Source: a virus
Taxonomy: Duplodnaviria > Heunggongvirae > Uroviricota > Caudoviricetes
Length of the DNA stretch: 64,000 nt
IMG/VR virus record: IMGVR_UViG_3300037423_001636
Coordinates: 1 to 64,000 of that record
Direction: 5' to 3' (one strand)
A program made the translations under genes and the position numbers. Below the pieces are notes generated by a model. That model saw only the letters and a program-made list of their open reading frames with translations. It made no database searches and was not told where the DNA came from. Shown piece after piece: positions 1-64,000 of the stretch (its first letter is position 1; every line of letters begins with the position of its first letter).

Positions 1-29
1 TATTCTTCGCGAGCTGCACCGTTGAACGA

Positions 30-254
30 ATGAGCATCGACGACAAAGTTTCTCAGGCCGCTCGGAATCTCTTTCGGCTGGAAAATCCCGACCGTAAGAT
101 GACGGGGAAGCGCAGGCGACGGGCGAGCTATTGGCTTCGGTTGTATAATCGGTATGAGCATCGCCAGCAACGCGAGTTTGCACGACGCGAGCTGTGGCCC
201 GCCATCCTCAAGGCTCTCGACGAGGGCAAAATCCAGTCCGTGACCATCCTTTAA
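30..254 (+). CDS. hypothetical protein
   Basis: 74 aa ORF bounded by junction motifs. Confidence 0.7.
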   Translation: MSIDDKVSQAARNLFRLENPDRKMTGKRRRRASYWLRLYNRYEHRQQREFARRELWPAILKALDEGKIQSVTIL

Positions 255-263
255 CCAGAATGA

Positions 264-530
264 ATGAAAACCGCACCGCTAATCAAACTCCATCGTGACG
301 AGACTTCGGAAATCGCGGGCGATTGCGAAATCTGGGTGAATCCCGCCCATGTCGTCTCTATCGAGCCGCAGAAGGTGCCTAATTCAGAGCCGTGCGCGTC
401 CATCGAAATGACAACCTTCCACTTCACCACGATGGAGAGCTACGCGTGGGTTGTTGAACAACTGACGGGTTACTCCGCCGATGAAGCATTTGGTATGAAA
501 AATTGCTGTAAAGCGAATGAACAGCTATGA
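264..530 (+). CDS. hypothetical protein (FlbD-like IWVNPAHVVSI motif)
   Basis: 88 aa ORF; motif resemblance only. Confidence 0.6.
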   Translation: MKTAPLIKLHRDETSEIAGDCEIWVNPAHVVSIEPQKVPNSEPCASIEMTTFHFTTMESYAWVVEQLTGYSADEAFGMKNCCKANEQL

Positions 531-781
531 AAGTTGTAACCGAATGGAAAGACGGCTGTGGTGCGACGCTATTTGAACACACACCGAAGCAACACGACAT
601 GGAGCGTTGGGAGGTTCGCGAACTGGCGGACCAACTCAACGCGCTCGTCGCAGAATGGGACGCCCGCAATCGCATGAAGCGGTTGAGCGATATTCTGGAC
701 CAGCACGCCCAAATTGCCGCCGAAGCTCGCGCGCTCATCCTCAAAGAAATCGCCGGCCTACCGCTCGTGGAGACACGGTGA
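527..781 (+). CDS. hypothetical protein, paralog of 28209-28439
   Basis: shared KRL..I.D.HAQIAAEAR..I / IL.EIAGLP. Confidence 0.75.
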   Translation: MKVVTEWKDGCGATLFEHTPKQHDMERWEVRELADQLNALVAEWDARNRMKRLSDILDQHAQIAAEARALILKEIAGLPLVETR

Positions 782-787
782 ACGAAC

Positions 788-943
788 ATGACTTCCAAGC
801 AGCACGTTTTGAAAAAGTATCCGAAGGCGAAATGCCGCTGGATTCCCGGCTGGGGACTCTACGAGGTAGAGGCGAACGGTCGCTGCCTCGCGACCGGATT
901 CAACGCACCTACGACATGGAAAACTGCCGCGAAGAAACTCTAG
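788..943 (+). CDS. small hypothetical protein (51 aa, MTSKQHVLKKYPKAKC...)
   Basis: translated by hand; fills the gap between two GAACGAA motifs; below the ORF-track cutoff. Confidence 0.7.
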   Translation: MTSKQHVLKKYPKAKCRWIPGWGLYEVEANGRCLATGFNAPTTWKTAAKKL

Positions 944-968
944 GCGAACGAACACTCCTTTCCCACCC

Positions 969-1211
969 ATGGATCACCGAAGCGCTACTCTGAGCAACTT
1001 GCATCACGCCTACGCGCAGACCGACGGCACGTATGCGTTCCCGAACAGTCGCGAAGGCGACATGCTCAAACAGGCGAAAAAGGAAATCGAACAACTCCGC
1101 GCCACGCTTGAAGAATGTCGGACCTGCGTGAACTGCATGACCCTGACCGGAGCGCACAATCGCAGCCATGCGGCCCGCGCTCACCAAGTTATCGACGAAG
1201 CTCTCGGCTAA
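969..1211 (+). CDS. hypothetical protein
   Basis: 80 aa ORF in array. Confidence 0.7.
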   Translation: MDHRSATLSNLHHAYAQTDGTYAFPNSREGDMLKQAKKEIEQLRATLEECRTCVNCMTLTGAHNRSHAARAHQVIDEALG

Positions 1212-1223
1212 CCGGGAACGAAT

Positions 1224-1328
1224 ATGCGCCGCAAACGGAAGTATCTCACCGCGCGCCAATCTCGCGCCCTCGAACGCGCGATCAACAACCTCGTCTACGG
1301 ATGGGGGAAGCGCCGCGCCCGACGTTGA
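1224..1328 (+). CDS. small basic peptide (34 aa, MRRKRKYLTARQSRALE...)
   Basis: translated by hand; lies between two GAACGAA motifs. Confidence 0.6.
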   Translation: MRRKRKYLTARQSRALERAINNLVYGWGKRRARR

Positions 1329-1337
1329 ACGAAACCT

Positions 1338-1511
1338 ATGGGCTCTTACGCATCACACCTTTCCGACCAAATCGCCGCTAAAGACGCGCGCATCGCCGAG
1401 CTTGAGCGCGAGAACGCCGAACTCCGTAAAGCCCTCGAATCGGCTCGCGATCAAATGCAAGACGCGGGGCTCTTCAACGGCCTTGTGGCCTATCACACGC
1501 GCAAAGGGTGA
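1338..1511 (+). CDS. small coiled-coil protein (57 aa)
   Basis: translated by hand: MGSYASHLSDQIAAKDARIAELERENAELRKAL... Confidence 0.65.
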   Translation: MGSYASHLSDQIAAKDARIAELERENAELRKALESARDQMQDAGLFNGLVAYHTRKG

Positions 1512-1515
1512 ACAA

Positions 1516-1683
1516 ATGCTCACAGACCGCGATAAATACACAGTGGAGGTTGCACGAGAAATCGGCGGATGGACCAACCAACAACGTGTCGAGTTTTTTG
1601 ACTACCTCACGGCCAACTTTTGCCGCGACTGCGGATGCGAAAAAGAGCCGGGGTATTCCTGCCACTGCACTAACGACGAGTAG
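1516..1683 (+). CDS. small Cys-rich protein (55 aa)
   Basis: CRDCGC...CHC C-terminus; ATG right after GAACAA. Confidence 0.65.
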   Translation: MLTDRDKYTVEVAREIGGWTNQQRVEFFDYLTANFCRDCGCEKEPGYSCHCTNDE

Positions 1684-1756
1684 AACGAAACCACTTCACC
1701 CCACTTCCAGCTCCAATCTTGTCCGCCGGGACTCCGCCGATCACCAACATTTCCCT

Positions 1757-2839
1757 ATGAAATCGCTCATTACATTCGCTGCGGTGCTATGCACCACACT
1801 GTCCTTTGGACAGACTTCCCATACCAAAGCCCCCTCGGCTTTCGAGCCTGTTCCGTCGCTGCCTGTCAAGGGCTCTATCAATATCGCTTATCGCACCCGC
1901 TCTCAGTCCGATGGCGATAAGCCTAAAGCCGGAGTCACAGATGTTTACACGCTCAACATAAACGTGGCGAATTCTGCTCTATTCAAGGGCACGATCAGCC
2001 ATCTTCCCTACATCCACAATACCGTAACCCCAGATCAGCAGGGCAAGATCACATACGAGCTGGACCTTGATGTCGTCAATCCGGCGCGGCCAGAGCAGAC
2101 CCGGAATGTAGGGAAGATGTTCGGCAGCGCCCCGATCGACAAGATGAACATTTTTCGCTATAGCGACGGTGGGGGTGTCAAGGTTGCGGTGTTCCCCATC
2201 GGTGCGGCCAAGGGATTCGAGTCTCGATTCAATGGACTCGCACTCGCCAAGCCACCAGCCAGTTCTGGAATCGCCCGCCTCAAGCAGGAGGCTGTGAGAC
2301 TGGTCTCCAGTAAAGGCGGCGCAATCGTGTTGACGAAATACGACAAGATGAGTTTCGAGCAGCACGTGCTCCCGGCTGGCCCCGTTCAAATTTATCCGGA
2401 AACCACGGTAACTGGTATACTATTCTACGATTATGGTCGTTCTGCGTGGCATTTCAACAACGTCACTCTTCTCTACAACGCTGAAGGTCGCCGCGCCGTT
2501 GACACACTCACCGGTTCTATCCGTTGGATTGAAGCGCCGAATCGCAAATCTACGGGTGAAGGTCACTACGAATTCAACATCAATCTGAACGAGCCGCCGC
2601 CGACCGAGAGTGCGGTGTTCGGGGCGGTCGCTGACGAAAGCAGTTTCTTCGCGTCTGATGAAGCCATTCCTAGTCTAACGGGGGCGATCAACTACAAGGA
2701 TACTATCACTCCTGACGGGACCGTCACGGCATCAGTCGTTCAGATTGATCTGAAGGGGAATAAGCTGAGCAAGCAGCAGGTAATGGCTCTATCCAAGCTT
2801 TTATTTCTCAGCGCCCTTGTGCCGATAAACGCAGAATAG
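1757..2839 (+). CDS. secreted/periplasmic beta-rich protein of unknown function
   Basis: probable start MKSLITFAAVLCTTLSFG reads as a signal peptide; 360 aa. Confidence 0.75.
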   Translation: MKSLITFAAVLCTTLSFGQTSHTKAPSAFEPVPSLPVKGSINIAYRTRSQSDGDKPKAGVTDVYTLNINVANSALFKGTISHLPYIHNTVTPDQQGKITYELDLDVVNPARPEQTRNVGKMFGSAPIDKMNIFRYSDGGGVKVAVFPIGAAKGFESRFNGLALAKPPASSGIARLKQEAVRLVSSKGGAIVLTKYDKMSFEQHVLPAGPVQIYPETTVTGILFYDYGRSAWHFNNVTLLYNAEGRRAVDTLTGSIRWIEAPNRKSTGEGHYEFNINLNEPPPTESAVFGAVADESSFFASDEAIPSLTGAINYKDTITPDGTVTASVVQIDLKGNKLSKQQVMALSKLLFLSALVPINAE

Positions 2840-2889
2840 TCTTGACCAACTCCTCGCAATCTGCACACTCTCTATTTTTCAAACACCAA

Positions 2890-3555
2890 ATGAAATCACG
2901 ACTACTCGTCACTGCAATCTCCCTCGTTCTGACGCTTGCCGCGCCTCTTTTCGCCGCCGAGCCCGCTGGTTCTACTGCCGCCCCCGCGCCAGTAACCGAA
3001 TTCTCGGGCACTCTCTCCGCCGACTACGTGACATCCTATGTGTTCCGCGGGGCCAAAATCGCAGATGATTCCATCCAACCTGCAATCAACCTGCAATACG
3101 GCGCGCTCTACGGTACCGTGTGGGCCAACACTCCTACGAATCGTCGTCCGAACAGTGAGATCGATGTGACTGTGGGAGGCGCGCTGGCGGGATTGGACGC
3201 TGGTCTGACCGGCTACACCTACCCCGGCCGCGCCCAGACGACATGGGAGCCATATCTCGGTTACTCGCAGGAAATCCAGTGGTTCAAGGCGTCTGTATAC
3301 GCTTACCGGGACGCGACACTCAATACCACCACTCTGGAGGGCAAGGTCGCCGCAAAGCTGGGCCTCTTTTCTCTGGAAGCATCTGCGGGCACCGTGCGGC
3401 ATGGATATGCCTACTGGTCTGTCGGGCCTGTGGTCAAGAGGCAGATTACAAAGGCTCTATCGCTCTCTACTGGAGTGCAATACACGTCTACGGATGACTC
3501 GGCAGTCGGCAAGGATCGTTGGGTCGGCCGTGTTGGGGTATCATTTGGATTCTGA
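2890..3555 (+). CDS. outer-membrane beta-barrel, TorF/TIGR02001 (Gcw_chp)-like porin
   Basis: signal peptide, DYVTSYVFRG, SIQP, EIDVTVG, GYTYPG motifs, C-terminal Phe (GVSFGF). Confidence 0.8.
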   Translation: MKSRLLVTAISLVLTLAAPLFAAEPAGSTAAPAPVTEFSGTLSADYVTSYVFRGAKIADDSIQPAINLQYGALYGTVWANTPTNRRPNSEIDVTVGGALAGLDAGLTGYTYPGRAQTTWEPYLGYSQEIQWFKASVYAYRDATLNTTTLEGKVAAKLGLFSLEASAGTVRHGYAYWSVGPVVKRQITKALSLSTGVQYTSTDDSAVGKDRWVGRVGVSFGF

Positions 3556-3715
3556 GCGTGCCCCAATCTCCCACTCCACCTCATATCCGCGCCAATCTGC
3601 CCAAAGACCCGGTAGCCCGTCGCCGCGAATACATGCGGAGATACCGCCGCTGGTATTATCGGGAAGTGCGTCCGACATATATGAGGGAGTATTGGGCGAC
3701 CTATTGTAGAATCCC

Positions 3716-3925
3716 ATGAGCAAACCCATTTGCACCGCTGCCAACCCCGCACCGTTGGTCCCACCGTGGTCCAGTAGCGTTCGGCACTCCATCTCCGGGT
3801 GGAATGATAAATGGGATCATCCTGACGCAACCACTGAAGACATCGGCGGCGGAGTATACGAGGATTATCGCTATTCGTGTCCCCATTGCGGTGTACATCT
3901 CATCGAGGAGGGTGGGGACGCATGA
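3716..3925 (+). CDS. small zinc-ribbon protein
   Basis: WDHPDA...YSCPHCG. Confidence 0.6.
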   Translation: MSKPICTAANPAPLVPPWSSSVRHSISGWNDKWDHPDATTEDIGGGVYEDYRYSCPHCGVHLIEEGGDA

Positions 3926-4124
3926 GCGCCCATAGTTCCATTCCAATTCCCCAACTTACTGCTTTAGAACTTGAGGAGATTCTACTCACGGTTGATGGCC
4001 GTGGGCGAGAGATTAAACGCGAGGCTCTGTATGAGCTTATCCATCGCGCCACCGAAGGTGGTCGGCTGGACTATGATCTTATGAACGAGCTGAAACGATT
4101 ATGAGCTTCACACACTGATCCGCC

Positions 4125-4412
4125 ATGGTCATTTCTCTCGACTACGATTCCACTTACACACGCGATCCCGATCTCTGGGACTCCTTCATCATCGCAGCAA
4201 AGTCGCGCGGACATACAGTTATCTGTGTCACAAATCGCCCTTGGGCACCCGGCACCACAAAACAGGAGAGAGTGCCTAGCCCCGAGATTCCTTTCATCTG
4301 TGCGGGGGACAAATTCAAGGATGAAGCTGCCCGCGCCGCGGGGCACAAGGTGGCGATCTGGATTGATGATATGCCGGCCACTATCTCGCAGATTCCAGTC
4401 ATTCTCTCATAG
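4125..4412 (+). CDS. small HAD-superfamily protein
   Basis: SLDYDST (DxD motif I), VT, K, IDD motifs. Confidence 0.7.
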   Translation: MVISLDYDSTYTRDPDLWDSFIIAAKSRGHTVICVTNRPWAPGTTKQERVPSPEIPFICAGDKFKDEAARAAGHKVAIWIDDMPATISQIPVILS

Positions 4413-4718
4413 TTGCTTATCGCGAAGGTCTGCCGTACAGACAATGAGTAGCCCAACTACTGACTCGTCGGCACGGTCACATTGTCCTTCCAATTTCCGC
4501 CCACTCTGCTAGAGTCCCCTTTTATGCACCACCGCCACGAAGACAGCGACGATGAATGCGAATGTGAGCCAAACGGCTCATTCTGGTCCTATTTCGGCCA
4601 AGGGCTAGCCATCCTTCTGATCTGCCTCGGCATCGGTGGCCGCACGTGGCTGGAAAAGCACAATGGCCCTCTTGTCATCATTCGTCACGAACGCACAAAC
4701 TGATACAAATCATTCCAA

Positions 4719-5000
4719 ATGAACCCGTTCGAATCATTGTTCACCGATCTAGTTGTCAGCACCCTCGTCGCCAAAGTTGCGACTCTACCTCCGGATAAAC
4801 AGGAGGATGCCATCATGGATATTATCGGGCAGTATCTCGTCGTGATGAGCGTTGAAAAGATTACGGAGCTGCGCCAGATGATCGTGAAAGAGTATGGCGA
4901 GCATTCTGATTTTCCACTTGTGGTGAAAGTGCTGGAGCTGATGGATGGACATGTGGCGCTCCGTGAGATGGCCTCAACGACCGAGCCGACTCAATCATAA
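4719..5000 (+). CDS. hypothetical protein
   Basis: 93 aa, overlapping stop/start chain. Confidence 0.65.
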   Translation: MNPFESLFTDLVVSTLVAKVATLPPDKQEDAIMDIIGQYLVVMSVEKITELRQMIVKEYGEHSDFPLVVKVLELMDGHVALREMASTTEPTQS

Positions 5001-5317
5001 TGTCCTCTCTACCGGATGAGTTGCGCGTGATGGAGGCTCGGCTGAACGAGCTGAAGCAAGCGAATCTTGCGGCCAATCGGATTATCAGCCAGCAGGCCAA
5101 TGAGATGAAACAGCTCGCTGACCGTATTGCGGCGCTGGAAGCTGATGAAGCGAGACTTGACTGGCTTGCGGCGAATCCGTTGCGCGCCCACATCGGGGGT
5201 TTGCCAGCGAGCGCGAAAGCCTATTCCATCATCACAGAACTCCCGTTGCGAGCGGCGCTGGACGTGATGATAGAGAAAGAGTCTGCGGCCAAAGACGAGC
5301 CAAATCCAATTCCATGA
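5000..5317 (+). CDS. coiled-coil phage protein with RLDWL...LRAALD microdomain
   Basis: motif also seen at 28623 and 30505. Confidence 0.65.
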   Translation: MSSLPDELRVMEARLNELKQANLAANRIISQQANEMKQLADRIAALEADEARLDWLAANPLRAHIGGLPASAKAYSIITELPLRAALDVMIEKESAAKDEPNPIP

Positions 5318-5556
5318 ACACATCCCCAGCACAATCTGAACCTATCGCGCTGATTCCCGACGACACCCTTCATTCGATCTGCAAGATCGGGCAAGGAAAA
5401 GCGTGTTGCCGATACGTCATCGCTGGGCCGGGCGGCATAGAGTGCGCGAAGCACACTGATCTGCGGAATCTGCTTGACAAACGCGTGGCCGCCGGCACGT
5501 TCGTGGCTCAAGGCGACAACTGTGCGGGCCTTAAGCCCACTGAGACTGTCGTCTGA
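5314..5556 (+). CDS. Cys-rich phage protein
   Basis: CKIGQGKACCRY...ECAK...GDNC. Confidence 0.7.
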   Translation: MNTSPAQSEPIALIPDDTLHSICKIGQGKACCRYVIAGPGGIECAKHTDLRNLLDKRVAAGTFVAQGDNCAGLKPTETVV

Positions 5557-5588
5557 GGCTTCCCGTCTCTATCCATCCACCCAATCAT

Positions 5589-6137
5589 ATGAACACCTCA
5601 CGATCTATCGGAGACCGGCCGCTCGCTCTTGCTGGCTATCTGCGCAAGGCTGCGGACCTCCTGTTGGACACCGAAACCGCCAAGGACTACGATTGGAGTA
5701 AGTGCACTCGCTGTAATGTCGGCATGCTGGGCCGTGCTATTACAGGTATGGACGTGGACAAATTCTACAATGAGATTCCTAGGACTGGTGGTACGTGGTC
5801 CCTCAAAATGCTAGGGGTAGGAGTCGAGGATAACGTCGTCGTCGCTCAGATGCTTAAAGCCGGAATCGATCCGTCTGATATCGAGCATCTGGAGTTTCTC
5901 TGTCATCCCGATCTGAAACGGGCTGAGTGGAGCGATACTCCTAAATCCCTTATATTTTACCAATCGGCTCAAGCTCACTACAGGGAAGTCTCCAACGCTG
6001 TATGGTATCTGCTGGAATGGGCCAAAAAAATTGAGGCTTTCCATGCGGAGCGGGCCGCCGCTCTTCAACCGATCACATTAGACCACTCTCTTGTCACAAC
6101 TCAACCCTGTGTCGCTTGCGACACCCGCGAAATCTGA
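5589..6137 (+). CDS. hypothetical protein, paralog of 13805-14461
   Basis: IGDRPL.LAG.LR..A, Y.W....RCN.G.L.R.ITG, D..HLE.L. Confidence 0.75.
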   Translation: MNTSRSIGDRPLALAGYLRKAADLLLDTETAKDYDWSKCTRCNVGMLGRAITGMDVDKFYNEIPRTGGTWSLKMLGVGVEDNVVVAQMLKAGIDPSDIEHLEFLCHPDLKRAEWSDTPKSLIFYQSAQAHYREVSNAVWYLLEWAKKIEAFHAERAAALQPITLDHSLVTTQPCVACDTREI

Positions 6138-6150
6138 AAGATTGAGCATT

Positions 6151-6537
6151 ATGAATGTAGAACAGTTCGAAGCCACCCTCCAAGACACCATCGTCCGCAT
6201 CATCCAGTCCCACGGCGGTAAAGTGGACTTGAATCTGGAAGCCACACAGCTGGCCGGCAACCCCCAAGAGGGTCACTCTTCAACTCGCATGGGCTTCAAC
6301 GTAGAGTGGCCGACTCCTCCAGACGATGCAACACTGAAACAGATCAATCATGAGGTCGGCGACGCCATCATGGCGCTGGTCGCAAAGCATGCTGAAGAGC
6401 TGGGCATTACTCATGGCGGGGGAATCATGCGGTTTCCCGGCGGCATCATGGGATTCGGCGTGATGAAAGCGTCGGAGTCTGAAGGAGTGTCTGCGGAGGA
6501 CGGAGAGGATGATGGGGAGTTTTGGAAAAACGCGTGA
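6151..6537 (+). CDS. hypothetical protein
   Basis: 128 aa ORF. Confidence 0.65.
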   Translation: MNVEQFEATLQDTIVRIIQSHGGKVDLNLEATQLAGNPQEGHSSTRMGFNVEWPTPPDDATLKQINHEVGDAIMALVAKHAEELGITHGGGIMRFPGGIMGFGVMKASESEGVSAEDGEDDGEFWKNA

Positions 6538-6604
6538 CGGTTGTGAAATGACTGGATAGAAGTCCCTGTTGCATCTTATCGCAAAAAACTGCTAGAGTCC
6601 GATT

Positions 6605-7174
6605 ATGAGCGATTCACCTTCATCCACACCTAAAGAATCACATCTAGCCGAGACTATTGTTTTAGGCCGCCGCTGGCATCTTACTGCCGGGGCCGAAGCC
6701 GCAGTCAAAGCTTTGGGAGCGCGGCTAGACATGGATGTAAAACGTGAGGCGGGTAACGCACTCCGCCACATTGGAGAGTTTTTATCTGACATCAGTCCCT
6801 CACCAACGCTCGACGTGCGGGAAGCGGATTTTGCGCGGGCCGCGCACACCTATTTACGCAAATACTGCGACGATTCGCTTACGACTCTGCTCTATCGACT
6901 GATCGCGGACGGCAAAGGCTGGGCGGTTTGGGCTGCCTTTGTTAAAGGCGCGGTTGCAAATAATCTCGATTATCATGAAGCTCAGCGTGACGCTGAGACC
7001 TATTACCACGACAACATAGATATTCCGGAGAACTGCTATATGAGGTGCGCCCTTGGCGCGTGGCCCAAAAAAGACTACGATCAGATGATCAAGTATTTTC
7101 GTAAAGACGGCTGGTTTGACTGGCTGCCGAAGAATGGCGTGTCGAAGACACCATTAGCCAAAAGCGAGCGATGA
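6605..7174 (+). CDS. hypothetical protein (leaderless)
   Basis: TTGCAT-17-TAGAGT promoter directly upstream. Confidence 0.7.
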   Translation: MSDSPSSTPKESHLAETIVLGRRWHLTAGAEAAVKALGARLDMDVKREAGNALRHIGEFLSDISPSPTLDVREADFARAAHTYLRKYCDDSLTTLLYRLIADGKGWAVWAAFVKGAVANNLDYHEAQRDAETYYHDNIDIPENCYMRCALGAWPKKDYDQMIKYFRKDGWFDWLPKNGVSKTPLAKSER

Positions 7175-7515
7175 GCGTATCCTCTGCCTTTCAATCTCTG
7201 CTAGACGAGCTACAGACTGCTAGTGCTTCCCGCACATCTGAACTGAGGGCACAGCTATCCGAACTCGTCCAGCGGGGCGAAGCAGTTATCACTGGAAAAC
7301 TCCGCTGGTCCACAGAAAAACCCAGTGTAGCTGGAGTCTACTGGTACCGCACTAAGCGCGCCGGCTTGTTCACGACGCGCACTCTACTTAAAGTCTACGA
7401 GCAGGATCATCAATGGTTTGCGAGTCATGTGAATATGCAACATACAGACTTGGCTCTGGACTCTTATCACCAGAATGAGGCTGAGTGGGCGGGGCCGGTC
7501 AGTGTTCCAGAATAA
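7171..7515 (+). CDS. hypothetical phage protein
   Basis: WSTEKP..AG.YWYR...EWAGP motif. Confidence 0.7.
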   Translation: MSVSSAFQSLLDELQTASASRTSELRAQLSELVQRGEAVITGKLRWSTEKPSVAGVYWYRTKRAGLFTTRTLLKVYEQDHQWFASHVNMQHTDLALDSYHQNEAEWAGPVSVPE

Positions 7516-7700
7516 CCGAGTGAGATCATTTCTCCAATCCTGCTGTGATCATCTCCTCGAATGGTTCGGCGTCCTTTTCGTCCTCACTGGACTTGGATTT
7601 ATATACCTGCTCGACTGGCTGGCAGGACTGGCAAAAGACAAATGTGATGAAGAAGACGATCTCCACTTTTGAACGCTCGCCGCACGCATTTTCGTGCGAA

Positions 7701-8660
7701 ATGACATTTATTCCGTCCATCTATCCACACGAAATACTCGATAAGACTGCGGGCCAGAAGATTTGTGGGCATCTCAACAAGATGCTGACCAAGCTGGCTA
7801 AAAGCACGAATCTCAATCTGTTCGCCAAGCTGGACCCGTTACACGATAAGCGAACTCCCGGCTTGCACCAGAACACGAAAGGTGGCCACGAGACCTATTG
7901 CATAGAGATTGTTCCCCTGCCGGGGTTCCCTCTATATACCCACTGGCTTGAGAAAAAAGAGTGGGAGACAACACAAATCGTGATTGATGGGCTGTTCCGC
8001 ATCTTGGAGCCTATGGGACTGGTCCCGATGGTCGTAGAGACAACGAATGGAGTCGAGAGGCATTGGCCCACTGGCGGCTGTCACATCCACTATTCCTCCG
8101 ATCTCTTCGAGCTTGGGCCGGATTGGTATAAGCTGATGGAACGATTTCATCGGAATCTACTCATCGACTATGCCAATCGTCCTTACATCCGGTGGCTTTT
8201 CTGTCAGTGGTTCAATGACAAAAGCTGCCTGTGCCTGATCGATCAAGAAACGCTCCAGCTTACCGAGCTATCAGGTGTCAAGAAACTGACCGAGAAAAGC
8301 GTGTGGAACTACGCATTCTGGGGCAATCACTCTATAGAGCCGCGATATATGCTGAGTAGCAAGGCGACATACTCTACTTTCGAGTTCCGGTTCTTCAACA
8401 TGATCGCTAACGCCAGTGAATTGCGTTCCATTGTGCGGTTTGTGAATCGTTGGGTGACGCATCATGTAGCGCTAGCCACGAAAGACAAGAAGCTACCGCT
8501 AACCATAAACCTTAAGGAGTGGGTGCGGCTGGCAAACCTTGAAGAATCTCGGAAAGAGTGTAGGAATCTGCTTGACTCGCTCGGCCTAGACGTGCAAGAC
8601 TATCGCATATTCGAGGAGAGGAATCTAGAGAACAGGTTCCGCTTCGGTAATCTTGTGTGA
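7701..8660 (+). CDS. putative amidoligase (COOH-NH2 ligase/Amidoligase_2-like)
   Basis: IEIVP, TGGCHIH and TFEFRFF motifs. Confidence 0.65.
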   Translation: MTFIPSIYPHEILDKTAGQKICGHLNKMLTKLAKSTNLNLFAKLDPLHDKRTPGLHQNTKGGHETYCIEIVPLPGFPLYTHWLEKKEWETTQIVIDGLFRILEPMGLVPMVVETTNGVERHWPTGGCHIHYSSDLFELGPDWYKLMERFHRNLLIDYANRPYIRWLFCQWFNDKSCLCLIDQETLQLTELSGVKKLTEKSVWNYAFWGNHSIEPRYMLSSKATYSTFEFRFFNMIANASELRSIVRFVNRWVTHHVALATKDKKLPLTINLKEWVRLANLEESRKECRNLLDSLGLDVQDYRIFEERNLENRFRFGNLV

Positions 8661-8742
8661 TCGTTATGCCGTCTGGTTTAGCCATACACTGCGCCAGACA
8701 ATCCATCTTTCGTCAGTATAAACATCAACCATCAATACCATC

Positions 8743-8868
8743 ATGGCATCATCCAAGAAATCCACGTCCAAGAAAGCAACGAAATCCGCAGTGGCAAAAA
8801 AGCCAGCGAAGACTGCAAAGCAGAAATCCACGAAGGCTGAAGCGGCGGCTCCCTCTTCCGGCGAGTAG
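8743..8868 (+). CDS. histone H1/HC-like Lys-Ala-Ser-rich small protein (41 aa)
   Basis: translated by hand: MASSKKSTSKKATKSAVAKKPAKTAKQKSTKAEAAAPSSGE; A/C-rich leader and downstream hairpin. Confidence 0.65.
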   Translation: MASSKKSTSKKATKSAVAKKPAKTAKQKSTKAEAAAPSSGE

Positions 8869-8879
8869 TTGGGCTTTCG

Positions 8880-8904
8880 GCCTCACGCCAGTGCGGGGGC
8901 TTTT
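8880..8904 (+). terminator. possible Rho-independent terminator
   Basis: imperfect GC hairpin GCCTCACGC-CAGT-GCGGGGGC followed by TTTT. Confidence 0.4.
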
Positions 8905-9412
8905 CAAAACCCGCACAATCTTTTCCCATGGCCGCGCGCCGCACAGTGTCACAGCAACTTCTCCGTCTCCGCGAGATCCGCAAACCCACTTTGCCGGGGC
9001 CGCGCATCATGCCGGACAGGAAACGGGCCGCAGTGAGAGCGCGTGTGAAGAAAGTGAATGAAGATCATGACTCATGAGCAAATATATCATGAACAAATTC
9101 ATCATACCAGATTTCTATTTACCAGCCCACATTGAATGGGGCATCTCTTCAGAAGTAGATACCCCGACCACACGATCCCCATATTCATCCGTTTCCATGA
9201 CTGACAAACCTGAGATTCCCGAAGGCTTCCAAGAACTGGAGGAAGGCGAGAAGATAAAAGGAAGCGACCACTTTTGGGCACACGGTATCGGACCGTGGAC
9301 CAAGCACAAGGAACGCGCCACTCAGATCGGTAAATTGTATAATCCGGTGGGCAACAGTGGCGGTATTCACTGGTGGACTATCCGACGCATTGTTTGAACT
9401 GTGTTCGAACAA

Positions 9413-9940
9413 ATGAACCAGCATCACCACACGTTCCTTAGATTTGCTTCGTTTCTAGCGATCTTGTGGCTGCTCGCCCATGCCGCCCGGCTGGTTGGGG
9501 CGCAGATTCCACAACTCCAGTCAGACAGGCAGTCTCTTGAGCATTGGGAAGGCGTTCGCAGTCGGCCCTATCGAGACAAGAATGCGTGGTGCGTTGGTAT
9601 TGGACATTCGTTGACCGCTCACTTTGAACCTGTCAAATCACTCTACTCGACCGCGGAAATTGAAGCATTCTACTCATCAGACTATGCCGACACGCTGAGG
9701 ATTGCACGTAAAAGCGTGAAAGACTTTGACGGCTTGCCAACCGCCGCCCGCATGGTGATTGTGAATGTCATCTGGACTGTCGGTCCCACGGGATTCATGA
9801 AGTTACGTTCCTTTCGCGCCGCGCTCAGTCGTCGGGACTACTGGTTGGCTGCAAGTTACTTGCAAAAGACCAAGTGGCGAGCGGACGTAGGCGTAGACCG
9901 CTCGGAATGGGCAATACAGACACTACGGACTCAACAGTAG
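9413..9940 (+). CDS. GH24 (T4-like) lysozyme with N-terminal hydrophobic segment
   Basis: EGVRSRPYRD...VGIGH catalytic-region motif; KWRADVG..R C-terminal region. Confidence 0.8.
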   Translation: MNQHHHTFLRFASFLAILWLLAHAARLVGAQIPQLQSDRQSLEHWEGVRSRPYRDKNAWCVGIGHSLTAHFEPVKSLYSTAEIEAFYSSDYADTLRIARKSVKDFDGLPTAARMVIVNVIWTVGPTGFMKLRSFRAALSRRDYWLAASYLQKTKWRADVGVDRSEWAIQTLRTQQ

Positions 9941-10019
9941 ATTGTCTTGACTCTTTCGTTGAAATCTGAAAGAGTCCTGACCCCTTCATCGCACCCTTTT
10001 CTTCAAACCTATTCTATCT

Positions 10020-11195
10020 ATGGCGCTCGTTCCTAAGGAAACCTACTCAGCATGGTTCAGCCGCACAAGCTGGCCCTATAAACATTTCTCGTATCTCTTT
10101 GAAAACCCCTTGTGGAGCAAAAGTGTCCCCAAAGGCTTTTCGCTCTGCCCATATATTTGGTTGGCCATTTTTTCCCTCCTCATCTTCCGCCCTTTCGTTT
10201 TCCTCACTCTTGGCGTCGGCCGTGGAGTCAAGGCTCTGAGACTGGGCAGGCTGATGAGCTACAGTGATCGGTTCTTCGACTGGATGTTTCGAATGGAGGA
10301 CGGGTTGCCAGTTCTATCGACCATTCTCGGGCTATCCACATTTTCTATGTGTATCGGGGCTATGATTATATTTGTGAGTATGGCCGTAGCATGCTGGACC
10401 GCAGGAGTATTCGCCGCATTCACTCTCCCTTTCATTTTACTCGTGACGCTCCTATTCTGTCTCAACTACGCTAATAAACATGACCGGGACCGCTGCCCCG
10501 TAGAAATCTACGTGCGAGTAATCGCTCTCCTCTGTGTGATCTGCGCTTTTGTGTTTCAACCCGCGGGCGCACTGTACTCTTTCGTACATTTGCCATTAGC
10601 TGCTCTGGCCGGCATCGGTCATGCAATCGCGGCTGCAACAACCGCGATATGGCACGGAATCGTAGTCACGGCTCAATGGCTGGTAACCGGGGCATGGAAT
10701 CTGCGGTGGACATTGCTCTGGGCGGGCGTAGGCGTGGTAATCCTCGCGCTCTACGGATGGTTTGGCGGCCGGCTGGTGACGTTTGAGCCCAAGTATGATA
10801 ACACGAAAGCGTGGGCGGAGCGGCGGCGTCAATTCGCCGAATGGCTGCACATCAATGATGAGATCGACGGGGGCTGGAACAAACGAAACGAAAGCTGGTA
10901 TATGAGGTTTCTCGACCGACTTGGAGGCTGGGCAGACAAGTTCCTCACCAACTGGAATCCCCACGAGCCCATCCCCGACGAGATTCGCCTCAAGATTCAT
11001 GAGGCATGGCGCGCGGAACAGGAACGGCAGAGACTTTGGGACGAGCGCTGCCGCCGAATGACGAATTCGCTGGCCAAACTACTGGCTCCCTTGACTTGGG
11101 TCACGCATCAGATCAAGGTGTGCTGCTCGTATTTCTACGCCGTAGCGAAGGGTAGGAAAAAATCCATGTGTCCCTACGAACAATTTTACGACTAA
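10020..11195 (+). CDS. multi-pass membrane protein
   Basis: about 6-7 hydrophobic segments in 391 aa. Confidence 0.75.
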   Translation: MALVPKETYSAWFSRTSWPYKHFSYLFENPLWSKSVPKGFSLCPYIWLAIFSLLIFRPFVFLTLGVGRGVKALRLGRLMSYSDRFFDWMFRMEDGLPVLSTILGLSTFSMCIGAMIIFVSMAVACWTAGVFAAFTLPFILLVTLLFCLNYANKHDRDRCPVEIYVRVIALLCVICAFVFQPAGALYSFVHLPLAALAGIGHAIAAATTAIWHGIVVTAQWLVTGAWNLRWTLLWAGVGVVILALYGWFGGRLVTFEPKYDNTKAWAERRRQFAEWLHINDEIDGGWNKRNESWYMRFLDRLGGWADKFLTNWNPHEPIPDEIRLKIHEAWRAEQERQRLWDERCRRMTNSLAKLLAPLTWVTHQIKVCCSYFYAVAKGRKKSMCPYEQFYD

Positions 11196-11339
11196 ACCCT
11201 TTATTGAGGCATGTCTCAAGCGTCATGCTGCTACTCATTCTCATTCTCCTTATACTCATCGGCCTTCTCGCTAATTGGATTGACAAGCGGCGGCGTTAGG
11301 GCTTTACCCCCCGTAGACTTACACCCTCCACTCACATCC

Positions 11340-11717
11340 ATGAACCGCTTATCCTTTCTCAAGACAGCTATCACAACGACACTCATCGTCCCAGTCGCTC
11401 GTTTATTCAGCCAGACTAAGGTCGTTCCAAAGCCCGAAACCAACATCCTCACTCGGATCAATCAGGAATTGACTTTATGGAGGAGGGTTCATTTGGAATT
11501 GGTTGGAGGCACTCCAGCTTTTCCTGACGCCACGATACTTGCCATAGGCAGAAAGGAATTAGCCGAGGTTAAGGAGCTGGCAACGAAATCGATTCCCGTG
11601 CCACGACCAGACATACAAGACATTCCAGACGAGCTGCTTCCGCCGACACTTGAGCCCCATTTCTATGGACTCGTAATCGTGAAGCTTCCAGTAGACTCGT
11701 TTTTGCGGGTTTATTGA
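11340..11717 (+). CDS. hypothetical protein with degenerate Tat-like signal
   Basis: MNRLSFLKTA. Confidence 0.6.
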   Translation: MNRLSFLKTAITTTLIVPVARLFSQTKVVPKPETNILTRINQELTLWRRVHLELVGGTPAFPDATILAIGRKELAEVKELATKSIPVPRPDIQDIPDELLPPTLEPHFYGLVIVKLPVDSFLRVY

Positions 11718-12005
11718 TGTCTCAAGCCTCCCGAGAGCGCGAACGTCAGCGTAGACTAGCCGCCATCGCAGCTTCCAGCCGCCCGCGCAATCCCACTGGA
11801 CCAGAAATCCGGGGTGAACGTGGCCACATCAAACAGCCTCCTCTATCCAATGAGGAATGGATGATTCTACGCAATTGGCAAGCCGCTCAGATGAAGGAAT
11901 ATATGGATACGCCCGCCGCCGCAGCGAACCGCACGCACTTTCATCTTGACTTTGACGCCGGCACTCTGCTAGAGTCCATTCCTGCAATCACTCCACCCGA
12001 ACTTT

Positions 12006-12482
12006 ATGAAATCTAACCTCAATCCCGATTCCTCCTCCGAGTCCACCGCCGAGAATGATGACACTCCTGTCGGCTGCCGCGTCGGTGTAATCCTGTCGGC
12101 TGACGATACAACCGTCCAATTCCTTGGTTGGGGCACCTACGAAGGAGATTTCATACCGCCAGAACTCTCGAATCCAGACGTGATGCTGGAAAGAATGCGC
12201 GAAATGGCCCCTGCCTTGGAAGAGCAGATTGGGCTGGACAAGCTCCTGAAGGATTTCCAACTCTGGAACAAGAACCCGATCGTCGTCTCAATCTTCGGCA
12301 ACCCTCGGATCAAGCTGGATTCAGGGAAGACCGTCTGGGGCTACGAGTGCTACTGGGGTCCAGAATCCAAGATGAGAGACTACATCGGCGGCCGACAGAT
12401 TGTGGAGGTGGACATCGAGGAAGAGAGGGCGAAAGCCGCAGTCACCAACGCTCTGTCCGGCCAGAAAACCTCACGCAACTAA
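12006..12482 (+). CDS. hypothetical phage protein
   Basis: NPRIKLDSGKTVWGYECYWG motif. Confidence 0.7.
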   Translation: MKSNLNPDSSSESTAENDDTPVGCRVGVILSADDTTVQFLGWGTYEGDFIPPELSNPDVMLERMREMAPALEEQIGLDKLLKDFQLWNKNPIVVSIFGNPRIKLDSGKTVWGYECYWGPESKMRDYIGGRQIVEVDIEEERAKAAVTNALSGQKTSRN

Positions 12483-12494
12483 CACACATTTTCT

Positions 12495-12788
12495 ATGTCC
12501 CTAGCGAAACTCCTCGGGTTTAATCCCGCTGGCAACATCGATTTGCGCGATAATTCCAAGAAACGCAAGATTCTCACAGATGAAGAGCGCGAGCATTTTC
12601 GCGCGCTAGGAGAGTCTAAGAATGTCAGTCTCCAAGTCCTGTCCAATTACGTGCTGGGCAATGACGCAGCCGGCGTTACGCTCAAGCCTTTATCCCTCCT
12701 GTGCGGCGCACTAGCCGAGCTTCATCTGAACGCAGCTCTGGAGACGGATGCGAAGGAGAAGAAAGAGGACGACGCATCGCGGAACTGA
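12495..12788 (+). CDS. hypothetical protein
   Basis: 97 aa ORF. Confidence 0.6.
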   Translation: MSLAKLLGFNPAGNIDLRDNSKKRKILTDEEREHFRALGESKNVSLQVLSNYVLGNDAAGVTLKPLSLLCGALAELHLNAALETDAKEKKEDDASRN

Positions 12789-12805
12789 CAAGGGAAACCT
12801 GTTCT

Positions 12806-13102
12806 ATGAGCCAGCGAGAACACCCAAATCCACTACCCACCACTCCTCCGCGGGCTCTGCTTGTATCCATGGCTATGAGGATGCATCACGATTTCGGCGT
12901 CGATAAACATGAGGTGTTTCCGGGTCACTCGCAAGGATTCACTCAAGCGGAACGTGAAAGCGTTATAGCTGACATGGCCCGGCTGTATGAGGAGGTCTCT
13001 GGCCACGGGTTCTATCAATGGGGCGGGTCGCGCGACGCTATGTACGAGGCTTGGGGTCGCGGGGAACCTCCAACCGCACCCAATGAGCCTAAACCACAGT
13101 GA
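12806..13102 (+). CDS. hypothetical phage protein
   Basis: LYEEVSGHGFY motif. Confidence 0.65.
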   Translation: MSQREHPNPLPTTPPRALLVSMAMRMHHDFGVDKHEVFPGHSQGFTQAERESVIADMARLYEEVSGHGFYQWGGSRDAMYEAWGRGEPPTAPNEPKPQ

Positions 13103-13326
13103 AAGACCCAACTCGTATTCCAAAAATCTGTGCGATGCTCCAATCACTCTGGGTTGCGAATCCCAATCTCTCTTTCGGGCAGCTAATCGAATCAGTGGAG
13201 AGTCTTGCGTGGGATGGCCCATTCCCTAATCGCGACTTCTCCGCTCGCCTCATGAATCTGCCGGATGAATGGCTGGAACATGCGTTGAATCTAGCGGCAA
13301 AAGGGCCGATCAAACTCTCCAAATGA
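13099..13326 (+). CDS. DUF1040-like small protein
   Basis: KDPTRIPKI...W..NP.L.FGQLI. Confidence 0.55.
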   Translation: MKDPTRIPKICAMLQSLWVANPNLSFGQLIESVESLAWDGPFPNRDFSARLMNLPDEWLEHALNLAAKGPIKLSK

Positions 13327-13808
13327 CATTATACCACTTCTGCTCTCGGCATCACCTTGACGACATCCAACGAGAAGGTATCACCTTGGGCCGGCTGGTT
13401 TGGCGCTGGGAGCGGCCGAACCCCCCGGAATACGTAGGACCATTACAATGGCTGACCCGCAATCCAGATTTCAAGGCCCAAGGTTGGTGCTCGACTGCCG
13501 AACAAGGTTCTCGCCTCCCTTACTGTCGCAACGACTATCGGCTCACAATCGAGCTGCCTGAAGAGTTGCGGGAAAATGCCATCGATTGGCGCGTCTACTG
13601 TGATATGCATCACCCCCCGTTGGCTGAAACTCTCAATGCCGCGCCCGGCTGGATGGATTGGGTGATCTATGATGGAATGATCCCGATAGAGTGTGTGAAA
13701 AAGATTGACAGACACCCGGAATTCAACACGCTAGCGCAATCAAATCCGCAGGCTGCGTGGGCTCTCAAACGAAGTGCCATCGCGCGGCTGAAGACATTAA
13801 TATCATGA
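13323..13808 (+). CDS. possible ART/Tpt1-like fold protein
   Basis: LYHF.....I..EGI, WLT, W.IY.G.IP..C pattern. Confidence 0.45.
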   Translation: MTLYHFCSRHHLDDIQREGITLGRLVWRWERPNPPEYVGPLQWLTRNPDFKAQGWCSTAEQGSRLPYCRNDYRLTIELPEELRENAIDWRVYCDMHHPPLAETLNAAPGWMDWVIYDGMIPIECVKKIDRHPEFNTLAQSNPQAAWALKRSAIARLKTLIS

Positions 13809-14461
13809 ACACAATCACTCCCAATACCTCATTCGTTCCTACCGTCCGCCCCATCGGCGACCGTCCGCTTAGCCTCGCTGGCCACTTGCGCCGAACGGCT
13901 CACCTAATCAGTAGCGGTTCCACTACGTATGAATGGGAAAACGCCAACCGCTGCAATTGCGGCCTCTTGGCTCGCTCTATCACCGGACTAACGTCCAACG
14001 ATTTCGCTGCTCTGCTCATGCCACTTATCGACGATCGGAGAAATCGCGGATGGGCTCACCCGCATATGTGGAAGGGGCTCGCCGCGGATTTTTGCCCACT
14101 CAATCCGGGCGTGCCCGCTCCAGAACTGTTCAAGCAGCTCGCCGCGGCCGGCATGGAACCCGAGGACTTCAATCATCTCGAAGCGTTGAGCAATCCACAG
14201 ATCAAATGCCAAATCCAGCTGCGACATAAAACCGTGACATGGGACGAGAAAGTGAAAACGGGCTGGTTCCGCAGTCGCACGGAGCAGCGCAGTCGCACGG
14301 AGCCAGTTCCAATTAAGCAGAATGACTCGGCTTATGTCGCAGAATACATGACAATTTGGGCGCGGGAAATTGAGACGTATCGCGCCGCGCACGATGCGGC
14401 CAATACACCAAGCGACGCGCAAATGGAAGCGGTAGAAAACCGCCCGCTAGTCACCACCTGA
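13805..14461 (+). CDS. hypothetical protein, paralog of 5589-6137
   Basis: shared motifs listed for 5589. Confidence 0.75.
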   Translation: MNTITPNTSFVPTVRPIGDRPLSLAGHLRRTAHLISSGSTTYEWENANRCNCGLLARSITGLTSNDFAALLMPLIDDRRNRGWAHPHMWKGLAADFCPLNPGVPAPELFKQLAAAGMEPEDFNHLEALSNPQIKCQIQLRHKTVTWDEKVKTGWFRSRTEQRSRTEPVPIKQNDSAYVAEYMTIWAREIETYRAAHDAANTPSDAQMEAVENRPLVTT

Positions 14462-14462
14462 T

Positions 14463-14792
14463 ATGAGCACACATATAACAGCCGGCGATAAGGTCTGTTG
14501 TATCGACGACGGCTGGAATCGCCAAGCCAACCCGTTGGTTCATATGCTCCTGCAATCTGTTCAGCCCGCGCCGCCGACGAAGGATCAGGTTTATTGCGTG
14601 CGAGAGGTCTACACCAATCACGTCGGCACTCCATCTCTGCGACTGGTCGGCATCATATCTCCATCGGTGCCGGTTTTTGGAGAACTTGGCTGGCGCGCAG
14701 ACAATTTTCGGCGAATTTGGACGAATGATGCGGAGATTCGTGCTACCGTCGTAAAGTCTGTCCCGCAGACGATGGATCTGAAGGACGAATGA
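14463..14792 (+). CDS. hypothetical phage protein
   Basis: GDKVCCIDD...Y.VR...FRR. Confidence 0.65.
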   Translation: MSTHITAGDKVCCIDDGWNRQANPLVHMLLQSVQPAPPTKDQVYCVREVYTNHVGTPSLRLVGIISPSVPVFGELGWRADNFRRIWTNDAEIRATVVKSVPQTMDLKDE

Positions 14793-15018
14793 CGAAAACC
14801 GACCAGTTCGTTCGTACTCTACTGCTCAATGGGTTCCGTCCATATCGGCAAGGTAGAAAACGCGCGTTCGAGAAAAATGGGGACCGTATTCATACTAGCT
14901 TCACACTCCTCGGGGCTGGGTGGGTGCACGTCTACCAGCGGGAATATCCGTGTTCGGAAGGCTGGTCCATCTACAACTGCCGCGTTAGCAAAGCGCAAGA
15001 GCTGATTAGGTGGTGCTG

Positions 15019-15405
15019 ATGCTTATGGACACTCCTCCAGACTGGGCTTATCGTGCCGCAGAAGAGATTGTCTTCACCGGCACAGCAGACGATGACTATG
15101 CCGCTTCGATCATCGCTAGAGAGTGGCAGAAAGACACCCAAACAATCCGATGTGTTTTCTGCGGCATGGCATATCCACCCGGCACACCCGCTAGCCAACA
15201 CGAATCCCTCAATGCTCACATTCGCATCTGCGAAAAACATCCTTTGAGAGCGGCCGAAGCTCGAATCACGGCGCTGGAGAAAACGCTCAAGACTCTGCGC
15301 GACAACCCGTCTATGTGGAAGCGTGGCGGCGCTGGCGGCCAAGATCAGTATGCGGGCATGCCGCCGGGAATGCGGCTGATAGATGAGACTTTGAGGTCAA
15401 GCTAA
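15019..15405 (+). CDS. zinc-finger-like phage protein
   Basis: CVFCG...HI..CEKHP. Confidence 0.65.
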   Translation: MLMDTPPDWAYRAAEEIVFTGTADDDYAASIIAREWQKDTQTIRCVFCGMAYPPGTPASQHESLNAHIRICEKHPLRAAEARITALEKTLKTLRDNPSMWKRGGAGGQDQYAGMPPGMRLIDETLRSS

Positions 15406-15708
15406 CTTTATGAACAGTCCTGTCGCAATCTACATCGGCGGCTCTCACTGGCTCCGCAAGGGCGAGAAGGTCTTCATTCGATTCTTCAACGTAATCGGGC
15501 AAATTCCCCGCGGTTCACATCTCCCACCTTACGTCCCAGATACTACGGTCACGGCGGAAGCTCTGGCGGAAGCTGGGGTGCGCCTGCCGCCACTGGAAAG
15601 CCTGAAAGTAGGGGATTGCGTGTGAATGTTTGGGCTGTGGGCTGGTTTGCCCATAATGAGCAAATCACCCTATTGCCTCCAGCCTACTGATTCTGCTACG
15701 ATTCACCC

Positions 15709-16062
15709 ATGCAACGAGCACCAACACAAGCGCAAACCACCCCGCACGCTACTTCCAACGGCTATCGCATCCGTTTTCCAAAGGATAGTCAGTTGGCCAC
15801 AATTCGCGGCTGGAACGGCAAATCATACGCCATGTCGGTTTCGATCTACGAAATCATTTCCGATGAGACGAATTGGGGCTGCAAGATTCCCGGCTACAAT
15901 GTGGGCGACAAGGTGAGGATGATTTCCGGAGTGGAGGAAAGTGAGCGTCTCGGGCATCATCCGACAAGAATGTGGCGGACTGTTTGCCGAATTGGAGCGG
16001 AGCATGCTGAGCACGTGGGGTTTCCCGTGACGGCACTGCGTCTGGTGAATGGGGGTGCGTGA
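15709..16062 (+). CDS. hypothetical protein (leaderless)
   Basis: ATG 52 nt after box at 15657. Confidence 0.7.
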   Translation: MQRAPTQAQTTPHATSNGYRIRFPKDSQLATIRGWNGKSYAMSVSIYEIISDETNWGCKIPGYNVGDKVRMISGVEESERLGHHPTRMWRTVCRIGAEHAEHVGFPVTALRLVNGGA

Positions 16063-16589
16063 TGGCTGGCGGGGGCAATCAGACCACCTACGACGAGGGC
16101 ACGCGCCGAGACGCTGAAGAAGTGCGCCGATTTGCGGCCCACATGGGCGTCGAACTCCCCGAACGCTTTGACGGCGACATGCACCCGGCCGCGCAGTGTA
16201 TGAATGGGGCTCTGATGGATATCATTCAGCTGACGAATGCCCTTAGGAATATCGCGTTGACGCTGGGCGTAGATGACTACGAAAAGGCGCGAATGGTGGT
16301 TGAATCGGCTTTGGCCAGTCCATCAATCCTTCAACCTGCCGAAGCAGGCAATCTCTCCGTGAATACGCCCACAAATTCCTCTTCACTCGGCATCACTATC
16401 CCGGACAACGATCCCCGACCCCAGAAGCACGGCGGCCTGCGGCCAATCAAAGGATTGAAGCCCCGCTGCATAGACCCTTCCCATGAGCCACCCACACACA
16501 TAGTGATCCCGCCCGGCTATGAATACGAGCATGTGTGTCCGAGCTGTGGATTTACGATCGTTCTGTGGGGGCACGATGTCACCTTGTAA
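16062..16589 (+). CDS. hypothetical protein with C-terminal Zn ribbon
   Basis: C..P.HEPP.H...H.CPSCG. Confidence 0.6.
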   Translation: MAGGGNQTTYDEGTRRDAEEVRRFAAHMGVELPERFDGDMHPAAQCMNGALMDIIQLTNALRNIALTLGVDDYEKARMVVESALASPSILQPAEAGNLSVNTPTNSSSLGITIPDNDPRPQKHGGLRPIKGLKPRCIDPSHEPPTHIVIPPGYEYEHVCPSCGFTIVLWGHDVTL

Positions 16590-16611
16590 GGCTTGATTTC
16601 TGTTTTTTTAC

Positions 16612-16748
16612 GCTCTTGTATCACAAAACGGTCTAGGGGAATCTGTTCCGGCCGGATGGTCCTCCCTGAGCAGTCCACTGCTGCGTATAGTGGGGCGCGT
16701 GACCAGCGCAGTGATTTCGCAAGGTTCGAGCCCTCGCCAAGAGCACCA
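16612..16748 (+). ncRNA. tRNA-like RNA: acceptor, D and T arms and CCA; 77-nt D-loop insertion; no anticodon arm
   Basis: GCTCTTG/CAAGAGC-A-CCA; TA; TCAC/GTGA; GCAAGG-TTCGAGC-CCTCGC. Confidence 0.75.
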
Positions 16749-16767
16749 ATTTCTTTAACATTCTCTC

Positions 16768-16796
16768 TTGACTGGCGACACAATCTGTGCTCTATT
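16768..16796 (+). promoter_or_regulatory. sigma70-like promoter for ncRNA
   Basis: TTGACT-17 bp-TCTATT with TG extension. Confidence 0.55.
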
Positions 16797-16803
16797 CGCC
16801 TCC

Positions 16804-17112
16804 AACAGGTAGGCGCATGACCGTTCCGCCACTCAAACTAGATTCAGCTCTTTTACAGGAGTAAGTTTCAACTGTATTGCATAAGCGATACCGTTGGAGC
16901 GAAGCTCCAACAACAATTCCAGCCTTTGATCCGTGCGAAAAATCTGTGGTCGTAGCCCAGTACCGCACGGGGAGGCTTACGAATGGACGGCGGTAGCGAA
17001 TTGACCTTTCTATGGGCTAAACGACAGGTCAATAGGGAGCCGCACTGGAGAGTAGCACCATCCCAGTTTCTGACCACACATACGCCCGTGGCACGTCCAA
17101 TCACTTTTTTTT
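16804..17112 (+). ncRNA. large structured ncRNA with double pseudoknot
   Basis: many perfect helices; one loop pairs with two distal segments; ends in T8. Confidence 0.7.
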
Positions 17113-17133
17113 GCCGCCCTCGGGTGCGAAAGC

Positions 17134-17219
17134 GAGCGGTGGGGGAATACGAGCGTCGGGAGAACCGACGACGAGGCGCGACTGTGTGCCTGTTTCGAAC
17201 ACTCTCACCGCTCTTTTTT
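17134..17219 (+). ncRNA. multi-branched structured RNA or terminator-like element
   Basis: 12-bp stem GAGCGGTGGGGG/CTCTCACCGCTC enclosing two hairpins, then T6. Confidence 0.55.
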
Positions 17220-17252
17220 GACAAATCCATTTCCTCCAGTCATGGTTGACCT

Positions 17253-17350
17253 ACAGGCTCTTCAAGGACCGTTTGTGACTAAACGGTCTCTGGCAAGCTG
17301 GACCGGAGCCGTCCTCACACGAGGACCAGCCATGGCTGGGGGATTTCTTT
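17253..17350 (+). ncRNA. small structured RNA with its own promoter
   Basis: TTGACA(17218)-17-CATGGT; helices GGCTC/GAGCC, GACCGTTT/AAACGGTC, GTCCTC/GAGGAC. Confidence 0.55.
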
Positions 17351-17410
17351 GCGGTATAGGGAAAACTCCCCATTGACGAGCCTCTGCTAGTCTGGTAGAG
17401 TGTGCGTCTT

Positions 17411-17884
17411 ATGAATCCAGCCGCCTACATTCCGCTCACCCAATGCGTCAAGGGCAAAATCTATCGGCTTAATAGCCGCAATCTGGAGATCGGCGTGTAT
17501 GACGGCAAAGAGGGATTCATCGGAATCCGGGAGAAGTTCGGCCGTTTCTATCTCTTCACGGAATATCACCACGATCAGGGGCCGTCGGTTGGCACGGTCT
17601 ATCCACTGGAGGTTATTGGCGAATTGCCAGCGACAATTGCCGTCAACGATAGAGAGATCCACGCATGGGGTGACGGTTGGTTCTGGGATATGGAGCTAGA
17701 AATCTGGAAGCCCATAGCTCGCCGCGATCTGAAAGAGGGTGAGGCTCAGCATGGAACGCGACAGGGATTTGTGGACGAATTTGCCGGAACCAACACTCGG
17801 CTTGGCGACAATCAGTGGCCCTGTTTGCGCCGAAACGAGGCGCTATTCGACTACCTCAAAACGCTGGAGGCGCTTGGAGAATGA
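17411..17884 (+). CDS. hypothetical phage protein
   Basis: SRNL..GVY....GFIGIREKFG; boxed promoter. Confidence 0.75.
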   Translation: MNPAAYIPLTQCVKGKIYRLNSRNLEIGVYDGKEGFIGIREKFGRFYLFTEYHHDQGPSVGTVYPLEVIGELPATIAVNDREIHAWGDGWFWDMELEIWKPIARRDLKEGEAQHGTRQGFVDEFAGTNTRLGDNQWPCLRRNEALFDYLKTLEALGE

Positions 17885-18843
17885 GTGAGCCCGCCACCAA
17901 GACCATCTGTATCGAGCGTCCTTCTTTCCTATCTCAAATGAGCCGGGAAACGAACTATCGCTACGAAGACTTCGATATCTCCAAAGCCTCGCCACACATC
18001 CTCCGGGAGACGGTCCGCCATTGTCAGGAAGAATCTCTCGGCGGCCCCACCGCAATTGGGAACTACTTGAAGGCATCGCAGTGTCTGGACGGAGCTATTC
18101 TAGCCGTGGACCAGCGAGTGTCCCGAGACCTCGAAATCTCAACGGTAGCGGGCGATTTATCTCGACTCGCATTCCCGGCGGCCCAAATGGAGGTGCGATT
18201 CGCCGATCCTGATTTGCCCGCCATCCTGCTATGTCGAATCGACAACACTTCCGTGATTCACAAGGGAATGAAGATGGAGGACGGAATGACTTTAGCGAAC
18301 AAGGGAATCCTGTTCAGCGCCGACACGAAAAGCGGAGCCACTCTTACTCTTGCCCTCCCCGACACTCTGTGGCCGCAATATGTGAGCGGGCAATGGAGCG
18401 AGGACATGCGGCCAAAAATCTCTCAGGATATGGTCATGGAGGATGAAGAAGCGGCATGCATGAAATATCTCGCGCTGCTCGCGGTAAAAGTGCTCGCTTA
18501 CGCCAGCTGCTCTCACCTTGCGCCGACTCTGGTGACGACGAAAGCAGAGAAGAAAGCGGCGGGGATTCATCCGAAGCACGTATTGCCACATCAGAAGACG
18601 TTTGTGGTGCGTTACTTGCCCCATGTGATTCGAGAAAAGCCGGAAATCGCCGAAGCACATGAGCCATCAGGTAAAACGCGCCGCTTCATGGGTCGCGCCG
18701 GCCGGGTCGTGTTCTATGAGCATGAGAGGTATACCCGAATGAGAGGGGTTTGGCAGTGGCAAGCGCCGATTGCTCCCCCCGACGGCGTTCGCATCATTTA
18801 CCGCGTGCGGAAAGCAGCGGGCACTCCAGTTAACCATCCATGA
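17881..18843 (+). CDS. hypothetical protein (320 aa)
   Basis: long ORF with ATGA overlap. Confidence 0.75.
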   Translation: MSEPATKTICIERPSFLSQMSRETNYRYEDFDISKASPHILRETVRHCQEESLGGPTAIGNYLKASQCLDGAILAVDQRVSRDLEISTVAGDLSRLAFPAAQMEVRFADPDLPAILLCRIDNTSVIHKGMKMEDGMTLANKGILFSADTKSGATLTLALPDTLWPQYVSGQWSEDMRPKISQDMVMEDEEAACMKYLALLAVKVLAYASCSHLAPTLVTTKAEKKAAGIHPKHVLPHQKTFVVRYLPHVIREKPEIAEAHEPSGKTRRFMGRAGRVVFYEHERYTRMRGVWQWQAPIAPPDGVRIIYRVRKAAGTPVNHP

Positions 18844-19107
18844 TCATAGACGACAATATCCCTCCACTCCTTGTCACTCAGCTCAGACTCGACGTTCAGG
18901 CCGCCGATGACGCTATCATCAGAATGGAGCAGGCTGTCCATCCGAATCATTTCAACCGCGTGGAAGAGCTGCGAACGGTGCGGATTCTCTTGGCCGGCGT
19001 GCTGCACAGACTGGAGAAGGACATCGTGGCGTCTGCTGACCCGAAGGCAGAATAGGGAGTTGTCCTCATTGTGCTTTCGCCCCGCACTCTGCTATAGTTT
19101 TACCGCT

Positions 19108-19470
19108 ATGACAACGATATTCAACCCAGAGAAAAAAGATAAGCTCACTTACGGCGAATGTCTCGGCCCCGCCATGAAGATCACTGACCCGGCTGATGCG
19201 ACGCAGTATCTCAAAGCATATGCATTCATTCAGGTCGCGTTGGATCGTGGCGAAGGCAATAGGGGCGGCAAGACCGCGGAACAAATTGCCAAGAGCAATC
19301 TGGGCTACTATGCTGGCTATTACGACAACGAGACTCGTGAGCGCGTTGAAAGACTGTTCAATTGCAATCATCCGATCTTTGGGGCAATCGCGGAGAAAGC
19401 GCCGCCAACTCCAGAAGAGGCGTTTGAAATGGGGCGGAAAATGGGCGCGGCGAGGAAGCGGTCACGCTGA
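19108..19470 (+). CDS. hypothetical phage protein
   Basis: NLGYYAGYYD...HPIFG; boxed promoter. Confidence 0.75.
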   Translation: MTTIFNPEKKDKLTYGECLGPAMKITDPADATQYLKAYAFIQVALDRGEGNRGGKTAEQIAKSNLGYYAGYYDNETRERVERLFNCNHPIFGAIAEKAPPTPEEAFEMGRKMGAARKRSR

Positions 19471-19521
19471 GGTATCTCCCTTATTGTGTTTGTCCCTCAA
19501 TTCTGCTACATTCACACCACC

Positions 19522-20214
19522 ATGCCAAATCACGTATACTCCACCCTCCGTATCCGCGGCCCGCAAGCCGACATCGCTCGTCTCATCAAGACCGCTACCG
19601 TCAAAGCAGAAAAACACGGCAAGATGGAAAAGTTCATCAAATTCGACCGCCTGTTTCCGTGCCCCTGTGAGCTGTTTGAAGTTACTTCCCCAGTTCGAAT
19701 CGTGTCTGAAGAAGAGTTCCAAAAGCAAAAGACTGAACTGGCCGAGCGTAAAGCCCGGATCGCGGCGGGGGAAGAGAAAGAGTCGCTGTTTGGCATGTCA
19801 CTTTCCATCTCTTCGTCATATCAAAAGGAACTGATCCGCCGTTTCGGTGTGGATAATTGGTATGACTGGGCGATCAAGAACTGGGGCACCAAATGGGGTA
19901 CTTATGATGTCGCTCAGAGGGAATCCAAGACGGGCGAAGCCAATTTCTCCTTTCAAACCGCTTGGAGTCCCGCGGAGGGATTGTGGATCAAGGTTAGTGC
20001 CGATTTCCCCACACTGGAATTCTTCACTGAGTTCGCAGATGAAGGTGGCGGCTTTGTCGGCACACAGACGTTCAAGGAGGGCGAAAAGAGCGAGGACAGC
20101 GATCCTGATTGGAGTTCTCCGGAAGGCATCCAAATCCGCAAGAATGTCGGCCAATGGAGCGACGAGGAAGAGGATGAAGACGAAGAGTCTGAAACCAAGG
20201 ACGCCAATGTTTAG
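19522..20214 (+). CDS. DUF1281/Api92/YubB ferredoxin-like domain protein
   Basis: MPNH, NWYDW...NWGTKW, FQTAWSP motifs. Confidence 0.8.
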   Translation: MPNHVYSTLRIRGPQADIARLIKTATVKAEKHGKMEKFIKFDRLFPCPCELFEVTSPVRIVSEEEFQKQKTELAERKARIAAGEEKESLFGMSLSISSSYQKELIRRFGVDNWYDWAIKNWGTKWGTYDVAQRESKTGEANFSFQTAWSPAEGLWIKVSADFPTLEFFTEFADEGGGFVGTQTFKEGEKSEDSDPDWSSPEGIQIRKNVGQWSDEEEDEDEESETKDANV

Positions 20215-20419
20215 TGTCCGTCAAAAACGCGAAATCTCTGAAGCTGTTCAACGCATCCTTAGAGAGACGAATCATCCTGAGCTGCCAAAAGGCCGCGAAA
20301 TCGAATTCACTCTACACGTGAAGGGTATAGAGGGTTGGAGTTGGGCGGACATTAGGAACAATGGGAGCGTGGAGAATCCCGTCGTCAATCCTTGGAATGA
20401 AATACAGGACAAACAGTGA
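20207..20419 (+). CDS. hypothetical phage protein
   Basis: MFSVRQKREI...HPELP...WSWADI. Confidence 0.7.
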   Translation: MFSVRQKREISEAVQRILRETNHPELPKGREIEFTLHVKGIEGWSWADIRNNGSVENPVVNPWNEIQDKQ

Positions 20420-20486
20420 GTCTTTTGCTTTTAAAACTGATCATTTTAACCGTCTGTGCTTTCTTCGCTGGCGAATCGGTTAGTGA

Positions 20487-21149
20487 ATGCAAAACAAACC
20501 GGAAACAGCTTTGGTATGTTCTGCTGCTGTTTATCAGTTTGAGCATTGTATTTATCTCAATCTTGGGCGACAAGGCGGTGAAACCATGAAGTTGTCATTA
20601 AACAGTATAGTCACCGTCACTCTCACTGACTATGGGTGGGAGCTGGTCCGCGCTCACTACGAGAACCTAGCGTTGCCAGATCAAGTCTGTCCTGAACGCC
20701 CCGCCGATAACAAATGGACGACAGAACTGTGGCATGTCATGCGGATTGTGGGGCCACATCTCCACATCGCAATGCCGGACGACAAGAATCCTATGGTTGG
20801 AGTGGAGCTGGATATTGCGCGGAATGAAGTGGAGGTTGAGGAAAACCTGATCCTACCCACTCTCAATCCGCAGCTCGGTCTGGCCGCGCGCATCGAAGGG
20901 ACTTGGCGGCGCATCATGCATGACGTATTGGGATTCAGGGACTTCTGTGAATCCACTACTCAATTCAATTACATTGATTACAGCTATACGAAGGATTGCC
21001 CTGAAGCGTTTCGTGATGCGGGGCAGCTTCTCTGGAGCATCCTACTGGAGAAATTCGGTGGGAGCGACAATCACGGAGAGGTCCATTGGCCGAAAGAGCC
21101 GGGGAAGATGAATACGGTGACGAGACGGAGGGAGCTGTGGGAGAAATGA
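20487..21149 (+). CDS. hypothetical protein
   Basis: 220 aa ORF, start uncertain. Confidence 0.6.
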   Translation: MQNKPETALVCSAAVYQFEHCIYLNLGRQGGETMKLSLNSIVTVTLTDYGWELVRAHYENLALPDQVCPERPADNKWTTELWHVMRIVGPHLHIAMPDDKNPMVGVELDIARNEVEVEENLILPTLNPQLGLAARIEGTWRRIMHDVLGFRDFCESTTQFNYIDYSYTKDCPEAFRDAGQLLWSILLEKFGGSDNHGEVHWPKEPGKMNTVTRRRELWEK

Positions 21150-21410
21150 GCGGCACACCATCCTTTACCATTTCCGCAGCTCACGCTCGGAGCCTGTTAG
21201 ACACGCGGGCCGAATGGTCGCGCAATCCATCCGCGAAAACAATGCCTCAGCTTTATCACCGAATCACCACAGAAGCGGCGCAAGGTTTTAGCAATCTCAT
21301 CATCAAGGACTGGCCGCTCTCTGCGGAGGACCGTGCCGAATTGATCGGGCGCGGCTACCGCCTGCATATCGTGGAGGAGACTGTTTTAACAATTGAGTGG
21401 TAAACGCCAC

Positions 21411-21839
21411 ATGAAAGCCTCAAAACCATGGCCGCGAATCAGGGTCAACGAGAAGACACTCGGCGCTCGCGTAGACCGATTCATGAAGCGCAATCCAGCC
21501 CCAAAAGACAATTGGCCATTTCTCTATCTCTACGTAGATCACGGAATGCGGTATAGCCAATATCTGGATCGCTCCTTTTTCAGTGCCTACACTCCTGAAG
21601 GTGTGCAAGACTGTGTAGAACGTCGATTCATGAACGCAATCATGCGGGGGAAGGGTTCGAAACGGAAGCTTCGTAGAGAGATTGAGTGCAATCCACATTT
21701 ACACCCACTGCTCAAGGAGAATCTGATTCTGAATCTCCGATGTTTTGGCTCCAATCCAGAATTCTATCAACATTCCCGATTCATGCCGGTTGGTCTGACT
21801 GACAAACAGAAAGCGCAGAGGATCGTGGATGGAGATTGA
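21411..21839 (+). CDS. hypothetical protein
   Basis: stop codon is the first triplet of the box at 21837. Confidence 0.65.
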   Translation: MKASKPWPRIRVNEKTLGARVDRFMKRNPAPKDNWPFLYLYVDHGMRYSQYLDRSFFSAYTPEGVQDCVERRFMNAIMRGKGSKRKLRREIECNPHLHPLLKENLILNLRCFGSNPEFYQHSRFMPVGLTDKQKAQRIVDGD

Positions 21840-21890
21840 GGAAAATACCCTATATCAATCGATCGTAAAATCTGCTATACTATACGCGTC

Positions 21891-22199
21891 ATGAAATCTA
21901 CTCCTATCCCTCCACATCTATCCGTCACGCTTAGCGCCGCGCAAGGTCGCAAGCTGTTGGCCGCACTTCCTGACGCTTCGAAAGGTCTAGTCTACATCTG
22001 TATCGGTGCAAACTGCTGGGGACAAGCGTTGAACGCGAAGCTGGCCGCCGAGCGGGCGCGCTCCGAGGGTTCGGCGGGAGAATATATCATACACGCAGTC
22101 GGTAATGGAGCTGAGGTCGATCAGGTCAACGGAACACTCTATTACAACAGCAAGGTGGCCGGCACGCAGGTTGGCATCGCTCGCTTCAAACAGTCATGA
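21891..22199 (+). CDS. hypothetical protein (leaderless)
   Basis: boxed promoter. Confidence 0.7.
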   Translation: MKSTPIPPHLSVTLSAAQGRKLLAALPDASKGLVYICIGANCWGQALNAKLAAERARSEGSAGEYIIHAVGNGAEVDQVNGTLYYNSKVAGTQVGIARFKQS

Positions 22200-22510
22200 A
22201 GCCTTACATTTCGAACCCCGGCTACGAGGGAACGGTCAAGGTTCTTTGTGAGGCCGGCTACCACCGTTTACGACAATTCCGTTGTTCCGATTCCATGGAG
22301 CGTGGCGTCATTCCCGCAGAAGAGTTCATGGAGGTGTGGGTGGGCACCAAGGGCGTGCTCATTGTGCAGAAATGGACCAAGGGAAATGGGGCTCACGTCT
22401 ATTTGGGATGGGGTGCGGGCCAAACGTTTGAGGAGCTGAAGGTGGCGCTGAATAATCCCAAACCGTCTCCACGGGAGACCACCAAGTCGCTAGACGCAGC
22501 AGAGCAATGA
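22196..22510 (+). CDS. hypothetical protein
   Basis: ATGA overlap chain. Confidence 0.65.
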   Translation: MKPYISNPGYEGTVKVLCEAGYHRLRQFRCSDSMERGVIPAEEFMEVWVGTKGVLIVQKWTKGNGAHVYLGWGAGQTFEELKVALNNPKPSPRETTKSLDAAEQ

Positions 22511-22706
22511 AACAGCTCTACGAGCCACTCACCCGTGCCGAGATCAAGGCTATGACTCCTGCCGCCCGCGCTGATCGTTTAGCTTTGACCGAACATCAGT
22601 TATCGAATAAAGAACAAGCTCTTCAATGGATGGACCCCAAGCCCTATATGCTGGCGGAAATCGCCGGGCTGCGCGCCAATATCACTATACTGAAACGATT
22701 GAATAC

Positions 22707-23213
22707 GTGAATCCCGTGAACCTAGAATCTCTCATCACCGCATACCGTGCCGGCCAGCAGGCCCAATTGCAATTGGCCCAGCGGGCACGCAAAGTCTTTC
22801 GGACAATCCAACGGTTCAATCTGAACGCGGTAAACGACATCAGGCGAATCCGCTCCTATCGGTCGGAATACCTATGCGAGCATGGAATCGACCAACTTCC
22901 CCCAGACCCCATCTTCGCCGGCACTCAATGGTCGCGGGCAGACATTGAAGCCAATGGCGTGTCTATCGTATCTTCCGAATACATGGGCGATGAGGAATAC
23001 GACTATCACACTTTCACCCTCCCATTTACCGCGCTCTGGCAGACAGACGATGAGATCGAGGCAACTTTGCGCGCTAATCTTACTCGATATCTGTCGGAGG
23101 TGGCCCAGCACGAAGAGCGGAAAGCGCGGGAAGCAGAGGAGGAAGCACGGCAGCGATACGAAGAGCTGAAAGCGCGGTTTGAGCCGCTAACTCCAGATAA
23201 GCTCCAAGAATAA
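22707..23213 (+). CDS. hypothetical protein
   Basis: C-terminal coiled coil; stop is first triplet of box at 23211. Confidence 0.65.
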   Translation: MNPVNLESLITAYRAGQQAQLQLAQRARKVFRTIQRFNLNAVNDIRRIRSYRSEYLCEHGIDQLPPDPIFAGTQWSRADIEANGVSIVSSEYMGDEEYDYHTFTLPFTALWQTDDEIEATLRANLTRYLSEVAQHEERKAREAEEEARQRYEELKARFEPLTPDKLQE

Positions 23214-23263
23214 GGACATGTCCCTATCGACATCGGTCTGACAATCTGCTACGCTCCACTCCA

Positions 23264-23788
23264 ATGAATCACTCTCCCGAAACCATCCAAGAGCGACAAG
23301 AACGCCTCCAGCGCGAAATCAACGAACGCTACAAACTGCTCCACGCTATGGAAGCAGACATCGAGCGCGACACTCTAAAGCGGGCTTTGACCGCATTAGG
23401 CCAAGCCGGGGCAATCCTTGCTGTAGATTGCTGCCACGAAGAATGCATTGACGGTAAAGTGCTGACGAGCGACGGGCGACCCGACGGGTATGAACTCCAG
23501 AAGCTTGTCCCCGGTTTTCACAACTATCACGAATCAATGAGCGTCGTGCTGGACGATCTCCGCATCTCGCTGCGAGCTAATGACGGCATCATGAGTCTTG
23601 GAATTTACTACGAGAACAAGACTCTTTTGGAAGCGGGGGCCAAATACGATGAGAATCTGAAAGCCGCAAAATCTCTCATTCGGAGCTATGGCATCCAGCT
23701 TAGTGACGCGCCACTTCAACAAAAACGCTTGCAACTCATGAAAGATGCTGAAGAGCTAACGGACGCGATCAAACGATTGAATGTTTGA
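23264..23788 (+). CDS. hypothetical protein (leaderless)
   Basis: boxed promoter. Confidence 0.7.
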   Translation: MNHSPETIQERQERLQREINERYKLLHAMEADIERDTLKRALTALGQAGAILAVDCCHEECIDGKVLTSDGRPDGYELQKLVPGFHNYHESMSVVLDDLRISLRANDGIMSLGIYYENKTLLEAGAKYDENLKAAKSLIRSYGIQLSDAPLQQKRLQLMKDAEELTDAIKRLNV

Positions 23789-23820
23789 ATCCAATCTAGA
23801 TCACTGAGCCGAATTATTAC

Positions 23821-24171
23821 ATGAGCACTCTGACCAAACGTCGCTACGCCACCAATAAGCGTGCCGCGAAGCGTCGTGCGACATTGCCGCCAGAGCATGT
23901 CGGCCCTCGCTGGTATCGGTGGGGCATCGACAATCTCGACGATCCGATTGAATGGAACTACATCTACGGCTCGCCAGCTGACGCGCCAAAACAATCGTTG
24001 GAAAGCGGATGCTATATGGTCAGTGAACCCATTGATTATCCCCCGCTCGAATGGCTCGAAGCCGAGAATGATCGCATGTCAGAAGAAGAGCGCCGGGTCC
24101 GGGACTACCAAGACTTGGTGTGGCGCACATTGGCCACAGCGCGCCACGTGATGGCAAAGGCGGAGCCATGA
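23821..24171 (+). CDS. hypothetical protein
   Basis: 116 aa ORF. Confidence 0.6.
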   Translation: MSTLTKRRYATNKRAAKRRATLPPEHVGPRWYRWGIDNLDDPIEWNYIYGSPADAPKQSLESGCYMVSEPIDYPPLEWLEAENDRMSEEERRVRDYQDLVWRTLATARHVMAKAEP

Positions 24172-24384
24172 CACCTGTTCAAGAGCAGCTCGTTCTTTCT
24201 GTTATGAAAAAGGTTAAAACTCTCCCCGGTCGCGATTTGCGGCATAAATGGAGACAGGCGCTGGCAACCTACATTGGTTACGTTGAACTCGCTTCGCACG
24301 ACAAGAACGTTCGACCAAAGGTGGCAGAATTTGAGGAGCTGTTGAAGGTGTTTATCGGCCAATCCAAGCCCGAACAATCCTGAG

Positions 24385-24711
24385 ATGAACGACGGGGATT
24401 CTATACCCTATCACCTTCGGCCCGGCGCTCCTCAGCGCCGAGTAGTCTGCGCGGCCAATCGCATTGCTTCTGGCGAAATGGCGCTGGGTCCGCGACATTT
24501 TCACGCGCTCATGCACGTGGCGATCCAAGCCATGATTCACTCTGGTTCTGGTTCGCGGGCTGAGTGGACTCAATCTGAACAAGGCTTCATTGATCAGTGG
24601 GGCACGTTCATGACGCGTGAAGAGGCTCTGGCCGTCGCGCTAGCGGCGGGTCAGCGACTCTATCGGTGCGGCGGCGACGAGACTCGACTTTTCAGCGAAA
24701 ATCTCTACTGA
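24385..24711 (+). CDS. conserved phage protein
   Basis: VVCAA...RH...EQGFIDQWG.F.TREEA...LFSENLY. Confidence 0.75.
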   Translation: MNDGDSIPYHLRPGAPQRRVVCAANRIASGEMALGPRHFHALMHVAIQAMIHSGSGSRAEWTQSEQGFIDQWGTFMTREEALAVALAAGQRLYRCGGDETRLFSENLY

Positions 24712-24764
24712 TCCTACGCAATTCGACTTGACCATTGGGCTCTGGCATGCCTCAATCGAGACGC

Positions 24765-25103
24765 ATGCCATCCCGCATCTCTCTAGCCACGTCTCGCAAA
24801 TCCAAGCAACGCATTCCCAACTGGAACACGAATCCAGACAAGATCACGCTCAATCAGCGAAAGAGCCTGAAAAGATTGGACCGGCTCATGGATAAATTCG
24901 TGAAGTCCATGGACACTCTGTCCTATCTGAATCTAGAGCAGAGCGAGGCGCTGATTGCGGATATGGAATACGAAGTGATGCGCTACTTCCCATCTTCTTG
25001 GCCTGACGTACAGGCGCGTCTAAATGGTCTGATAACTGACCAGCAGATTGAGGGATCTTCCCTACAGACAGACGACCAAGAGTGTGATAGAGTGGTCGCA
25101 TGA
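24765..25103 (+). CDS. hypothetical protein
   Basis: ORF in overlap chain. Confidence 0.6.
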   Translation: MPSRISLATSRKSKQRIPNWNTNPDKITLNQRKSLKRLDRLMDKFVKSMDTLSYLNLEQSEALIADMEYEVMRYFPSSWPDVQARLNGLITDQQIEGSSLQTDDQECDRVVA

Positions 25104-25617
25104 AAACCGAAGCGCCTCAGCTATACGATGTCGTCGCCGTAGACATTTCTACCGGCAAGGTGGCCGCGCTGTTCGGGGAAGGCAAGACTCTCCGTAATGC
25201 CGAAGCCATCGTGAACATGGCTGTGATGCGCCGCGGCGTTGAGGAGCAATTCTACGCCGAAGTGCTCGCCGGTCAATTCAAGGTTGGAGACGCCTATTCG
25301 TCATGAAGCTCCGAGTCACCAAACGCCTACGTCGCACCGGCACTCAGGCCCGCTATCTGGTTCGCTATCAGGGTAAAAGCGCGCACGGTGCGGTGTTGCC
25401 CGACGTGATGAGATCAATCGGCTTAGCTCTGGTTACGTCCTATTTCCCCATCATTGACGGGCTGCTTACCCAGATGCAGTCAATAGAACAGGCTACCGAC
25501 ACCATCGTGGTGCAAATCGAGACGAAAGAGAAATAGCGATGAACTGTCCCTACTGCATGGAAGCGGTGGAGATTCGGGCGCAATCGGGCCAGTGAGAGCG
25601 CCGTAAGTGCACGAATA

Positions 25618-25974
25618 ATGACCTTTCACCCCGCAAAACCGAACGACCATCTCTTCCACCGCTGGGTCTCCACTGGGGGCCGCTGGGAGCTGGGATTCTG
25701 GCGAGTCATGTTTGGAGTGAGAGTGCGGCTGGGGCTAGTCGGCAACGGCTGGTGTACTCTCGACCTCTGCGCCGGGGCCGATCCCGAGTTTCAAGCAGAG
25801 CTGTTGCGCACGGTTATGGCGGCGTTGATTCCATTCGACGAGAAAAGCTCGGAAAGACAGATTCAAGATATGATTCCAGCGTATAGTGAAATAAAACCGA
25901 TTAATCTGGACCCAAAAGCGTGGCCGCTGCTCCAGAATCTAGCACGCTCAGCCCTTGGTATCGAAGTGTCGTAA
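25618..25974 (+). CDS. hypothetical protein
   Basis: 118 aa ORF. Confidence 0.65.
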   Translation: MTFHPAKPNDHLFHRWVSTGGRWELGFWRVMFGVRVRLGLVGNGWCTLDLCAGADPEFQAELLRTVMAALIPFDEKSSERQIQDMIPAYSEIKPINLDPKAWPLLQNLARSALGIEVS

Positions 25975-26003
25975 AGTGACATCAGAAAACCGGAGATTTT
26001 CAA

Positions 26004-26381
26004 ATGAAATACGACAAAACTACCCCCTGCGACAACTGTCCATTCAGGAGCGATAAACCGTTCCCTCTGGCTCCGGGACGTGTCCTTGAGATTGAACAGA
26101 GTCTTGTGCGCGGCGATTTCCCGTGCCACAAGACGACTGTGGAGACGGAGGACGAGCAGGGCTTCAGCGAGAGAGAAGCGACAGATAAAAGTCAGCATTG
26201 TGCCGGCGCTCTGATTCTGCTTGAGAAGCTGCAAAGCCCGTCGCAGATGATGAGGATATGCGAGCGCATCGGATTGTATGATGCCCGCAAACTGGATATG
26301 TCAGCCCCGGTCTACGATTCGTGGGAAGAGATGGAGATCGGGTGTGGGCGGCGACGGCGGAATAAGGCGGCAAATCATTAA
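26004..26381 (+). CDS. Cys-rich phage protein (DUF6283-like)
   Basis: PCDNCPFR, FPCHKT, QHCAGA. Confidence 0.7.
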   Translation: MKYDKTTPCDNCPFRSDKPFPLAPGRVLEIEQSLVRGDFPCHKTTVETEDEQGFSEREATDKSQHCAGALILLEKLQSPSQMMRICERIGLYDARKLDMSAPVYDSWEEMEIGCGRRRRNKAANH

Positions 26382-26700
26382 CAACATCTCAATCCAGCGT
26401 AGGGCGAAGTCCCTATTGCGCCGAAAGCGCGAATCTGCTATATTCTGCTCACGATGAATCCCAAAAACACCATTCGAGTCACTCTCGCCTACAATCCAAA
26501 TGCCGGCGCTCTTGGGCGGTCTGAAAAGACACCTTATCAAATCACCAAGATTGTTGGTGCAGTCCGAACGAGCGCCAAAAACTCTCACGTGGGCGACTAT
26601 CTCACGGAGAATGAGGCTGTCTACCTGTCTATGGCAGCGGACACTGAGGTCACAGTTGTGCCGGCGAAAGGCTGACGGCCAATTCACATCCCCTCTTCAC

Positions 26701-27171
26701 ATGAAACAATCTAAAAAATCCTCAATCAGCGCGGTAGTACTCGGCGCTGGCGTGTTGAACTGGCCTCGCGAAGAGCGAGTGGGAGACAGATATGGCATCG
26801 TCTTCCTCGGCCCCTCGTCCGGTGGCTATGCAATTCCAGACGGGACGCCTGTGGAATCCGCCAAGACTTATCGGCCAGTCAAGAAGCTGTGCGAAGGTCA
26901 AAGGGGCCGGCTGGTTGCGACAGTCCTTGAGACTCGGCGGTCGGGCCACATCGGAGACCTATTCCACGGCATTTCCCCGCGCACGCCGAAAGTGGGGCAA
27001 GAAATCGAGCTGGGCGAAGGCACGCTGTTTTTCGACACGCGCGAAGGAATGAGCGGATTTGGCGCTGGCCTGAAACCAGATGACGGCCGGGAAACCCTGT
27101 GGTTGAAGATCCGTTCGCTTTACGACTGCCACGATCAGACGGTGGAACTGAAATTCTATCCCGCGGAATGA
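26701..27171 (+). CDS. hypothetical phage protein
   Basis: ER..DRYG, SGHIGDLFHG. Confidence 0.7.
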   Translation: MKQSKKSSISAVVLGAGVLNWPREERVGDRYGIVFLGPSSGGYAIPDGTPVESAKTYRPVKKLCEGQRGRLVATVLETRRSGHIGDLFHGISPRTPKVGQEIELGEGTLFFDTREGMSGFGAGLKPDDGRETLWLKIRSLYDCHDQTVELKFYPAE

Positions 27172-27405
27172 CGAGCCGAAACCAAGCATGAAAATTTACT
27201 ACGCGGAGACCGATCGCGGATGTGCCTTGCGCACGGCCGAAACGCTCGATAAAGCACGCGCCCAATTCAAGCGCGAGGTCGGTGAGGACAACGTACGTAC
27301 TGTTCGCGAAGCAACCGAGAAAGACATTGATTGGGTGCGCGGGATGGGTGGCTACGTGCCGCCCTTTGTGAAGCTGGAGTGAATAAGGTTCAGGCTTTGA
27401 AAACC

Positions 27406-27762
27406 ATGAAAAAGACGACCAAGAAAAAACGCACTACGAAGACCAAGACGTTCCGGGTCTGGCGTCCTGCCTATCGTCCGTTCATCCACGGCGGCAACGT
27501 CAATGCTCCGATCTGCATTGAAACGCCCGCCGATGAAATCCACACTGCAAAGGGATTCTCTGTCGGATTGATTCGCCATAAGGCCAAGACCCTCGTATTC
27601 TGCGCTGCAAGCGGTGGCGTCGTCGGTGACGATATCATGCAAGTGATGGACGATATCAAAACGGGCAAACCATCAGTGATTCGGAAACAGATTGCGCAGG
27701 CGAAGCGCGAAGGGGCCGACGCAATAGCGGTCACTCCTGACGAATTTTTCGGAGTGAAATAA
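27406..27762 (+). CDS. hypothetical protein
   Basis: 118 aa ORF. Confidence 0.65.
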   Translation: MKKTTKKKRTTKTKTFRVWRPAYRPFIHGGNVNAPICIETPADEIHTAKGFSVGLIRHKAKTLVFCAASGGVVGDDIMQVMDDIKTGKPSVIRKQIAQAKREGADAIAVTPDEFFGVK

Positions 27763-27804
27763 ATCCTTTCGTTAGTCCCTCAAATCCCCTTACAACTTTC
27801 CTTT

Positions 27805-28194
27805 ATGAAGACCCTCGAACAGATCAAGGCATACCCCGGCGGGGAGAACTGCAATCTCATCGACAGTCGAGATAAGAAACGCCTTCTGCAATTCCTGCCG
27901 GTCGAAAACTGGAAGGCACTCGGCTTTTCGCTGAAGGATGGCGCTGAAGTCCCGACCCCGACCCCGCTCACACGCGAAACCGTTCTTGAAAATCTCGCAA
28001 ACGACTTGGAGTTTGCATTCGAGAAGGCTCACAACAAGCGCGGCATCTCGGCGTCGCTCATGGGCGACGTTATCAAAATGTGGATGTGGATTCTCGACGA
28101 CGAGGAGTTGATGAGGCCGCCTGAGTGGAGCGACTATGGCATAGCCTACTTGGAACGCGTCGCGAAGAAATATAGCCTCCCTGTCCCGGCCTGA
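27805..28194 (+). CDS. conserved phage protein
   Basis: D.EFAFEKA..KRGISA..M. Confidence 0.7.
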   Translation: MKTLEQIKAYPGGENCNLIDSRDKKRLLQFLPVENWKALGFSLKDGAEVPTPTPLTRETVLENLANDLEFAFEKAHNKRGISASLMGDVIKMWMWILDDEELMRPPEWSDYGIAYLERVAKKYSLPVPA

Positions 28195-28208
28195 CCGGAA
28201 CGAAAATC

Positions 28209-28439
28209 ATGGACACTGCAACACTTCGACCCTCCGCAGTTGCGGCATTTAACGCCTTCGCTGAGGCACTGTCAGGCGAGCCCGAGATTAAGCGGCTGAC
28301 CGGCATTATTGACCGGCACGCCCAAATCGCAGCCGAAGCTCGCGTGCTCATTCACAACGGCGGCGCTGGCCCGAACAATGCCCAACTGCGGCGCGTGGAT
28401 TACATCCTCAGAGAAATCGCCGGTCTACCGCGCGAGTAA
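28209..28439 (+). CDS. hypothetical protein, paralog of 527-781
   Basis: shared C-terminal half plus 18 extra codons. Confidence 0.75.
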   Translation: MDTATLRPSAVAAFNAFAEALSGEPEIKRLTGIIDRHAQIAAEARVLIHNGGAGPNNAQLRRVDYILREIAGLPRE

Positions 28440-28450
28440 CATCGAACGAA

Positions 28451-28612
28451 ATGGACCCGTTTAAGCCTACTCTCCCAAAGATTCGCTGCCGATTTTGCAA
28501 AAGACTCGTCGGCGTATTTATCCCGGCCGGCGGCGATGGTTCCGCGTGGCTGTTTCGCAAACACAATATCAACCGGGGCGTCGTCTGCAAAGGCACACGG
28601 CGCGAAGCTTGA
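28451..28612 (+). CDS. small Cys/His protein (53 aa)
   Basis: translated by hand: MDPFKPTLPKIRCRFCKR...HN...C.GT; between motifs. Confidence 0.65.
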   Translation: MDPFKPTLPKIRCRFCKRLVGVFIPAGGDGSAWLFRKHNINRGVVCKGTRREA

Positions 28613-28622
28613 GAACGAAACC

Positions 28623-28790
28623 ATGCCTACCGACACTGAAATACTGAACTGGCTCGCGCTCCGACTTGAGAAAGTTGGCTGGACCGAGCTGGAGCTAGAC
28701 ATCGAAGCGGAGCGCGACGACTGCTCCGACAACTTCGGCGATGATTTTCGCCGTGCCGTCGCAAACGCGATGAAGGTCAACCCCAACTGA
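28623..28790 (+). CDS. small protein with TDTEILNWL...FRRAV motif
   Basis: between motifs. Confidence 0.7.
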   Translation: MPTDTEILNWLALRLEKVGWTELELDIEAERDDCSDNFGDDFRRAVANAMKVNPN

Positions 28791-28806
28791 CGGAACGAAA
28801 CCACCC

Positions 28807-29049
28807 ATGCCTAACGACATTCCTTTAGTTCGACTTAGCCGCGACTACACGCAATGCGGCCTTTCGGCAAAGGCCCGAAACAATGCCGTGCGTGATGCCC
28901 ACTGGGTCACAGCCTCTCCGCATGAGTGGGTTTGGACGCCGGAGCAGCAAGCCAACATGGCGCGCTACGTTCTATGGGCATCGCAACGACTCGAAGCCAT
29001 CCGGCAACTTGCGGCGGCCACGCCGCTGCTCCACGAGCCGAAAACCTGA
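28807..29049 (+). CDS. hypothetical protein
   Basis: between motifs. Confidence 0.7.
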   Translation: MPNDIPLVRLSRDYTQCGLSAKARNNAVRDAHWVTASPHEWVWTPEQQANMARYVLWASQRLEAIRQLAAATPLLHEPKT

Positions 29050-29069
29050 ACGAAACTTAAAGGCAGCCG

Positions 29070-29504
29070 ATGAATCCAACGCGACTAGGCATTAATAAAT
29101 GCGGAACCGGCCTCTGGGCATCTGAGCCAGTTCGCCGTCAGACATACGCCGAAGTTGAGTGGGTGACTTGGGACAAGGCGAAACCGTTCACAAGTAAGCT
29201 CTCTGCCGAGGATGTAATCCGAGGTTGCAATTTGCAGGACTGTGAAGTTTTACCGCTCGCAGACCCGAATCCCCGACCGCGCCTGAGCGAAACGACTATG
29301 GACAACGATACAGCCAAGGAAGCCGACCGCCGACTTTTGCGCATGAAGGCGCTTTACCATACTTGCATGTCGCAGGCGTGCTTTCGGCGCGAAGAAGCGG
29401 CGAAGGAAACCGAGGTTGACGAAGCGACCGCACTGCGGCGCGAGGCAACCGTGTTCGAGGAGTGTGCGGGCTGGCTCAAGGCCGCAACCGACGACTGCCG
29501 CTAA
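29070..29504 (+). CDS. hypothetical protein, possibly two fused micro-genes
   Basis: internal degenerate motif followed by ATG at 29298. Confidence 0.6.
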   Translation: MNPTRLGINKCGTGLWASEPVRRQTYAEVEWVTWDKAKPFTSKLSAEDVIRGCNLQDCEVLPLADPNPRPRLSETTMDNDTAKEADRRLLRMKALYHTCMSQACFRREEAAKETEVDEATALRREATVFEECAGWLKAATDDCR

Positions 29505-29515
29505 ACGGAAAATCT

Positions 29516-29707
29516 ATGCTCAACCCAACTGCCACTCCCGAGCCTTCCGCGACTGTGCATCGCGTTCATTTCGTCATTCCCGACGCCACAGACGATCCTG
29601 AATTGGAGACGCTTTCTGTGATGATGCAGGCACTGAACTGGAAGCTTAAGGGCGACCTGCCCGCGAAGCGCCGTATCGTAGATTACCTGCGCAGCCGTCT
29701 GGAGTGA
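29516..29707 (+). CDS. hypothetical protein
   Basis: between motifs. Confidence 0.65.
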   Translation: MLNPTATPEPSATVHRVHFVIPDATDDPELETLSVMMQALNWKLKGDLPAKRRIVDYLRSRLE

Positions 29708-29727
29708 GAACAAAGAAGCGTTTTGTG

Positions 29728-30081
29728 ATGAAGACGAATCTCATTATGTCTGCGAAATCGGCGGCGGCGTTGATCGATGAGCTAATAATCGCCGCTCCGG
29801 AAATTCGTGGGGCGGGTATCTGCCGCAAGCTGCTCGCGCGCTTGGATAGATTTGACGACCGCAAGCTGAAGGCAGCTATTGCCACTACAAGCCGATTAGA
29901 ACGAAGCTCTCGGCAGAAAAGAAACGTGATGCACTACACGACACCAACCACAGACGACAACATAGACCAGCGGGTGGAAGAGTGGCACGCGATCATCCCG
30001 AGCACCGTGCCGCTCCACGAGTGGCTAGGACTGACATGGGAACAATACGCCCGCTGGGGCGAGACGAACAAGCTGGGTTGA
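29728..30081 (+). CDS. hypothetical protein, possibly two fused micro-genes
   Basis: internal GAACGAA at 29899; C-terminal LHEWLGLTWEQYARW domain. Confidence 0.6.
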   Translation: MKTNLIMSAKSAAALIDELIIAAPEIRGAGICRKLLARLDRFDDRKLKAAIATTSRLERSSRQKRNVMHYTTPTTDDNIDQRVEEWHAIIPSTVPLHEWLGLTWEQYARWGETNKLG

Positions 30082-30090
30082 ACGAAAACG

Positions 30091-30495
30091 ATGAGCGACC
30101 ACAACGAGCGCGCCTGCACCTACTGCGGAAGTTTCCTGCACCATGAATCTGCGTGCCCACAGCGCGAAAAATCTATGAGCAACACACCCCGCACTGATGC
30201 AGTTTACGCGAAGGTTCTCGAATCAAACGAGGGCCACGCTGACGACCTAATTACTCTGGTTAACTTCACTCGCGGCCTTGAGCGCGAGCTGACGGCGCAA
30301 ATCGAAGGGCACAAGCTGACGGCAAAAGAGGCGTCGGAAGCCGCCGTGCTGCGCGCCGCTGATCGCAAACTACGCGCCGCCTTGGAGGACGCGGCAAAGA
30401 GCTGGGAAAAGGAAGCCGCCGACACCAACTGGAACGGCCACATCCGCTCCACCTACGACTCGTGCGCGAAAGACCTTCGCGAATTGCTACGCTGA
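30091..30495 (+). CDS. hypothetical protein (Zn knuckle fused to MSNTPRTDA-type coiled coil)
   Basis: internal start MSNTPRTDA. Confidence 0.65.
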   Translation: MSDHNERACTYCGSFLHHESACPQREKSMSNTPRTDAVYAKVLESNEGHADDLITLVNFTRGLERELTAQIEGHKLTAKEASEAAVLRAADRKLRAALEDAAKSWEKEAADTNWNGHIRSTYDSCAKDLRELLR

Positions 30496-30504
30496 GAACG
30501 AACC

Positions 30505-30831
30505 ATGCCTACCACGAAAAAGCGGAAGCCGATTTCAAACCGGGAGCTGAACGGGCTCATGCACGACGCGATGCTGCACCAACTCCTCGACCAGCTTGGA
30601 GCGCCGAAAGAACAGAGCGGCGGCGTGCTATCGCCATTTGGCCGGCTGCGGCGAATCGCGCCGGCACTTCTCGCGGACAAGGCGCGCATGGACTGGCTCT
30701 GCAAATTCACCGAGTTCCGGTTCCGCGTCTATGACTCGAAGGAGCGGAAATTCCTCACGGAGAACTTGGCGCAGGGCGTCGTCATCCGCCCCGTCGTTGA
30801 TGCCGCGATGGCGAAGTATCCCAACCCCTGA
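30505..30831 (+). CDS. hypothetical protein with DKARMDWL...DAAM motif
   Basis: between motifs. Confidence 0.7.
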   Translation: MPTTKKRKPISNRELNGLMHDAMLHQLLDQLGAPKEQSGGVLSPFGRLRRIAPALLADKARMDWLCKFTEFRFRVYDSKERKFLTENLAQGVVIRPVVDAAMAKYPNP

Positions 30832-30839
30832 GAACGAAA

Positions 30840-30995
30840 ATGCTCTGGAAATTCATCCATAATCGCTGCTGGTTCGGATTCTGGTGGGCGTCGATTTGCT
30901 CAGCTCACTACCACAACGATTCGAAGTGCTCGCGTTGTCGGTCTGGTTATTGGACACGCACCAATTCACCGCGCCTTTTTGGGCGCAAAAGATAG
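30840..30995 (+). CDS. small Cys/Trp-rich protein (51 aa)
   Basis: translated by hand: MLWKFIHNRCWFGFWWASICSAH...C..C..G.W. Confidence 0.6.
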   Translation: MLWKFIHNRCWFGFWWASICSAHYHNDSKCSRCRSGYWTRTNSPRLFGRKR

Positions 30996-31009
30996 CGAAC
31001 GAGTCTCCC

Positions 31010-31210
31010 ATGAAAATCGACCTACTGCCGTTCACCATCCCCAACTTTGTGCGTATGGCATCGAAGCCGGGTCTGCGCCAAGAGGGATTTAAGGAATCGC
31101 CAGCGTTTCCGTTGGCTGACGTTCCAGCGGAAGACCTCGCCGCGCTCTGCGACCAATTCCGCGCCGACGTGTTTGCGAAGGCAGGCAAGCCGGACCCCGC
31201 GAAGAAATAG
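31010..31210 (+). CDS. small phage protein
   Basis: PFTIPNFV...LCDQFRADVFAKAGK.DP. Confidence 0.7.
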   Translation: MKIDLLPFTIPNFVRMASKPGLRQEGFKESPAFPLADVPAEDLAALCDQFRADVFAKAGKPDPAKK

Positions 31211-31218
31211 GCGAACGA

Positions 31219-31434
31219 ATGCACGACGCCGAACAGTTCACCTCCGCCGCGTGGCAATCACTCAAGCAGCAATGCTGCGTGAATCCAGAGACCGCCGTGC
31301 GCTGCGTCATGGTTTCCGAAGAAGCCTTTCGCGCAGCTATGGAAAAGGTTCTCCGCGAACGCGCGGACTCTAATGAGGAAGAGTGCGGAGGTAGAAGGCC
31401 GCCTGCCAAAGGAAACGAAGGACAGGTGGATTGA
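31219..31434 (+). CDS. hypothetical protein
   Basis: last gene of array 2. Confidence 0.55.
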   Translation: MHDAEQFTSAAWQSLKQQCCVNPETAVRCVMVSEEAFRAAMEKVLRERADSNEEECGGRRPPAKGNEGQVD

Positions 31435-31545
31435 GTGGTGCCGCAGTGAGCGCGAGACTCCAGATTAGAATAGATTAGAATAAAATGGAATAGGGACAAC
31501 TCCCTATAGCATTCTAACGCAACATTCTGATAGACTGAACGTCTA

Positions 31546-31908
31546 ATGAACCAAGAACGACGCAATTCGCTTACGAATGCCGAAAAAGCCCTCGACAAGC
31601 TCCTCTCCCCAGAAGTGCTGGCAGCAATCGCGCTCGTACAGAATACGGCTGAAAAGCTGACCGAGTTGAAAGACAGTGTGTCCGAAATCCGCGACGCAGA
31701 GCAGGAGTCATATGATAACATGCCTGAGTCCCTGCAACAGACCGAACGCGGCCAAAATTCGTCGTCCGCCATTGAGGCGCTAGACGAAGCAGTGGACGAA
31801 CTCGACAATGCTGAAACCAGCTTGCAAAGTCTTGCCGCAACACTGGACGAAGTGCGAGAAAAGATCGATCAAGCAGTCGGGGCATTGTCGAATGCGGGCT
31901 CTTACTGA
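31546..31908 (+). CDS. helical-bundle phage protein
   Basis: EQESYDNMPESLQ..ERG; boxed promoter. Confidence 0.75.
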   Translation: MNQERRNSLTNAEKALDKLLSPEVLAAIALVQNTAEKLTELKDSVSEIRDAEQESYDNMPESLQQTERGQNSSSAIEALDEAVDELDNAETSLQSLAATLDEVREKIDQAVGALSNAGSY

Positions 31909-31925
31909 TTCAGAGAATTTCTTAC

Positions 31926-32408
31926 ATGAAACCATTCCTAGTCAGAACCACTGAAGACTGGCAAGACCTCCCAGCCGGCTCTGGCGTGTGGGTGGAGCGC
32001 ATCAACAAACGCACTTACCGAGGCACATGGTCCTACAACGCCGCCAGTATGCTCGTTACCATCCCTAAGAACATCTGCGAGCGGCCACGTGATGCGCGCA
32101 AGCGTGTTCCGAAACACGTACCCCGCATCGTGGAAGACATTCGGGATCAAAAAACAGGGCAACGCCCGCTGATCCGCCGCTGTTTATGCAAGCACCTGAA
32201 CGGTACGTGGAGTTGGAATGCGATCGTATTTCAGAATGCTCCGGTCAGCCGCGCCATGACCAATCGCGGGTTTATCGAACTGGCATGCTGTCGCATCGAG
32301 CCTCGAAACGCAGACTCTACGCATGACACAAAAGCCGAAGCTGAGAAAGAGCTGAATCGTGTGCTTAAAGTCCTCGGTCTACACAAAGCTGCGGCTCCGG
32401 CCCCGTGA
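31926..32408 (+). CDS. hypothetical protein
   Basis: 160 aa ORF. Confidence 0.6.
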   Translation: MKPFLVRTTEDWQDLPAGSGVWVERINKRTYRGTWSYNAASMLVTIPKNICERPRDARKRVPKHVPRIVEDIRDQKTGQRPLIRRCLCKHLNGTWSWNAIVFQNAPVSRAMTNRGFIELACCRIEPRNADSTHDTKAEAEKELNRVLKVLGLHKAAAPAP

Positions 32409-32749
32409 AGACTTCGACCACTAACGACCGCGGCGAAATCGTAAACGGTCATCTATTGTTGACTGGTAGTGATACCGTCATATTCCTTCCCCACCGCGAT
32501 AGGTTTGGACCGAATCGGATTGCCTTTCAATCTGCTGAAATCAAGATAAGTAACGAAGCGATTACCGTGCTTGGTTACATCAATACGGGGGATAGAGATT
32601 CTGAAGGCAGAGAGCTATTCATTCGAGTGGAAAAAGCGTTCTATCTGCCATCCACAAAAGACTGAGGCCCAACGACAGCGGGCCGGCGGCAAGCATTTGG
32701 GGTATTTCCCCTATGGACAAGTAGGTCTGGAACTGATAGGATGTTGCGC

Positions 32750-33100
32750 ATGAAGACTACTTCACTTATCCGCCCCGCATCGCTCATCCGAGGTCTGCTG
32801 CTCGCCGCAATCCTCTGCGCATCATCTGTTTGCCCCAGCGCCCGCGCCCTGCCAAGCGAGCCATTACCAGAGATCGTATCTGCAACATCAACGAATATCA
32901 TCTTCTACGTCTACGGACTGTTCTATGGCCGGGATGTGGGTGACGCGTATACCGCGCAGCATATACGCACGAAGCGCGATTTGGCTCGCGGCTATCGTGA
33001 TATTGCTCGGATGTTCATGGATTCTGGACCAGCGTTCTCCTATTTCTGGGGCGTGGCCGACGGGCTGGACGAGGCAGCGAACCTGCGGGGGGAGCCCTGA
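32750..33100 (+). CDS. secreted hypothetical protein (leaderless)
   Basis: signal peptide ending in ARA; boxed promoter. Confidence 0.65.
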   Translation: MKTTSLIRPASLIRGLLLAAILCASSVCPSARALPSEPLPEIVSATSTNIIFYVYGLFYGRDVGDAYTAQHIRTKRDLARGYRDIARMFMDSGPAFSYFWGVADGLDEAANLRGEP

Positions 33101-33160
33101 CGCTGGCATAGGGACTGAACCCTATTGCACTTCTCTGATAGACTCTGGTAGAGTGGTTAC

Positions 33161-33928
33161 ATGAATTCAGAATCATCACCGTTCTATCGAATCCCCGCCG
33201 TAACCGTAGAATTGTGCCACTACGGAGGCAATTCCAAAGAGCTGGTTACGAAACACGATGAACAGCTCGCGGCCCGCAAGCAGGCGTTGATTGATCTGTT
33301 CACTGAACTATTCCCCGCTCCCACAAGCGTTGGGTTCAGCCACGATAAATGGAACATCTATCCTTGGATCGCGCTCCCCGGCTATCGAGTCAATATAGAC
33401 GAAACAAATCACGGCTATCTGCGGCTGACAGTCCGTTGGAGTTTCCACCGCTCCAACTCCACGATAAGGAAGATTAAACTCGTGCGCGAAGGTCAGGGCG
33501 ATCTGCTGGACAAGCTGAAGTTGAATAAGGCTGTCAGCGACATCATGGCGCAGTGGGAAGAGAAGGCGCAGCGGGAGAAGGCGGCGCGCACCACAGAGGA
33601 ACGCAGAAAGACCGCGGCGGCAGAACAATTCGCGATCACACGCCTCCAACTAAGCCTAGATGGAGTGCGATTCGACGAGGTTGAGGAGAAGGAGTTGCTG
33701 CCGACTCAAGGCGACATTCTACTGACCGATAACGCCCACGGCCCCCGTATCCATGTGGCGGGAAACACATGCTACCTCCTGCTGGCGAAGCACCCTTTTG
33801 ACGACGCACATCAGATTCCATTAAACACGGTCCACGAATTCATCGAGCTGTTTAAGCGGGCGGAACAATGGCTCAAGCAGGAGATCGCCGCCAAAGCAGA
33901 CGCTGAGGGGCAAAGCTCCGCAAAATGA
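33161..33928 (+). CDS. hypothetical protein (leaderless)
   Basis: runs from one box to the next. Confidence 0.75.
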   Translation: MNSESSPFYRIPAVTVELCHYGGNSKELVTKHDEQLAARKQALIDLFTELFPAPTSVGFSHDKWNIYPWIALPGYRVNIDETNHGYLRLTVRWSFHRSNSTIRKIKLVREGQGDLLDKLKLNKAVSDIMAQWEEKAQREKAARTTEERRKTAAAEQFAITRLQLSLDGVRFDEVEEKELLPTQGDILLTDNAHGPRIHVAGNTCYLLLAKHPFDDAHQIPLNTVHEFIELFKRAEQWLKQEIAAKADAEGQSSAK

Positions 33929-33977
33929 GGGGTATGCCTCATAGACTTAGCACACATCACTCTGCTATATTGTCACC

Positions 33978-34376
33978 ATGAATCAGCCTGCTAATCCTCT
34001 CACCCTCACATCAGCCAACGTCGAAGCCATCTTCCTCGACTGTCTATTTAAACCCGAAGAAGATACGTCGAATCATGTTGTTGGTGAAGGCGTGATGCAA
34101 AACTTCGGCTTCCACCCCGTCCGGCTCGAATCGCACAAGGACGAGATCAAGACTCTTCTCCATCAGCTCAACGACGCATTCCTCGTTAGTAAGGGCGGCG
34201 GCTGGTCGTTCTTGCAGGCATGTGTGACGAAAGACGGCAAGCACTGGGGAGAACACATGAACGTGGAACAGCTCATGGCGTTAGGAATCGCAACAAATCA
34301 GGCTAAATTGCTTATGCCGCGAGAATTATGGAACATCATGCCCGGCGGCATGCCCTATTTCTCCGTGATGGATTGA
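33978..34376 (+). CDS. conserved phage protein
   Basis: FGFHP.RLE, GGGWSFLQAC, PGGMPY. Confidence 0.8.
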   Translation: MNQPANPLTLTSANVEAIFLDCLFKPEEDTSNHVVGEGVMQNFGFHPVRLESHKDEIKTLLHQLNDAFLVSKGGGWSFLQACVTKDGKHWGEHMNVEQLMALGIATNQAKLLMPRELWNIMPGGMPYFSVMD

Positions 34377-34696
34377 GAAATACCCTTCACCCCTATGCCG
34401 ATCAACCAACAGAAATCCGCTCTCGCCCGAGCTGACCGCTATACGCGTGAAGCACTGGACGCCATCCGCACGGGAAAGGGCACGGCGGAAGGTCTTTTGA
34501 TGAACGCGCTTGGCGCGCTGAATTTCGCCGGGAATAGTCAGCAGAAGCTGATTGATGCGTGTGAAGCCGTAATCTCTGCCGCGAACCGAGAGACAATCGT
34601 GGCCGGCAAACACAAACTGACGGAGGGAAATGTACTCATTCAGACGGTGAAAGATGCCGTCGCCCACGCCAGCGGCCCCGGTATAGACTGATCACC

Positions 34697-35011
34697 ATGC
34701 GCTTCATCCATTCCAGCCGCCCGAGCAACGCCAACGCCGTCGTATACGAGCTTGAATTCCCCCGCTTCTCAGGCGGCGTCAGCTCGGCTTGGAACACGGA
34801 CAGAGTGTGGCGTTACACTGCGGACAAAACGCAGCTCAAACCCCGTGTAACCATACGAGCCGATACTTCCGAGATATATGGAGACGGCTCCATCAAAACG
34901 CTGCTCATCGAAATGACCCCAAAGGAAGCGGAAGAAATGGCGGCTAGCCTGCTCGACATGGCGAAATCGGCGCGAGAGACGGCGGCAAAGAATGGCGTGC
35001 CAGTAGAATGA
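34697..35011 (+). CDS. hypothetical protein
   Basis: stop is first triplet of box at 35009. Confidence 0.65.
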   Translation: MRFIHSSRPSNANAVVYELEFPRFSGGVSSAWNTDRVWRYTADKTQLKPRVTIRADTSEIYGDGSIKTLLIEMTPKEAEEMAASLLDMAKSARETAAKNGVPVE

Positions 35012-35060
35012 GGCAAGCACCCTATAGACTATCCACTCACAATCTGCTATAGTCTTTCCC

Positions 35061-35549
35061 ATGATCAAATCCTCTTACTACTCCCGCCGATTTCACTGCG
35101 CTTACCTCTACCCGGATGGCCACGCGGTCATCGTGTATGAGAAGCACGACAACGACGCTGGTGAGGTTCAATTCGTCGAGATTCACGAGCGATTCTTCAC
35201 TCATGCGAAATTCCTGCATTTCAAGGGTCGCATCGTCTGCTCCAAGCTGGGGCTCGTGAACCTCATGCAAGATGCGGTTGCTATTGAGGCAACTGGCCCG
35301 CGAATTGAGGACGGCACGCAGAAGACGATCGCCATGGGGATTCCCGTTTCCACCCTGAATGTCCAGACCAAGGGTGGCACCCTTCACTTCTACGATCTAC
35401 ACGGGCTCTGGAGTGGAGACTTCACCTACCAGCCCGGCGACACGTATGCAGAGACGTTTCGCCCCGACATTCTCGCCACCACGTCAGTCTGGGGAACTCA
35501 CCATATCGCACGTGTTGTGCCGGCCAAGGCCGTCACAGTGTCTGTCTAG
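35061..35549 (+). CDS. hypothetical protein (leaderless)
   Basis: TATAGT-7 nt-ATG. Confidence 0.75.
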   Translation: MIKSSYYSRRFHCAYLYPDGHAVIVYEKHDNDAGEVQFVEIHERFFTHAKFLHFKGRIVCSKLGLVNLMQDAVAIEATGPRIEDGTQKTIAMGIPVSTLNVQTKGGTLHFYDLHGLWSGDFTYQPGDTYAETFRPDILATTSVWGTHHIARVVPAKAVTVSV

Positions 35550-35833
35550 CCAGACACGCCCCGGATTCGCAGAATTTCAATGAGCACAAATACCCTACAG
35601 CCGCCGAGCGCAACTCGTCCTCCCTACACCGGGATGAACGCAGCTGACTTGCGAAAAGCCTTGAAACAGGAGATTCGCTGGTTTCAGTCCATCCCCCAAA
35701 AGGGCTCATTCAGTGGGCTCGAATCGGCAAAACGTCTGGATCAGATTCAACAAGAGCTAACCCGCCGCCGCCTACGGTTCACACCCTTCGTGGCTGAGGT
35801 CAAGGTTGAGGTTGGTTGATTTCACCAATTCCC

Positions 35834-36328
35834 ATGAACAATCGCAAGAATCAAACTCAATGCTCTGTCTGTGGCGGAAAAGACCTCTCCGCTGAAGAGC
35901 TGGCTGCCCGACTCAAGCTGATCGAGGAGTGGCAGGCCAAACAGATGGAAGACTATGGATTCTACATTCATTTGGTCCCCGATTCCTTTCCAGATCGTCG
36001 GCTTATCAACGCGCATACGCACGGACTACAGTCATTCGGGCACTTAGACCTTCAGCTTGTGCTCAATATCGGCGAGCAGAATATCAAGGGTATTTTCCAT
36101 CGATGTGTTGAGCTGATCAAACAAGGTCGGCAATTCGGCCGAATGGACAACGGCCATTGCATCGACGAGTCTGAGATCGCGCACGGGTATCTAACCCGAT
36201 TCATTTCGGCAATCGAGGACGATCGTCCCGTCTGGCGATTGGTCGTCCCGGACAAAGCGGGAAATCTGGATGAGAACAAGCTTGCGGAGCCGTATTCTCT
36301 GCAATATCGGTTTAGGATGGGTGAATAG
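35834..36328 (+). CDS. DUF4262-like protein
   Basis: HTHGL..FGH.DLQ...PD..G. Confidence 0.55.
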   Translation: MNNRKNQTQCSVCGGKDLSAEELAARLKLIEEWQAKQMEDYGFYIHLVPDSFPDRRLINAHTHGLQSFGHLDLQLVLNIGEQNIKGIFHRCVELIKQGRQFGRMDNGHCIDESEIAHGYLTRFISAIEDDRPVWRLVVPDKAGNLDENKLAEPYSLQYRFRMGE

Positions 36329-36423
36329 AGAGAGGAGCCGTCTGCACAACAGACCGCGCCGCAGGCGCTAAATGAGGTATACACCTCATAGACTCTGCGC
36401 CGAAAATCTGCTAGAGTGGTGGG

Positions 36424-36585
36424 ATGAAACGGATTGCTCTACGCAGCACTCATTCCCGCCGGCACCCCCAGACCGGGGCCGTCTTCCTCGCGACGACCCT
36501 CATTAGCGTTCCGGTCTATTTCGCAAGTGGAATCATCACAGCGGTCCTGTGGGTACTCCTTTTCTTTCTCGCTATCTTCGGCTAA
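36424..36585 (+). CDS. small membrane protein (53 aa, leaderless)
   Basis: translated by hand; ATG 51 nt after box at 36373. Confidence 0.65.
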   Translation: MKRIALRSTHSRRHPQTGAVFLATTLISVPVYFASGIITAVLWVLLFFLAIFG

Positions 36586-36619
36586 ACTCAATACCCAACT
36601 CTCTACCCTATTCCATCCC

Positions 36620-37003
36620 ATGCACACGATCCCCCCTATCGTCACGAAAGCAGCCAACGCTACGGCACACGCCGCAGTGAACACGGCCTTGCATCCGATT
36701 CAATCCACGGCGGCCGGCATCCATCAGATCAACGAGCTGCGCAAGCGCAACCGCCACTTCATTGTTGGCGCAGTCTTCATGGTTAGTGGGAGCGCGTTCG
36801 GCAGGTTCGGTCCGATCTTTATCTCCAGCGCCACGGGCCATTTGTTTGTGGATGTTGTGGCCTATCTGGTGCACGGCATCGGCACGGCACCTTTCGCGTA
36901 TCATATCATCCGTCGTTTTGCGTTAGAACCGCAGGCAGAGAAGAAGGTGCATCGCTCGCACAAGCGGAAGACGCATGAAGTTCATGCTGGCGAGGGAATC
37001 TAA
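36620..37003 (+). CDS. membrane protein
   Basis: two hydrophobic segments. Confidence 0.65.
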   Translation: MHTIPPIVTKAANATAHAAVNTALHPIQSTAAGIHQINELRKRNRHFIVGAVFMVSGSAFGRFGPIFISSATGHLFVDVVAYLVHGIGTAPFAYHIIRRFALEPQAEKKVHRSHKRKTHEVHAGEGI

Positions 37004-37541
37004 TGCACTCTGAAATCGAAGCTGGTAAGCGCACGGGAACGACCCTAATCATCACGATCGGGATTGCGGATGCTCGTGCCTACACTGCCGCCAAGATTCG
37101 TCGGGCGCGGCGCTGGAAGACGAAGGATGAATTCTGGTTCTGGATCGGCGCGGCTTACGCCTGCCGGATGCATCGGATGCATATGCAAGCGGAGAATGCG
37201 GCTCGAAATGAGTTGATCTCCTCATTGCATTCGCGCCGGTTAGCGTGCTAGACTGTTCACGCTATGAATAATCCCATCCGAATCATCTGCGTCATCGAAG
37301 GCGGCATCCCAACGTTCTTTTCGTCCGAATCTACGGGGGTAAACATCACCGTGCTGGACAATGACCAGCGGGCAATAGGAGAGTTGAACGAACAGGAGTG
37401 CGAGCAAATCGAACGACAAATACAGACACTCACGGAAATAGTCTTCGACGAACCGGCCCGTGCCGACGAGGGCGGGGATGACGAGTAATCCCTTTCACAA
37501 CCCACACCCAACTTTATTCACAACCCTCAATCACTACACAA

Positions 37542-38015
37542 ATGGGCTTAGACATGTACCTTTCTGCTTCCCGCTACCTCGCCGGCTGGGAACACGCAAA
37601 TGCCGCTGAACAGGCTATATTCAACGCTGTCCGCGAAGCCGCGGGGCTCGAAGCGGGTGACATCACTTCAGAATCACCATCCGGCGACATCTCGTTCAAC
37701 GTTTGCTACTGGCGCAAGGCGAATCACATCCACGCGTGGTTCGTGAAGAACTGTCAGAACGGCAAGGACGAGTGTCAAAGGTCCTCTGTGTCCCGCAAAC
37801 AGTTGGGGGAGCTGGCCGGACTTTGTGAGACGGTCTGCAAGGATCATTCCAAGGCGGCAGAGCTACTGCCAACGCAACGTGGATTCTTCTTCGGCGGGAC
37901 GGAATACGATGAATACTATTTCAAGGATTGCGAGTGGACCGCAAAGGCTCTGCGCGGCATCCTATCCAATCCCCGGCTAGAGGGATGGACGTTCATATAT
38001 CAGGCGAGCTGGTGA
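37542..38015 (+). CDS. conserved phage protein (MGLDMYL family)
   Basis: MGLDMYL, YWRKANHIH.WF, GFFFG...YDE.Y, Y.ASW. Confidence 0.85.
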   Translation: MGLDMYLSASRYLAGWEHANAAEQAIFNAVREAAGLEAGDITSESPSGDISFNVCYWRKANHIHAWFVKNCQNGKDECQRSSVSRKQLGELAGLCETVCKDHSKAAELLPTQRGFFFGGTEYDEYYFKDCEWTAKALRGILSNPRLEGWTFIYQASW

Positions 38016-38351
38016 TAATCCTACGGATTCTCAATCAATCATGAAAACTGTCTGGATCGCCTCCCTGTCCAATATGCCTCTGTTCGTGTTTAATCAGAAA
38101 CCGACAAAGGCCGATCTTAGGGAACAGTTCAATTTGTTTATGAGGTTCGCTGAGCCAGTGACCCACAAACTGGATTGGAGCGTAAAAGAGGTTCCGGTGA
38201 TTGAATTGCCGCCACGTCGGGCATTGCGCCGGGTCAAGCCCGGCAAATGAGGAGCATTCCCTATTGCGCAAACAGCACCTATCTGCTATATTCACTCTCG
38301 CAATGAAACAGATCAACCACACTCAATCGACTCTCTGAGCCACACACTACA

Positions 38352-38930
38352 ATGGGCACTCGCGGATCAATTGGTTTTCGCATCGACGGCAAGGACTATC
38401 TCGCCTACAATCATTCTGATTCCTATCCCTCCGGGCTCGGCACCGAATTCGTAGCTGAGGTCAAGAAACTGATCAAGGACAAAAAGCTCGCGGAGAAAGT
38501 CCGCGCCATTCGCCTTGTGAAAAGGGGCGACAAGCCCACCCCCGCCGACGTGGAGAAGCTGAAACCCTATACCGATCTGGGCGTCGGCAACCAAAGCACG
38601 TCCGACTGGTATTGTCTGCTCCGCAACGCGCAAGGCAGTCTGAAAGCGACGATTGATTCGGGCTACATACTGGACAACGCCACATTCATCCACGATTCCC
38701 TGTTCTGCGAGTACGCTTACATCTTGAATCTCGACACCGGCAACGTGGAGTTCTACAAGGGATTCAACAAGGACCGGAAAGCCGCGGGGCGCTACGCCGC
38801 GATCGAATCGAAAGACCGGGATGGCAAGTTCGAAGAATACTGCGGTTGCGTTCTCGCGGCCGAATTCCCGGCCAATGCAATCCCAAAAGACTGGGAAAAG
38901 AAAGCGTTCCCACCGGAGAAGGACGAATGA
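38352..38930 (+). CDS. MGTR-family phage protein
   Basis: MGTRG, D.YPSG.G, DSLFCEYAY..NLD. Confidence 0.8.
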   Translation: MGTRGSIGFRIDGKDYLAYNHSDSYPSGLGTEFVAEVKKLIKDKKLAEKVRAIRLVKRGDKPTPADVEKLKPYTDLGVGNQSTSDWYCLLRNAQGSLKATIDSGYILDNATFIHDSLFCEYAYILNLDTGNVEFYKGFNKDRKAAGRYAAIESKDRDGKFEEYCGCVLAAEFPANAIPKDWEKKAFPPEKDE

Positions 38931-38980
38931 GGGTTTTTCTCACTACGTTACAGCTATTAACCTGATAGATTCTTTCATTT

Positions 38981-39667
38981 ATGGGAACACGAGGCAGCAC
39001 ATTCGTTCAACTCGACGGCCAATATAAGGTCGCTCAATACGGGCAGTGGGATCACTATCCGTCCGGTCAAGGCGCAATCGCTCTTCACTTCCTCCATTCG
39101 CTTAAAACTGAATCAGATTTGCAGAAGTTCCGGCAGAAAGTCCGGGCGCTGATTCCAATCACAGAGAAAGAACTGGAGGATCGGTGGGTGGAGTGTGGTG
39201 CGGCGCGCGATGCATCTGGAATTTCCTTCGGAGTGTCGGATCGCATGAAAGCAAAGTATCCTCACCTACAGCGGGACTGTGGGGCGAAGGTTCTCGAATT
39301 GATTGCGAAAGACAAGATTCCTGATAGCAACGTTCAACTCGACTTGGAATTCCCAAAAGACTCCCTGTTCTGTGAGTGGGCTTACGTAATCGATCTCGAC
39401 AAGAACACGTTTGAGGTCTACAAGGGTTTCAACAAGCGGCCCCTGTTGAAGAATGCACGGTTCTATTTCGACGGTTATCACGATGACAAGCTTCACGACC
39501 CAAAGGAATATAACAAGAAGAGCAAGGGGAAGCCATATCACTACTATCCGATCCGCCTCAAGAAATCCTACAGGCTGGACAAGCTTCCATCGCTTGGCAA
39601 ACTAATTCTGGATTGCGAGGGCAAGGAAGCCGCGGCGGAGTGGGAGAAACGCAATCTGGCAATCTAA
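38981..39667 (+). CDS. MGTR-family phage protein, tandem paralog
   Basis: MGTRG, QWDHYPSGQG, DSLFCEWAYVIDLD. Confidence 0.8.
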   Translation: MGTRGSTFVQLDGQYKVAQYGQWDHYPSGQGAIALHFLHSLKTESDLQKFRQKVRALIPITEKELEDRWVECGAARDASGISFGVSDRMKAKYPHLQRDCGAKVLELIAKDKIPDSNVQLDLEFPKDSLFCEWAYVIDLDKNTFEVYKGFNKRPLLKNARFYFDGYHDDKLHDPKEYNKKSKGKPYHYYPIRLKKSYRLDKLPSLGKLILDCEGKEAAAEWEKRNLAI

Positions 39668-40420
39668 ACACCATGTTCCCTCGCTACACTCACACCGATC
39701 GCTCTGGCATGAACTGGCGATTCGCCGGCTCGCGCCCCATCTCCGCCCTAGCTGATTCCGTCATGGCAGAATGCGGATTTGAGCCGAGTAAAGATGGAGC
39801 GGGGTGGAAACCGAAAAAGGTCCGGCGTAAGCCGCACAAAACACGGTCCAAATGAGGTCTACTCCTCATTGCGTTCCCACCTGTGAATCTGATAGAGTGA
39901 TGGCGTCATGAAAACCTATCTACTCGTCATCAACTTCTTCAATGGAACCGTGTTCCAAGCAGAGCGCGAGTGCAAGAGCTGGCGCGGAGCCAAGCAATGG
40001 GAGACTAACACGATCAAGCGGGAGACTAAGGCCCGCGGCTCCGACTGGCAAAAGCGCAGTCTCGGAATTAGCAGCTGGCCCGGCAACAATGCGTTCAATC
40101 GGTGGGTGGAGGGGAAAGCGGTAGACTGAATCTAATCAATCATGAGAACCACACGCGCCGAGTTAGATGAACTAGCCGCCAAATGCGGACTGCAAATCCA
40201 GCACGATTGCGGGGGCTATCGAGTCGCGCGGGGTGGCGCTTATCTCTTCCCCGACACCGGCATCTGCCCCACGGCTACACGCAAGGAATGCGCGATATTT
40301 CTCCGGGGCTATCTCGTTGGGGTGAGGAATGTAACGATACGGTCAACAATCTGAAGCAAGGATGATTTGAGTAGTCTACCCTATAGATATTTCGTCCGCA
40401 ATCCATTATAGTCATGCGTC

Positions 40421-40582
40421 ATGAAAAGCCTTTTTATTCATTTGGTCATAACTGCGCTGGCTGTTGGTTTGGCGATTGGTGCTTTTAAGCAAGAGATGCC
40501 GCCTATAGTGACGTATCCTTTGCTCATGGTTGCCATGGCGTTTGGTTTGGCGTTAGTAGTGCGGCTATTCTTGGAGGACTGA
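40421..40582 (+). CDS. small two-TM membrane protein (leaderless)
   Basis: translated by hand: MKSLFIHLVITALAVG...; boxed promoter. Confidence 0.6.
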   Translation: MKSLFIHLVITALAVGLAIGAFKQEMPPIVTYPLLMVAMAFGLALVVRLFLED

Positions 40583-40584
40583 GT

Positions 40585-41256
40585 ATGGGAGTATATATTG
40601 ACACCTTTCGCACTGAGCACAAAATGGCACAGCTCGCAGACTCGCTGGTGACCGTCTACGCCTACCGTTTCCTCTGTCGATTAGGCGACAACGAGGACCG
40701 CTGGGGCAAATGGACGCCGCGTGCCCGTATGCTCAAGGCGCACACTGAACGCGCAATCGAACGATTTGAAACCGTCAAGCCGCGATTCGTGGCGGGTGTA
40801 TTCGAGAACAATTGGGATGGCGCGAACGTGTATTCCAATCCAAAAGGCGCGGTCTGGTATGACTGCGACGCGTTCCCCGGCACGCTGATCGGCTTTCTAG
40901 CCAAACGGGGCCACAACTGGGCTATTACGACCAGCTTTGTCAGACAGACGGGTCACATAGTAGCGGGACAGACTGTCATACACAACTATCTGTCAATCGT
41001 GGAGAATGGGGAATACAAAGAACAGGATGTTTCCTACGTGGTTGACGACCGCACCATGACACCGGCTGAATTTCTGCTATGGAAAGTGCCCGCGGTAAAC
41101 GCTTATCTGGATAAATGCCAACGCGAACAGAATGAGCGGGCGAGACAAAATGAGATTGCCGCGGCTCAACGTCGCCAAAAACAAGCTGAATTAGACGCAC
41201 AGATTGCGGCCAAATTGAACGAACTGGAAGAGCTGAGAAAGCAGCGCAACGCCTGA
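40585..41256 (+). CDS. hypothetical protein
   Basis: 223 aa with C-terminal coiled coil. Confidence 0.7.
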   Translation: MGVYIDTFRTEHKMAQLADSLVTVYAYRFLCRLGDNEDRWGKWTPRARMLKAHTERAIERFETVKPRFVAGVFENNWDGANVYSNPKGAVWYDCDAFPGTLIGFLAKRGHNWAITTSFVRQTGHIVAGQTVIHNYLSIVENGEYKEQDVSYVVDDRTMTPAEFLLWKVPAVNAYLDKCQREQNERARQNEIAAAQRRQKQAELDAQIAAKLNELEELRKQRNA

Positions 41257-41399
41257 CATGATCGATTATTTTGTCACTACATGGACAGATGCCATCCTAC
41301 TCTGCATCCTTCTTCTCATGCTGATGGGGGCAGTCATATGCTACAGTTCGCGAGACCATTGAGCGAGCTGGAAGAGTTGCGGAAACAGCGTACAATGGC

Positions 41400-41723
41400 A
41401 TGAATGCCACACTCGAATCGATTGAAACGGTCTTCACTGTCTCTCCGTGGTATCGGGAAGCGTCTTTCCCACAGGGCAAACCAATTGCTTGGCGAAGATA
41501 CTGCCACGTTCAGTCCAAACTGAAAGAGATAGTGGGACACGTAGACGGAATGCCGGTCCAAGTGTCTGTGAGTCAGTGGCGCATCACAGTCTATGATGAC
41601 AAGCCGCGTAAATTCTGTGTGACTGAGTGTCAACCGGGTCGTGGATTCGTGGCAAAGAGCAAGATTGCGGCGCTGCGCGGGATAATGGATCGTTGCGATC
41701 AAACGGGCCGATATACGGGGTAG
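41400..41723 (+). CDS. hypothetical protein
   Basis: 107 aa ORF. Confidence 0.6.
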   Translation: MNATLESIETVFTVSPWYREASFPQGKPIAWRRYCHVQSKLKEIVGHVDGMPVQVSVSQWRITVYDDKPRKFCVTECQPGRGFVAKSKIAALRGIMDRCDQTGRYTG

Positions 41724-42272
41724 ATGAAATTAACAGCGCAGGCACAGCTTGAGACGTTCTATGCGTTCAAACGCATGCACCGGAATGATCTTATTCATAT
41801 CGCCGAACAGGCAGGGTTGGAACCGACTCACTACAACACGCACGAGAAACGGGCGGCTGGGGTAACTGTGTTTTATTATCGCTCGGTGGCGCTGTTCGCG
41901 AGCACAAAGAAAGAGATCAACAAACCATTCGGCCAATGACCATCGGCCAAATAGCTGAGGCAGCTAAAGCGGCGGGCGTGGACTCTGCGAAACTCACGCT
42001 CGCGCTACATGAGCCGGTTTATTTCTATCAGTGGCGCTATGGCACTGGTCACGTTACGTTCGGAAACCATTGCACAGAAACAGAATGGCTGGCACAAGTG
42101 ACAAAACAGTTGAAAACCAACCCCGGTTCTCCCATCAACCTGATTGAAAAGAAGGGGCCATTCGTCGAATGAAACACGATCACCACTCTTACGATAATAA
42201 GGAGAACCCCCTATAGACAAGGGACGCAAACTCTGATATTCTCTTTCCTGTTCGATTGATAGTTCAATTTAC

Positions 42273-42515
42273 GCGCGATTAGCTCAATTGGTTCCTGTCG
42301 GCGCTCCGCAAGGAGATACGGCAGGGGTGATAACCGACGAAGACTAGACGAGAGACCCCGATGCTAAGTCTCCATTGCAAGGGATACGACCCGGAGGGCA
42401 CTCAGTCTAGCTAGTAAGCGGCGACTACCTAGAGCGTCATCGGTGGAGCGATCCACCATACACGATGAAGGTTGCCACAGGTCTGAAACGACTGGTTCGA
42501 GTCCGGCATCGCGCA
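42273..42515 (+). ncRNA. tRNA-Val(TAC)-derived RNA with three insertions (138 nt in D-loop, hairpin in anticodon loop, 17 nt in T-stem)
   Basis: GCGCGAT/ATCGCGC-A; GCTC-AATTGGT[..]A-GAGC; TCATC[..]TACAC-GATGA; AGGTT-GCC[..]GG-TTCGAGT-CCGGC. Confidence 0.8.
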
Positions 42516-42529
42516 ATCCTTTTTTTTAT

Positions 42530-42619
42530 GCTCTGCCCCTGCTTGACAGGGGTAAACTGTCAACCTCTGTTGCAACAGGGGCGCAGCGTAGCGGGGCCGA
42601 ATGCAACGCTAGAGCGCCA
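42530..42619 (+). ncRNA. tRNA-like cloverleaf ending in GCCA, no canonical D/T loops
   Basis: GCTCT/AGAGC-G-CCA; CCCCTG/CAGGGG; CCTCTGT/ACAGGGG; AGCGT/ACGCT. Confidence 0.55.
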
Positions 42620-42625
42620 ATCTTT

Positions 42626-42699
42626 GCGGGGATAGCTCAATTGGTAGAGCACGTCTAAACATGGCGTGGATAGAGGTTCGAATCCTTTTCCCTGCACCA
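42626..42699 (+). tRNA. atypical tRNA (apparent anticodon AAC, Val-like; A33; position 26 missing)
   Basis: GCGGGGA/TCCCTGC-A-CCA, GCTC-AATTGGTA-GAGC, ACGTC-TAAACAT-GGCGT, AGAGG-TTCGAAT-CCTTT. Confidence 0.75.
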
Positions 42700-42705
42700 T
42701 TCTAC

Positions 42706-42801
42706 ACCGGAAATCGTGGAAACGGCATTCCATGAGAGACGGTCGATCAACGCCCTGCGTGCGCGGCTGGCTCTTCGTCTAAACGCCTTAAGGACGCCGG
42801 T
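42706..42801 (+). ncRNA. possible fourth cloverleaf-like structured RNA
   Basis: ACCGG/CCGGT closing TGGAA/TTCCA, AGACG/CGTCT, CCT/AGG. Confidence 0.4.
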
Positions 42802-42814
42802 CTATCTCTTTCCC

Positions 42815-43249
42815 ATGTCCTTTCGTCCCATCATCTGGAATCAATACCTCGGCAAACCTGAATGCCCTTACATGCGGCGATGGGTGCTGAATCTAGGTCT
42901 TTTCTCCATTCGTTTGCATCAGTGGTTTGCGGGCGACGACGATCGCGCTCTGCATGATCATAGCTGGGATTTCTGGGTGTGGGTCCTGCGCGGCTCCTAT
43001 ATGGACATTTCCAAGAGCAAGGGTCAGATGGTCGAGCAACTGATGGTGCCTTCATGGCGTCCGACCTTCCGCAAAGCTGAGCATGCCCACACAGTCCAAA
43101 CTAAGGGGTGCTGGACTCTACTACTGACTGGCCCCGAGCGACGAGCGTGGGGCTTCTTCATGAAGCTGCCGCGGACTGGCCATGTCAAATGGGTGAAAGC
43201 GAGTCGATATTTCCGCAAGCGTGGGCATCATCCATGCAGCTCAAGTTGA
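42815..43249 (+). CDS. cupin-like phage protein
   Basis: IRLH...DDDRALHDHSW.F...L.G.Y...H.H.V....WTL..TGP..R.WGF. Confidence 0.75.
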   Translation: MSFRPIIWNQYLGKPECPYMRRWVLNLGLFSIRLHQWFAGDDDRALHDHSWDFWVWVLRGSYMDISKSKGQMVEQLMVPSWRPTFRKAEHAHTVQTKGCWTLLLTGPERRAWGFFMKLPRTGHVKWVKASRYFRKRGHHPCSSS

Positions 43250-43298
43250 GGTGTGGACCCCATAGACTCAGGAGATAGAATCTGATAGAGTATCACCC

Positions 43299-43631
43299 AT
43301 GAATTCCGATCCTTATGTCCGCGCCATGTTCGGCCAGAATGCCGTGCAAATCCCATTCAACTGCATCGTACAAGCGGACCCCGACACGAAATCAGTGGCC
43401 GCGATTGTTGTAGTCCGTGGTCCTGAAGCGATGCGTCTAACGTTCGGGAGCAAGCGGACTCACCAACTAATTCTAGGTGACGCTGTTATTCGCCCTCACG
43501 CAGTCATTGAATCCAATCACTGTCGCGGCTACGGTCTGACCGGACTGGCAACCAGCGGATTCAGAATGGACGAGTGGGCTGAAAAGGGCAAAATCATTCT
43601 AGATAGCACGGGCCGTCTTGCAAAAGCATAA
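43299..43631 (+). CDS. hypothetical protein (leaderless)
   Basis: boxed promoter. Confidence 0.7.
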   Translation: MNSDPYVRAMFGQNAVQIPFNCIVQADPDTKSVAAIVVVRGPEAMRLTFGSKRTHQLILGDAVIRPHAVIESNHCRGYGLTGLATSGFRMDEWAEKGKIILDSTGRLAKA

Positions 43632-43643
43632 TAAAAAACTCTA

Positions 43644-44063
43644 ATGTCCGCCACCACCTATAAAATCAGTTCGTATGACGCTCTCACGCTATTTCGGATT
43701 GGGCGTCCTAATCTCTGCGGTCTGTTGTGCTGGTTAGAACGTAAACTCGGCCCCACTGAAACGATTCTAATCGAGCACTGGACCGACTCTCTGTTCTACG
43801 TGTCTGTGATGGATAGCAGAATCCAAAGGAGTCCCGATAATCTGGGGATCGGATTCACGGTTGACCTCGCGAACGATCGGATTTTCTGGAATGCCAGCGG
43901 CGGGAACTGCTGGGTGCGCTCTGCCAAGTGGAAACGAATGGTAGGCAAGACACGTGTGGACGGGCTTACCGAAGCTCAGGATTTCCACGTGTATAAGGTC
44001 GTTCCTATTCCGAAGGCACAAATTAAGGGGAAGTCCTCAGTGACTTCAGTTGCTGGAGTGTGA
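43644..44063 (+). CDS. hypothetical protein
   Basis: 139 aa ORF. Confidence 0.6.
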   Translation: MSATTYKISSYDALTLFRIGRPNLCGLLCWLERKLGPTETILIEHWTDSLFYVSVMDSRIQRSPDNLGIGFTVDLANDRIFWNASGGNCWVRSAKWKRMVGKTRVDGLTEAQDFHVYKVVPIPKAQIKGKSSVTSVAGV

Positions 44064-44075
44064 TAGACTGTTCCC

Positions 44076-44567
44076 ATGAATTCTGAAACGCGCAGCGAAC
44101 CACACACGATTGAGCCGAAATGGACTGTTACTGAGGCGGTCGCGCCTCCGGGAATGATCGAACTGCACATCGGAACGCCGGCACGCACGTATGCCGTAGT
44201 CTATGCGGACAAAGCAAACAAGCTGGAAGTAGCGGTCGCGCGGGATACGGCAAAGTTGATTGCCCAAGCGCCTGAAACGGCCAAGAGGCTCGAAACTGCG
44301 TCAGCGGCTCTGCTGGAAATGCGCGCCGCTCTGGAGAAGGCCCACGCTGCGCTTACTCAGTATGAAGGAATGAGCACAGAGCTGCAATCGCGATTCGATG
44401 ACGCAACCAAAGAACTGAGTCCATACGAAACATGGATGGTCAAATCCAATCTGGAACATGCTCAGTCAAACGGATTGGAGATGAAATCGGTGATCGCTCA
44501 GCTTCGCAAGACCGGCTACGATAAGATCGCCGATGCAGTTGCGAAGGTGGTGCTATTGGGGGTATAA
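44076..44567 (+). CDS. hypothetical phage protein
   Basis: HT..KW...A.LIAQAPE motif. Confidence 0.7.
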   Translation: MNSETRSEPHTIEPKWTVTEAVAPPGMIELHIGTPARTYAVVYADKANKLEVAVARDTAKLIAQAPETAKRLETASAALLEMRAALEKAHAALTQYEGMSTELQSRFDDATKELSPYETWMVKSNLEHAQSNGLEMKSVIAQLRKTGYDKIADAVAKVVLLGV

Positions 44568-44608
44568 CCCTATTGAACATTCACGCTTCAATCTGCTAGT
44601 ATGACCGC

Positions 44609-45007
44609 ATGACAATGAAGACTCAGCCGAACGCACAGACGCCGGGGCCGCTGGCCGCGACTAACTACACGGACAACGGGGGGAACGAGTGGACCGTGAA
44701 CCCGCAGCGCAGAGACGGACAGGCCGGGCGCATTCTCGCCGTGCTTAACGGGGCCGACTCTGACCGCAATGCGCTAGATGCCCGGCTACTCGCACTCGCT
44801 TACACCGCTTTCGACAAATCCGGGCGGGAGCTGGGAGTGGATGCTGCAATACTAGCCGAACGAATTGATCTGGCTGCGCTAATTAAAGCCTGTCATCTGC
44901 TTGTCATGAGCAACGACCGTAACCCATCTTACTTCGCCCATTTGCAAGATAGCAAGAGCACAATTGCGGGCATTTTGATGCCCCTAGCAGGAGAACTGCG
45001 CCTATGA
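44609..45007 (+). CDS. hypothetical phage protein (leaderless)
   Basis: TPGP...DARLLA; boxed promoter. Confidence 0.7.
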   Translation: MTMKTQPNAQTPGPLAATNYTDNGGNEWTVNPQRRDGQAGRILAVLNGADSDRNALDARLLALAYTAFDKSGRELGVDAAILAERIDLAALIKACHLLVMSNDRNPSYFAHLQDSKSTIAGILMPLAGELRL

Positions 45008-45315
45008 GCGGTAAGCCTACCAATCTCCCTCCCTTCGCGATCTGCTGGTGGACGCACCCCAAACAGCCGCATCGTCGCGCGGCCTACGTGTCCCATCTGC
45101 CCGGCGAGGACGGCGCGGATTGGGGCTATACACCCAATCGGGAGGGAGTGCCGAATCTGAATCTCCCATTTGACCCCAAAGGAAAAGCCCGGCTGGACGT
45201 GGCAAAACCTTTGAATCGATACTGGCAAAGACGGTTTCGAGCTGATTGCCGGGCGACTGGAGTGACGTTCCACAGTGAACCCATATTGACCTCACTCCAG
45301 AATGAAAACCAGTGA
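45004..45315 (+). CDS. hypothetical protein
   Basis: DWGYT...A..L..YWQRRF. Confidence 0.65.
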   Translation: MSGKPTNLPPFAICWWTHPKQPHRRAAYVSHLPGEDGADWGYTPNREGVPNLNLPFDPKGKARLDVAKPLNRYWQRRFRADCRATGVTFHSEPILTSLQNENQ

Positions 45316-45477
45316 ATAGCAAGCGGTCCATGGGAATTCCCATACACCGGAGCACGGCAAAAACTCTGTTTTGATCGAATCTAAAAGCGGGGGCAAGTGA
45401 TCTGATAGCCTGAAAACCCTCCCTGCGGCTCCCAGCGGGGCCGGCTAGCTAGTTAGAAGTGGAAGCCAATTAGACTC

Positions 45478-45493
45478 TGTTCTACGTGGAACA
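45478..45493. promoter_or_regulatory. parS-like palindrome
   Basis: TGTTCTACGTGGAACA, one mismatch from parS variant TGTTCCACGTGGAACA, in a non-coding gap. Confidence 0.6.
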
Positions 45494-46835
45494 AATAGAT
45501 AGAATACGTATAGGAATACACCACCAACAGAACAGACTCAAATTACGGAGAATCAAGGAGATACGAGAATAGGGTAAAAAGAGAGAGTGGGATTGGGTGT
45601 AGGCACCCATTTTTTCCCCTCAATTTCCCAAAACTGTCCTATCTCCACTCATACAGTTTACATCACTCTGCTATCGTCAGCACTAGGCTCGCTCAGATTG
45701 AGGCTTTCTCCCTATATCATTTTGGCCTAACCATCTGCTAGAATGTTTGATCTACTCATGAAAAAACCAATCAAGATCGTCACTATTGTGCTGGCCGTTC
45801 CGGTTAATTCGGAAACCTACATGGATATTTTGTCGGGCGCGAGAGATGATTCCAGCGGCGAAATCATCGAATGGGCCGCGGCGAAAGATGCTGATGGTTA
45901 TAGGGTTGACGATAAAATCGTGGACGGCGAAACGCCGGAAATGTTGGAGCTATTTGAATCGGATTATGTGTCGCCAGAACTGAGGAAAGCTGAGGAGAAG
46001 AGAAAATAGGTGGGTCGGGTATGAAAACTCAGCCAAAAACGTATCCAAAATCCTCCAAATCCGCTAGAGTTGGGTATGGTTTCTGCTAGGGCCGGACACA
46101 ACAGCGGGATTTCATAAACAGATTTAATACAGAGTGTTACAAAAATGACCTTGTTTTGGCACTCTCTGGCCGAAACGTATCCAAAAGAGACTGCCAATCA
46201 TTTGCATCAGTCCACGCATTAGCCATCTTCATTCCTTGATCTGCGCGCCATAAATAGTCCTACTTTACCCACATACCTACGGGAAACCCCTACATGGGGC
46301 ATCGGAAACGGCTTGACACGAGCGTGCAAATTGCTCTAGTCTAGTCTACATCGGAACAGTCTATCTAGCTCACACCCCGGCAATCCAGCCGGCTGCACTG
46401 ATCCCTTGTTCCACCCATCCCGTCTTTCCCATGACGAATCTGAGTGTGCTTGCGCTGGTTTGCTCTCGCTTTTTAGCCACTATCCCGGCGGCTTCGCTGC
46501 CTGTTCCTGCTAGCATCTCCATTTCCATTCCACCCGTTCCGACTCTGACTGGCGATAAAGGTTCCGCGCAATTGGCGCGGGCGCAGTCGGCGCGCAGGGT
46601 GGAGATTGGTCCCACATTATGCTGGATCGATCTCAAGAATGGTCTCGAAATCCATCGCGGGGCGAAGACTGGCAAAATCTACAAGCTTTTTTGCAAGGGT
46701 AGGAAAGTGGGGACGTTTAAGTCCCTGCGGGCGGCGGTAGAAGCCGCTAAGAATGAATGGGTTATATAGGCAGTTAGGGTAATTACTAGCTCTGGTAGGG
46801 ATTATACCCTATCTGAGATTCGGTCTCTTTCGTAT

Positions 46836-46863
46836 TTGACAGATGTCTGTGATCTGTTATGGT
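46836..46863 (+). promoter_or_regulatory. sigma70 promoter for H-NS-like gene
   Basis: TTGACA-16 bp-TATGGT with TG extension; box TAGGG-ATTATA-CCCTA ends about 25 bp upstream. Confidence 0.6.
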
Positions 46864-46996
46864 CCACTGTGTAAAGAGCGTTTCCGGCTCTTCTAGTTAG
46901 GTCTAGCTTTGCATCGTAGGCAAAGAAAAACCTTTCGGCAAGACTGGCCGGAATGCTCATCACACAACACAAAAAACCATACAACAACACGTCAAA

Positions 46997-47530
46997 ATGA
47001 ATACCGAAACCAATATCGCTGCGGCCCCGGCTGCGGCTGCAAACATCGGGACGATCGCATCTACCCCGGTCGGCCAGATCAACGAAGTTCGCGAGATTGA
47101 CAATCGTCTCGGGGAGCTACAGAATACGCTCAACAACCTGCTTGCCCGCCGGGAGGAATTGAGACTCTCTGAGGAACAAGAGAAACGCGAGAAAGCGATG
47201 AAACTGCCGGCGGAATGGGGGTTCGATGGAATGGATTCCTTCATCTCCTTCCTGCGGTCTGTCTCCCCAAAACAGCAGGCTGCGAAAGGTCTGCGCTCCG
47301 GCCGCGCGTTCAGCCCCGAGCTGATTGCGGAGTTGAAGAAGCAGATCCGGGAAGGGAAGACGGCCAAACAGGTGAAGAGCGCACTTGGAATCTCGTTCCC
47401 GAGCTATTACGCCATGAAATCGCGGCTCGGACTCACGAAGAAATACAGCTACCCCAAGGGTCGGAAAGCCGCTCGCCGGGGGCATAAATCCCGGCCGCAG
47501 ATGGCTGGTTCTGAGCTGGCGGCGGCGTAG
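46997..47530 (+). CDS. H-NS-like nucleoid/HTH DNA-binding protein of Opitutae type
   Basis: N-terminal coiled coil, LPAEWGFDGMDSFI linker, C-terminal HTH (EGKTAKQVKSALGISFPSYYAMKSRLGL). Confidence 0.65.
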   Translation: MNTETNIAAAPAAAANIGTIASTPVGQINEVREIDNRLGELQNTLNNLLARREELRLSEEQEKREKAMKLPAEWGFDGMDSFISFLRSVSPKQQAAKGLRSGRAFSPELIAELKKQIREGKTAKQVKSALGISFPSYYAMKSRLGLTKKYSYPKGRKAARRGHKSRPQMAGSELAAA

Positions 47531-47881
47531 TCGCTCATCGCGACGGGATTGCTTTAGTAATCCAGCACGATAGTGCGAAATAGCACCAAATAGCCCTGTT
47601 CCGAGTTTGGAGAACACTCGGCAGGGCTATCTGCATGTCTAGGGGAAATTGGGTGTATACACCCAAAATACAGTGAAATTGGGGAATTTTCCCCACTCCA
47701 CAGAATCGCAATGGAGAGGCGATCTCAGTAGAATCAATATTGCGGTATAGAGTCAATTTAGAGGTGCTTAGAATCCAGCTAGAATAGCCTAGGATTTAAT
47801 CCATATCGTTCTAGTAGGGATTAAAAAATGAGTGCTCTACCCTACTATACAGGCTCTTCCGGGTCTGCTAGAATGAGTGAG

Positions 47882-48289
47882 ATGCAAAAAATCCACCTTT
47901 CACCGGCTCAACGTGCGGCTATCCTAGCCGTAATTGCACGTTATTCAGAGCGCCCAAGCCCCGCTGATTACGACAGGGAGCAAAGATCGCTTGGCCGAAT
48001 CGAAATAACACCCAAGCCAAAAGCGAAATCGATTCCGAATACGCTTCCCGGCTTTCAATCTGGAGATGTGAAGCTCGGCGCGGCATTCGATGCCAAACGT
48101 GATTTGCCTGAGGGTTGGGCCGCCGTGAGCTGCCATGATAGCGGGGGGAATCACAGCATCGAAAACGCTGCAACGTGTGTCTGGCGCAACGTCTGGAACG
48201 GTTGGATTGACGGCGCGCCTTACGATCTTGCGGCGAAAGCCGCGGCTCCGGGCGGGGCCGGCGAGACAGTGCGGGCTCTGACAGATTGA
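47882..48289 (+). CDS. hypothetical protein (leaderless)
   Basis: box to box. Confidence 0.65.
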   Translation: MQKIHLSPAQRAAILAVIARYSERPSPADYDREQRSLGRIEITPKPKAKSIPNTLPGFQSGDVKLGAAFDAKRDLPEGWAAVSCHDSGGNHSIENAATCVWRNVWNGWIDGAPYDLAAKAAAPGGAGETVRALTD

Positions 48290-48338
48290 GGTATACACCC
48301 TATATACATTTCACAGACAATCTGCTATACTATTACTT

Positions 48339-48632
48339 GTGAATAGCAGAACGCTCAAAAGACAATCGCTCAGTCAGCTCGCCGCAAAACATGGGGCGAT
48401 AGTCGAGGAGGATGAAGGCACGTCAGACATGCGCCTATTCCAAGTCATTGCGCCGGCCGGCAAGATCTGGAAAGGAGCTGATTTGCATACACTGGTAGTC
48501 CAGTGGGCTCGCGGCGGGTCAGATCAAGCAATCCGATTTAATCAGGATAGCTTTAAAGATGTTGCCGAACGTATGTCCCATGGGCTTCGGGATATGACGG
48601 AAGAGGAGCGAGAGCTGTGCGCGGAAGATTGA
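48339..48632 (+). CDS. hypothetical protein (leaderless)
   Basis: box to box. Confidence 0.7.
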   Translation: MNSRTLKRQSLSQLAAKHGAIVEEDEGTSDMRLFQVIAPAGKIWKGADLHTLVVQWARGGSDQAIRFNQDSFKDVAERMSHGLRDMTEEERELCAED

Positions 48633-48680
48633 GGCATTTACCTCACTAGACAGATTCCCCGCACTCTGCTAGACTCAGGC

Positions 48681-49001
48681 ATGGACACTTTCGCCGATTC
48701 TCCTCGTTCTCTACAGGGATTGGAATTCGCTCAGCTACCCAAAACTCCATTTGCGCTACGTTACGATTGGCAAGCTACTCAGGAGGGGCAGCGTGGAGGT
48801 ATGTCATTTCAATCTACTGAATGGCAGGGAATTTCGGCCGATACTTGGGAGCAAGCTAAAATAAAAGCTCGCGCGCTGGTCAGTGCGATCCCAGCAATCC
48901 GTTTCGATTCAAACGAGCCGCATCATCTGCGCGGGTGCTGTCTTGTGGAATTGGTGGCCGAATTAAGCTCATTTCGCACGTTGGTATTAAGTCCGAATTG
49001 A
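48681..49001 (+). CDS. hypothetical protein (leaderless)
   Basis: box to box. Confidence 0.7.
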   Translation: MDTFADSPRSLQGLEFAQLPKTPFALRYDWQATQEGQRGGMSFQSTEWQGISADTWEQAKIKARALVSAIPAIRFDSNEPHHLRGCCLVELVAELSSFRTLVLSPN

Positions 49002-49049
49002 GGTATATTACCCATAGACTGTTCATCTTCAATCTGCTAGAGTGTCCTT

Positions 49050-49793
49050 GTGAAACAAACTCTCCCACACATCCTGTTCAAAGCCGTGTCTGAAAACAGC
49101 AAGACCGGCCCGATACCCACAACCTATTCAGAATCAAAGACATGCCCGAAAAGCTGTCCATTTTTGAAACAGGGTTGCTATTCCAGATACGGCCCATCAT
49201 TCTGGCACTGGCGTAGGCTCGATCAGGGGACTGCAACGGGTCGAATCACGTGGGCGAAATTCCTGAATAAGATTCGGCACTTGAACAGAGGCCAGATCTG
49301 GCGGCATAACGTCGCGGGAGACTTGCCGGGAGATCAGAGTAAGATTGACGGCAAAGCACTGGCAGACCTCACGAGTGCAAACGCGGGGAAAGCAGGGTTC
49401 ACATTTACGCACCACGACGTTCTGTCCAAACAGAATGGCGCGCATAATCGGGCGGCGATTCGCAAAGCGAGTGCCGCGGGATTCACTATAAATCTGAGTG
49501 GGAATAACTTGCAGCATGCTGACAAGCTAGTCGCAACTGGCGTTGCTCCCGTCGTCACTATCGTTCCGACCGGCTCGCCCAACACCCAATTCACTCCAAA
49601 CGGGCATAAGGTCATCATTTGTCCCGCACAAACACGGGAAAACGTGACTTGTAATTCGTGCCGACTCTGCGCTAAGGCAGATCGCTCTATGAAATGCAAT
49701 GGTGGGAAACAGCTGATTATCGGTTTCCTGCCTCATGGAATGGGAGCGAAGTATGCCGAACGCGTTGCGTCCCGCGGGACTGTTGCCGCATGA
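49050..49793 (+). CDS. Cys-rich phage protein (Gp88/radical-SAM-like family)
   Basis: SENSKTG.I, TCPKSCPF...CY, WRHNVAGD, FTH, CPAQ...TC.SC.LC. Confidence 0.7.
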   Translation: MKQTLPHILFKAVSENSKTGPIPTTYSESKTCPKSCPFLKQGCYSRYGPSFWHWRRLDQGTATGRITWAKFLNKIRHLNRGQIWRHNVAGDLPGDQSKIDGKALADLTSANAGKAGFTFTHHDVLSKQNGAHNRAAIRKASAAGFTINLSGNNLQHADKLVATGVAPVVTIVPTGSPNTQFTPNGHKVIICPAQTRENVTCNSCRLCAKADRSMKCNGGKQLIIGFLPHGMGAKYAERVASRGTVAA

Positions 49794-50030
49794 AATGAGG
49801 ACATTTCTCTATTCTATTTTATCACCGAAATCCTCTAGACTTTACACCTATGGAAATCCTCCTAATCATCGCGCTCATCGTGATCGGCTGCATTGCTGAC
49901 GCGATTGCTAAGCGTGATTGAACTAACTCGTCCCGCGATGCCCGCGTGCGCTATCTATTTCTGGCACTGTGGCCAGATGCATTTTACAGCTTAATCGACT
50001 AACCCTCAACCCGACTACGGTCTAAATCAA

Positions 50031-50543
50031 ATGGGCTACACCCACTACTGGCGGCAAAGCCGCTCCTTCAACACCAAAGAATGGGTGAAAATCACAGCGG
50101 AAGCGAAACGCATAGTTGCAAAGGCCATGCGGGGCTACTATGCCGGCCCGGAAACGGCAGAGTCGGCGGCCAACGCCGGACGCGATGAACAGGGTTTTCG
50201 CACTGGATTCGCCGAGAAATCAGCTTGGCGTACGTTCCCCCACGAGGAAATCGGTACGGCGGAACAGGGCAAGCCGATCGCGCTCTGCGGCTCCGACGGC
50301 ACGGGCGAACCTAAATTCACCGCGGATTGCATTGCTCTAAACGGTTCGCGAGCAAAGAACGAGGATTACGAATCATTCGTTCTGGAGCGCGCTCCAAATG
50401 AGACGTTCAATTTCACTAAAACCGAGTATCGACCTTACGATCCTGTCGTAGTGTCCATTCTCGCCGCGGCTCGCACGATTGCGCCGGACGCGATTAAAGT
50501 CAGTTCGGACGGTGGGGAAGGTGCAATCCGGCTACTGTTCTGA
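50031..50543 (+). CDS. conserved phage protein (MGYTHYW family)
   Basis: MGYTHYW, NG....E.F, F.KT...PYD, SSDG. Confidence 0.8.
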   Translation: MGYTHYWRQSRSFNTKEWVKITAEAKRIVAKAMRGYYAGPETAESAANAGRDEQGFRTGFAEKSAWRTFPHEEIGTAEQGKPIALCGSDGTGEPKFTADCIALNGSRAKNEDYESFVLERAPNETFNFTKTEYRPYDPVVVSILAAARTIAPDAIKVSSDGGEGAIRLLF

Positions 50544-50669
50544 CACGAGTGGAAGGCGAAAGATTGAGGTGATCTCCCTACTAGACAGATTGTGGGAAGT
50601 GTGCTAGACTGCGTGCCGTTGATTAGGAAACACCCAAAACAACCAAACAGAGTCTAATCCATCCCCACC

Positions 50670-51029
50670 ATGTCGAAATCTGATCGCCTCTCCCTCATTC
50701 GCCTGCGCCACGCCATTCTGTTCGGCGTCGCGCTTGGCGCAAACGGTTTCCTTCCCGTTAGCCGGGCCGAAGTGAGCAAAGAAGCTCGCGCCGTGAAAGC
50801 GAAAGTCTCCGCTCAAATGGACGATTCGCTCTCCGAGGGTGATCGCATCGAAGCGCCGGCCGGGGCAAGCTCCCTCATCAGCTCTTTCGATTCGATTGAA
50901 GAGGTGAGGGAAACTGATTCCAATTCACTCCTGTCTGCCGCTGAGCGTCGCCAGCTCGCACGCGAAGTCGGGCCGGTCAAGGCGTTCAAAGCTGCCGTTC
51001 GCTCCCTTCCGCTACGTCTGATGGCGTAG
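50670..51029 (+). CDS. hypothetical protein
   Basis: boxed promoter and A/C-rich leader. Confidence 0.7.
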   Translation: MSKSDRLSLIRLRHAILFGVALGANGFLPVSRAEVSKEARAVKAKVSAQMDDSLSEGDRIEAPAGASSLISSFDSIEEVRETDSNSLLSAAERRQLAREVGPVKAFKAAVRSLPLRLMA

Positions 51030-51065
51030 CACGATCCACAAACAAACAAAACAGAGTCAAAACAC

Positions 51066-51090
51066 CCCGGCGGGTTCACACCCCGCCGGG
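51066..51090 (+). terminator. strong intergenic hairpin (terminator or processing site)
   Basis: CCCGGCGGG/CCCGCCGGG 9-bp stem, weak T-tract. Confidence 0.4.
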
Positions 51091-51405
51091 AACTCTATTT
51101 CTTCCCAGATGAAAACTTTCCTCAGCGAATCCGAAATCATTCACCCAACGCCGCATCAGCTTGCCGCGGAGAAGCGCGCCGCGGCTGTAAACGCCAAAGC
51201 GTTTCGCCATCGGGTGGGGGAAGCGCGGGCGCTCGCGCACTGGCGAGTCAAATGGGAAACGGCACAAGGGTTGAAACAAGCTGAGCCATTCGTCTTTTAT
51301 TACTGGTTGGCCTACGGTAGGGCGCTCGGCAAGAATCTCGCGGAGTAAAAAATTGAGGTGTTTGCCCTATGGCGCTAGCCGCGGCAATCTGCTAGAGTGT
51401 CCACC

Positions 51406-51792
51406 GTGAAAACTACTCGCCTCCGCTACTCCGCTTCAATCACTGTCGAGCGCAATGGTCATGAGATCACGCTCAACGTGTCGGCTACAGTCACAGACGA
51501 ACACAAACAGTTCTATCTCAGCGATTTCAAAACGTCGCCAATTCTACCGTGCGACATAACCGCACAAGAGTATGATCTCGCTGAATCTGCGGTGATCGAC
51601 GTGGCGCGATGCTATCCGGAAACAGGTCAATCTGTGGATAGTGTCAATCCCATCGATCACGACGATCTGTGCGGCTGGTTTCGCGCAGGACGGGCCGCGG
51701 CAATGGCTAACCGCAAATTCGAGTTGCCGAGTGGGGAGAGTGATGCGAGGCGCAACGCGTGGAGTGACGGATTTCGGAGCGTGCGAGGATAA
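51406..51792 (+). CDS. hypothetical protein with C-terminal RMF-like motif (leaderless)
   Basis: FRAGRAAA...P......AWSDGF. Confidence 0.65.
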   Translation: MKTTRLRYSASITVERNGHEITLNVSATVTDEHKQFYLSDFKTSPILPCDITAQEYDLAESAVIDVARCYPETGQSVDSVNPIDHDDLCGWFRAGRAAAMANRKFELPSGESDARRNAWSDGFRSVRG

Positions 51793-52138
51793 AAAAGAAA
51801 TAACATGGCCGCAATCTTTTCCATCCCGCTGATTACAGCTAACCGCGTTCCGATTCAAAATGCAATCGTCGGGCCGATTCAATTCCTCGGGATTCCCCGC
51901 TTTCCCACCATGGATAGACTGTGGACCGTGCTTGCCGACACGCGGCGCATTCGGCGTAGTTTGGAGATTGAGCCGGAAAACGTGCATCTGGGAATCACGG
52001 ACGTTCCGGAAATGATTCAGAAGCTACGCGATTACGAGCGCAAGGTGATGGGAATTCTCAGGACGCAGGGCGCAACTGTGTAAAATAGGGAATCAACCCT
52101 AGAGACAAAATCAAATCAATCTGCTAGAGCCTATCCCA

Positions 52139-52477
52139 GTGAGCGGAATTACTGTAAAAGAACTGAGAGAACGGGACGGCGGCCGATGGGGCGGCAAACC
52201 TCGTGTCAAACGTGCCGAGCTGTTCACGAAAAACGGGTTTCCCGTCCAAGGGCTGCGCAACGCGCTAGACGTTTACGAGTGCAAAACGCTAGAAGAATTG
52301 CAGGCGAAAATCGCCAACCCAGACGAATTCATCGGGCCGAACAGTTTCATGCGTGTGCGCGGTTGCGGCCAACCGGGAAACCCGGGCAAAGTGACTCTGT
52401 TTCTATTTCCTCACTTGCTCAGCCGAGCCGAACAGATTGAGGAAAAGACCCTATTGAATTTGGGTGACGGAATCTAG
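52139..52477 (+). CDS. protein with RNAP alpha-CTD-like HhH motif (leaderless)
   Basis: V..LRNAL....C.TLEEL...F.RVRG.G. Confidence 0.45.
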   Translation: MSGITVKELRERDGGRWGGKPRVKRAELFTKNGFPVQGLRNALDVYECKTLEELQAKIANPDEFIGPNSFMRVRGCGQPGNPGKVTLFLFPHLLSRAEQIEEKTLLNLGDGI

Positions 52478-52490
52478 TAGAGTGTTTGCC

Positions 52491-52817
52491 GTGAAAACTA
52501 TTCCCGCCCCGCTGATTCGCACTATCCTAGTCCACTATCGTGCATTCAATTCCGATAGTGTTTTCGTCTATTCTGGCCCGATTCCCATGACGGCCCCGAC
52601 GCACGACAAGCAAACCCGGATCAAGGTGCTCGAAACGATTTTTCGCGAGTGCAATCACGTCGATGGAACGGAATGGATTGAAGGGCGGGGATTGCGCTCT
52701 ATGTCTGCTGAGCTGAGCGGCAAGGGTGATCAAGTTATCTTTCTATTCACGGACGGCACGATCGAACGCTGGGAGTGCAAGCCATTGGGGTGGGTTCAAA
52801 TCGAGGACACTCCGTGA
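52491..52817 (+). CDS. YodL-like protein (leaderless)
   Basis: LETIF...N...RSMS..D.V...W.C...GW. Confidence 0.55.
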   Translation: MKTIPAPLIRTILVHYRAFNSDSVFVYSGPIPMTAPTHDKQTRIKVLETIFRECNHVDGTEWIEGRGLRSMSAELSGKGDQVIFLFTDGTIERWECKPLGWVQIEDTP

Positions 52818-53732
52818 ATCTGATTCTTTTCATCGTGTTCACGGATAAACCCGTCCATCGACGCGGCATCTACACGGCATTCCAAACCAAACGGCACGAA
52901 ATCAAAGCAACTGATTTGCAATCTGCTAGAGAGCTTGCGGTCGCGGCCCATCCCGGCTCAACTGTTTCGATGTCATGGAGTGCGTTTCCCCAGCCCAAAT
53001 AAAATCAAAATGAATTTCATCAAACAGCTGCAATCTGACAATCACGCTCTAGCTGCCGCGCTCGCGCGAGTGGAGACTGAAATCAGCTCATTTCAATCTT
53101 TCCTCCAAAATTCGCCCAAATTTCAGGGATTCGAGCAAAATGGAGAGCGCAAGGATTGGATTTCCACGTCCGACGTGATCGCGCGGCTGATGGAGATACG
53201 TCGGGCCGCGGTCTGCGATACGTTCCAAGGGCACACAAACGTCACGATCAAACACGTGGACAAGTAAGATGACGAATTTTTCGCGCGCGAGGGAAAATGA
53301 GCGCGCGAGTCAAAATAGAATCAATCCAAAATCCTCAAAATCAAAATCGTTCAAATCAATCAAAATGAATCCAATCAACTCCATCTCCGCTTCACAGTCA
53401 CAGCTGCGTTCAGCGACATCCTTTAAGCGCCTTCCCATCGGCGCGAAATTCATCAGCCAAGCCAACGGCACGATCGGCCAGACATTCAGGAAATGCGGGA
53501 ATAGCGCAGCGTTCAAGATCAAGGAGAATGGCATCGGCGAGACGCACGCGAAGATTGCGTTTAGTCGCTCTCATGCTGTGCTCGCGCAGCATTAGACATT
53601 CTACTTGCTCCGCTTCCCTCCGAATCAGCTCAAAAGAAAGCTTGATCCGTTCTGATTAGTCTGAAACGCTGCATGCAGTCCGGGGCATTCCGCCCCGGCA
53701 AAACAAAACACAGTTAATCGGAGTTAATCATC

Positions 53733-54812
53733 ATGAGTCACGAAATCACCGCGATCGACAAGCAACAAGGCATCTCGCAAGCTTGGCACGGTCTGACCGA
53801 GGTAATGACAGAGATCGTTCTGTCCGTCTGTTTCCTCAGCAAATGGAACGTGAAGAAACGTCCGTTGTACCGCCCCGTTACGGTCAAAGACGAATCCGGC
53901 GCAACCATCAAAACGGACTACGTCGAAACCTCGGCGTGCGACGTGGTTTGCACGGATGATGAAAACATCATCATCGGCAAACCAGTGGACCGCGAGACGT
54001 ACAGTCTGTTAGACAACTCGTCTTTCCTCGCGATCGTTCAAGACGCGATGAATCGAATCAGTGGCGCAATCGTCGCGAGCGTTGGGAGCGTGTGTGCCCG
54101 TGCGCGCATCTTTGTGACGCTGCAAATCCCGCAGTTGCCGTCATTCGTCGCCGCGGATCGGGAATTCAAACCCTACCTGAATTTCCTGTCGTCGCACGAC
54201 AAGTCAGCGCCGTTCACCGTCAACCTGTCCACCGTGTGCACCGTGTGCAATAACACGTTTACCCTTAACCTGATGGACAATAAAAACGATTCGTTTCGGG
54301 TTGAGATTCGCCACACTAAAAACATGGCTGATTCGCTTGCTGACGTGCCCGCTATGATCGAAGCGTTTTATGCGACTGCGCATCGATTCGCAACGGTCCT
54401 AAACGATTTCGCCAAGATCGAGATTTCGGCCGCGGACGCGCGCTCATTCTTCACGGGCTTTCTGACGGAGAAAGACGGAGAAGCGTCGCAAGTTGAACTG
54501 TCCGGCCGGCGAGTGAATCAGATCGATCGGCTCACTCTCCTTTTCGCCATCGGCAAAGGCAATTCCGGACGCAATCTCTCCGACGTGTTTTCCGCTGTGA
54601 CGGATTACTACTCGCACGAATCGGTCAACCAGTCCGGCGAGAACACGCAACGGCAGATCGAATCTTCGGAGTTTGGCTCAGGTGCAGCAATGAAGAGTCT
54701 TGCGTTCGTCGTGCTGCAAGACGCTGAACGGCGCGCCAAGCTGATCACCCGCGGTCAGACGGTACTCGCCGCGCACGAGACACGAGAGAAAGAAAAAGCG
54801 TTGGCGCAGTAA
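53733..54812 (+). CDS. DUF932 family (phage/plasmid TIGR03299-like) protein
   Basis: AWHGL, Y....N, S.GS, SHD, VCTVCNNT, RHT, AVTDY.SH, FGSG..K. Confidence 0.85.
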   Translation: MSHEITAIDKQQGISQAWHGLTEVMTEIVLSVCFLSKWNVKKRPLYRPVTVKDESGATIKTDYVETSACDVVCTDDENIIIGKPVDRETYSLLDNSSFLAIVQDAMNRISGAIVASVGSVCARARIFVTLQIPQLPSFVAADREFKPYLNFLSSHDKSAPFTVNLSTVCTVCNNTFTLNLMDNKNDSFRVEIRHTKNMADSLADVPAMIEAFYATAHRFATVLNDFAKIEISAADARSFFTGFLTEKDGEASQVELSGRRVNQIDRLTLLFAIGKGNSGRNLSDVFSAVTDYYSHESVNQSGENTQRQIESSEFGSGAAMKSLAFVVLQDAERRAKLITRGQTVLAAHETREKEKALAQ

Positions 54813-54836
54813 CCCGGCGCAACACTCGCACTCTCC

Positions 54837-54863
54837 AAGCCCATCGGAAACGATGGGCTTTTT
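54837..54863 (+). terminator. Rho-independent terminator
   Basis: AAGCCCATCG-GAAA-CGATGGGCTT-TTT. Confidence 0.85.
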
Positions 54864-54959
54864 CGTCTGAACGCGAAGCGCGAACTACGTAGTTCCCGCA
54901 CCGTTAGCGCCCACTCTCCCCTTGCGCCTTAAGGCCCAAGGGCGCAACCTGTCCGCGCT

Positions 54960-55196
54960 ATGGCCAATCCAATCCAAGTCTATTCACGCAACGTTTACGG
55001 GATTGATCGCACTTACGCGATCGATCCTCTTGTTTCCGATTCACTCCAAACCCTGACGGGACAACGGACACTTTCCGCGGCTCAGCTAGACGCATTGCGA
55101 GAGCTAGGCCACCGGATCGAGCTAGTCCACGATCCTAGGGCAAAGTATGGCAAGACCGTGATCACTACGAAAGACCTACCTGCAACGCTTTCGTAA
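54960..55196 (+). CDS. small phage protein
   Basis: NVYG....Y...LTG..TL....L..LG. Confidence 0.7.
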   Translation: MANPIQVYSRNVYGIDRTYAIDPLVSDSLQTLTGQRTLSAAQLDALRELGHRIELVHDPRAKYGKTVITTKDLPATLS

Positions 55197-55214
55197 ACCT
55201 CCTACCCTCCTACA

Positions 55215-55724
55215 ATGGACACTACTTCCGCTCCTACCCTGCCCGCGCTAGTCCAGCTTTACCCGCTACTCCGCCGGATCACTGAGCGCAAAGGACAATT
55301 CGTCTCGTGCCTTTGGATTCACTCTCTCAAGTCTCGTAAAGGTGTTTCCGCCCTAGTCACAAAAGAGGTTCGCACCACCGTGCGGAGTGGCATCATTTAC
55401 GACAACCGCGAATCAGTCCAATTGGCTCGCACCGTTGGCAGTCGCCAAGGCGAAAGCTTGCCACCCGTCAACGCTGGACTTCCGTGGGGCGAATGGTTGG
55501 CTTTCCCTTATGTCATCGGGCACAAGGGAGCGCACTACGTTCGCCTTTATCCCGTGCTTCGCTCTGATGGCGCGCCGCGCAAGTGCAAGGTGATCTATCG
55601 GGAGAACGGTGCGCGCATTACTCGCGAGCGTGCGCAGTCCCTTTGCCTCGCATCTGAGTTTGGCGAGACAACAGACGTTACATGCTACACGCTGCGCCTG
55701 TCCGCGCTGCGTCGCGTGCGATAG
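55215..55724 (+). CDS. conserved phage protein
   Basis: G..Y.N, LPWGEW..FPY.I.HKG..Y.R.YP. Confidence 0.75.
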   Translation: MDTTSAPTLPALVQLYPLLRRITERKGQFVSCLWIHSLKSRKGVSALVTKEVRTTVRSGIIYDNRESVQLARTVGSRQGESLPPVNAGLPWGEWLAFPYVIGHKGAHYVRLYPVLRSDGAPRKCKVIYRENGARITRERAQSLCLASEFGETTDVTCYTLRLSALRRVR

Positions 55725-55748
55725 GGCGCAAACAGTCTAGCACACTTC

Positions 55749-55778
55749 GCCCCACTGGCAACGGTGGGGCTTTTCTTT
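55749..55778 (+). terminator. Rho-independent terminator ending the early region
   Basis: GCCCCACTG-GCAA-CGGTGGGGC-TTTTCTTT. Confidence 0.85.
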
Positions 55779-55916
55779 GCCTTTAAACGAACGATCTTTT
55801 CCCAACCCTCTAGAGGGAAGCGTGCCGATCGTGTAGGGTAGTGGCGGCCGGCGGTCAGATTGCGTCTAACGCAGCGCAAAGCGTGTTTCCGTGGATTTGC
55901 AACTATCTAGCAGACT

Positions 55917-56160
55917 TGGGGTTAACACCCTAGACGCACTAGGATGATCACCCTAGAGAGTGCGGCCGGCGAATGGCGCAAGTCTATTGCATAACATATG
56001 GACAAGATCACCCTAGATCGCGCAAGGTAAACACCCTATCCGTTGCAAGTTGTTGCGCTTGCGCTACTTGCTTATACGTAGTGTCCGCATAGGGTGTTCA
56101 CCTTCAGATCAATTTCGTTTTTGCAGTAAAACACCCTAGGAGAGTAGGGGAAAGACTCTA
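55917..56160. repeat. cluster of 7 box or half-box sites (CACCCTA core)
   Basis: starts at 55917, 55940, 56000, 56023, 56090, 56123, 56145. Confidence 0.75.
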
Positions 56161-56564
56161 GCAGAGAAGAGAATGGATTGCGCCAGAGGGTGGCATACCG
56201 GATTTCGTAAAAGCAAGAAAGTTGCGATAGGCGAGGGCGAGCCCCCGGGCATTGAATCCCACCTCTATGCCTATCAAACTCTAAAGGTCTCTTCGTTTGG
56301 GAAAAGTGGATGGCTATTTTCCTCTGGAGGTCCGCAGATACCCCCATACACCTTTCTAAAATATGGCTGACCCTATATGGCGAAACCTGAAAGTCGATTC
56401 CAAAAATCGGGGGACTATTTGGCTCTAAACCTTTATAAATATCCCGCCAAAATAGCGGAATAAATGGCGGAATTTGAGAGAATTTAGCGGATTTAGACAC
56501 AACTTTGCTAGATTTAGCGTAATTTAAGGCGAAGTCCACATTTGGTGGCTAGACAGTCTAACAC

Positions 56565-57293
56565 TTGAAAACACGTAAATGTTACAATCCCTGTAATCGT
56601 GCGCTGGCGCGACCTGAACTGACCCGAGAATTTCTTGAGAAAAAATATATACAAGAACGGGCTACGGTTATAGCGATTTCCAAAGAAACTGGGTGGAGTT
56701 CTACTTTTATCCACAAGAGAATCACTCGGCTTGGAATCAACCGGCCAGAAAAATACAAAGATCTGACTGGTCATAAATACGGGCGATTGACCGTATTAAA
56801 TTTTGAGTCTCTTGGAAAATATGGCGCAGTGTGGAATTGTGTGTGTGAATGTGGCTCACAAAAGAAAGCAAGAGCGCACAACCTAAAAAACGGTAACACA
56901 AAAAGTTGTGGATGTTTGGCCAGAGCTTATGTGGGAAAAATATCGGGAAGACATTTTTCAAATATAAGACTCGGAGCTAAGCACAGAAATATACATTTCG
57001 ATATAACAATTGAAGAAATTTGGGATCTATACGTTGAGCAAAATGGTAAATGTGCCATCAGTGGAGAAGATATTGTTCTGAGTTTAGATAGGGACACCGA
57101 AGTGACCGCTTCACTAGATAGAATAGATTCCAATGCTGGATATACCATAGAAAACGTCCAATGGGTTCATAAAGAAATCAACTGTATGAAAATGGACCAC
57201 CCAGAAAAACACTTTTTAGAATGGATCGAGAAAATCTATCTGTTCCAGAAAACGAAGTCCCCAGTAGTGGGGCTAGTCATCCAACAACAATAA
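56565..57293 (+). CDS. HNH-type homing endonuclease-like protein
   Basis: DLTG.KYGRLTV, W.C.CECG, TKSCGC, CAISG, SLDRIDSN.GY...NVQWVHK..N; visibly more AT-rich than flanks. Confidence 0.8.
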   Translation: MKTRKCYNPCNRALARPELTREFLEKKYIQERATVIAISKETGWSSTFIHKRITRLGINRPEKYKDLTGHKYGRLTVLNFESLGKYGAVWNCVCECGSQKKARAHNLKNGNTKSCGCLARAYVGKISGRHFSNIRLGAKHRNIHFDITIEEIWDLYVEQNGKCAISGEDIVLSLDRDTEVTASLDRIDSNAGYTIENVQWVHKEINCMKMDHPEKHFLEWIEKIYLFQKTKSPVVGLVIQQQ

Positions 57294-57308
57294 AATAGGA
57301 TTGAAAAT

Positions 57309-58445
57309 ATGCATAAAAACAATTACAGTTTAGAAGTCTTGGTCAAGGGAAAACCCGTCCAAGAGTTCATCCATGAAAGTAAGAGTTTTATTGAGGCGCG
57401 CGAGAATACAGAATATACTCTCCGCTTTCGAAACAACAGCTGGAAAAAAGTAATGGCCATCTTCTCCGTGGACGGAGTTGAGGTCTTGAAAGGCAAGGTT
57501 GCCGCTAATGCCGAGAATGGCTACATCGTGCAGCCCTTTTCGTCCATAGAGGTCAAGGGTTATCGCATTGACGATAAAACCGTGGCCGCGTTCAAGTTTT
57601 CGCGAGGCCCGCAAAGCTATGCAGTAGTCGTCGGTGGGGAAACGAACGAGCCCGAAGGCGACCCGGCACTAGGCGTTTTCAAACATGACAAGACGGACCG
57701 CAACAACGGTGTCATTGGCGTACGAGTGTTTGAGGAGGATGTGGCGGAAAAGGATTATGCCGCAGCCTACAAACAGCTACCAGTCGCGACTTATACGACT
57801 TCCTCATCCGGCGGGGGGCTCACTTGGTCTGGCACTGGGTCCAATGGTATTTTTACCAGCGGTTGTAGTCCAAGCAGCTTCACTGTAAACGTGACTGGCT
57901 CCGCAGGCATGTTTAGCGTTAGTAACGGCGGCACTTATGCCTCCAGCGGGCCGCGGGCGCGGACCATATATCAGTGTAATAGCACATTTACGGGACCAGC
58001 ATTTGCAAATGGCGGTGAGGTTACCACGTCCCGCACGGACATCAATCAGTTCGGCAAACTAGATAGGGTTGAAGATCTGATCTGCGAAGGTCCTATATAC
58101 GGAGCCACTATCAGCAGCTCGGTCAGCATCTACAATCTATCCTGCACGGGCGTACATACGACATATGGCGTGTCCAATCCTGCCGCAGCAGCGCCGGCTT
58201 TCGACATGGGTAGTAGCTGGGGCGGTAAAGTAGAAGACAAGATTCGCGAGGTTCAGTTCAAGAGAGTCGATTCGTTCACGGAGATTGTCCTATTCTACGC
58301 TTCGAAACCTTCGTTGATAAGCTGGGGGATCGATTTCAGCAACACCAAGGAGGTTTTTGCGTGGCCTTCCGCCTTTGAGGACCGCAAGCAGTATTGCAAG
58401 GCTCCTCCGGGGTGGACGGGACAGGGTAAGGGAGGTGGAAAATGA
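57309..58445 (+). CDS. conserved hypothetical protein (beta-sandwich N-terminus, S/G/T-rich linker)
   Basis: EA....EY.L...NN, SVDG..V..G, GY, G.R, A.F.F, GVIG..VF.E. Confidence 0.75.
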   Translation: MHKNNYSLEVLVKGKPVQEFIHESKSFIEARENTEYTLRFRNNSWKKVMAIFSVDGVEVLKGKVAANAENGYIVQPFSSIEVKGYRIDDKTVAAFKFSRGPQSYAVVVGGETNEPEGDPALGVFKHDKTDRNNGVIGVRVFEEDVAEKDYAAAYKQLPVATYTTSSSGGGLTWSGTGSNGIFTSGCSPSSFTVNVTGSAGMFSVSNGGTYASSGPRARTIYQCNSTFTGPAFANGGEVTTSRTDINQFGKLDRVEDLICEGPIYGATISSSVSIYNLSCTGVHTTYGVSNPAAAAPAFDMGSSWGGKVEDKIREVQFKRVDSFTEIVLFYASKPSLISWGIDFSNTKEVFAWPSAFEDRKQYCKAPPGWTGQGKGGGK

Positions 58446-58975
58446 GACCCAAACTGTACACGCTTATTCTGGACCGCTCTGGTTCGATGCAGTCAATCTG
58501 GAGCGAAATCACTGCTACAGTCAATGATCATATGGAGACCAAGGCAGCTGGCGCGCTGACTTCGCTCCTTCTGTTCGATACGGATGGACTGGATTTTCTA
58601 TTCAAGTATACGAATCCGACCCTGCTGGACAAAACCACGTTCCAGCCGCGAGGTGGAACTCCGTTAAGAGATGCCGTCATGTATGCCGTGGAGACCATGA
58701 GCAGGGATTGGAACGATACTCTGAGAGACATGGAGGTGGAAATCACCGTGTTTACCGATGGCGAAGAGAATTCTAGCAAATTCTGGTCCTCTCAGGACGT
58801 GGCCCGTACCATCACCCACTTCCAAGACGCCTACGGTTGGAAGGTCTCGTTTATCGGGGCTGGTGAGAAGACTGACGTGGCGAGCTACGCGAGTCAGTTT
58901 GGAATCAAGTCCGAAAACGTCATAAGCTACTCCGCTCCGGAACAGCTGGCCGCCGCCTTCGCCCAAACCTGCTAA
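58442..58975 (+). CDS. von Willebrand factor A domain protein
   Basis: MIDAS DRSGSM, P.GGTPL.DA, TDG.EN.S. Confidence 0.9.
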   Translation: MRPKLYTLILDRSGSMQSIWSEITATVNDHMETKAAGALTSLLLFDTDGLDFLFKYTNPTLLDKTTFQPRGGTPLRDAVMYAVETMSRDWNDTLRDMEVEITVFTDGEENSSKFWSSQDVARTITHFQDAYGWKVSFIGAGEKTDVASYASQFGIKSENVISYSAPEQLAAAFAQTC

Positions 58976-59011
58976 TCTCCGTACAACTATCCAGTCGCAC
59001 GGTGTAATTAA

Positions 59012-59317
59012 GTGTGTCAAACCCACACCGCCGTGCTTCTTGGCATCGCAGCAGAGTTATCCGCCCCACCCTCCAGCCCGACCAGCTTTCGGGAATTAAC
59101 AATGATTGCCAAAGCCGTGCGCGGCTACGATGTGATCGCAATTAGTCCCGAAGAAATGGTGAGTCTATACGCTAAGTGGTTTAGAGTATACGGGCTATTT
59201 GATTACGTAGACGATATCCTGAAACCCGGAGAAGAGGAGCTGACGGTCGAAGTTGATGGCGGACCCGGAGCGCGGCTCACCGTTCACAACGTGCAGATTG
59301 TGATTGGTCTTATTTAG
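59012..59317 (+). CDS. hypothetical protein
   Basis: GTG start after GTGTAATT motif. Confidence 0.55.
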   Translation: MCQTHTAVLLGIAAELSAPPSSPTSFRELTMIAKAVRGYDVIAISPEEMVSLYAKWFRVYGLFDYVDDILKPGEEELTVEVDGGPGARLTVHNVQIVIGLI

Positions 59318-59876
59318 ATTCGTAGGCTTCCCACAGCCGTCGAACGTCTCGGTGGAACCTCAGATGAGCCCGCTGATATGTGGACCCAAGTCTCGCCGCG
59401 ATCTGGTAGAAGCTCATGCCATCTCGCACGCGCCAGTCGAAAACCCGCCGGTCAGCTCGGTTGAGCGTGTTTCTAAAGTCTTCTATATCAGAAGGTGGCC
59501 AAGATTGGTCGTCCACAATATCTGGCTCCACTACCGTAATCTCCTCACCCCAACGGCTAGTCTGCACGACCTTCGTCCTTATCGGTCGCGCTAGCAACAG
59601 ATTGGTGCGCCAGCGGTGGCTCTTGACCCCGCGGGCCGGAAGACTACGACGCAGCGAGTTGAAGACGGAGTTGCGGACTATTGTAAATACCCAACTAAAC
59701 AGCTTGCCGCGATCTTTATCGAACTGGCCGCGCTTCTCAAACACGCGAATAATGGCTTCAGAGCGGATATCTTCCCATTCTTGGGACGGCAGTTTTACAT
59801 CGAGTAGCCGGCGTTGCATGGCACCGAAACAACGGGCAGCCATGGAAAACAGCTCTTGATCGTTTGTGCTGCTCAT
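59310..59876 (-). CDS. sigma-70/ECF-like RNA polymerase sigma factor
   Basis: region 2 EDIRSEA.IRVF....FD..RG...SW...IVRN; region 4 L...DRRVF......GMS..QIA..LG. Confidence 0.8.
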   Translation of the reverse strand: MSSTNDQELFSMAARCFGAMQRRLLDVKLPSQEWEDIRSEAIIRVFEKRGQFDKDRGKLFSWVFTIVRNSVFNSLRRSLPARGVKSHRWRTNLLLARPIRTKVVQTSRWGEEITVVEPDIVDDQSWPPSDIEDFRNTLNRADRRVFDWRVRDGMSFYQIAARLGSTYQRAHLRFHRDVRRLWEAYESK

Positions 59877-60208
59877 GCGCCACTCTTCTTCACCAGCTTG
59901 GCAAACCATGTGATGTTCTCGCAGCACCAGTTCCAGTAGCCCGCGTCATGCTTCTTGACCCAATCCCACTCTTTATTTTTGTGCTTCCCAAATGACATGA
60001 CCCGCTTTCCTCCAGCCGTGATCGGCGTAGCGCTCCCCGTTCCTTTCAACGCTTCCTCTGCCGTGATACGCTCCACTCCATTCTTACCTTCTTTTAAATC
60101 TTCAGCAGTAATCCTCGGCCCCTTTTTCCACTCGTCTGACTTCGGGCGCGCTTTGTCGGCCATGAATAGCCGAGCGGATTCACGGGCGGCTGGGTGGAGG
60201 TCAGGCAT
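59873..60208 (-). CDS. protein with ExoX C-terminal/DUF3820-like motif
   Basis: MSFGKHK.K....V...D.GY..W. Confidence 0.6.
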   Translation of the reverse strand: MPDLHPAARESARLFMADKARPKSDEWKKGPRITAEDLKEGKNGVERITAEEALKGTGSATPITAGGKRVMSFGKHKNKEWDWVKKHDAGYWNWCCENITWFAKLVKKSGA

Positions 60209-60932
60209 GAAATATCGCTGAAACGGGGAATGGCCGAGCCCAAATTGCCGAATAGCCGCCCCATCGATTCGTGAATTCATTCAGCTCTACCCAAGTCTCC
60301 AGCGGGCGGGAACGGCTAGAATCGCCGATTAGGACGTGTCCTTCATAGTGCCCCAGCCCTGCTTTCTTTCGCTCCTCGGACTCACCCTCCAAACTGTGGA
60401 TATAGCGCCAACCGCAGATCATGACCCAATGATCGGTCGTGCCCCAAGTGCGAATGGGAGCGTCTTCGGGGTAGCCGCCATGCTTGACCTGAGCGATACC
60501 ATAGTATCCAGCATTCAACATTGCGCGACAGTACTCACGCCAAGCGAACTGTGCTCGTAGACCAAACGGGACATCACGCCCATAGTCTGAATCCAGCCAG
60601 ACCGGCACATCACTAATCACATGATCGAGCAGAACTGGAATATCGTTACACCCGCCACGACAACCTGTGTCCGACGCCAAAAGGTCCAGTGTGCGCACCA
60701 TAGACTGACGGCAAAACGAGGACCGCTTCTCGACCGGCTTGCCGCCATAATACTCGCCCGCTTGGTGGAGTTCATCGTAGACACGCTCGACTGTCCAGCC
60801 GGCATCGTGGCCACCGAGCAGGCCACCTACGACTAATGCCCCGCAATCCCCGCCGGGAAAAATGCATGGGGTTTGCTGCTTGATGGGACGACGTGGCAGA
60901 ATTACCTGTTTTTGGACCGTTACGTCACTCAT
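60201..60932 (-). CDS. C39/papain-like cysteine peptidase-like protein
   Basis: Q...GDCG, DHWVMICG, IGDS (Cys-His-Asp order). Confidence 0.6.
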   Translation of the reverse strand: MSDVTVQKQVILPRRPIKQQTPCIFPGGDCGALVVGGLLGGHDAGWTVERVYDELHQAGEYYGGKPVEKRSSFCRQSMVRTLDLLASDTGCRGGCNDIPVLLDHVISDVPVWLDSDYGRDVPFGLRAQFAWREYCRAMLNAGYYGIAQVKHGGYPEDAPIRTWGTTDHWVMICGWRYIHSLEGESEERKKAGLGHYEGHVLIGDSSRSRPLETWVELNEFTNRWGGYSAIWARPFPVSAIFHA

Positions 60933-61168
60933 TTCGCAGTTGGCTCCGGTTTATACACGCCGCCCCTCTGATACCACGCATCTATATGCCCCTGACACGC
61001 ATGAATCCATTCACATTCCGTGAAATCCTCATTACACTCCTCATCAATCACTTCGACATCGCCCCAACATGGCTCAGCCGGATTGGCCCGCCAATAGGCG
61101 AAGCAGTCGCTGCCACAGCAAGCCTTAGGATTATACGAAGCGGAACAGACGGGCTTGAACTCGCTCAT
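60929..61168 (-). CDS. small Cys-rich protein
   Basis: PCWG.V...HACQGH. Confidence 0.65.
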   Translation of the reverse strand: MSEFKPVCSASYNPKACCGSDCFAYWRANPAEPCWGDVEVIDEECNEDFTECEWIHACQGHIDAWYQRGGVYKPEPTAK

Positions 61169-61377
61169 GTTGAAAACGCCGGCTTCTCATCCAGCAGTTC
61201 CGTCTCATAGTGCTGACATTCCTCATGATCAGACCATGTGACGTAATACACAATGTGATATTGTCCGTCGGACCCGGGCCGGAGAAGAATTCCTGTTATT
61301 ATTCCAGCCCATTCGTGATTAGCGCGAGCATAAACGAGCTGGCCGAGGTAGAATGTGGTGGAAACAGTCAGCTCCAT
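61165..61377 (-). CDS. small SH3-like phage protein
   Basis: F.LGQ.VY...G.ITG...Y.V.W...HYE.EL. Confidence 0.65.
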   Translation of the reverse strand: MELTVSTTFYLGQLVYARANHEWAGIITGILLRPGSDGQYHIVYYVTWSDHEECQHYETELLDEKPAFST

Positions 61378-61506
61378 AGATAGAATGTCATTTAACTGAG
61401 TAAGCCGCGTGGAATACTGGACATAACTAGAGCGTCATGACACTGGGAATTGCGTCAAGAGAAAAACGCCAATCCGTGACATTCTACACAACCACCCGCC
61501 GGCCGC

Positions 61507-61515
61507 GTGTAAATT
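61507..61515 (+). promoter_or_regulatory. putative late-promoter motif GTGTAAATT
   Basis: identical copy at 62339-62347 and variant at 59002, each shortly upstream of a + strand gene. Confidence 0.5.
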
Positions 61516-61537
61516 GTAGCAGTCAGTTCAATATTCT

Positions 61538-62323
61538 ATGGCCAAAAAGCACTCGAAGAAAGTGGCGACCGAAGTTTCGGTCGAGAATGGCGTCGCAACT
61601 GGAGATTCGTCTCCGCATATCCATCAGCGGGATAAGATAGGATTCCAGCTAAGCATCAGAGAGCGTGACGACCTAACCGAAAAGCAGAAGCGACTGATAG
61701 ATCTTATTTTAGACAAGAACACTAGGGTTGTTTTCGTTAATGGGCCGGCAGGTACGTCTAAGACATGGGTGGCGATCTATTGCGCCCTGCATCTCCTTAA
61801 AAAACGGGCTGTGTCCGATCTTTTGTATGTCCGCTCTCTGGCCGAATCCGCTTCCAAGTCCTTCGGTACACTACCCGGAGACTTGGGGCCGAAACTCCAG
61901 CCATTTCTCATGCCTCTTCAAGACAAGCTGGATGAACTGCTTCCTAGAGGTGAGGTAGACAAACTGCTTAAAGACGAGCGAGCGACAGGGATGCCCATCA
62001 ACTTCCTAAGAGGCTCATCGTTTAACGCCAAGGTGATTATAGCAGATGAAGCGCAGAATTTTGATTTCAAGGAACTCACGACACTCATCACTCGCCTTGG
62101 TCAGTTTTCCAAGATGCTCATAATCGGTGATTCACGTCAATCCGACCTGCACGGGCGGAGCGGGTTCACGCAGTTTTATCAAACCTTCGACGACGATGAC
62201 TCTCGCCAACGAGGCATTCACTGCTTCTCTTTCACTAAAGAAGACATCGTAAGATCGGGCATTTTGGGCTACATAGTAGATCGAATCGAGTCAGCAAATC
62301 AATCGCCATCCAAACCTGTCTAA
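61538..62323 (+). CDS. phoH: PhoH-family ATPase
   Basis: GPAGTSKT, G.LPGD, LRG, DEAQN, TRLG..SK, GD..QSD, DIVRS. Confidence 0.92.
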   Translation: MAKKHSKKVATEVSVENGVATGDSSPHIHQRDKIGFQLSIRERDDLTEKQKRLIDLILDKNTRVVFVNGPAGTSKTWVAIYCALHLLKKRAVSDLLYVRSLAESASKSFGTLPGDLGPKLQPFLMPLQDKLDELLPRGEVDKLLKDERATGMPINFLRGSSFNAKVIIADEAQNFDFKELTTLITRLGQFSKMLIIGDSRQSDLHGRSGFTQFYQTFDDDDSRQRGIHCFSFTKEDIVRSGILGYIVDRIESANQSPSKPV

Positions 62324-62365
62324 ATTGTCAGGTTTCTTGTGTAAATTCATGGGTATACTCTGCCC

Positions 62366-62692
62366 ATGCAAAACGGATCACTCTCCTTAGTCCGCGGCGA
62401 CGACGTGGATGTTGGATTACAGATTAATAATCCCGACCAAACCGCTTACAATTTAAGTGGTTGCGCACTCACTTTTACGGCTCGTCAGAACGCGTTTTTC
62501 TCCACGGTGCTCTTGACCAAAACGGTCACGCAACACCTCAGCAATACTGGGGGCACCTCTCAATTCAGTTTCGTCCCCGCCGACACTCTTTCCATGGACG
62601 ATACGACTCACTATTTCGACATCAAGCTCACCTCGGCCTCCGGCAAGATCAGCACGCTCATGTATGGGGATCTTACGATCCGACCAACGTAA
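62366..62692 (+). CDS. BppU-like Ig-fold virion/baseplate protein
   Basis: RGD, NLSG....F, DT......YFDI.L. Confidence 0.65.
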   Translation: MQNGSLSLVRGDDVDVGLQINNPDQTAYNLSGCALTFTARQNAFFSTVLLTKTVTQHLSNTGGTSQFSFVPADTLSMDDTTHYFDIKLTSASGKISTLMYGDLTIRPT

Positions 62693-62704
62693 TTTCATGC
62701 CTTC

Positions 62705-63151
62705 ATGTCGGACTGTCCCTCACTCACTCTTACCGTAGCGCAAGCGCCAGTCGCCACGCTTAACGTCGCGGCGTCGCCAAGCCTCTCGTTTTATGCCGCG
62801 AATCAGGTGCCGGGGCTATCGCTTGCGTTGACTGCGGCTGAGACACTTTCTGATTCCAGTTTCGTTAGTATAACGTCCGTGGGTGTAAAAATGGCATCAT
62901 CGTTCCCGGCGCTTCCGGCCCACGCCTTCATTCGAAACGCGGCAGCTTCGGGCAGCTCCGTATATGTCCAAGTTAATGGACTACTCAACGGTCTCGCCGG
63001 ATTGTCGGTTGGTACGCCCTATTTTCTCAGTGATGTTGCGGGGGGAGTTTCTGTAACCTCACCAGCATCTGGAACCTGCCAACGAGTTGGTACTGCCGTA
63101 GCGACTGACACTATTCTTGTGCAGATCGAGCCTCCGACCTATCTCGCATGA
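62705..63151 (+). CDS. virion structural protein (capsid-cement/fibre-like)
   Basis: GL..G..YFLS...G.......P..G...QRVG.A. Confidence 0.6.
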   Translation: MSDCPSLTLTVAQAPVATLNVAASPSLSFYAANQVPGLSLALTAAETLSDSSFVSITSVGVKMASSFPALPAHAFIRNAAASGSSVYVQVNGLLNGLAGLSVGTPYFLSDVAGGVSVTSPASGTCQRVGTAVATDTILVQIEPPTYLA

Positions 63152-64000
63152 GCCAGCGCAACGCACTCGTCCTCATCTCTGGCAGGTTCTACGAACTCCC
63201 AGTTGGAGATACGCTTATCGGCACCGTTGGAACCGGACAATCCGGGCAATTCGCCAGCGTTACCGCGCTCAATGCCAGCGGCGCGAACCTACTCTCTCAG
63301 ATTGCCGCGTCGGCAGCCGGCGTCTCGACTTTGAACTCGCTCAGTGGGGCCTTGACTTTGGCTGGCGGAGGAAATGTGACGGTCTCATATCAAGGTCAAA
63401 CGATTTTTGTTTCTGGAGACACTGGAGACTACGCCGCCTTCGCCCTAAGAATCGATTTGTCTTCAACCGGGGCCGCTATCAACGACCAGATTGGTTCTTT
63501 GTCAGGTTGGGCGGAAAGTGCAGACAGCCTACAGACCAGCAATAGTGTCAATCTGTCTGGCAATCTCACTCAAACCGGCGTATCTCTATATCAACGAGAC
63601 ATCGACATCAGTGGTTCGCTTGCAGCTCAAATCGCTGGCGGCAATGGAACCGCGGTTAAAGTCACCGGCTCTGCAACATTGACCGCGGCGAGTCTCACTG
63701 GAATAGGCGGCACAATCGTTTATCTGGACGGTGGGATAGTGTACGTTAGCGGGGGCGGTGGGGGCAATGGCGACGTAACGAGTGTCCAGCTCGCTAGCAC
63801 GGGCCAGCAGGCATGGACTTCTGCCAACAATAATGGCGTCAATCTGTCCGGTAATCTCGCTTCCACCGGAGCTGTGTTGGGCGCAAGAACGGACTCGCTT
63901 TCGGGTTGGACGGCTAGCGCTGCAAATCTCACGACTACCGGATCTATGCTTGACGCCCGCATTAACACGGTATCAACGAACCTGCAAGGCACAGGGCTCA
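63148..64000 (+). CDS. long Ser/Gly/Thr-rich tail-fibre-like protein (runs off window)
   Basis: MSQRNALVLISG...; GVSTLNSLSG.L, repeated NLSGNL.(S/Q)TG and SLSGW motifs; appears open to window end. Confidence 0.75.
   Translation, partial: MSQRNALVLISGRFYELPVGDTLIGTVGTGQSGQFASVTALNASGANLLSQIAASAAGVSTLNSLSGALTLAGGGNVTVSYQGQTIFVSGDTGDYAAFALRIDLSSTGAAINDQIGSLSGWAESADSLQTSNSVNLSGNLTQTGVSLYQRDIDISGSLAAQIAGGNGTAVKVTGSATLTAASLTGIGGTIVYLDGGIVYVSGGGGGNGDVTSVQLASTGQQAWTSANNNGVNLSGNLASTGAVLGARTDSLSGWTASAANLTTTGSMLDARINTVSTNLQGTGL

What the first reader, a model, noticed from the sequence alone, without database searches (positions are those of the whole stretch)
28198..31219. Cassette-like array of micro-genes punctuated by GAACGAA
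Seen: 10 exact GAACGAA plus variants in 3 kb, one at nearly every junction. Across both arrays there are 16 exact copies in about 4.7 kb, where roughly 0.3 are expected for a random 7-mer. The motif overlaps or lies 0-4 nt after the upstream stop, but mostly 0-16 nt before the next ATG, so it tracks gene ends rather than behaving as an RBS. These junctions lack the ATGA overlaps and boxed promoters used elsewhere in the window. Three ORFs (29070, 29728, 30091) contain an internal motif followed by an ATG, as if two units fused in frame. Inference: the heptamer is the scar or core of a gene-capture or site-specific recombination system (it resembles the AAC core at integron attC R'' ends with the hairpin body missing). 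Alternatively it is an RNA processing or protein-binding site.
Basis: partly seen in the sequence, partly recalled or inferred. Interest (0 to 1): 0.8.

Follow-up and report, generated by a model that had tools for sequence, protein, structure and literature searches.

The report
Seven-base linker joining phage micro-genes
In a 205-kb uncultured phage that does not use ordinary ribosome-binding sites, two rows of tiny unrelated genes are joined by the same bare seven-letter word, GAACGAA, placed right after each stop codon; two other phage fragments with different genes use the same word, so it is a real shared signal, but it is not an integron-type recombination site.

Summary
GAACGAA occurs 10 times on the + strand in 28198-31219 (0.23 expected, Poisson p 8e-14). 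A second array spans the circular junction of the 205-kb phage genome. Of 23 array junctions, 16 carry the exact heptamer and 5 a one-base variant. Nothing beside the 7 bases is conserved. The word starts -2 to +4 nt from the stop (once +8); the next ATG lies -1 to 67 nt further on.

New here: two unrelated short metagenomic contigs (L140, L141) use the same heptamer at the same place between different genes. They share only parts of one gene with this phage. The arrays are also unusually GC-rich for their genome.

The integron reading fails. There are no hairpins and the junctions are 4-27 nt. The complete genome has no tyrosine or serine recombinase, reverse transcriptase or HUH transposase. 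A Shine-Dalgarno substitute and a promoter are also unlikely.

Best reading (about 0.5): a single-stranded RNA punctuation signal in promoter-less polycistronic operons of a leaderless-mRNA phage, with gene shuffling at the shared word as a side effect. The mechanism is inferred, not shown.

This scan has noted conserved stop-to-start linkers in other phages before; those include a ribosome-binding site, this one does not.

The parts
28198..31219 (+). Array 2: 12 consecutive intercistronic junctions carrying GAACGAA or a near variant, between 13 small genes (27805-31434).
24..1689 (+). Window part of array 1. The array continues upstream across the circular junction to genome position 204587 (= L022:9419). 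Exact copies at 24, 780, 946, 1216, 1327 and 1683. Variants: GAATGAA at 258 and 515, GAACAAA at 1510.
28198..28204 (+). Exact linker, 3 nt after the TGA of 27805-28194 and 4 nt before the ATG at 28209.
28444..28450 (+). Exact linker, 4 nt after a TAA, abutting the ATG at 28451.
28613..28619 (+). Exact linker directly after a TGA, 3 nt before the ATG at 28623.
28793..28799 (+). Exact linker, 2 nt after a TGA, 7 nt before the ATG at 28807.
29048..29054 (+). Exact linker overlapping the stop (TGAACGAA), 15 nt before the ATG at 29070.
29503..29509 (+). Degenerate linker (AAACGGA, 2 mismatches) overlapping a TAA, 6 nt before the ATG at 29516.
29708..29714 (+). One-mismatch linker GAACAAA directly after a TGA, 13 nt before the ATG at 29728.
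29899..29905 (+). Exact copy inside ORF 29728-30081. It is preceded by an out-of-frame TAG (TAGAACGAA) and followed by an in-frame ATG, which looks like two units fused. The C-terminal half of the protein matches PHROG families on its own.
29285..29291 (+). One-mismatch copy GAGCGAA inside ORF 29070-29504, with an out-of-frame TGA in junction position and an in-frame ATG 7 nt further on.
30080..30086 (+). Exact linker overlapping the stop (TGAACGAA), 4 nt before the ATG at 30091.
30496..30502 (+). Exact linker directly after a TGA, 2 nt before the ATG at 30505.
30505..30831 (+). Gene g9 (108 aa), the only array gene with relatives in other linker-bearing contigs. It is a mosaic: its N-terminal half resembles L141/L142/L143 proteins (80-87% identity) and its C-terminal half resembles the L140 protein (73% aa, 78% nt over 161 nt).
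30832..30838 (+). Exact linker directly after a TGA, 1 nt before the ATG at 30840.
30997..31003 (+). One-mismatch linker GAACGAG, 1 nt after a TAG, 6 nt before the ATG at 31010.
31213..31219 (+). Exact linker, 2 nt after a TAG; its last A is the A of the ATG at 31219.
26400..26456 (+). Nearest upstream promoter module (CCCTAT box, then TCTGCTATAT -10-like element, then ATG). It is the likely start of the roughly 5-kb transcript that holds array 2; no promoter-like module lies inside the array.
31481..31548 (+). Next promoter module (palindromic box 31481-31516, then CTGATAGACT, then ATG at 31546). It closes array 2.
527..781 (+). Array 1 gene that is paralogous to array 2 gene 28209-28439 (41% aa). 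This is the only paralogue pair between or within the arrays.

Best explanation
GAACGAA is a cis-acting signal read on the single-stranded polycistronic mRNA. It punctuates cistrons in two long operons of small accessory genes that have no internal promoters. This phage uses no Shine-Dalgarno sites. It otherwise expresses genes either as leaderless mRNAs from about 30 private promoter modules or by ATGA stop/start overlap.

The mechanism I commit to is this. A sequence-specific factor for single-stranded RNA, from the host or a still unrecognised phage protein, binds at the heptamer just after each stop codon and most likely cuts there. The operon transcript would then be turned into units with very short leaders or almost none, the kind of mRNA this phage-host pair evidently translates well. 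A closely related non-cutting version, in which the bound factor promotes or represses restart of translation on the next ATG, cannot be separated from this with sequence alone.

As a side effect, an identical word after every stop codon gives different phages a common register at which whole genes can be exchanged.

Shown: the placement, the strand bias, conservation of the bare heptamer across unrelated gene sets, absence of SD use, and absence of recombinases.

Inferred: that the signal acts at the RNA level, that there is cleavage or binding, and the identity of the factor.
For: 1. Strand and position. All 16 junction copies are on the coding strand, and the arrays have none on the other strand. 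They lie in or overlap the 327 nt of intercistronic sequence out of 5,392 nt of array.
2. Only the 7 bases are conserved. Flanking positions carry at most 0.46 bit over 30 copies from three sources. This is the size of a single-stranded nucleic-acid recognition word, not of a double-stranded DNA recombinase or repressor site.
3. The same heptamer has the same geometry in L140 (11 + strand copies in 4.4 kb, none on the - strand, all 11 within -2 to +4 nt of a stop). In L141, three of its four + strand copies in 1.56 kb start 1-2 nt inside a stop codon; the copy at 24 has no stop in the 23 nt of sequence before it. Their genes are otherwise unrelated to this phage's. So the word is maintained independently of gene content.
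4. The arrays are not duplication products; there is one paralogue pair only.
5. The word is predicted to be less base-paired than control positions in the same transcripts (unpaired probability 0.63 against 0.43, p 3e-5).
6. The genome shows no SD enrichment. Outside the arrays, 51 junctions are ATGA overlaps, the rest are G-poor spacers, and many genes sit directly behind a promoter. The arrays are therefore the one place where internal cistrons have neither device.
7. When the spacer after the word is long, it looks like the generic C/A-rich leaders of this genome. This fits the word marking the 5' edge of the next leader.
8. Copies also follow the last gene of an operon (window 1683; L140:86, and probably L141:24). 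One copy precedes a first gene (L141:696). A mark on both sides of each cistron explains this better than a pure start or a pure stop signal.
Against: - There is no RNA data.
- No candidate factor was found. There is no RegB, RegA or PemK/MazF match in the genome, although the RegA and RegB models matched nothing in the control genomes either, so those two searches are uninformative.
- The accessibility difference may merely reflect the A-richness of the word.
- Anchoring to the stop codon is equally what a 3'-attached DNA cassette boundary would show.
- Array 2's last gene (31219-31434) is not followed by the word, and most first genes are not preceded by it.
- Only three independent sequences carry the linker, and the other two were found through one shared gene, which is an ascertainment bias.
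Confidence: 0.5

Rival explanations
1. DNA-level cassette boundary. The heptamer is primarily a recombination or insertion point: short microhomology for illegitimate or annealing-type exchange, or the target of an unknown strand-specific enzyme. Whole micro-genes, each carrying its 3' copy, would be gained, lost and swapped between phages at this point.
For: - The word is anchored to the 3' end of each gene while the distance to the next start floats (SD 2.6 against 11.9 nt). Integron cassettes with their 3' attC show the same geometry.
- It follows the last gene at three of four operon ends.
- Array genes are unrelated ORFans.
- Three sequences share the word but almost no genes.
- Array 2 is the most GC-rich 3.2-kb stretch of its genome (57.7% against 52.5%, top 0.1%). 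That is close to the 58% of L140 and L141, as if the arrays draw on a foreign gene pool.
- Fused-looking ORFs carry an out-of-frame stop plus the word inside them.
Against: - Seven asymmetric bases with no flanking conservation and no dyad are far below what any known site-specific recombinase needs.
- The complete genome has no tyrosine or serine recombinase, reverse transcriptase, or IS200- or IS91-type transposase.
- Microhomology can exploit the word but cannot explain why it exists.
- The one datable exchange, the mosaic g9, has a breakpoint in mid-gene and not at a linker.
- No close relatives were available, so no breakpoint could be mapped.
Confidence: 0.2
2. Translation restart or ribosome-recruitment element of the Shine-Dalgarno kind. 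The heptamer would pair with ribosomal RNA to place the ribosome on the next ATG.
For: - It sits before an ATG at every array junction, and all 22 next starts are ATG.
- The phage lacks ordinary SD sites.
- In SD-using phages the equivalent small-gene junctions carry a repeated AAGGAG linker, for example L025.
- L141:696 lies in a 5' leader, 4 nt before a first ATG.
Against: - The spacing to the ATG runs from -1 to 67 nt, and about a third of the copies lie within 1 nt of it. That is incompatible with SD-type positioning.
- The word is absent from all other gene starts of the same genome.
- A scan of 185,579 species genomes found no 16S 3' tail in which the complement TTCGTTC replaces the CCTCC anti-SD. 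All 17 matches were in the spacer downstream of a normal tail.
- Copies occur after last genes, with no downstream gene.
Confidence: 0.07
3. Relic without function. The word is simply inherited from an ancestral junction that was copied when the arrays grew by tandem duplication.
For: - One paralogue pair links the two arrays (28209-28439 and 527-781), and both copies keep the word after their stop.
- Several junctions share the first codons after the word (ATGCCTAC/ATGCCTAA).
Against: - All other array genes are unrelated to each other.
- Flanks are not conserved at all while the 7 bases are exact in 16 of 23 junctions. Neutral decay would not spare just these bases.
- The same word is found in two contigs with different genes.
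Confidence: 0.08
4. Mini-promoter for a phage RNA polymerase or phage sigma factor in front of each micro-gene.
For: - The phage encodes a sigma-70 family protein (59310-59927, - strand).
- The rest of the early region uses one promoter per gene.
Against: - Fourteen of 22 copies end 4 nt or less before the ATG, so a start site some 7 nt downstream of a -10-like word would fall inside the gene.
- No conserved second element lies upstream.
- No RNA polymerase beta-type gene was found.
- Another recurrent motif, CGTGTAAAT, is the more obvious candidate for the phage sigma.
- The promoter scan finds nothing above chance in the array.
Confidence: 0.03

Closest known systems
PeSLs (promoter-early stem-loops) of T4-type phages (Arbiol et al. 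2010, PMC2839356; Comeau et al. 2014, PMC4122927)
   Same: A short conserved regulatory element repeated between small, mostly ORFan accessory genes in hyperplastic regions. The element serves expression, and recombination between copies shuffles genes.
   Different: PeSLs are composite elements, a sigma-70-like promoter plus a terminator stem-loop. The element here is a bare heptamer with no promoter and no hairpin, inside a polycistronic unit. Shuffling at it has not been observed. This genome also has a separate 45-bp palindrome-plus-promoter module, which is the closer PeSL analogue.
RNase III processing sites between the early genes of phage T7 (own knowledge, not checked in a paper here)
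   Same: Intercistronic marks that cut a long early polycistronic mRNA into single-gene messages. They occur between cistrons and at operon ends.
   Different: T7 sites are large double-stranded hairpins cut by host RNase III. Here there is no structure, so a single-strand-specific factor would be needed. Cleavage is hypothetical.
T4 RegB endoribonuclease (cuts GGAG in early intercistronic regions) and RegA translational repressor (own knowledge)
   Same: A short single-stranded word shared by the initiation regions of many early phage genes and recognised by one phage factor. It defines a regulon.
   Different: RegB's word is the SD itself. GAACGAA is not SD-like and is anchored to the stop. 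No RegA or RegB homologue was found, but those searches had no positive control.
Integron attC sites
   Same: A 3'-attached element at the end of each promoter-less cassette, with variable distance to the next start codon and arrays of unrelated genes in one orientation.
   Different: attC sites are 57-141 bp imperfect palindromes that fold as hairpins and need an IntI tyrosine recombinase (own knowledge). Here there are 7 bases, no dyad and no integrase.
Boundary or 'linker' sequences of the modular theory of lambdoid phage evolution, and the stop-plus-RBS linkers noted earlier in this scan (e1-3410815, e1-1964165)
   Same: A conserved stop-to-start junction between swappable small phage genes.
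   Different: Those linkers are 15-95 nt and contain a ribosome-binding site at fixed distance from the start. This one is 7 nt, has no SD, and is fixed relative to the stop.

Membership tests
Integron (attC cassette array) | Each cassette ends in an attC site: an imperfect inverted repeat (R''-L''/L'-R') tens of bases long that can fold as a hairpin. | tested here: not met
   Junctions are 4-27 nt in total. The inverted-repeat search over 27700-31600 finds three pairs, none at a junction. There is no conservation outside the 7 bases.
Integron (attC cassette array) | An IntI-type tyrosine recombinase and an attI site adjacent to the array. | tested here: not met
   PF00589 finds nothing in the complete 205-kb genome, while all 14 control genomes match. 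Resolvase, RVT_1, Y1_Tnp and Y2_Tnp also find nothing.
Integron (attC cassette array) | Cassette gain and loss with breakpoints at the recombination core. | not testable with these tools
   No close relative is retrievable.
PeSL-type mobile regulatory cassettes | A sigma-70-like early promoter joined to a terminator stem-loop between small genes. | tested here: not met
   There is no promoter-like or terminator-like site above chance in the array and no hairpins. Such modules do exist elsewhere in the window (26400, 31481) but not at GAACGAA junctions.
PeSL-type mobile regulatory cassettes | Recombination between copies documented by comparing close relatives. | not testable with these tools
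   No close relatives are available.
Shine-Dalgarno-type ribosome-binding site | Complementarity to the 3' tail of 16S rRNA. | tested here: not met
   GAACGAA is not complementary to CCUCC. No genome among 185,579 species carries TTCGTTC in place of the anti-SD. The host itself is unknown.
Shine-Dalgarno-type ribosome-binding site | A narrow spacing, about 4-9 nt, to the start codon. | tested here: not met
   The spacing is -1 to 67 nt with SD 11.9 nt, and about a third of the copies lie within 1 nt of the ATG.
RegB/RegA-type early-mRNA regulon (T4) | A phage-encoded RegB or RegA homologue. | tested here: inconclusive
   PF10715 and PF01818 find nothing, but they also match none of the control genomes, so the search has no positive control.
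RegB/RegA-type early-mRNA regulon (T4) | A short single-stranded word shared by the intercistronic regions of many early genes and cut or bound in vivo. | not testable with these tools
   The shared word is shown, with higher predicted accessibility. Cutting or binding needs RNA data.

The most novel reading that the evidence does not exclude
GAACGAA is the recognition word of an undescribed single-strand-specific RNA endonuclease or RNA-binding factor. The factor would punctuate promoter-less phage operons into near-leaderless messages. That would be a hairpin-free counterpart of T7's RNase III sites, used by a group of phages whose hosts translate without Shine-Dalgarno pairing. Because every cassette then ends in the same word, it would double as the register for gene exchange among these phages.
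Probability: 0.22. Interest if true: 0.8.

Novelty: new variant of a known kind. Interest (0 to 1): 0.55.

Why it matters
How internal genes of an operon get expressed in bacteria and phages that do not use Shine-Dalgarno pairing is poorly understood. This phage offers a natural contrast within one genome: leaderless genes with private promoters, ATGA-coupled genes, and two operons that use a bare 7-base word instead.

If the word is a processing or binding site, it points to an unknown sequence-specific RNA factor. It would also give a compact insulator between cistrons that could be tested in synthetic operons.

If it is mainly a recombination register, it would be the shortest phage gene-shuffling linker described so far.

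In either case the word is a practical marker. It predicts true gene boundaries of micro-ORFs that gene callers miss or mis-start, and it flags related accessory-gene arrays in metagenomes.

Tried and rejected
- **Close relatives for breakpoint mapping.** DNA search of the phage collection found nothing. Protein-seeded scans of IMG/VR with g0, the 255-aa neighbour, g8 and the terminase gave only distant phages without the word. The 5.8-billion protein search with g0 gave at most 60% identity, and its contexts L023 and L025 lack the word.
- **Pattern scans for analogous arrays in IMG/VR.** Two triple-motif patterns returned only coding tandem repeats, iteron clusters and CRISPR-like arrays.
- **Profile-seeded scans with the g9 family.** Scans of metagenome, viral and genome collections gave no confirmed relative.
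- **Homologues of L140 genes.**
  - L236-L238, L239, L240 and L241 lack the word.
  - The genomes holding L236-L238 also have no match to this phage's terminase.
- **Array 1 paralogue family.** It has no homologue outside this genome.
- **Known families.** Pfam matched none of the ten array proteins tested. PHROGs matched only g0 and the C-terminal half of 29728-30081. Rfam found nothing.
- **Anti-motif partner RNA.** TTCGTTC-like words in non-coding parts of the genome are scattered, and none is compelling.
- **General 'AAACC' upstream motif.** Occurrences are scattered and do not form a positioned signal.
- **Host identification.** The nearest cultured terminase is 27% identical, and the Atlas neighbours of the DNA polymerase are viral. 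The host stays unknown.
- **Literature search for the word itself.** It returned only primer sequences.

Full report
**What the sequence is**

The window is the first 64 kb of a 205,168-bp virus record. Its first and last 127 bases are identical, so the unit genome is 205,041 bp, either circular or terminally redundant. The record is rated 100% complete. It has 52.5% G+C and about 310 genes, mostly on the + strand. These include a T4-type large terminase, a DnaE-type polymerase, a ribonucleotide reductase and one sigma-70 family gene.

The nearest cultured terminase is 27% identical, so the host is unknown.

Start codons show no Shine-Dalgarno enrichment. Genes are expressed in two visible ways. 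Many sit 5-10 nt behind a promoter module (box, -35-like element, extended -10), which implies leaderless or near-leaderless mRNAs. Many others overlap the previous gene: 51 ATGA-type overlaps. The remaining short spacers are G-poor with no shared motif.

**The observation**

GAACGAA occurs 24 times in the window, against 12.5 +/- 3.2 in shuffles. Sixteen copies lie on the + strand in two clusters.

Genome-wide, the + strand has 31 unique copies. Seventeen of them lie in 5,392 nt of array and 14 in the other 199.6 kb. That background rate predicts 0.23 copies for array 2, where 10 are seen (p 8e-14). It predicts 0.15 for array 1, where 6 were scored (p 1.4e-8).

- Array 2 runs from the stop of 27805-28194 to the start of 31219-31434.
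- Array 1 runs from genome position 204587 across the junction to window position 1689.
- There are 23 junctions. Sixteen carry the exact word and five a one-base variant (GAATGAA, GAACAAA, GAACGAG). One carries a two-base variant and one is an ATGA overlap.
- The next start is always ATG.
- Aligning 30 copies from three sources shows no information outside the seven bases (at most 0.46 bit).

The word starts -2 to +4 nt from the end of the stop codon, once at +8, and often shares its GA with TGA or TAG. The next ATG follows -1 to 16 nt later, once at 67. Over 33 junctions the two standard deviations are 2.6 and 11.9 nt.

**The genes**

None of the ten array 2 proteins tested matches Pfam. Only the first gene (phrog_5706) and the C-terminal half of 29728-30081 match PHROG families.

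All-against-all comparison finds a single paralogue pair, 28209-28439 with 527-781 at 41% identity. The arrays are therefore not tandem duplicates.

Two ORFs look like fusions of two units. In 29728-30081 there is an exact TAGAACGAA with the TAG out of frame. In 29070-29504 there is a TGAGCGAA, again out of frame. Each is followed by an in-frame ATG.

**Relatives**

The proposed test, gene gain and loss at the word, could therefore not be run.

A homologue search with gene 30505-30831 (g9) did lead to two short assembled contigs that use the same word in the same way.

- L140 (4,410 bp, 58% G+C) has 11 + strand copies and none on the other strand. All 11 lie -2 to +4 nt from a stop. It also has two GAACGAC variants at further junctions.
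- L141 (1,559 bp) has four + strand copies.

The only sequence these contigs share with the phage is half of g9. The C-terminal half is shared with L140 (73% aa, 78% nt over 161 nt). The N-terminal half is shared with L141 (86%). Other contigs with g9 relatives or with relatives of L140 genes lack the word.

The heptamer is thus a shared junction syntax of at least three otherwise different phage sequences. This argues for function or mechanism rather than chance or descent.

Array 2 is also the most G+C-rich 3.2-kb stretch of its genome (57.7%, top 0.1% of windows). Array 1 is in the top 4%. Both are close to the composition of L140 and L141, which hints that the arrays draw on a different gene pool.

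**Copies at operon edges**

The word follows the last small gene of array 1, where the next ATG is 67 nt away. It follows the last + strand gene before a convergent gene in L140 (position 86). It probably does the same before a terminator-like hairpin in L141 (position 24).

In L141 it also lies 4 nt before the first ATG after a divergent promoter region (position 696). There, however, a 221-codon open frame on the same strand ends exactly at that copy, so the gene model is ambiguous.

Array 2's last gene is not followed by the word, and most first genes are not preceded by it.

**What it is not**

- *Integron-type site.* There are no inverted repeats at junctions, and the junctions are far too short. 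No tyrosine or serine recombinase, reverse transcriptase, or IS200- or IS91-type transposase is found in the complete genome, and the control genomes responded.
- *Shine-Dalgarno substitute.* The spacing to the ATG is too variable and often zero. The word is absent from all other starts in the genome. No genome of 185,579 species has the complement in place of the anti-SD.
- *Promoter.* Most copies are too close to the ATG. Nothing upstream is conserved, and the phage has no RNA polymerase beta-type gene.
- *Known RNA family.* None matched.

**What it most likely is**

The element has a clear profile:

- it is a bare heptamer;
- it occurs only on the coding strand;
- it occurs only between cistrons of two operons that lack internal promoters;
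- it is predicted to be more single-stranded than its surroundings (0.63 against 0.43, p 3e-5);
- it is kept exact while everything around it changes.

This profile fits a word read on single-stranded RNA. Where the spacer after the word is long, it resembles the generic C/A-rich leaders of this genome. The word therefore looks like the 5' edge of the next gene's leader and the 3' edge of the previous gene.

I read it as a punctuation mark on the polycistronic mRNA. My preferred mechanism is cutting by a sequence-specific single-strand endonuclease. Cutting would yield short-leader messages of the type this phage otherwise makes directly from its promoter modules. A non-cutting version, in which a bound factor controls restart on the next ATG, is about as likely. 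Together I give these about 0.5. None of this is shown, and no candidate factor was found.

The main rival is a DNA-level cassette boundary at which genes are exchanged by short homology (about 0.2). It fits the 3' anchoring, the ORFan content and the odd composition. It cannot by itself explain why the word exists. The one visible exchange, the mosaic g9, has its breakpoint in mid-gene.

The two readings are compatible. In T4-type phages a regulatory element (PeSL) doubles as the crossover point (PMC2839356).

**Novelty**

Conserved linkers between small phage genes are known: PeSLs, lambdoid boundary sequences, and several stop-plus-RBS linkers noted earlier in this scan. This one differs in four ways:

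- it is only seven bases;
- it has no structure, promoter or ribosome-binding site;
- it is fixed to the stop codon rather than to the start;
- it belongs to a phage that does without Shine-Dalgarno sites.

I rate it a new variant of a known kind, of moderate interest. It would become clearly interesting if RNA ends or a binding factor were found.

Noticed in passing
window 1-127 and genome 205042-205168 (L022:9874-10000): The record's first and last 127 bases are identical, so the genome closes on itself (unit length 205,041 bp). Array 1 spans this junction, and copy 205065 is the same site as window 24.
   Followed up: yes
whole genome: There is no Shine-Dalgarno enrichment before start codons. 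Fifty-one ATGA-type stop/start overlaps were counted. The remaining leaders are G-poor and C/A-rich. At least three promoter-like motif classes sit directly upstream of ATGs: CCCTAT-box plus TCTGCTAnAnT, TTGACA plus TATACT, and CGTGTAAAT.
   Followed up: partly
window 59310-59927 (- strand): This is the only sigma-70 family gene of the phage (Sigma70_r2, E 3.6e-9). No RNA polymerase beta-type gene was found, so late transcription probably redirects the host polymerase. The CGTGTAAAT motif is a candidate target.
   Followed up: no
window 30505-30831 compared with L140:3706-4023 and L141:1196-1537: Gene g9 is a mosaic. Its N-terminal half, with the core LGAPKEQSGG-LSPFGRLRRI, is 80-87% identical to proteins whose C-terminal halves are different. 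Its C-terminal half is 73% identical to a protein with a different N-terminal half. The recombination breakpoint therefore lies inside the gene.
   Followed up: partly
window 28195-31434: Array 2 is the most G+C-rich 3.2-kb stretch of the genome (57.7% against a mean of 52.5%, z 2.5, top 0.1% of windows). Array 1 is in the top 4%.
   Followed up: partly
L140:96-360: A small - strand gene is followed by a divergent control region with two copies of a TGCACAGTGTGCA-type palindrome, just before the first + strand gene. This looks like a repressor/operator switch at the head of the linker-bearing operon, so that phage may be temperate.
   Followed up: no
L141:32-697: A 221-codon + strand open frame begins 1 nt after one GAACGAA and ends in TGAACGAA at the next. 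It overlaps two more protein-like - strand ORFs (81-293 and 290-571). Which strand is coding here is unresolved.
   Followed up: partly
L090:3800-4400 (IMGVR_UViG_3300032038_000088): A dense cluster of about 20 GAACGAAGG words within 600 bp, looking like iterons or a replication origin. It is unrelated to the linker arrays.
   Followed up: no
L188:890-3000 (IMGVR_UViG_3300028595_000016): A regular 38-bp periodic array of about 26 units containing GAACGAATGACA. It looks like a CRISPR-type repeat-spacer array on a viral contig.
   Followed up: no
L240:7950-15000 (JGI 3300045993 contig): Another phage without Shine-Dalgarno sites. A repeated TTCTTATTTACTTTT...TATGCT promoter-like module ends about 7 nt before the ATG of several small genes, so it has leaderless modules like those of this window but no GAACGAA.
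   Followed up: no
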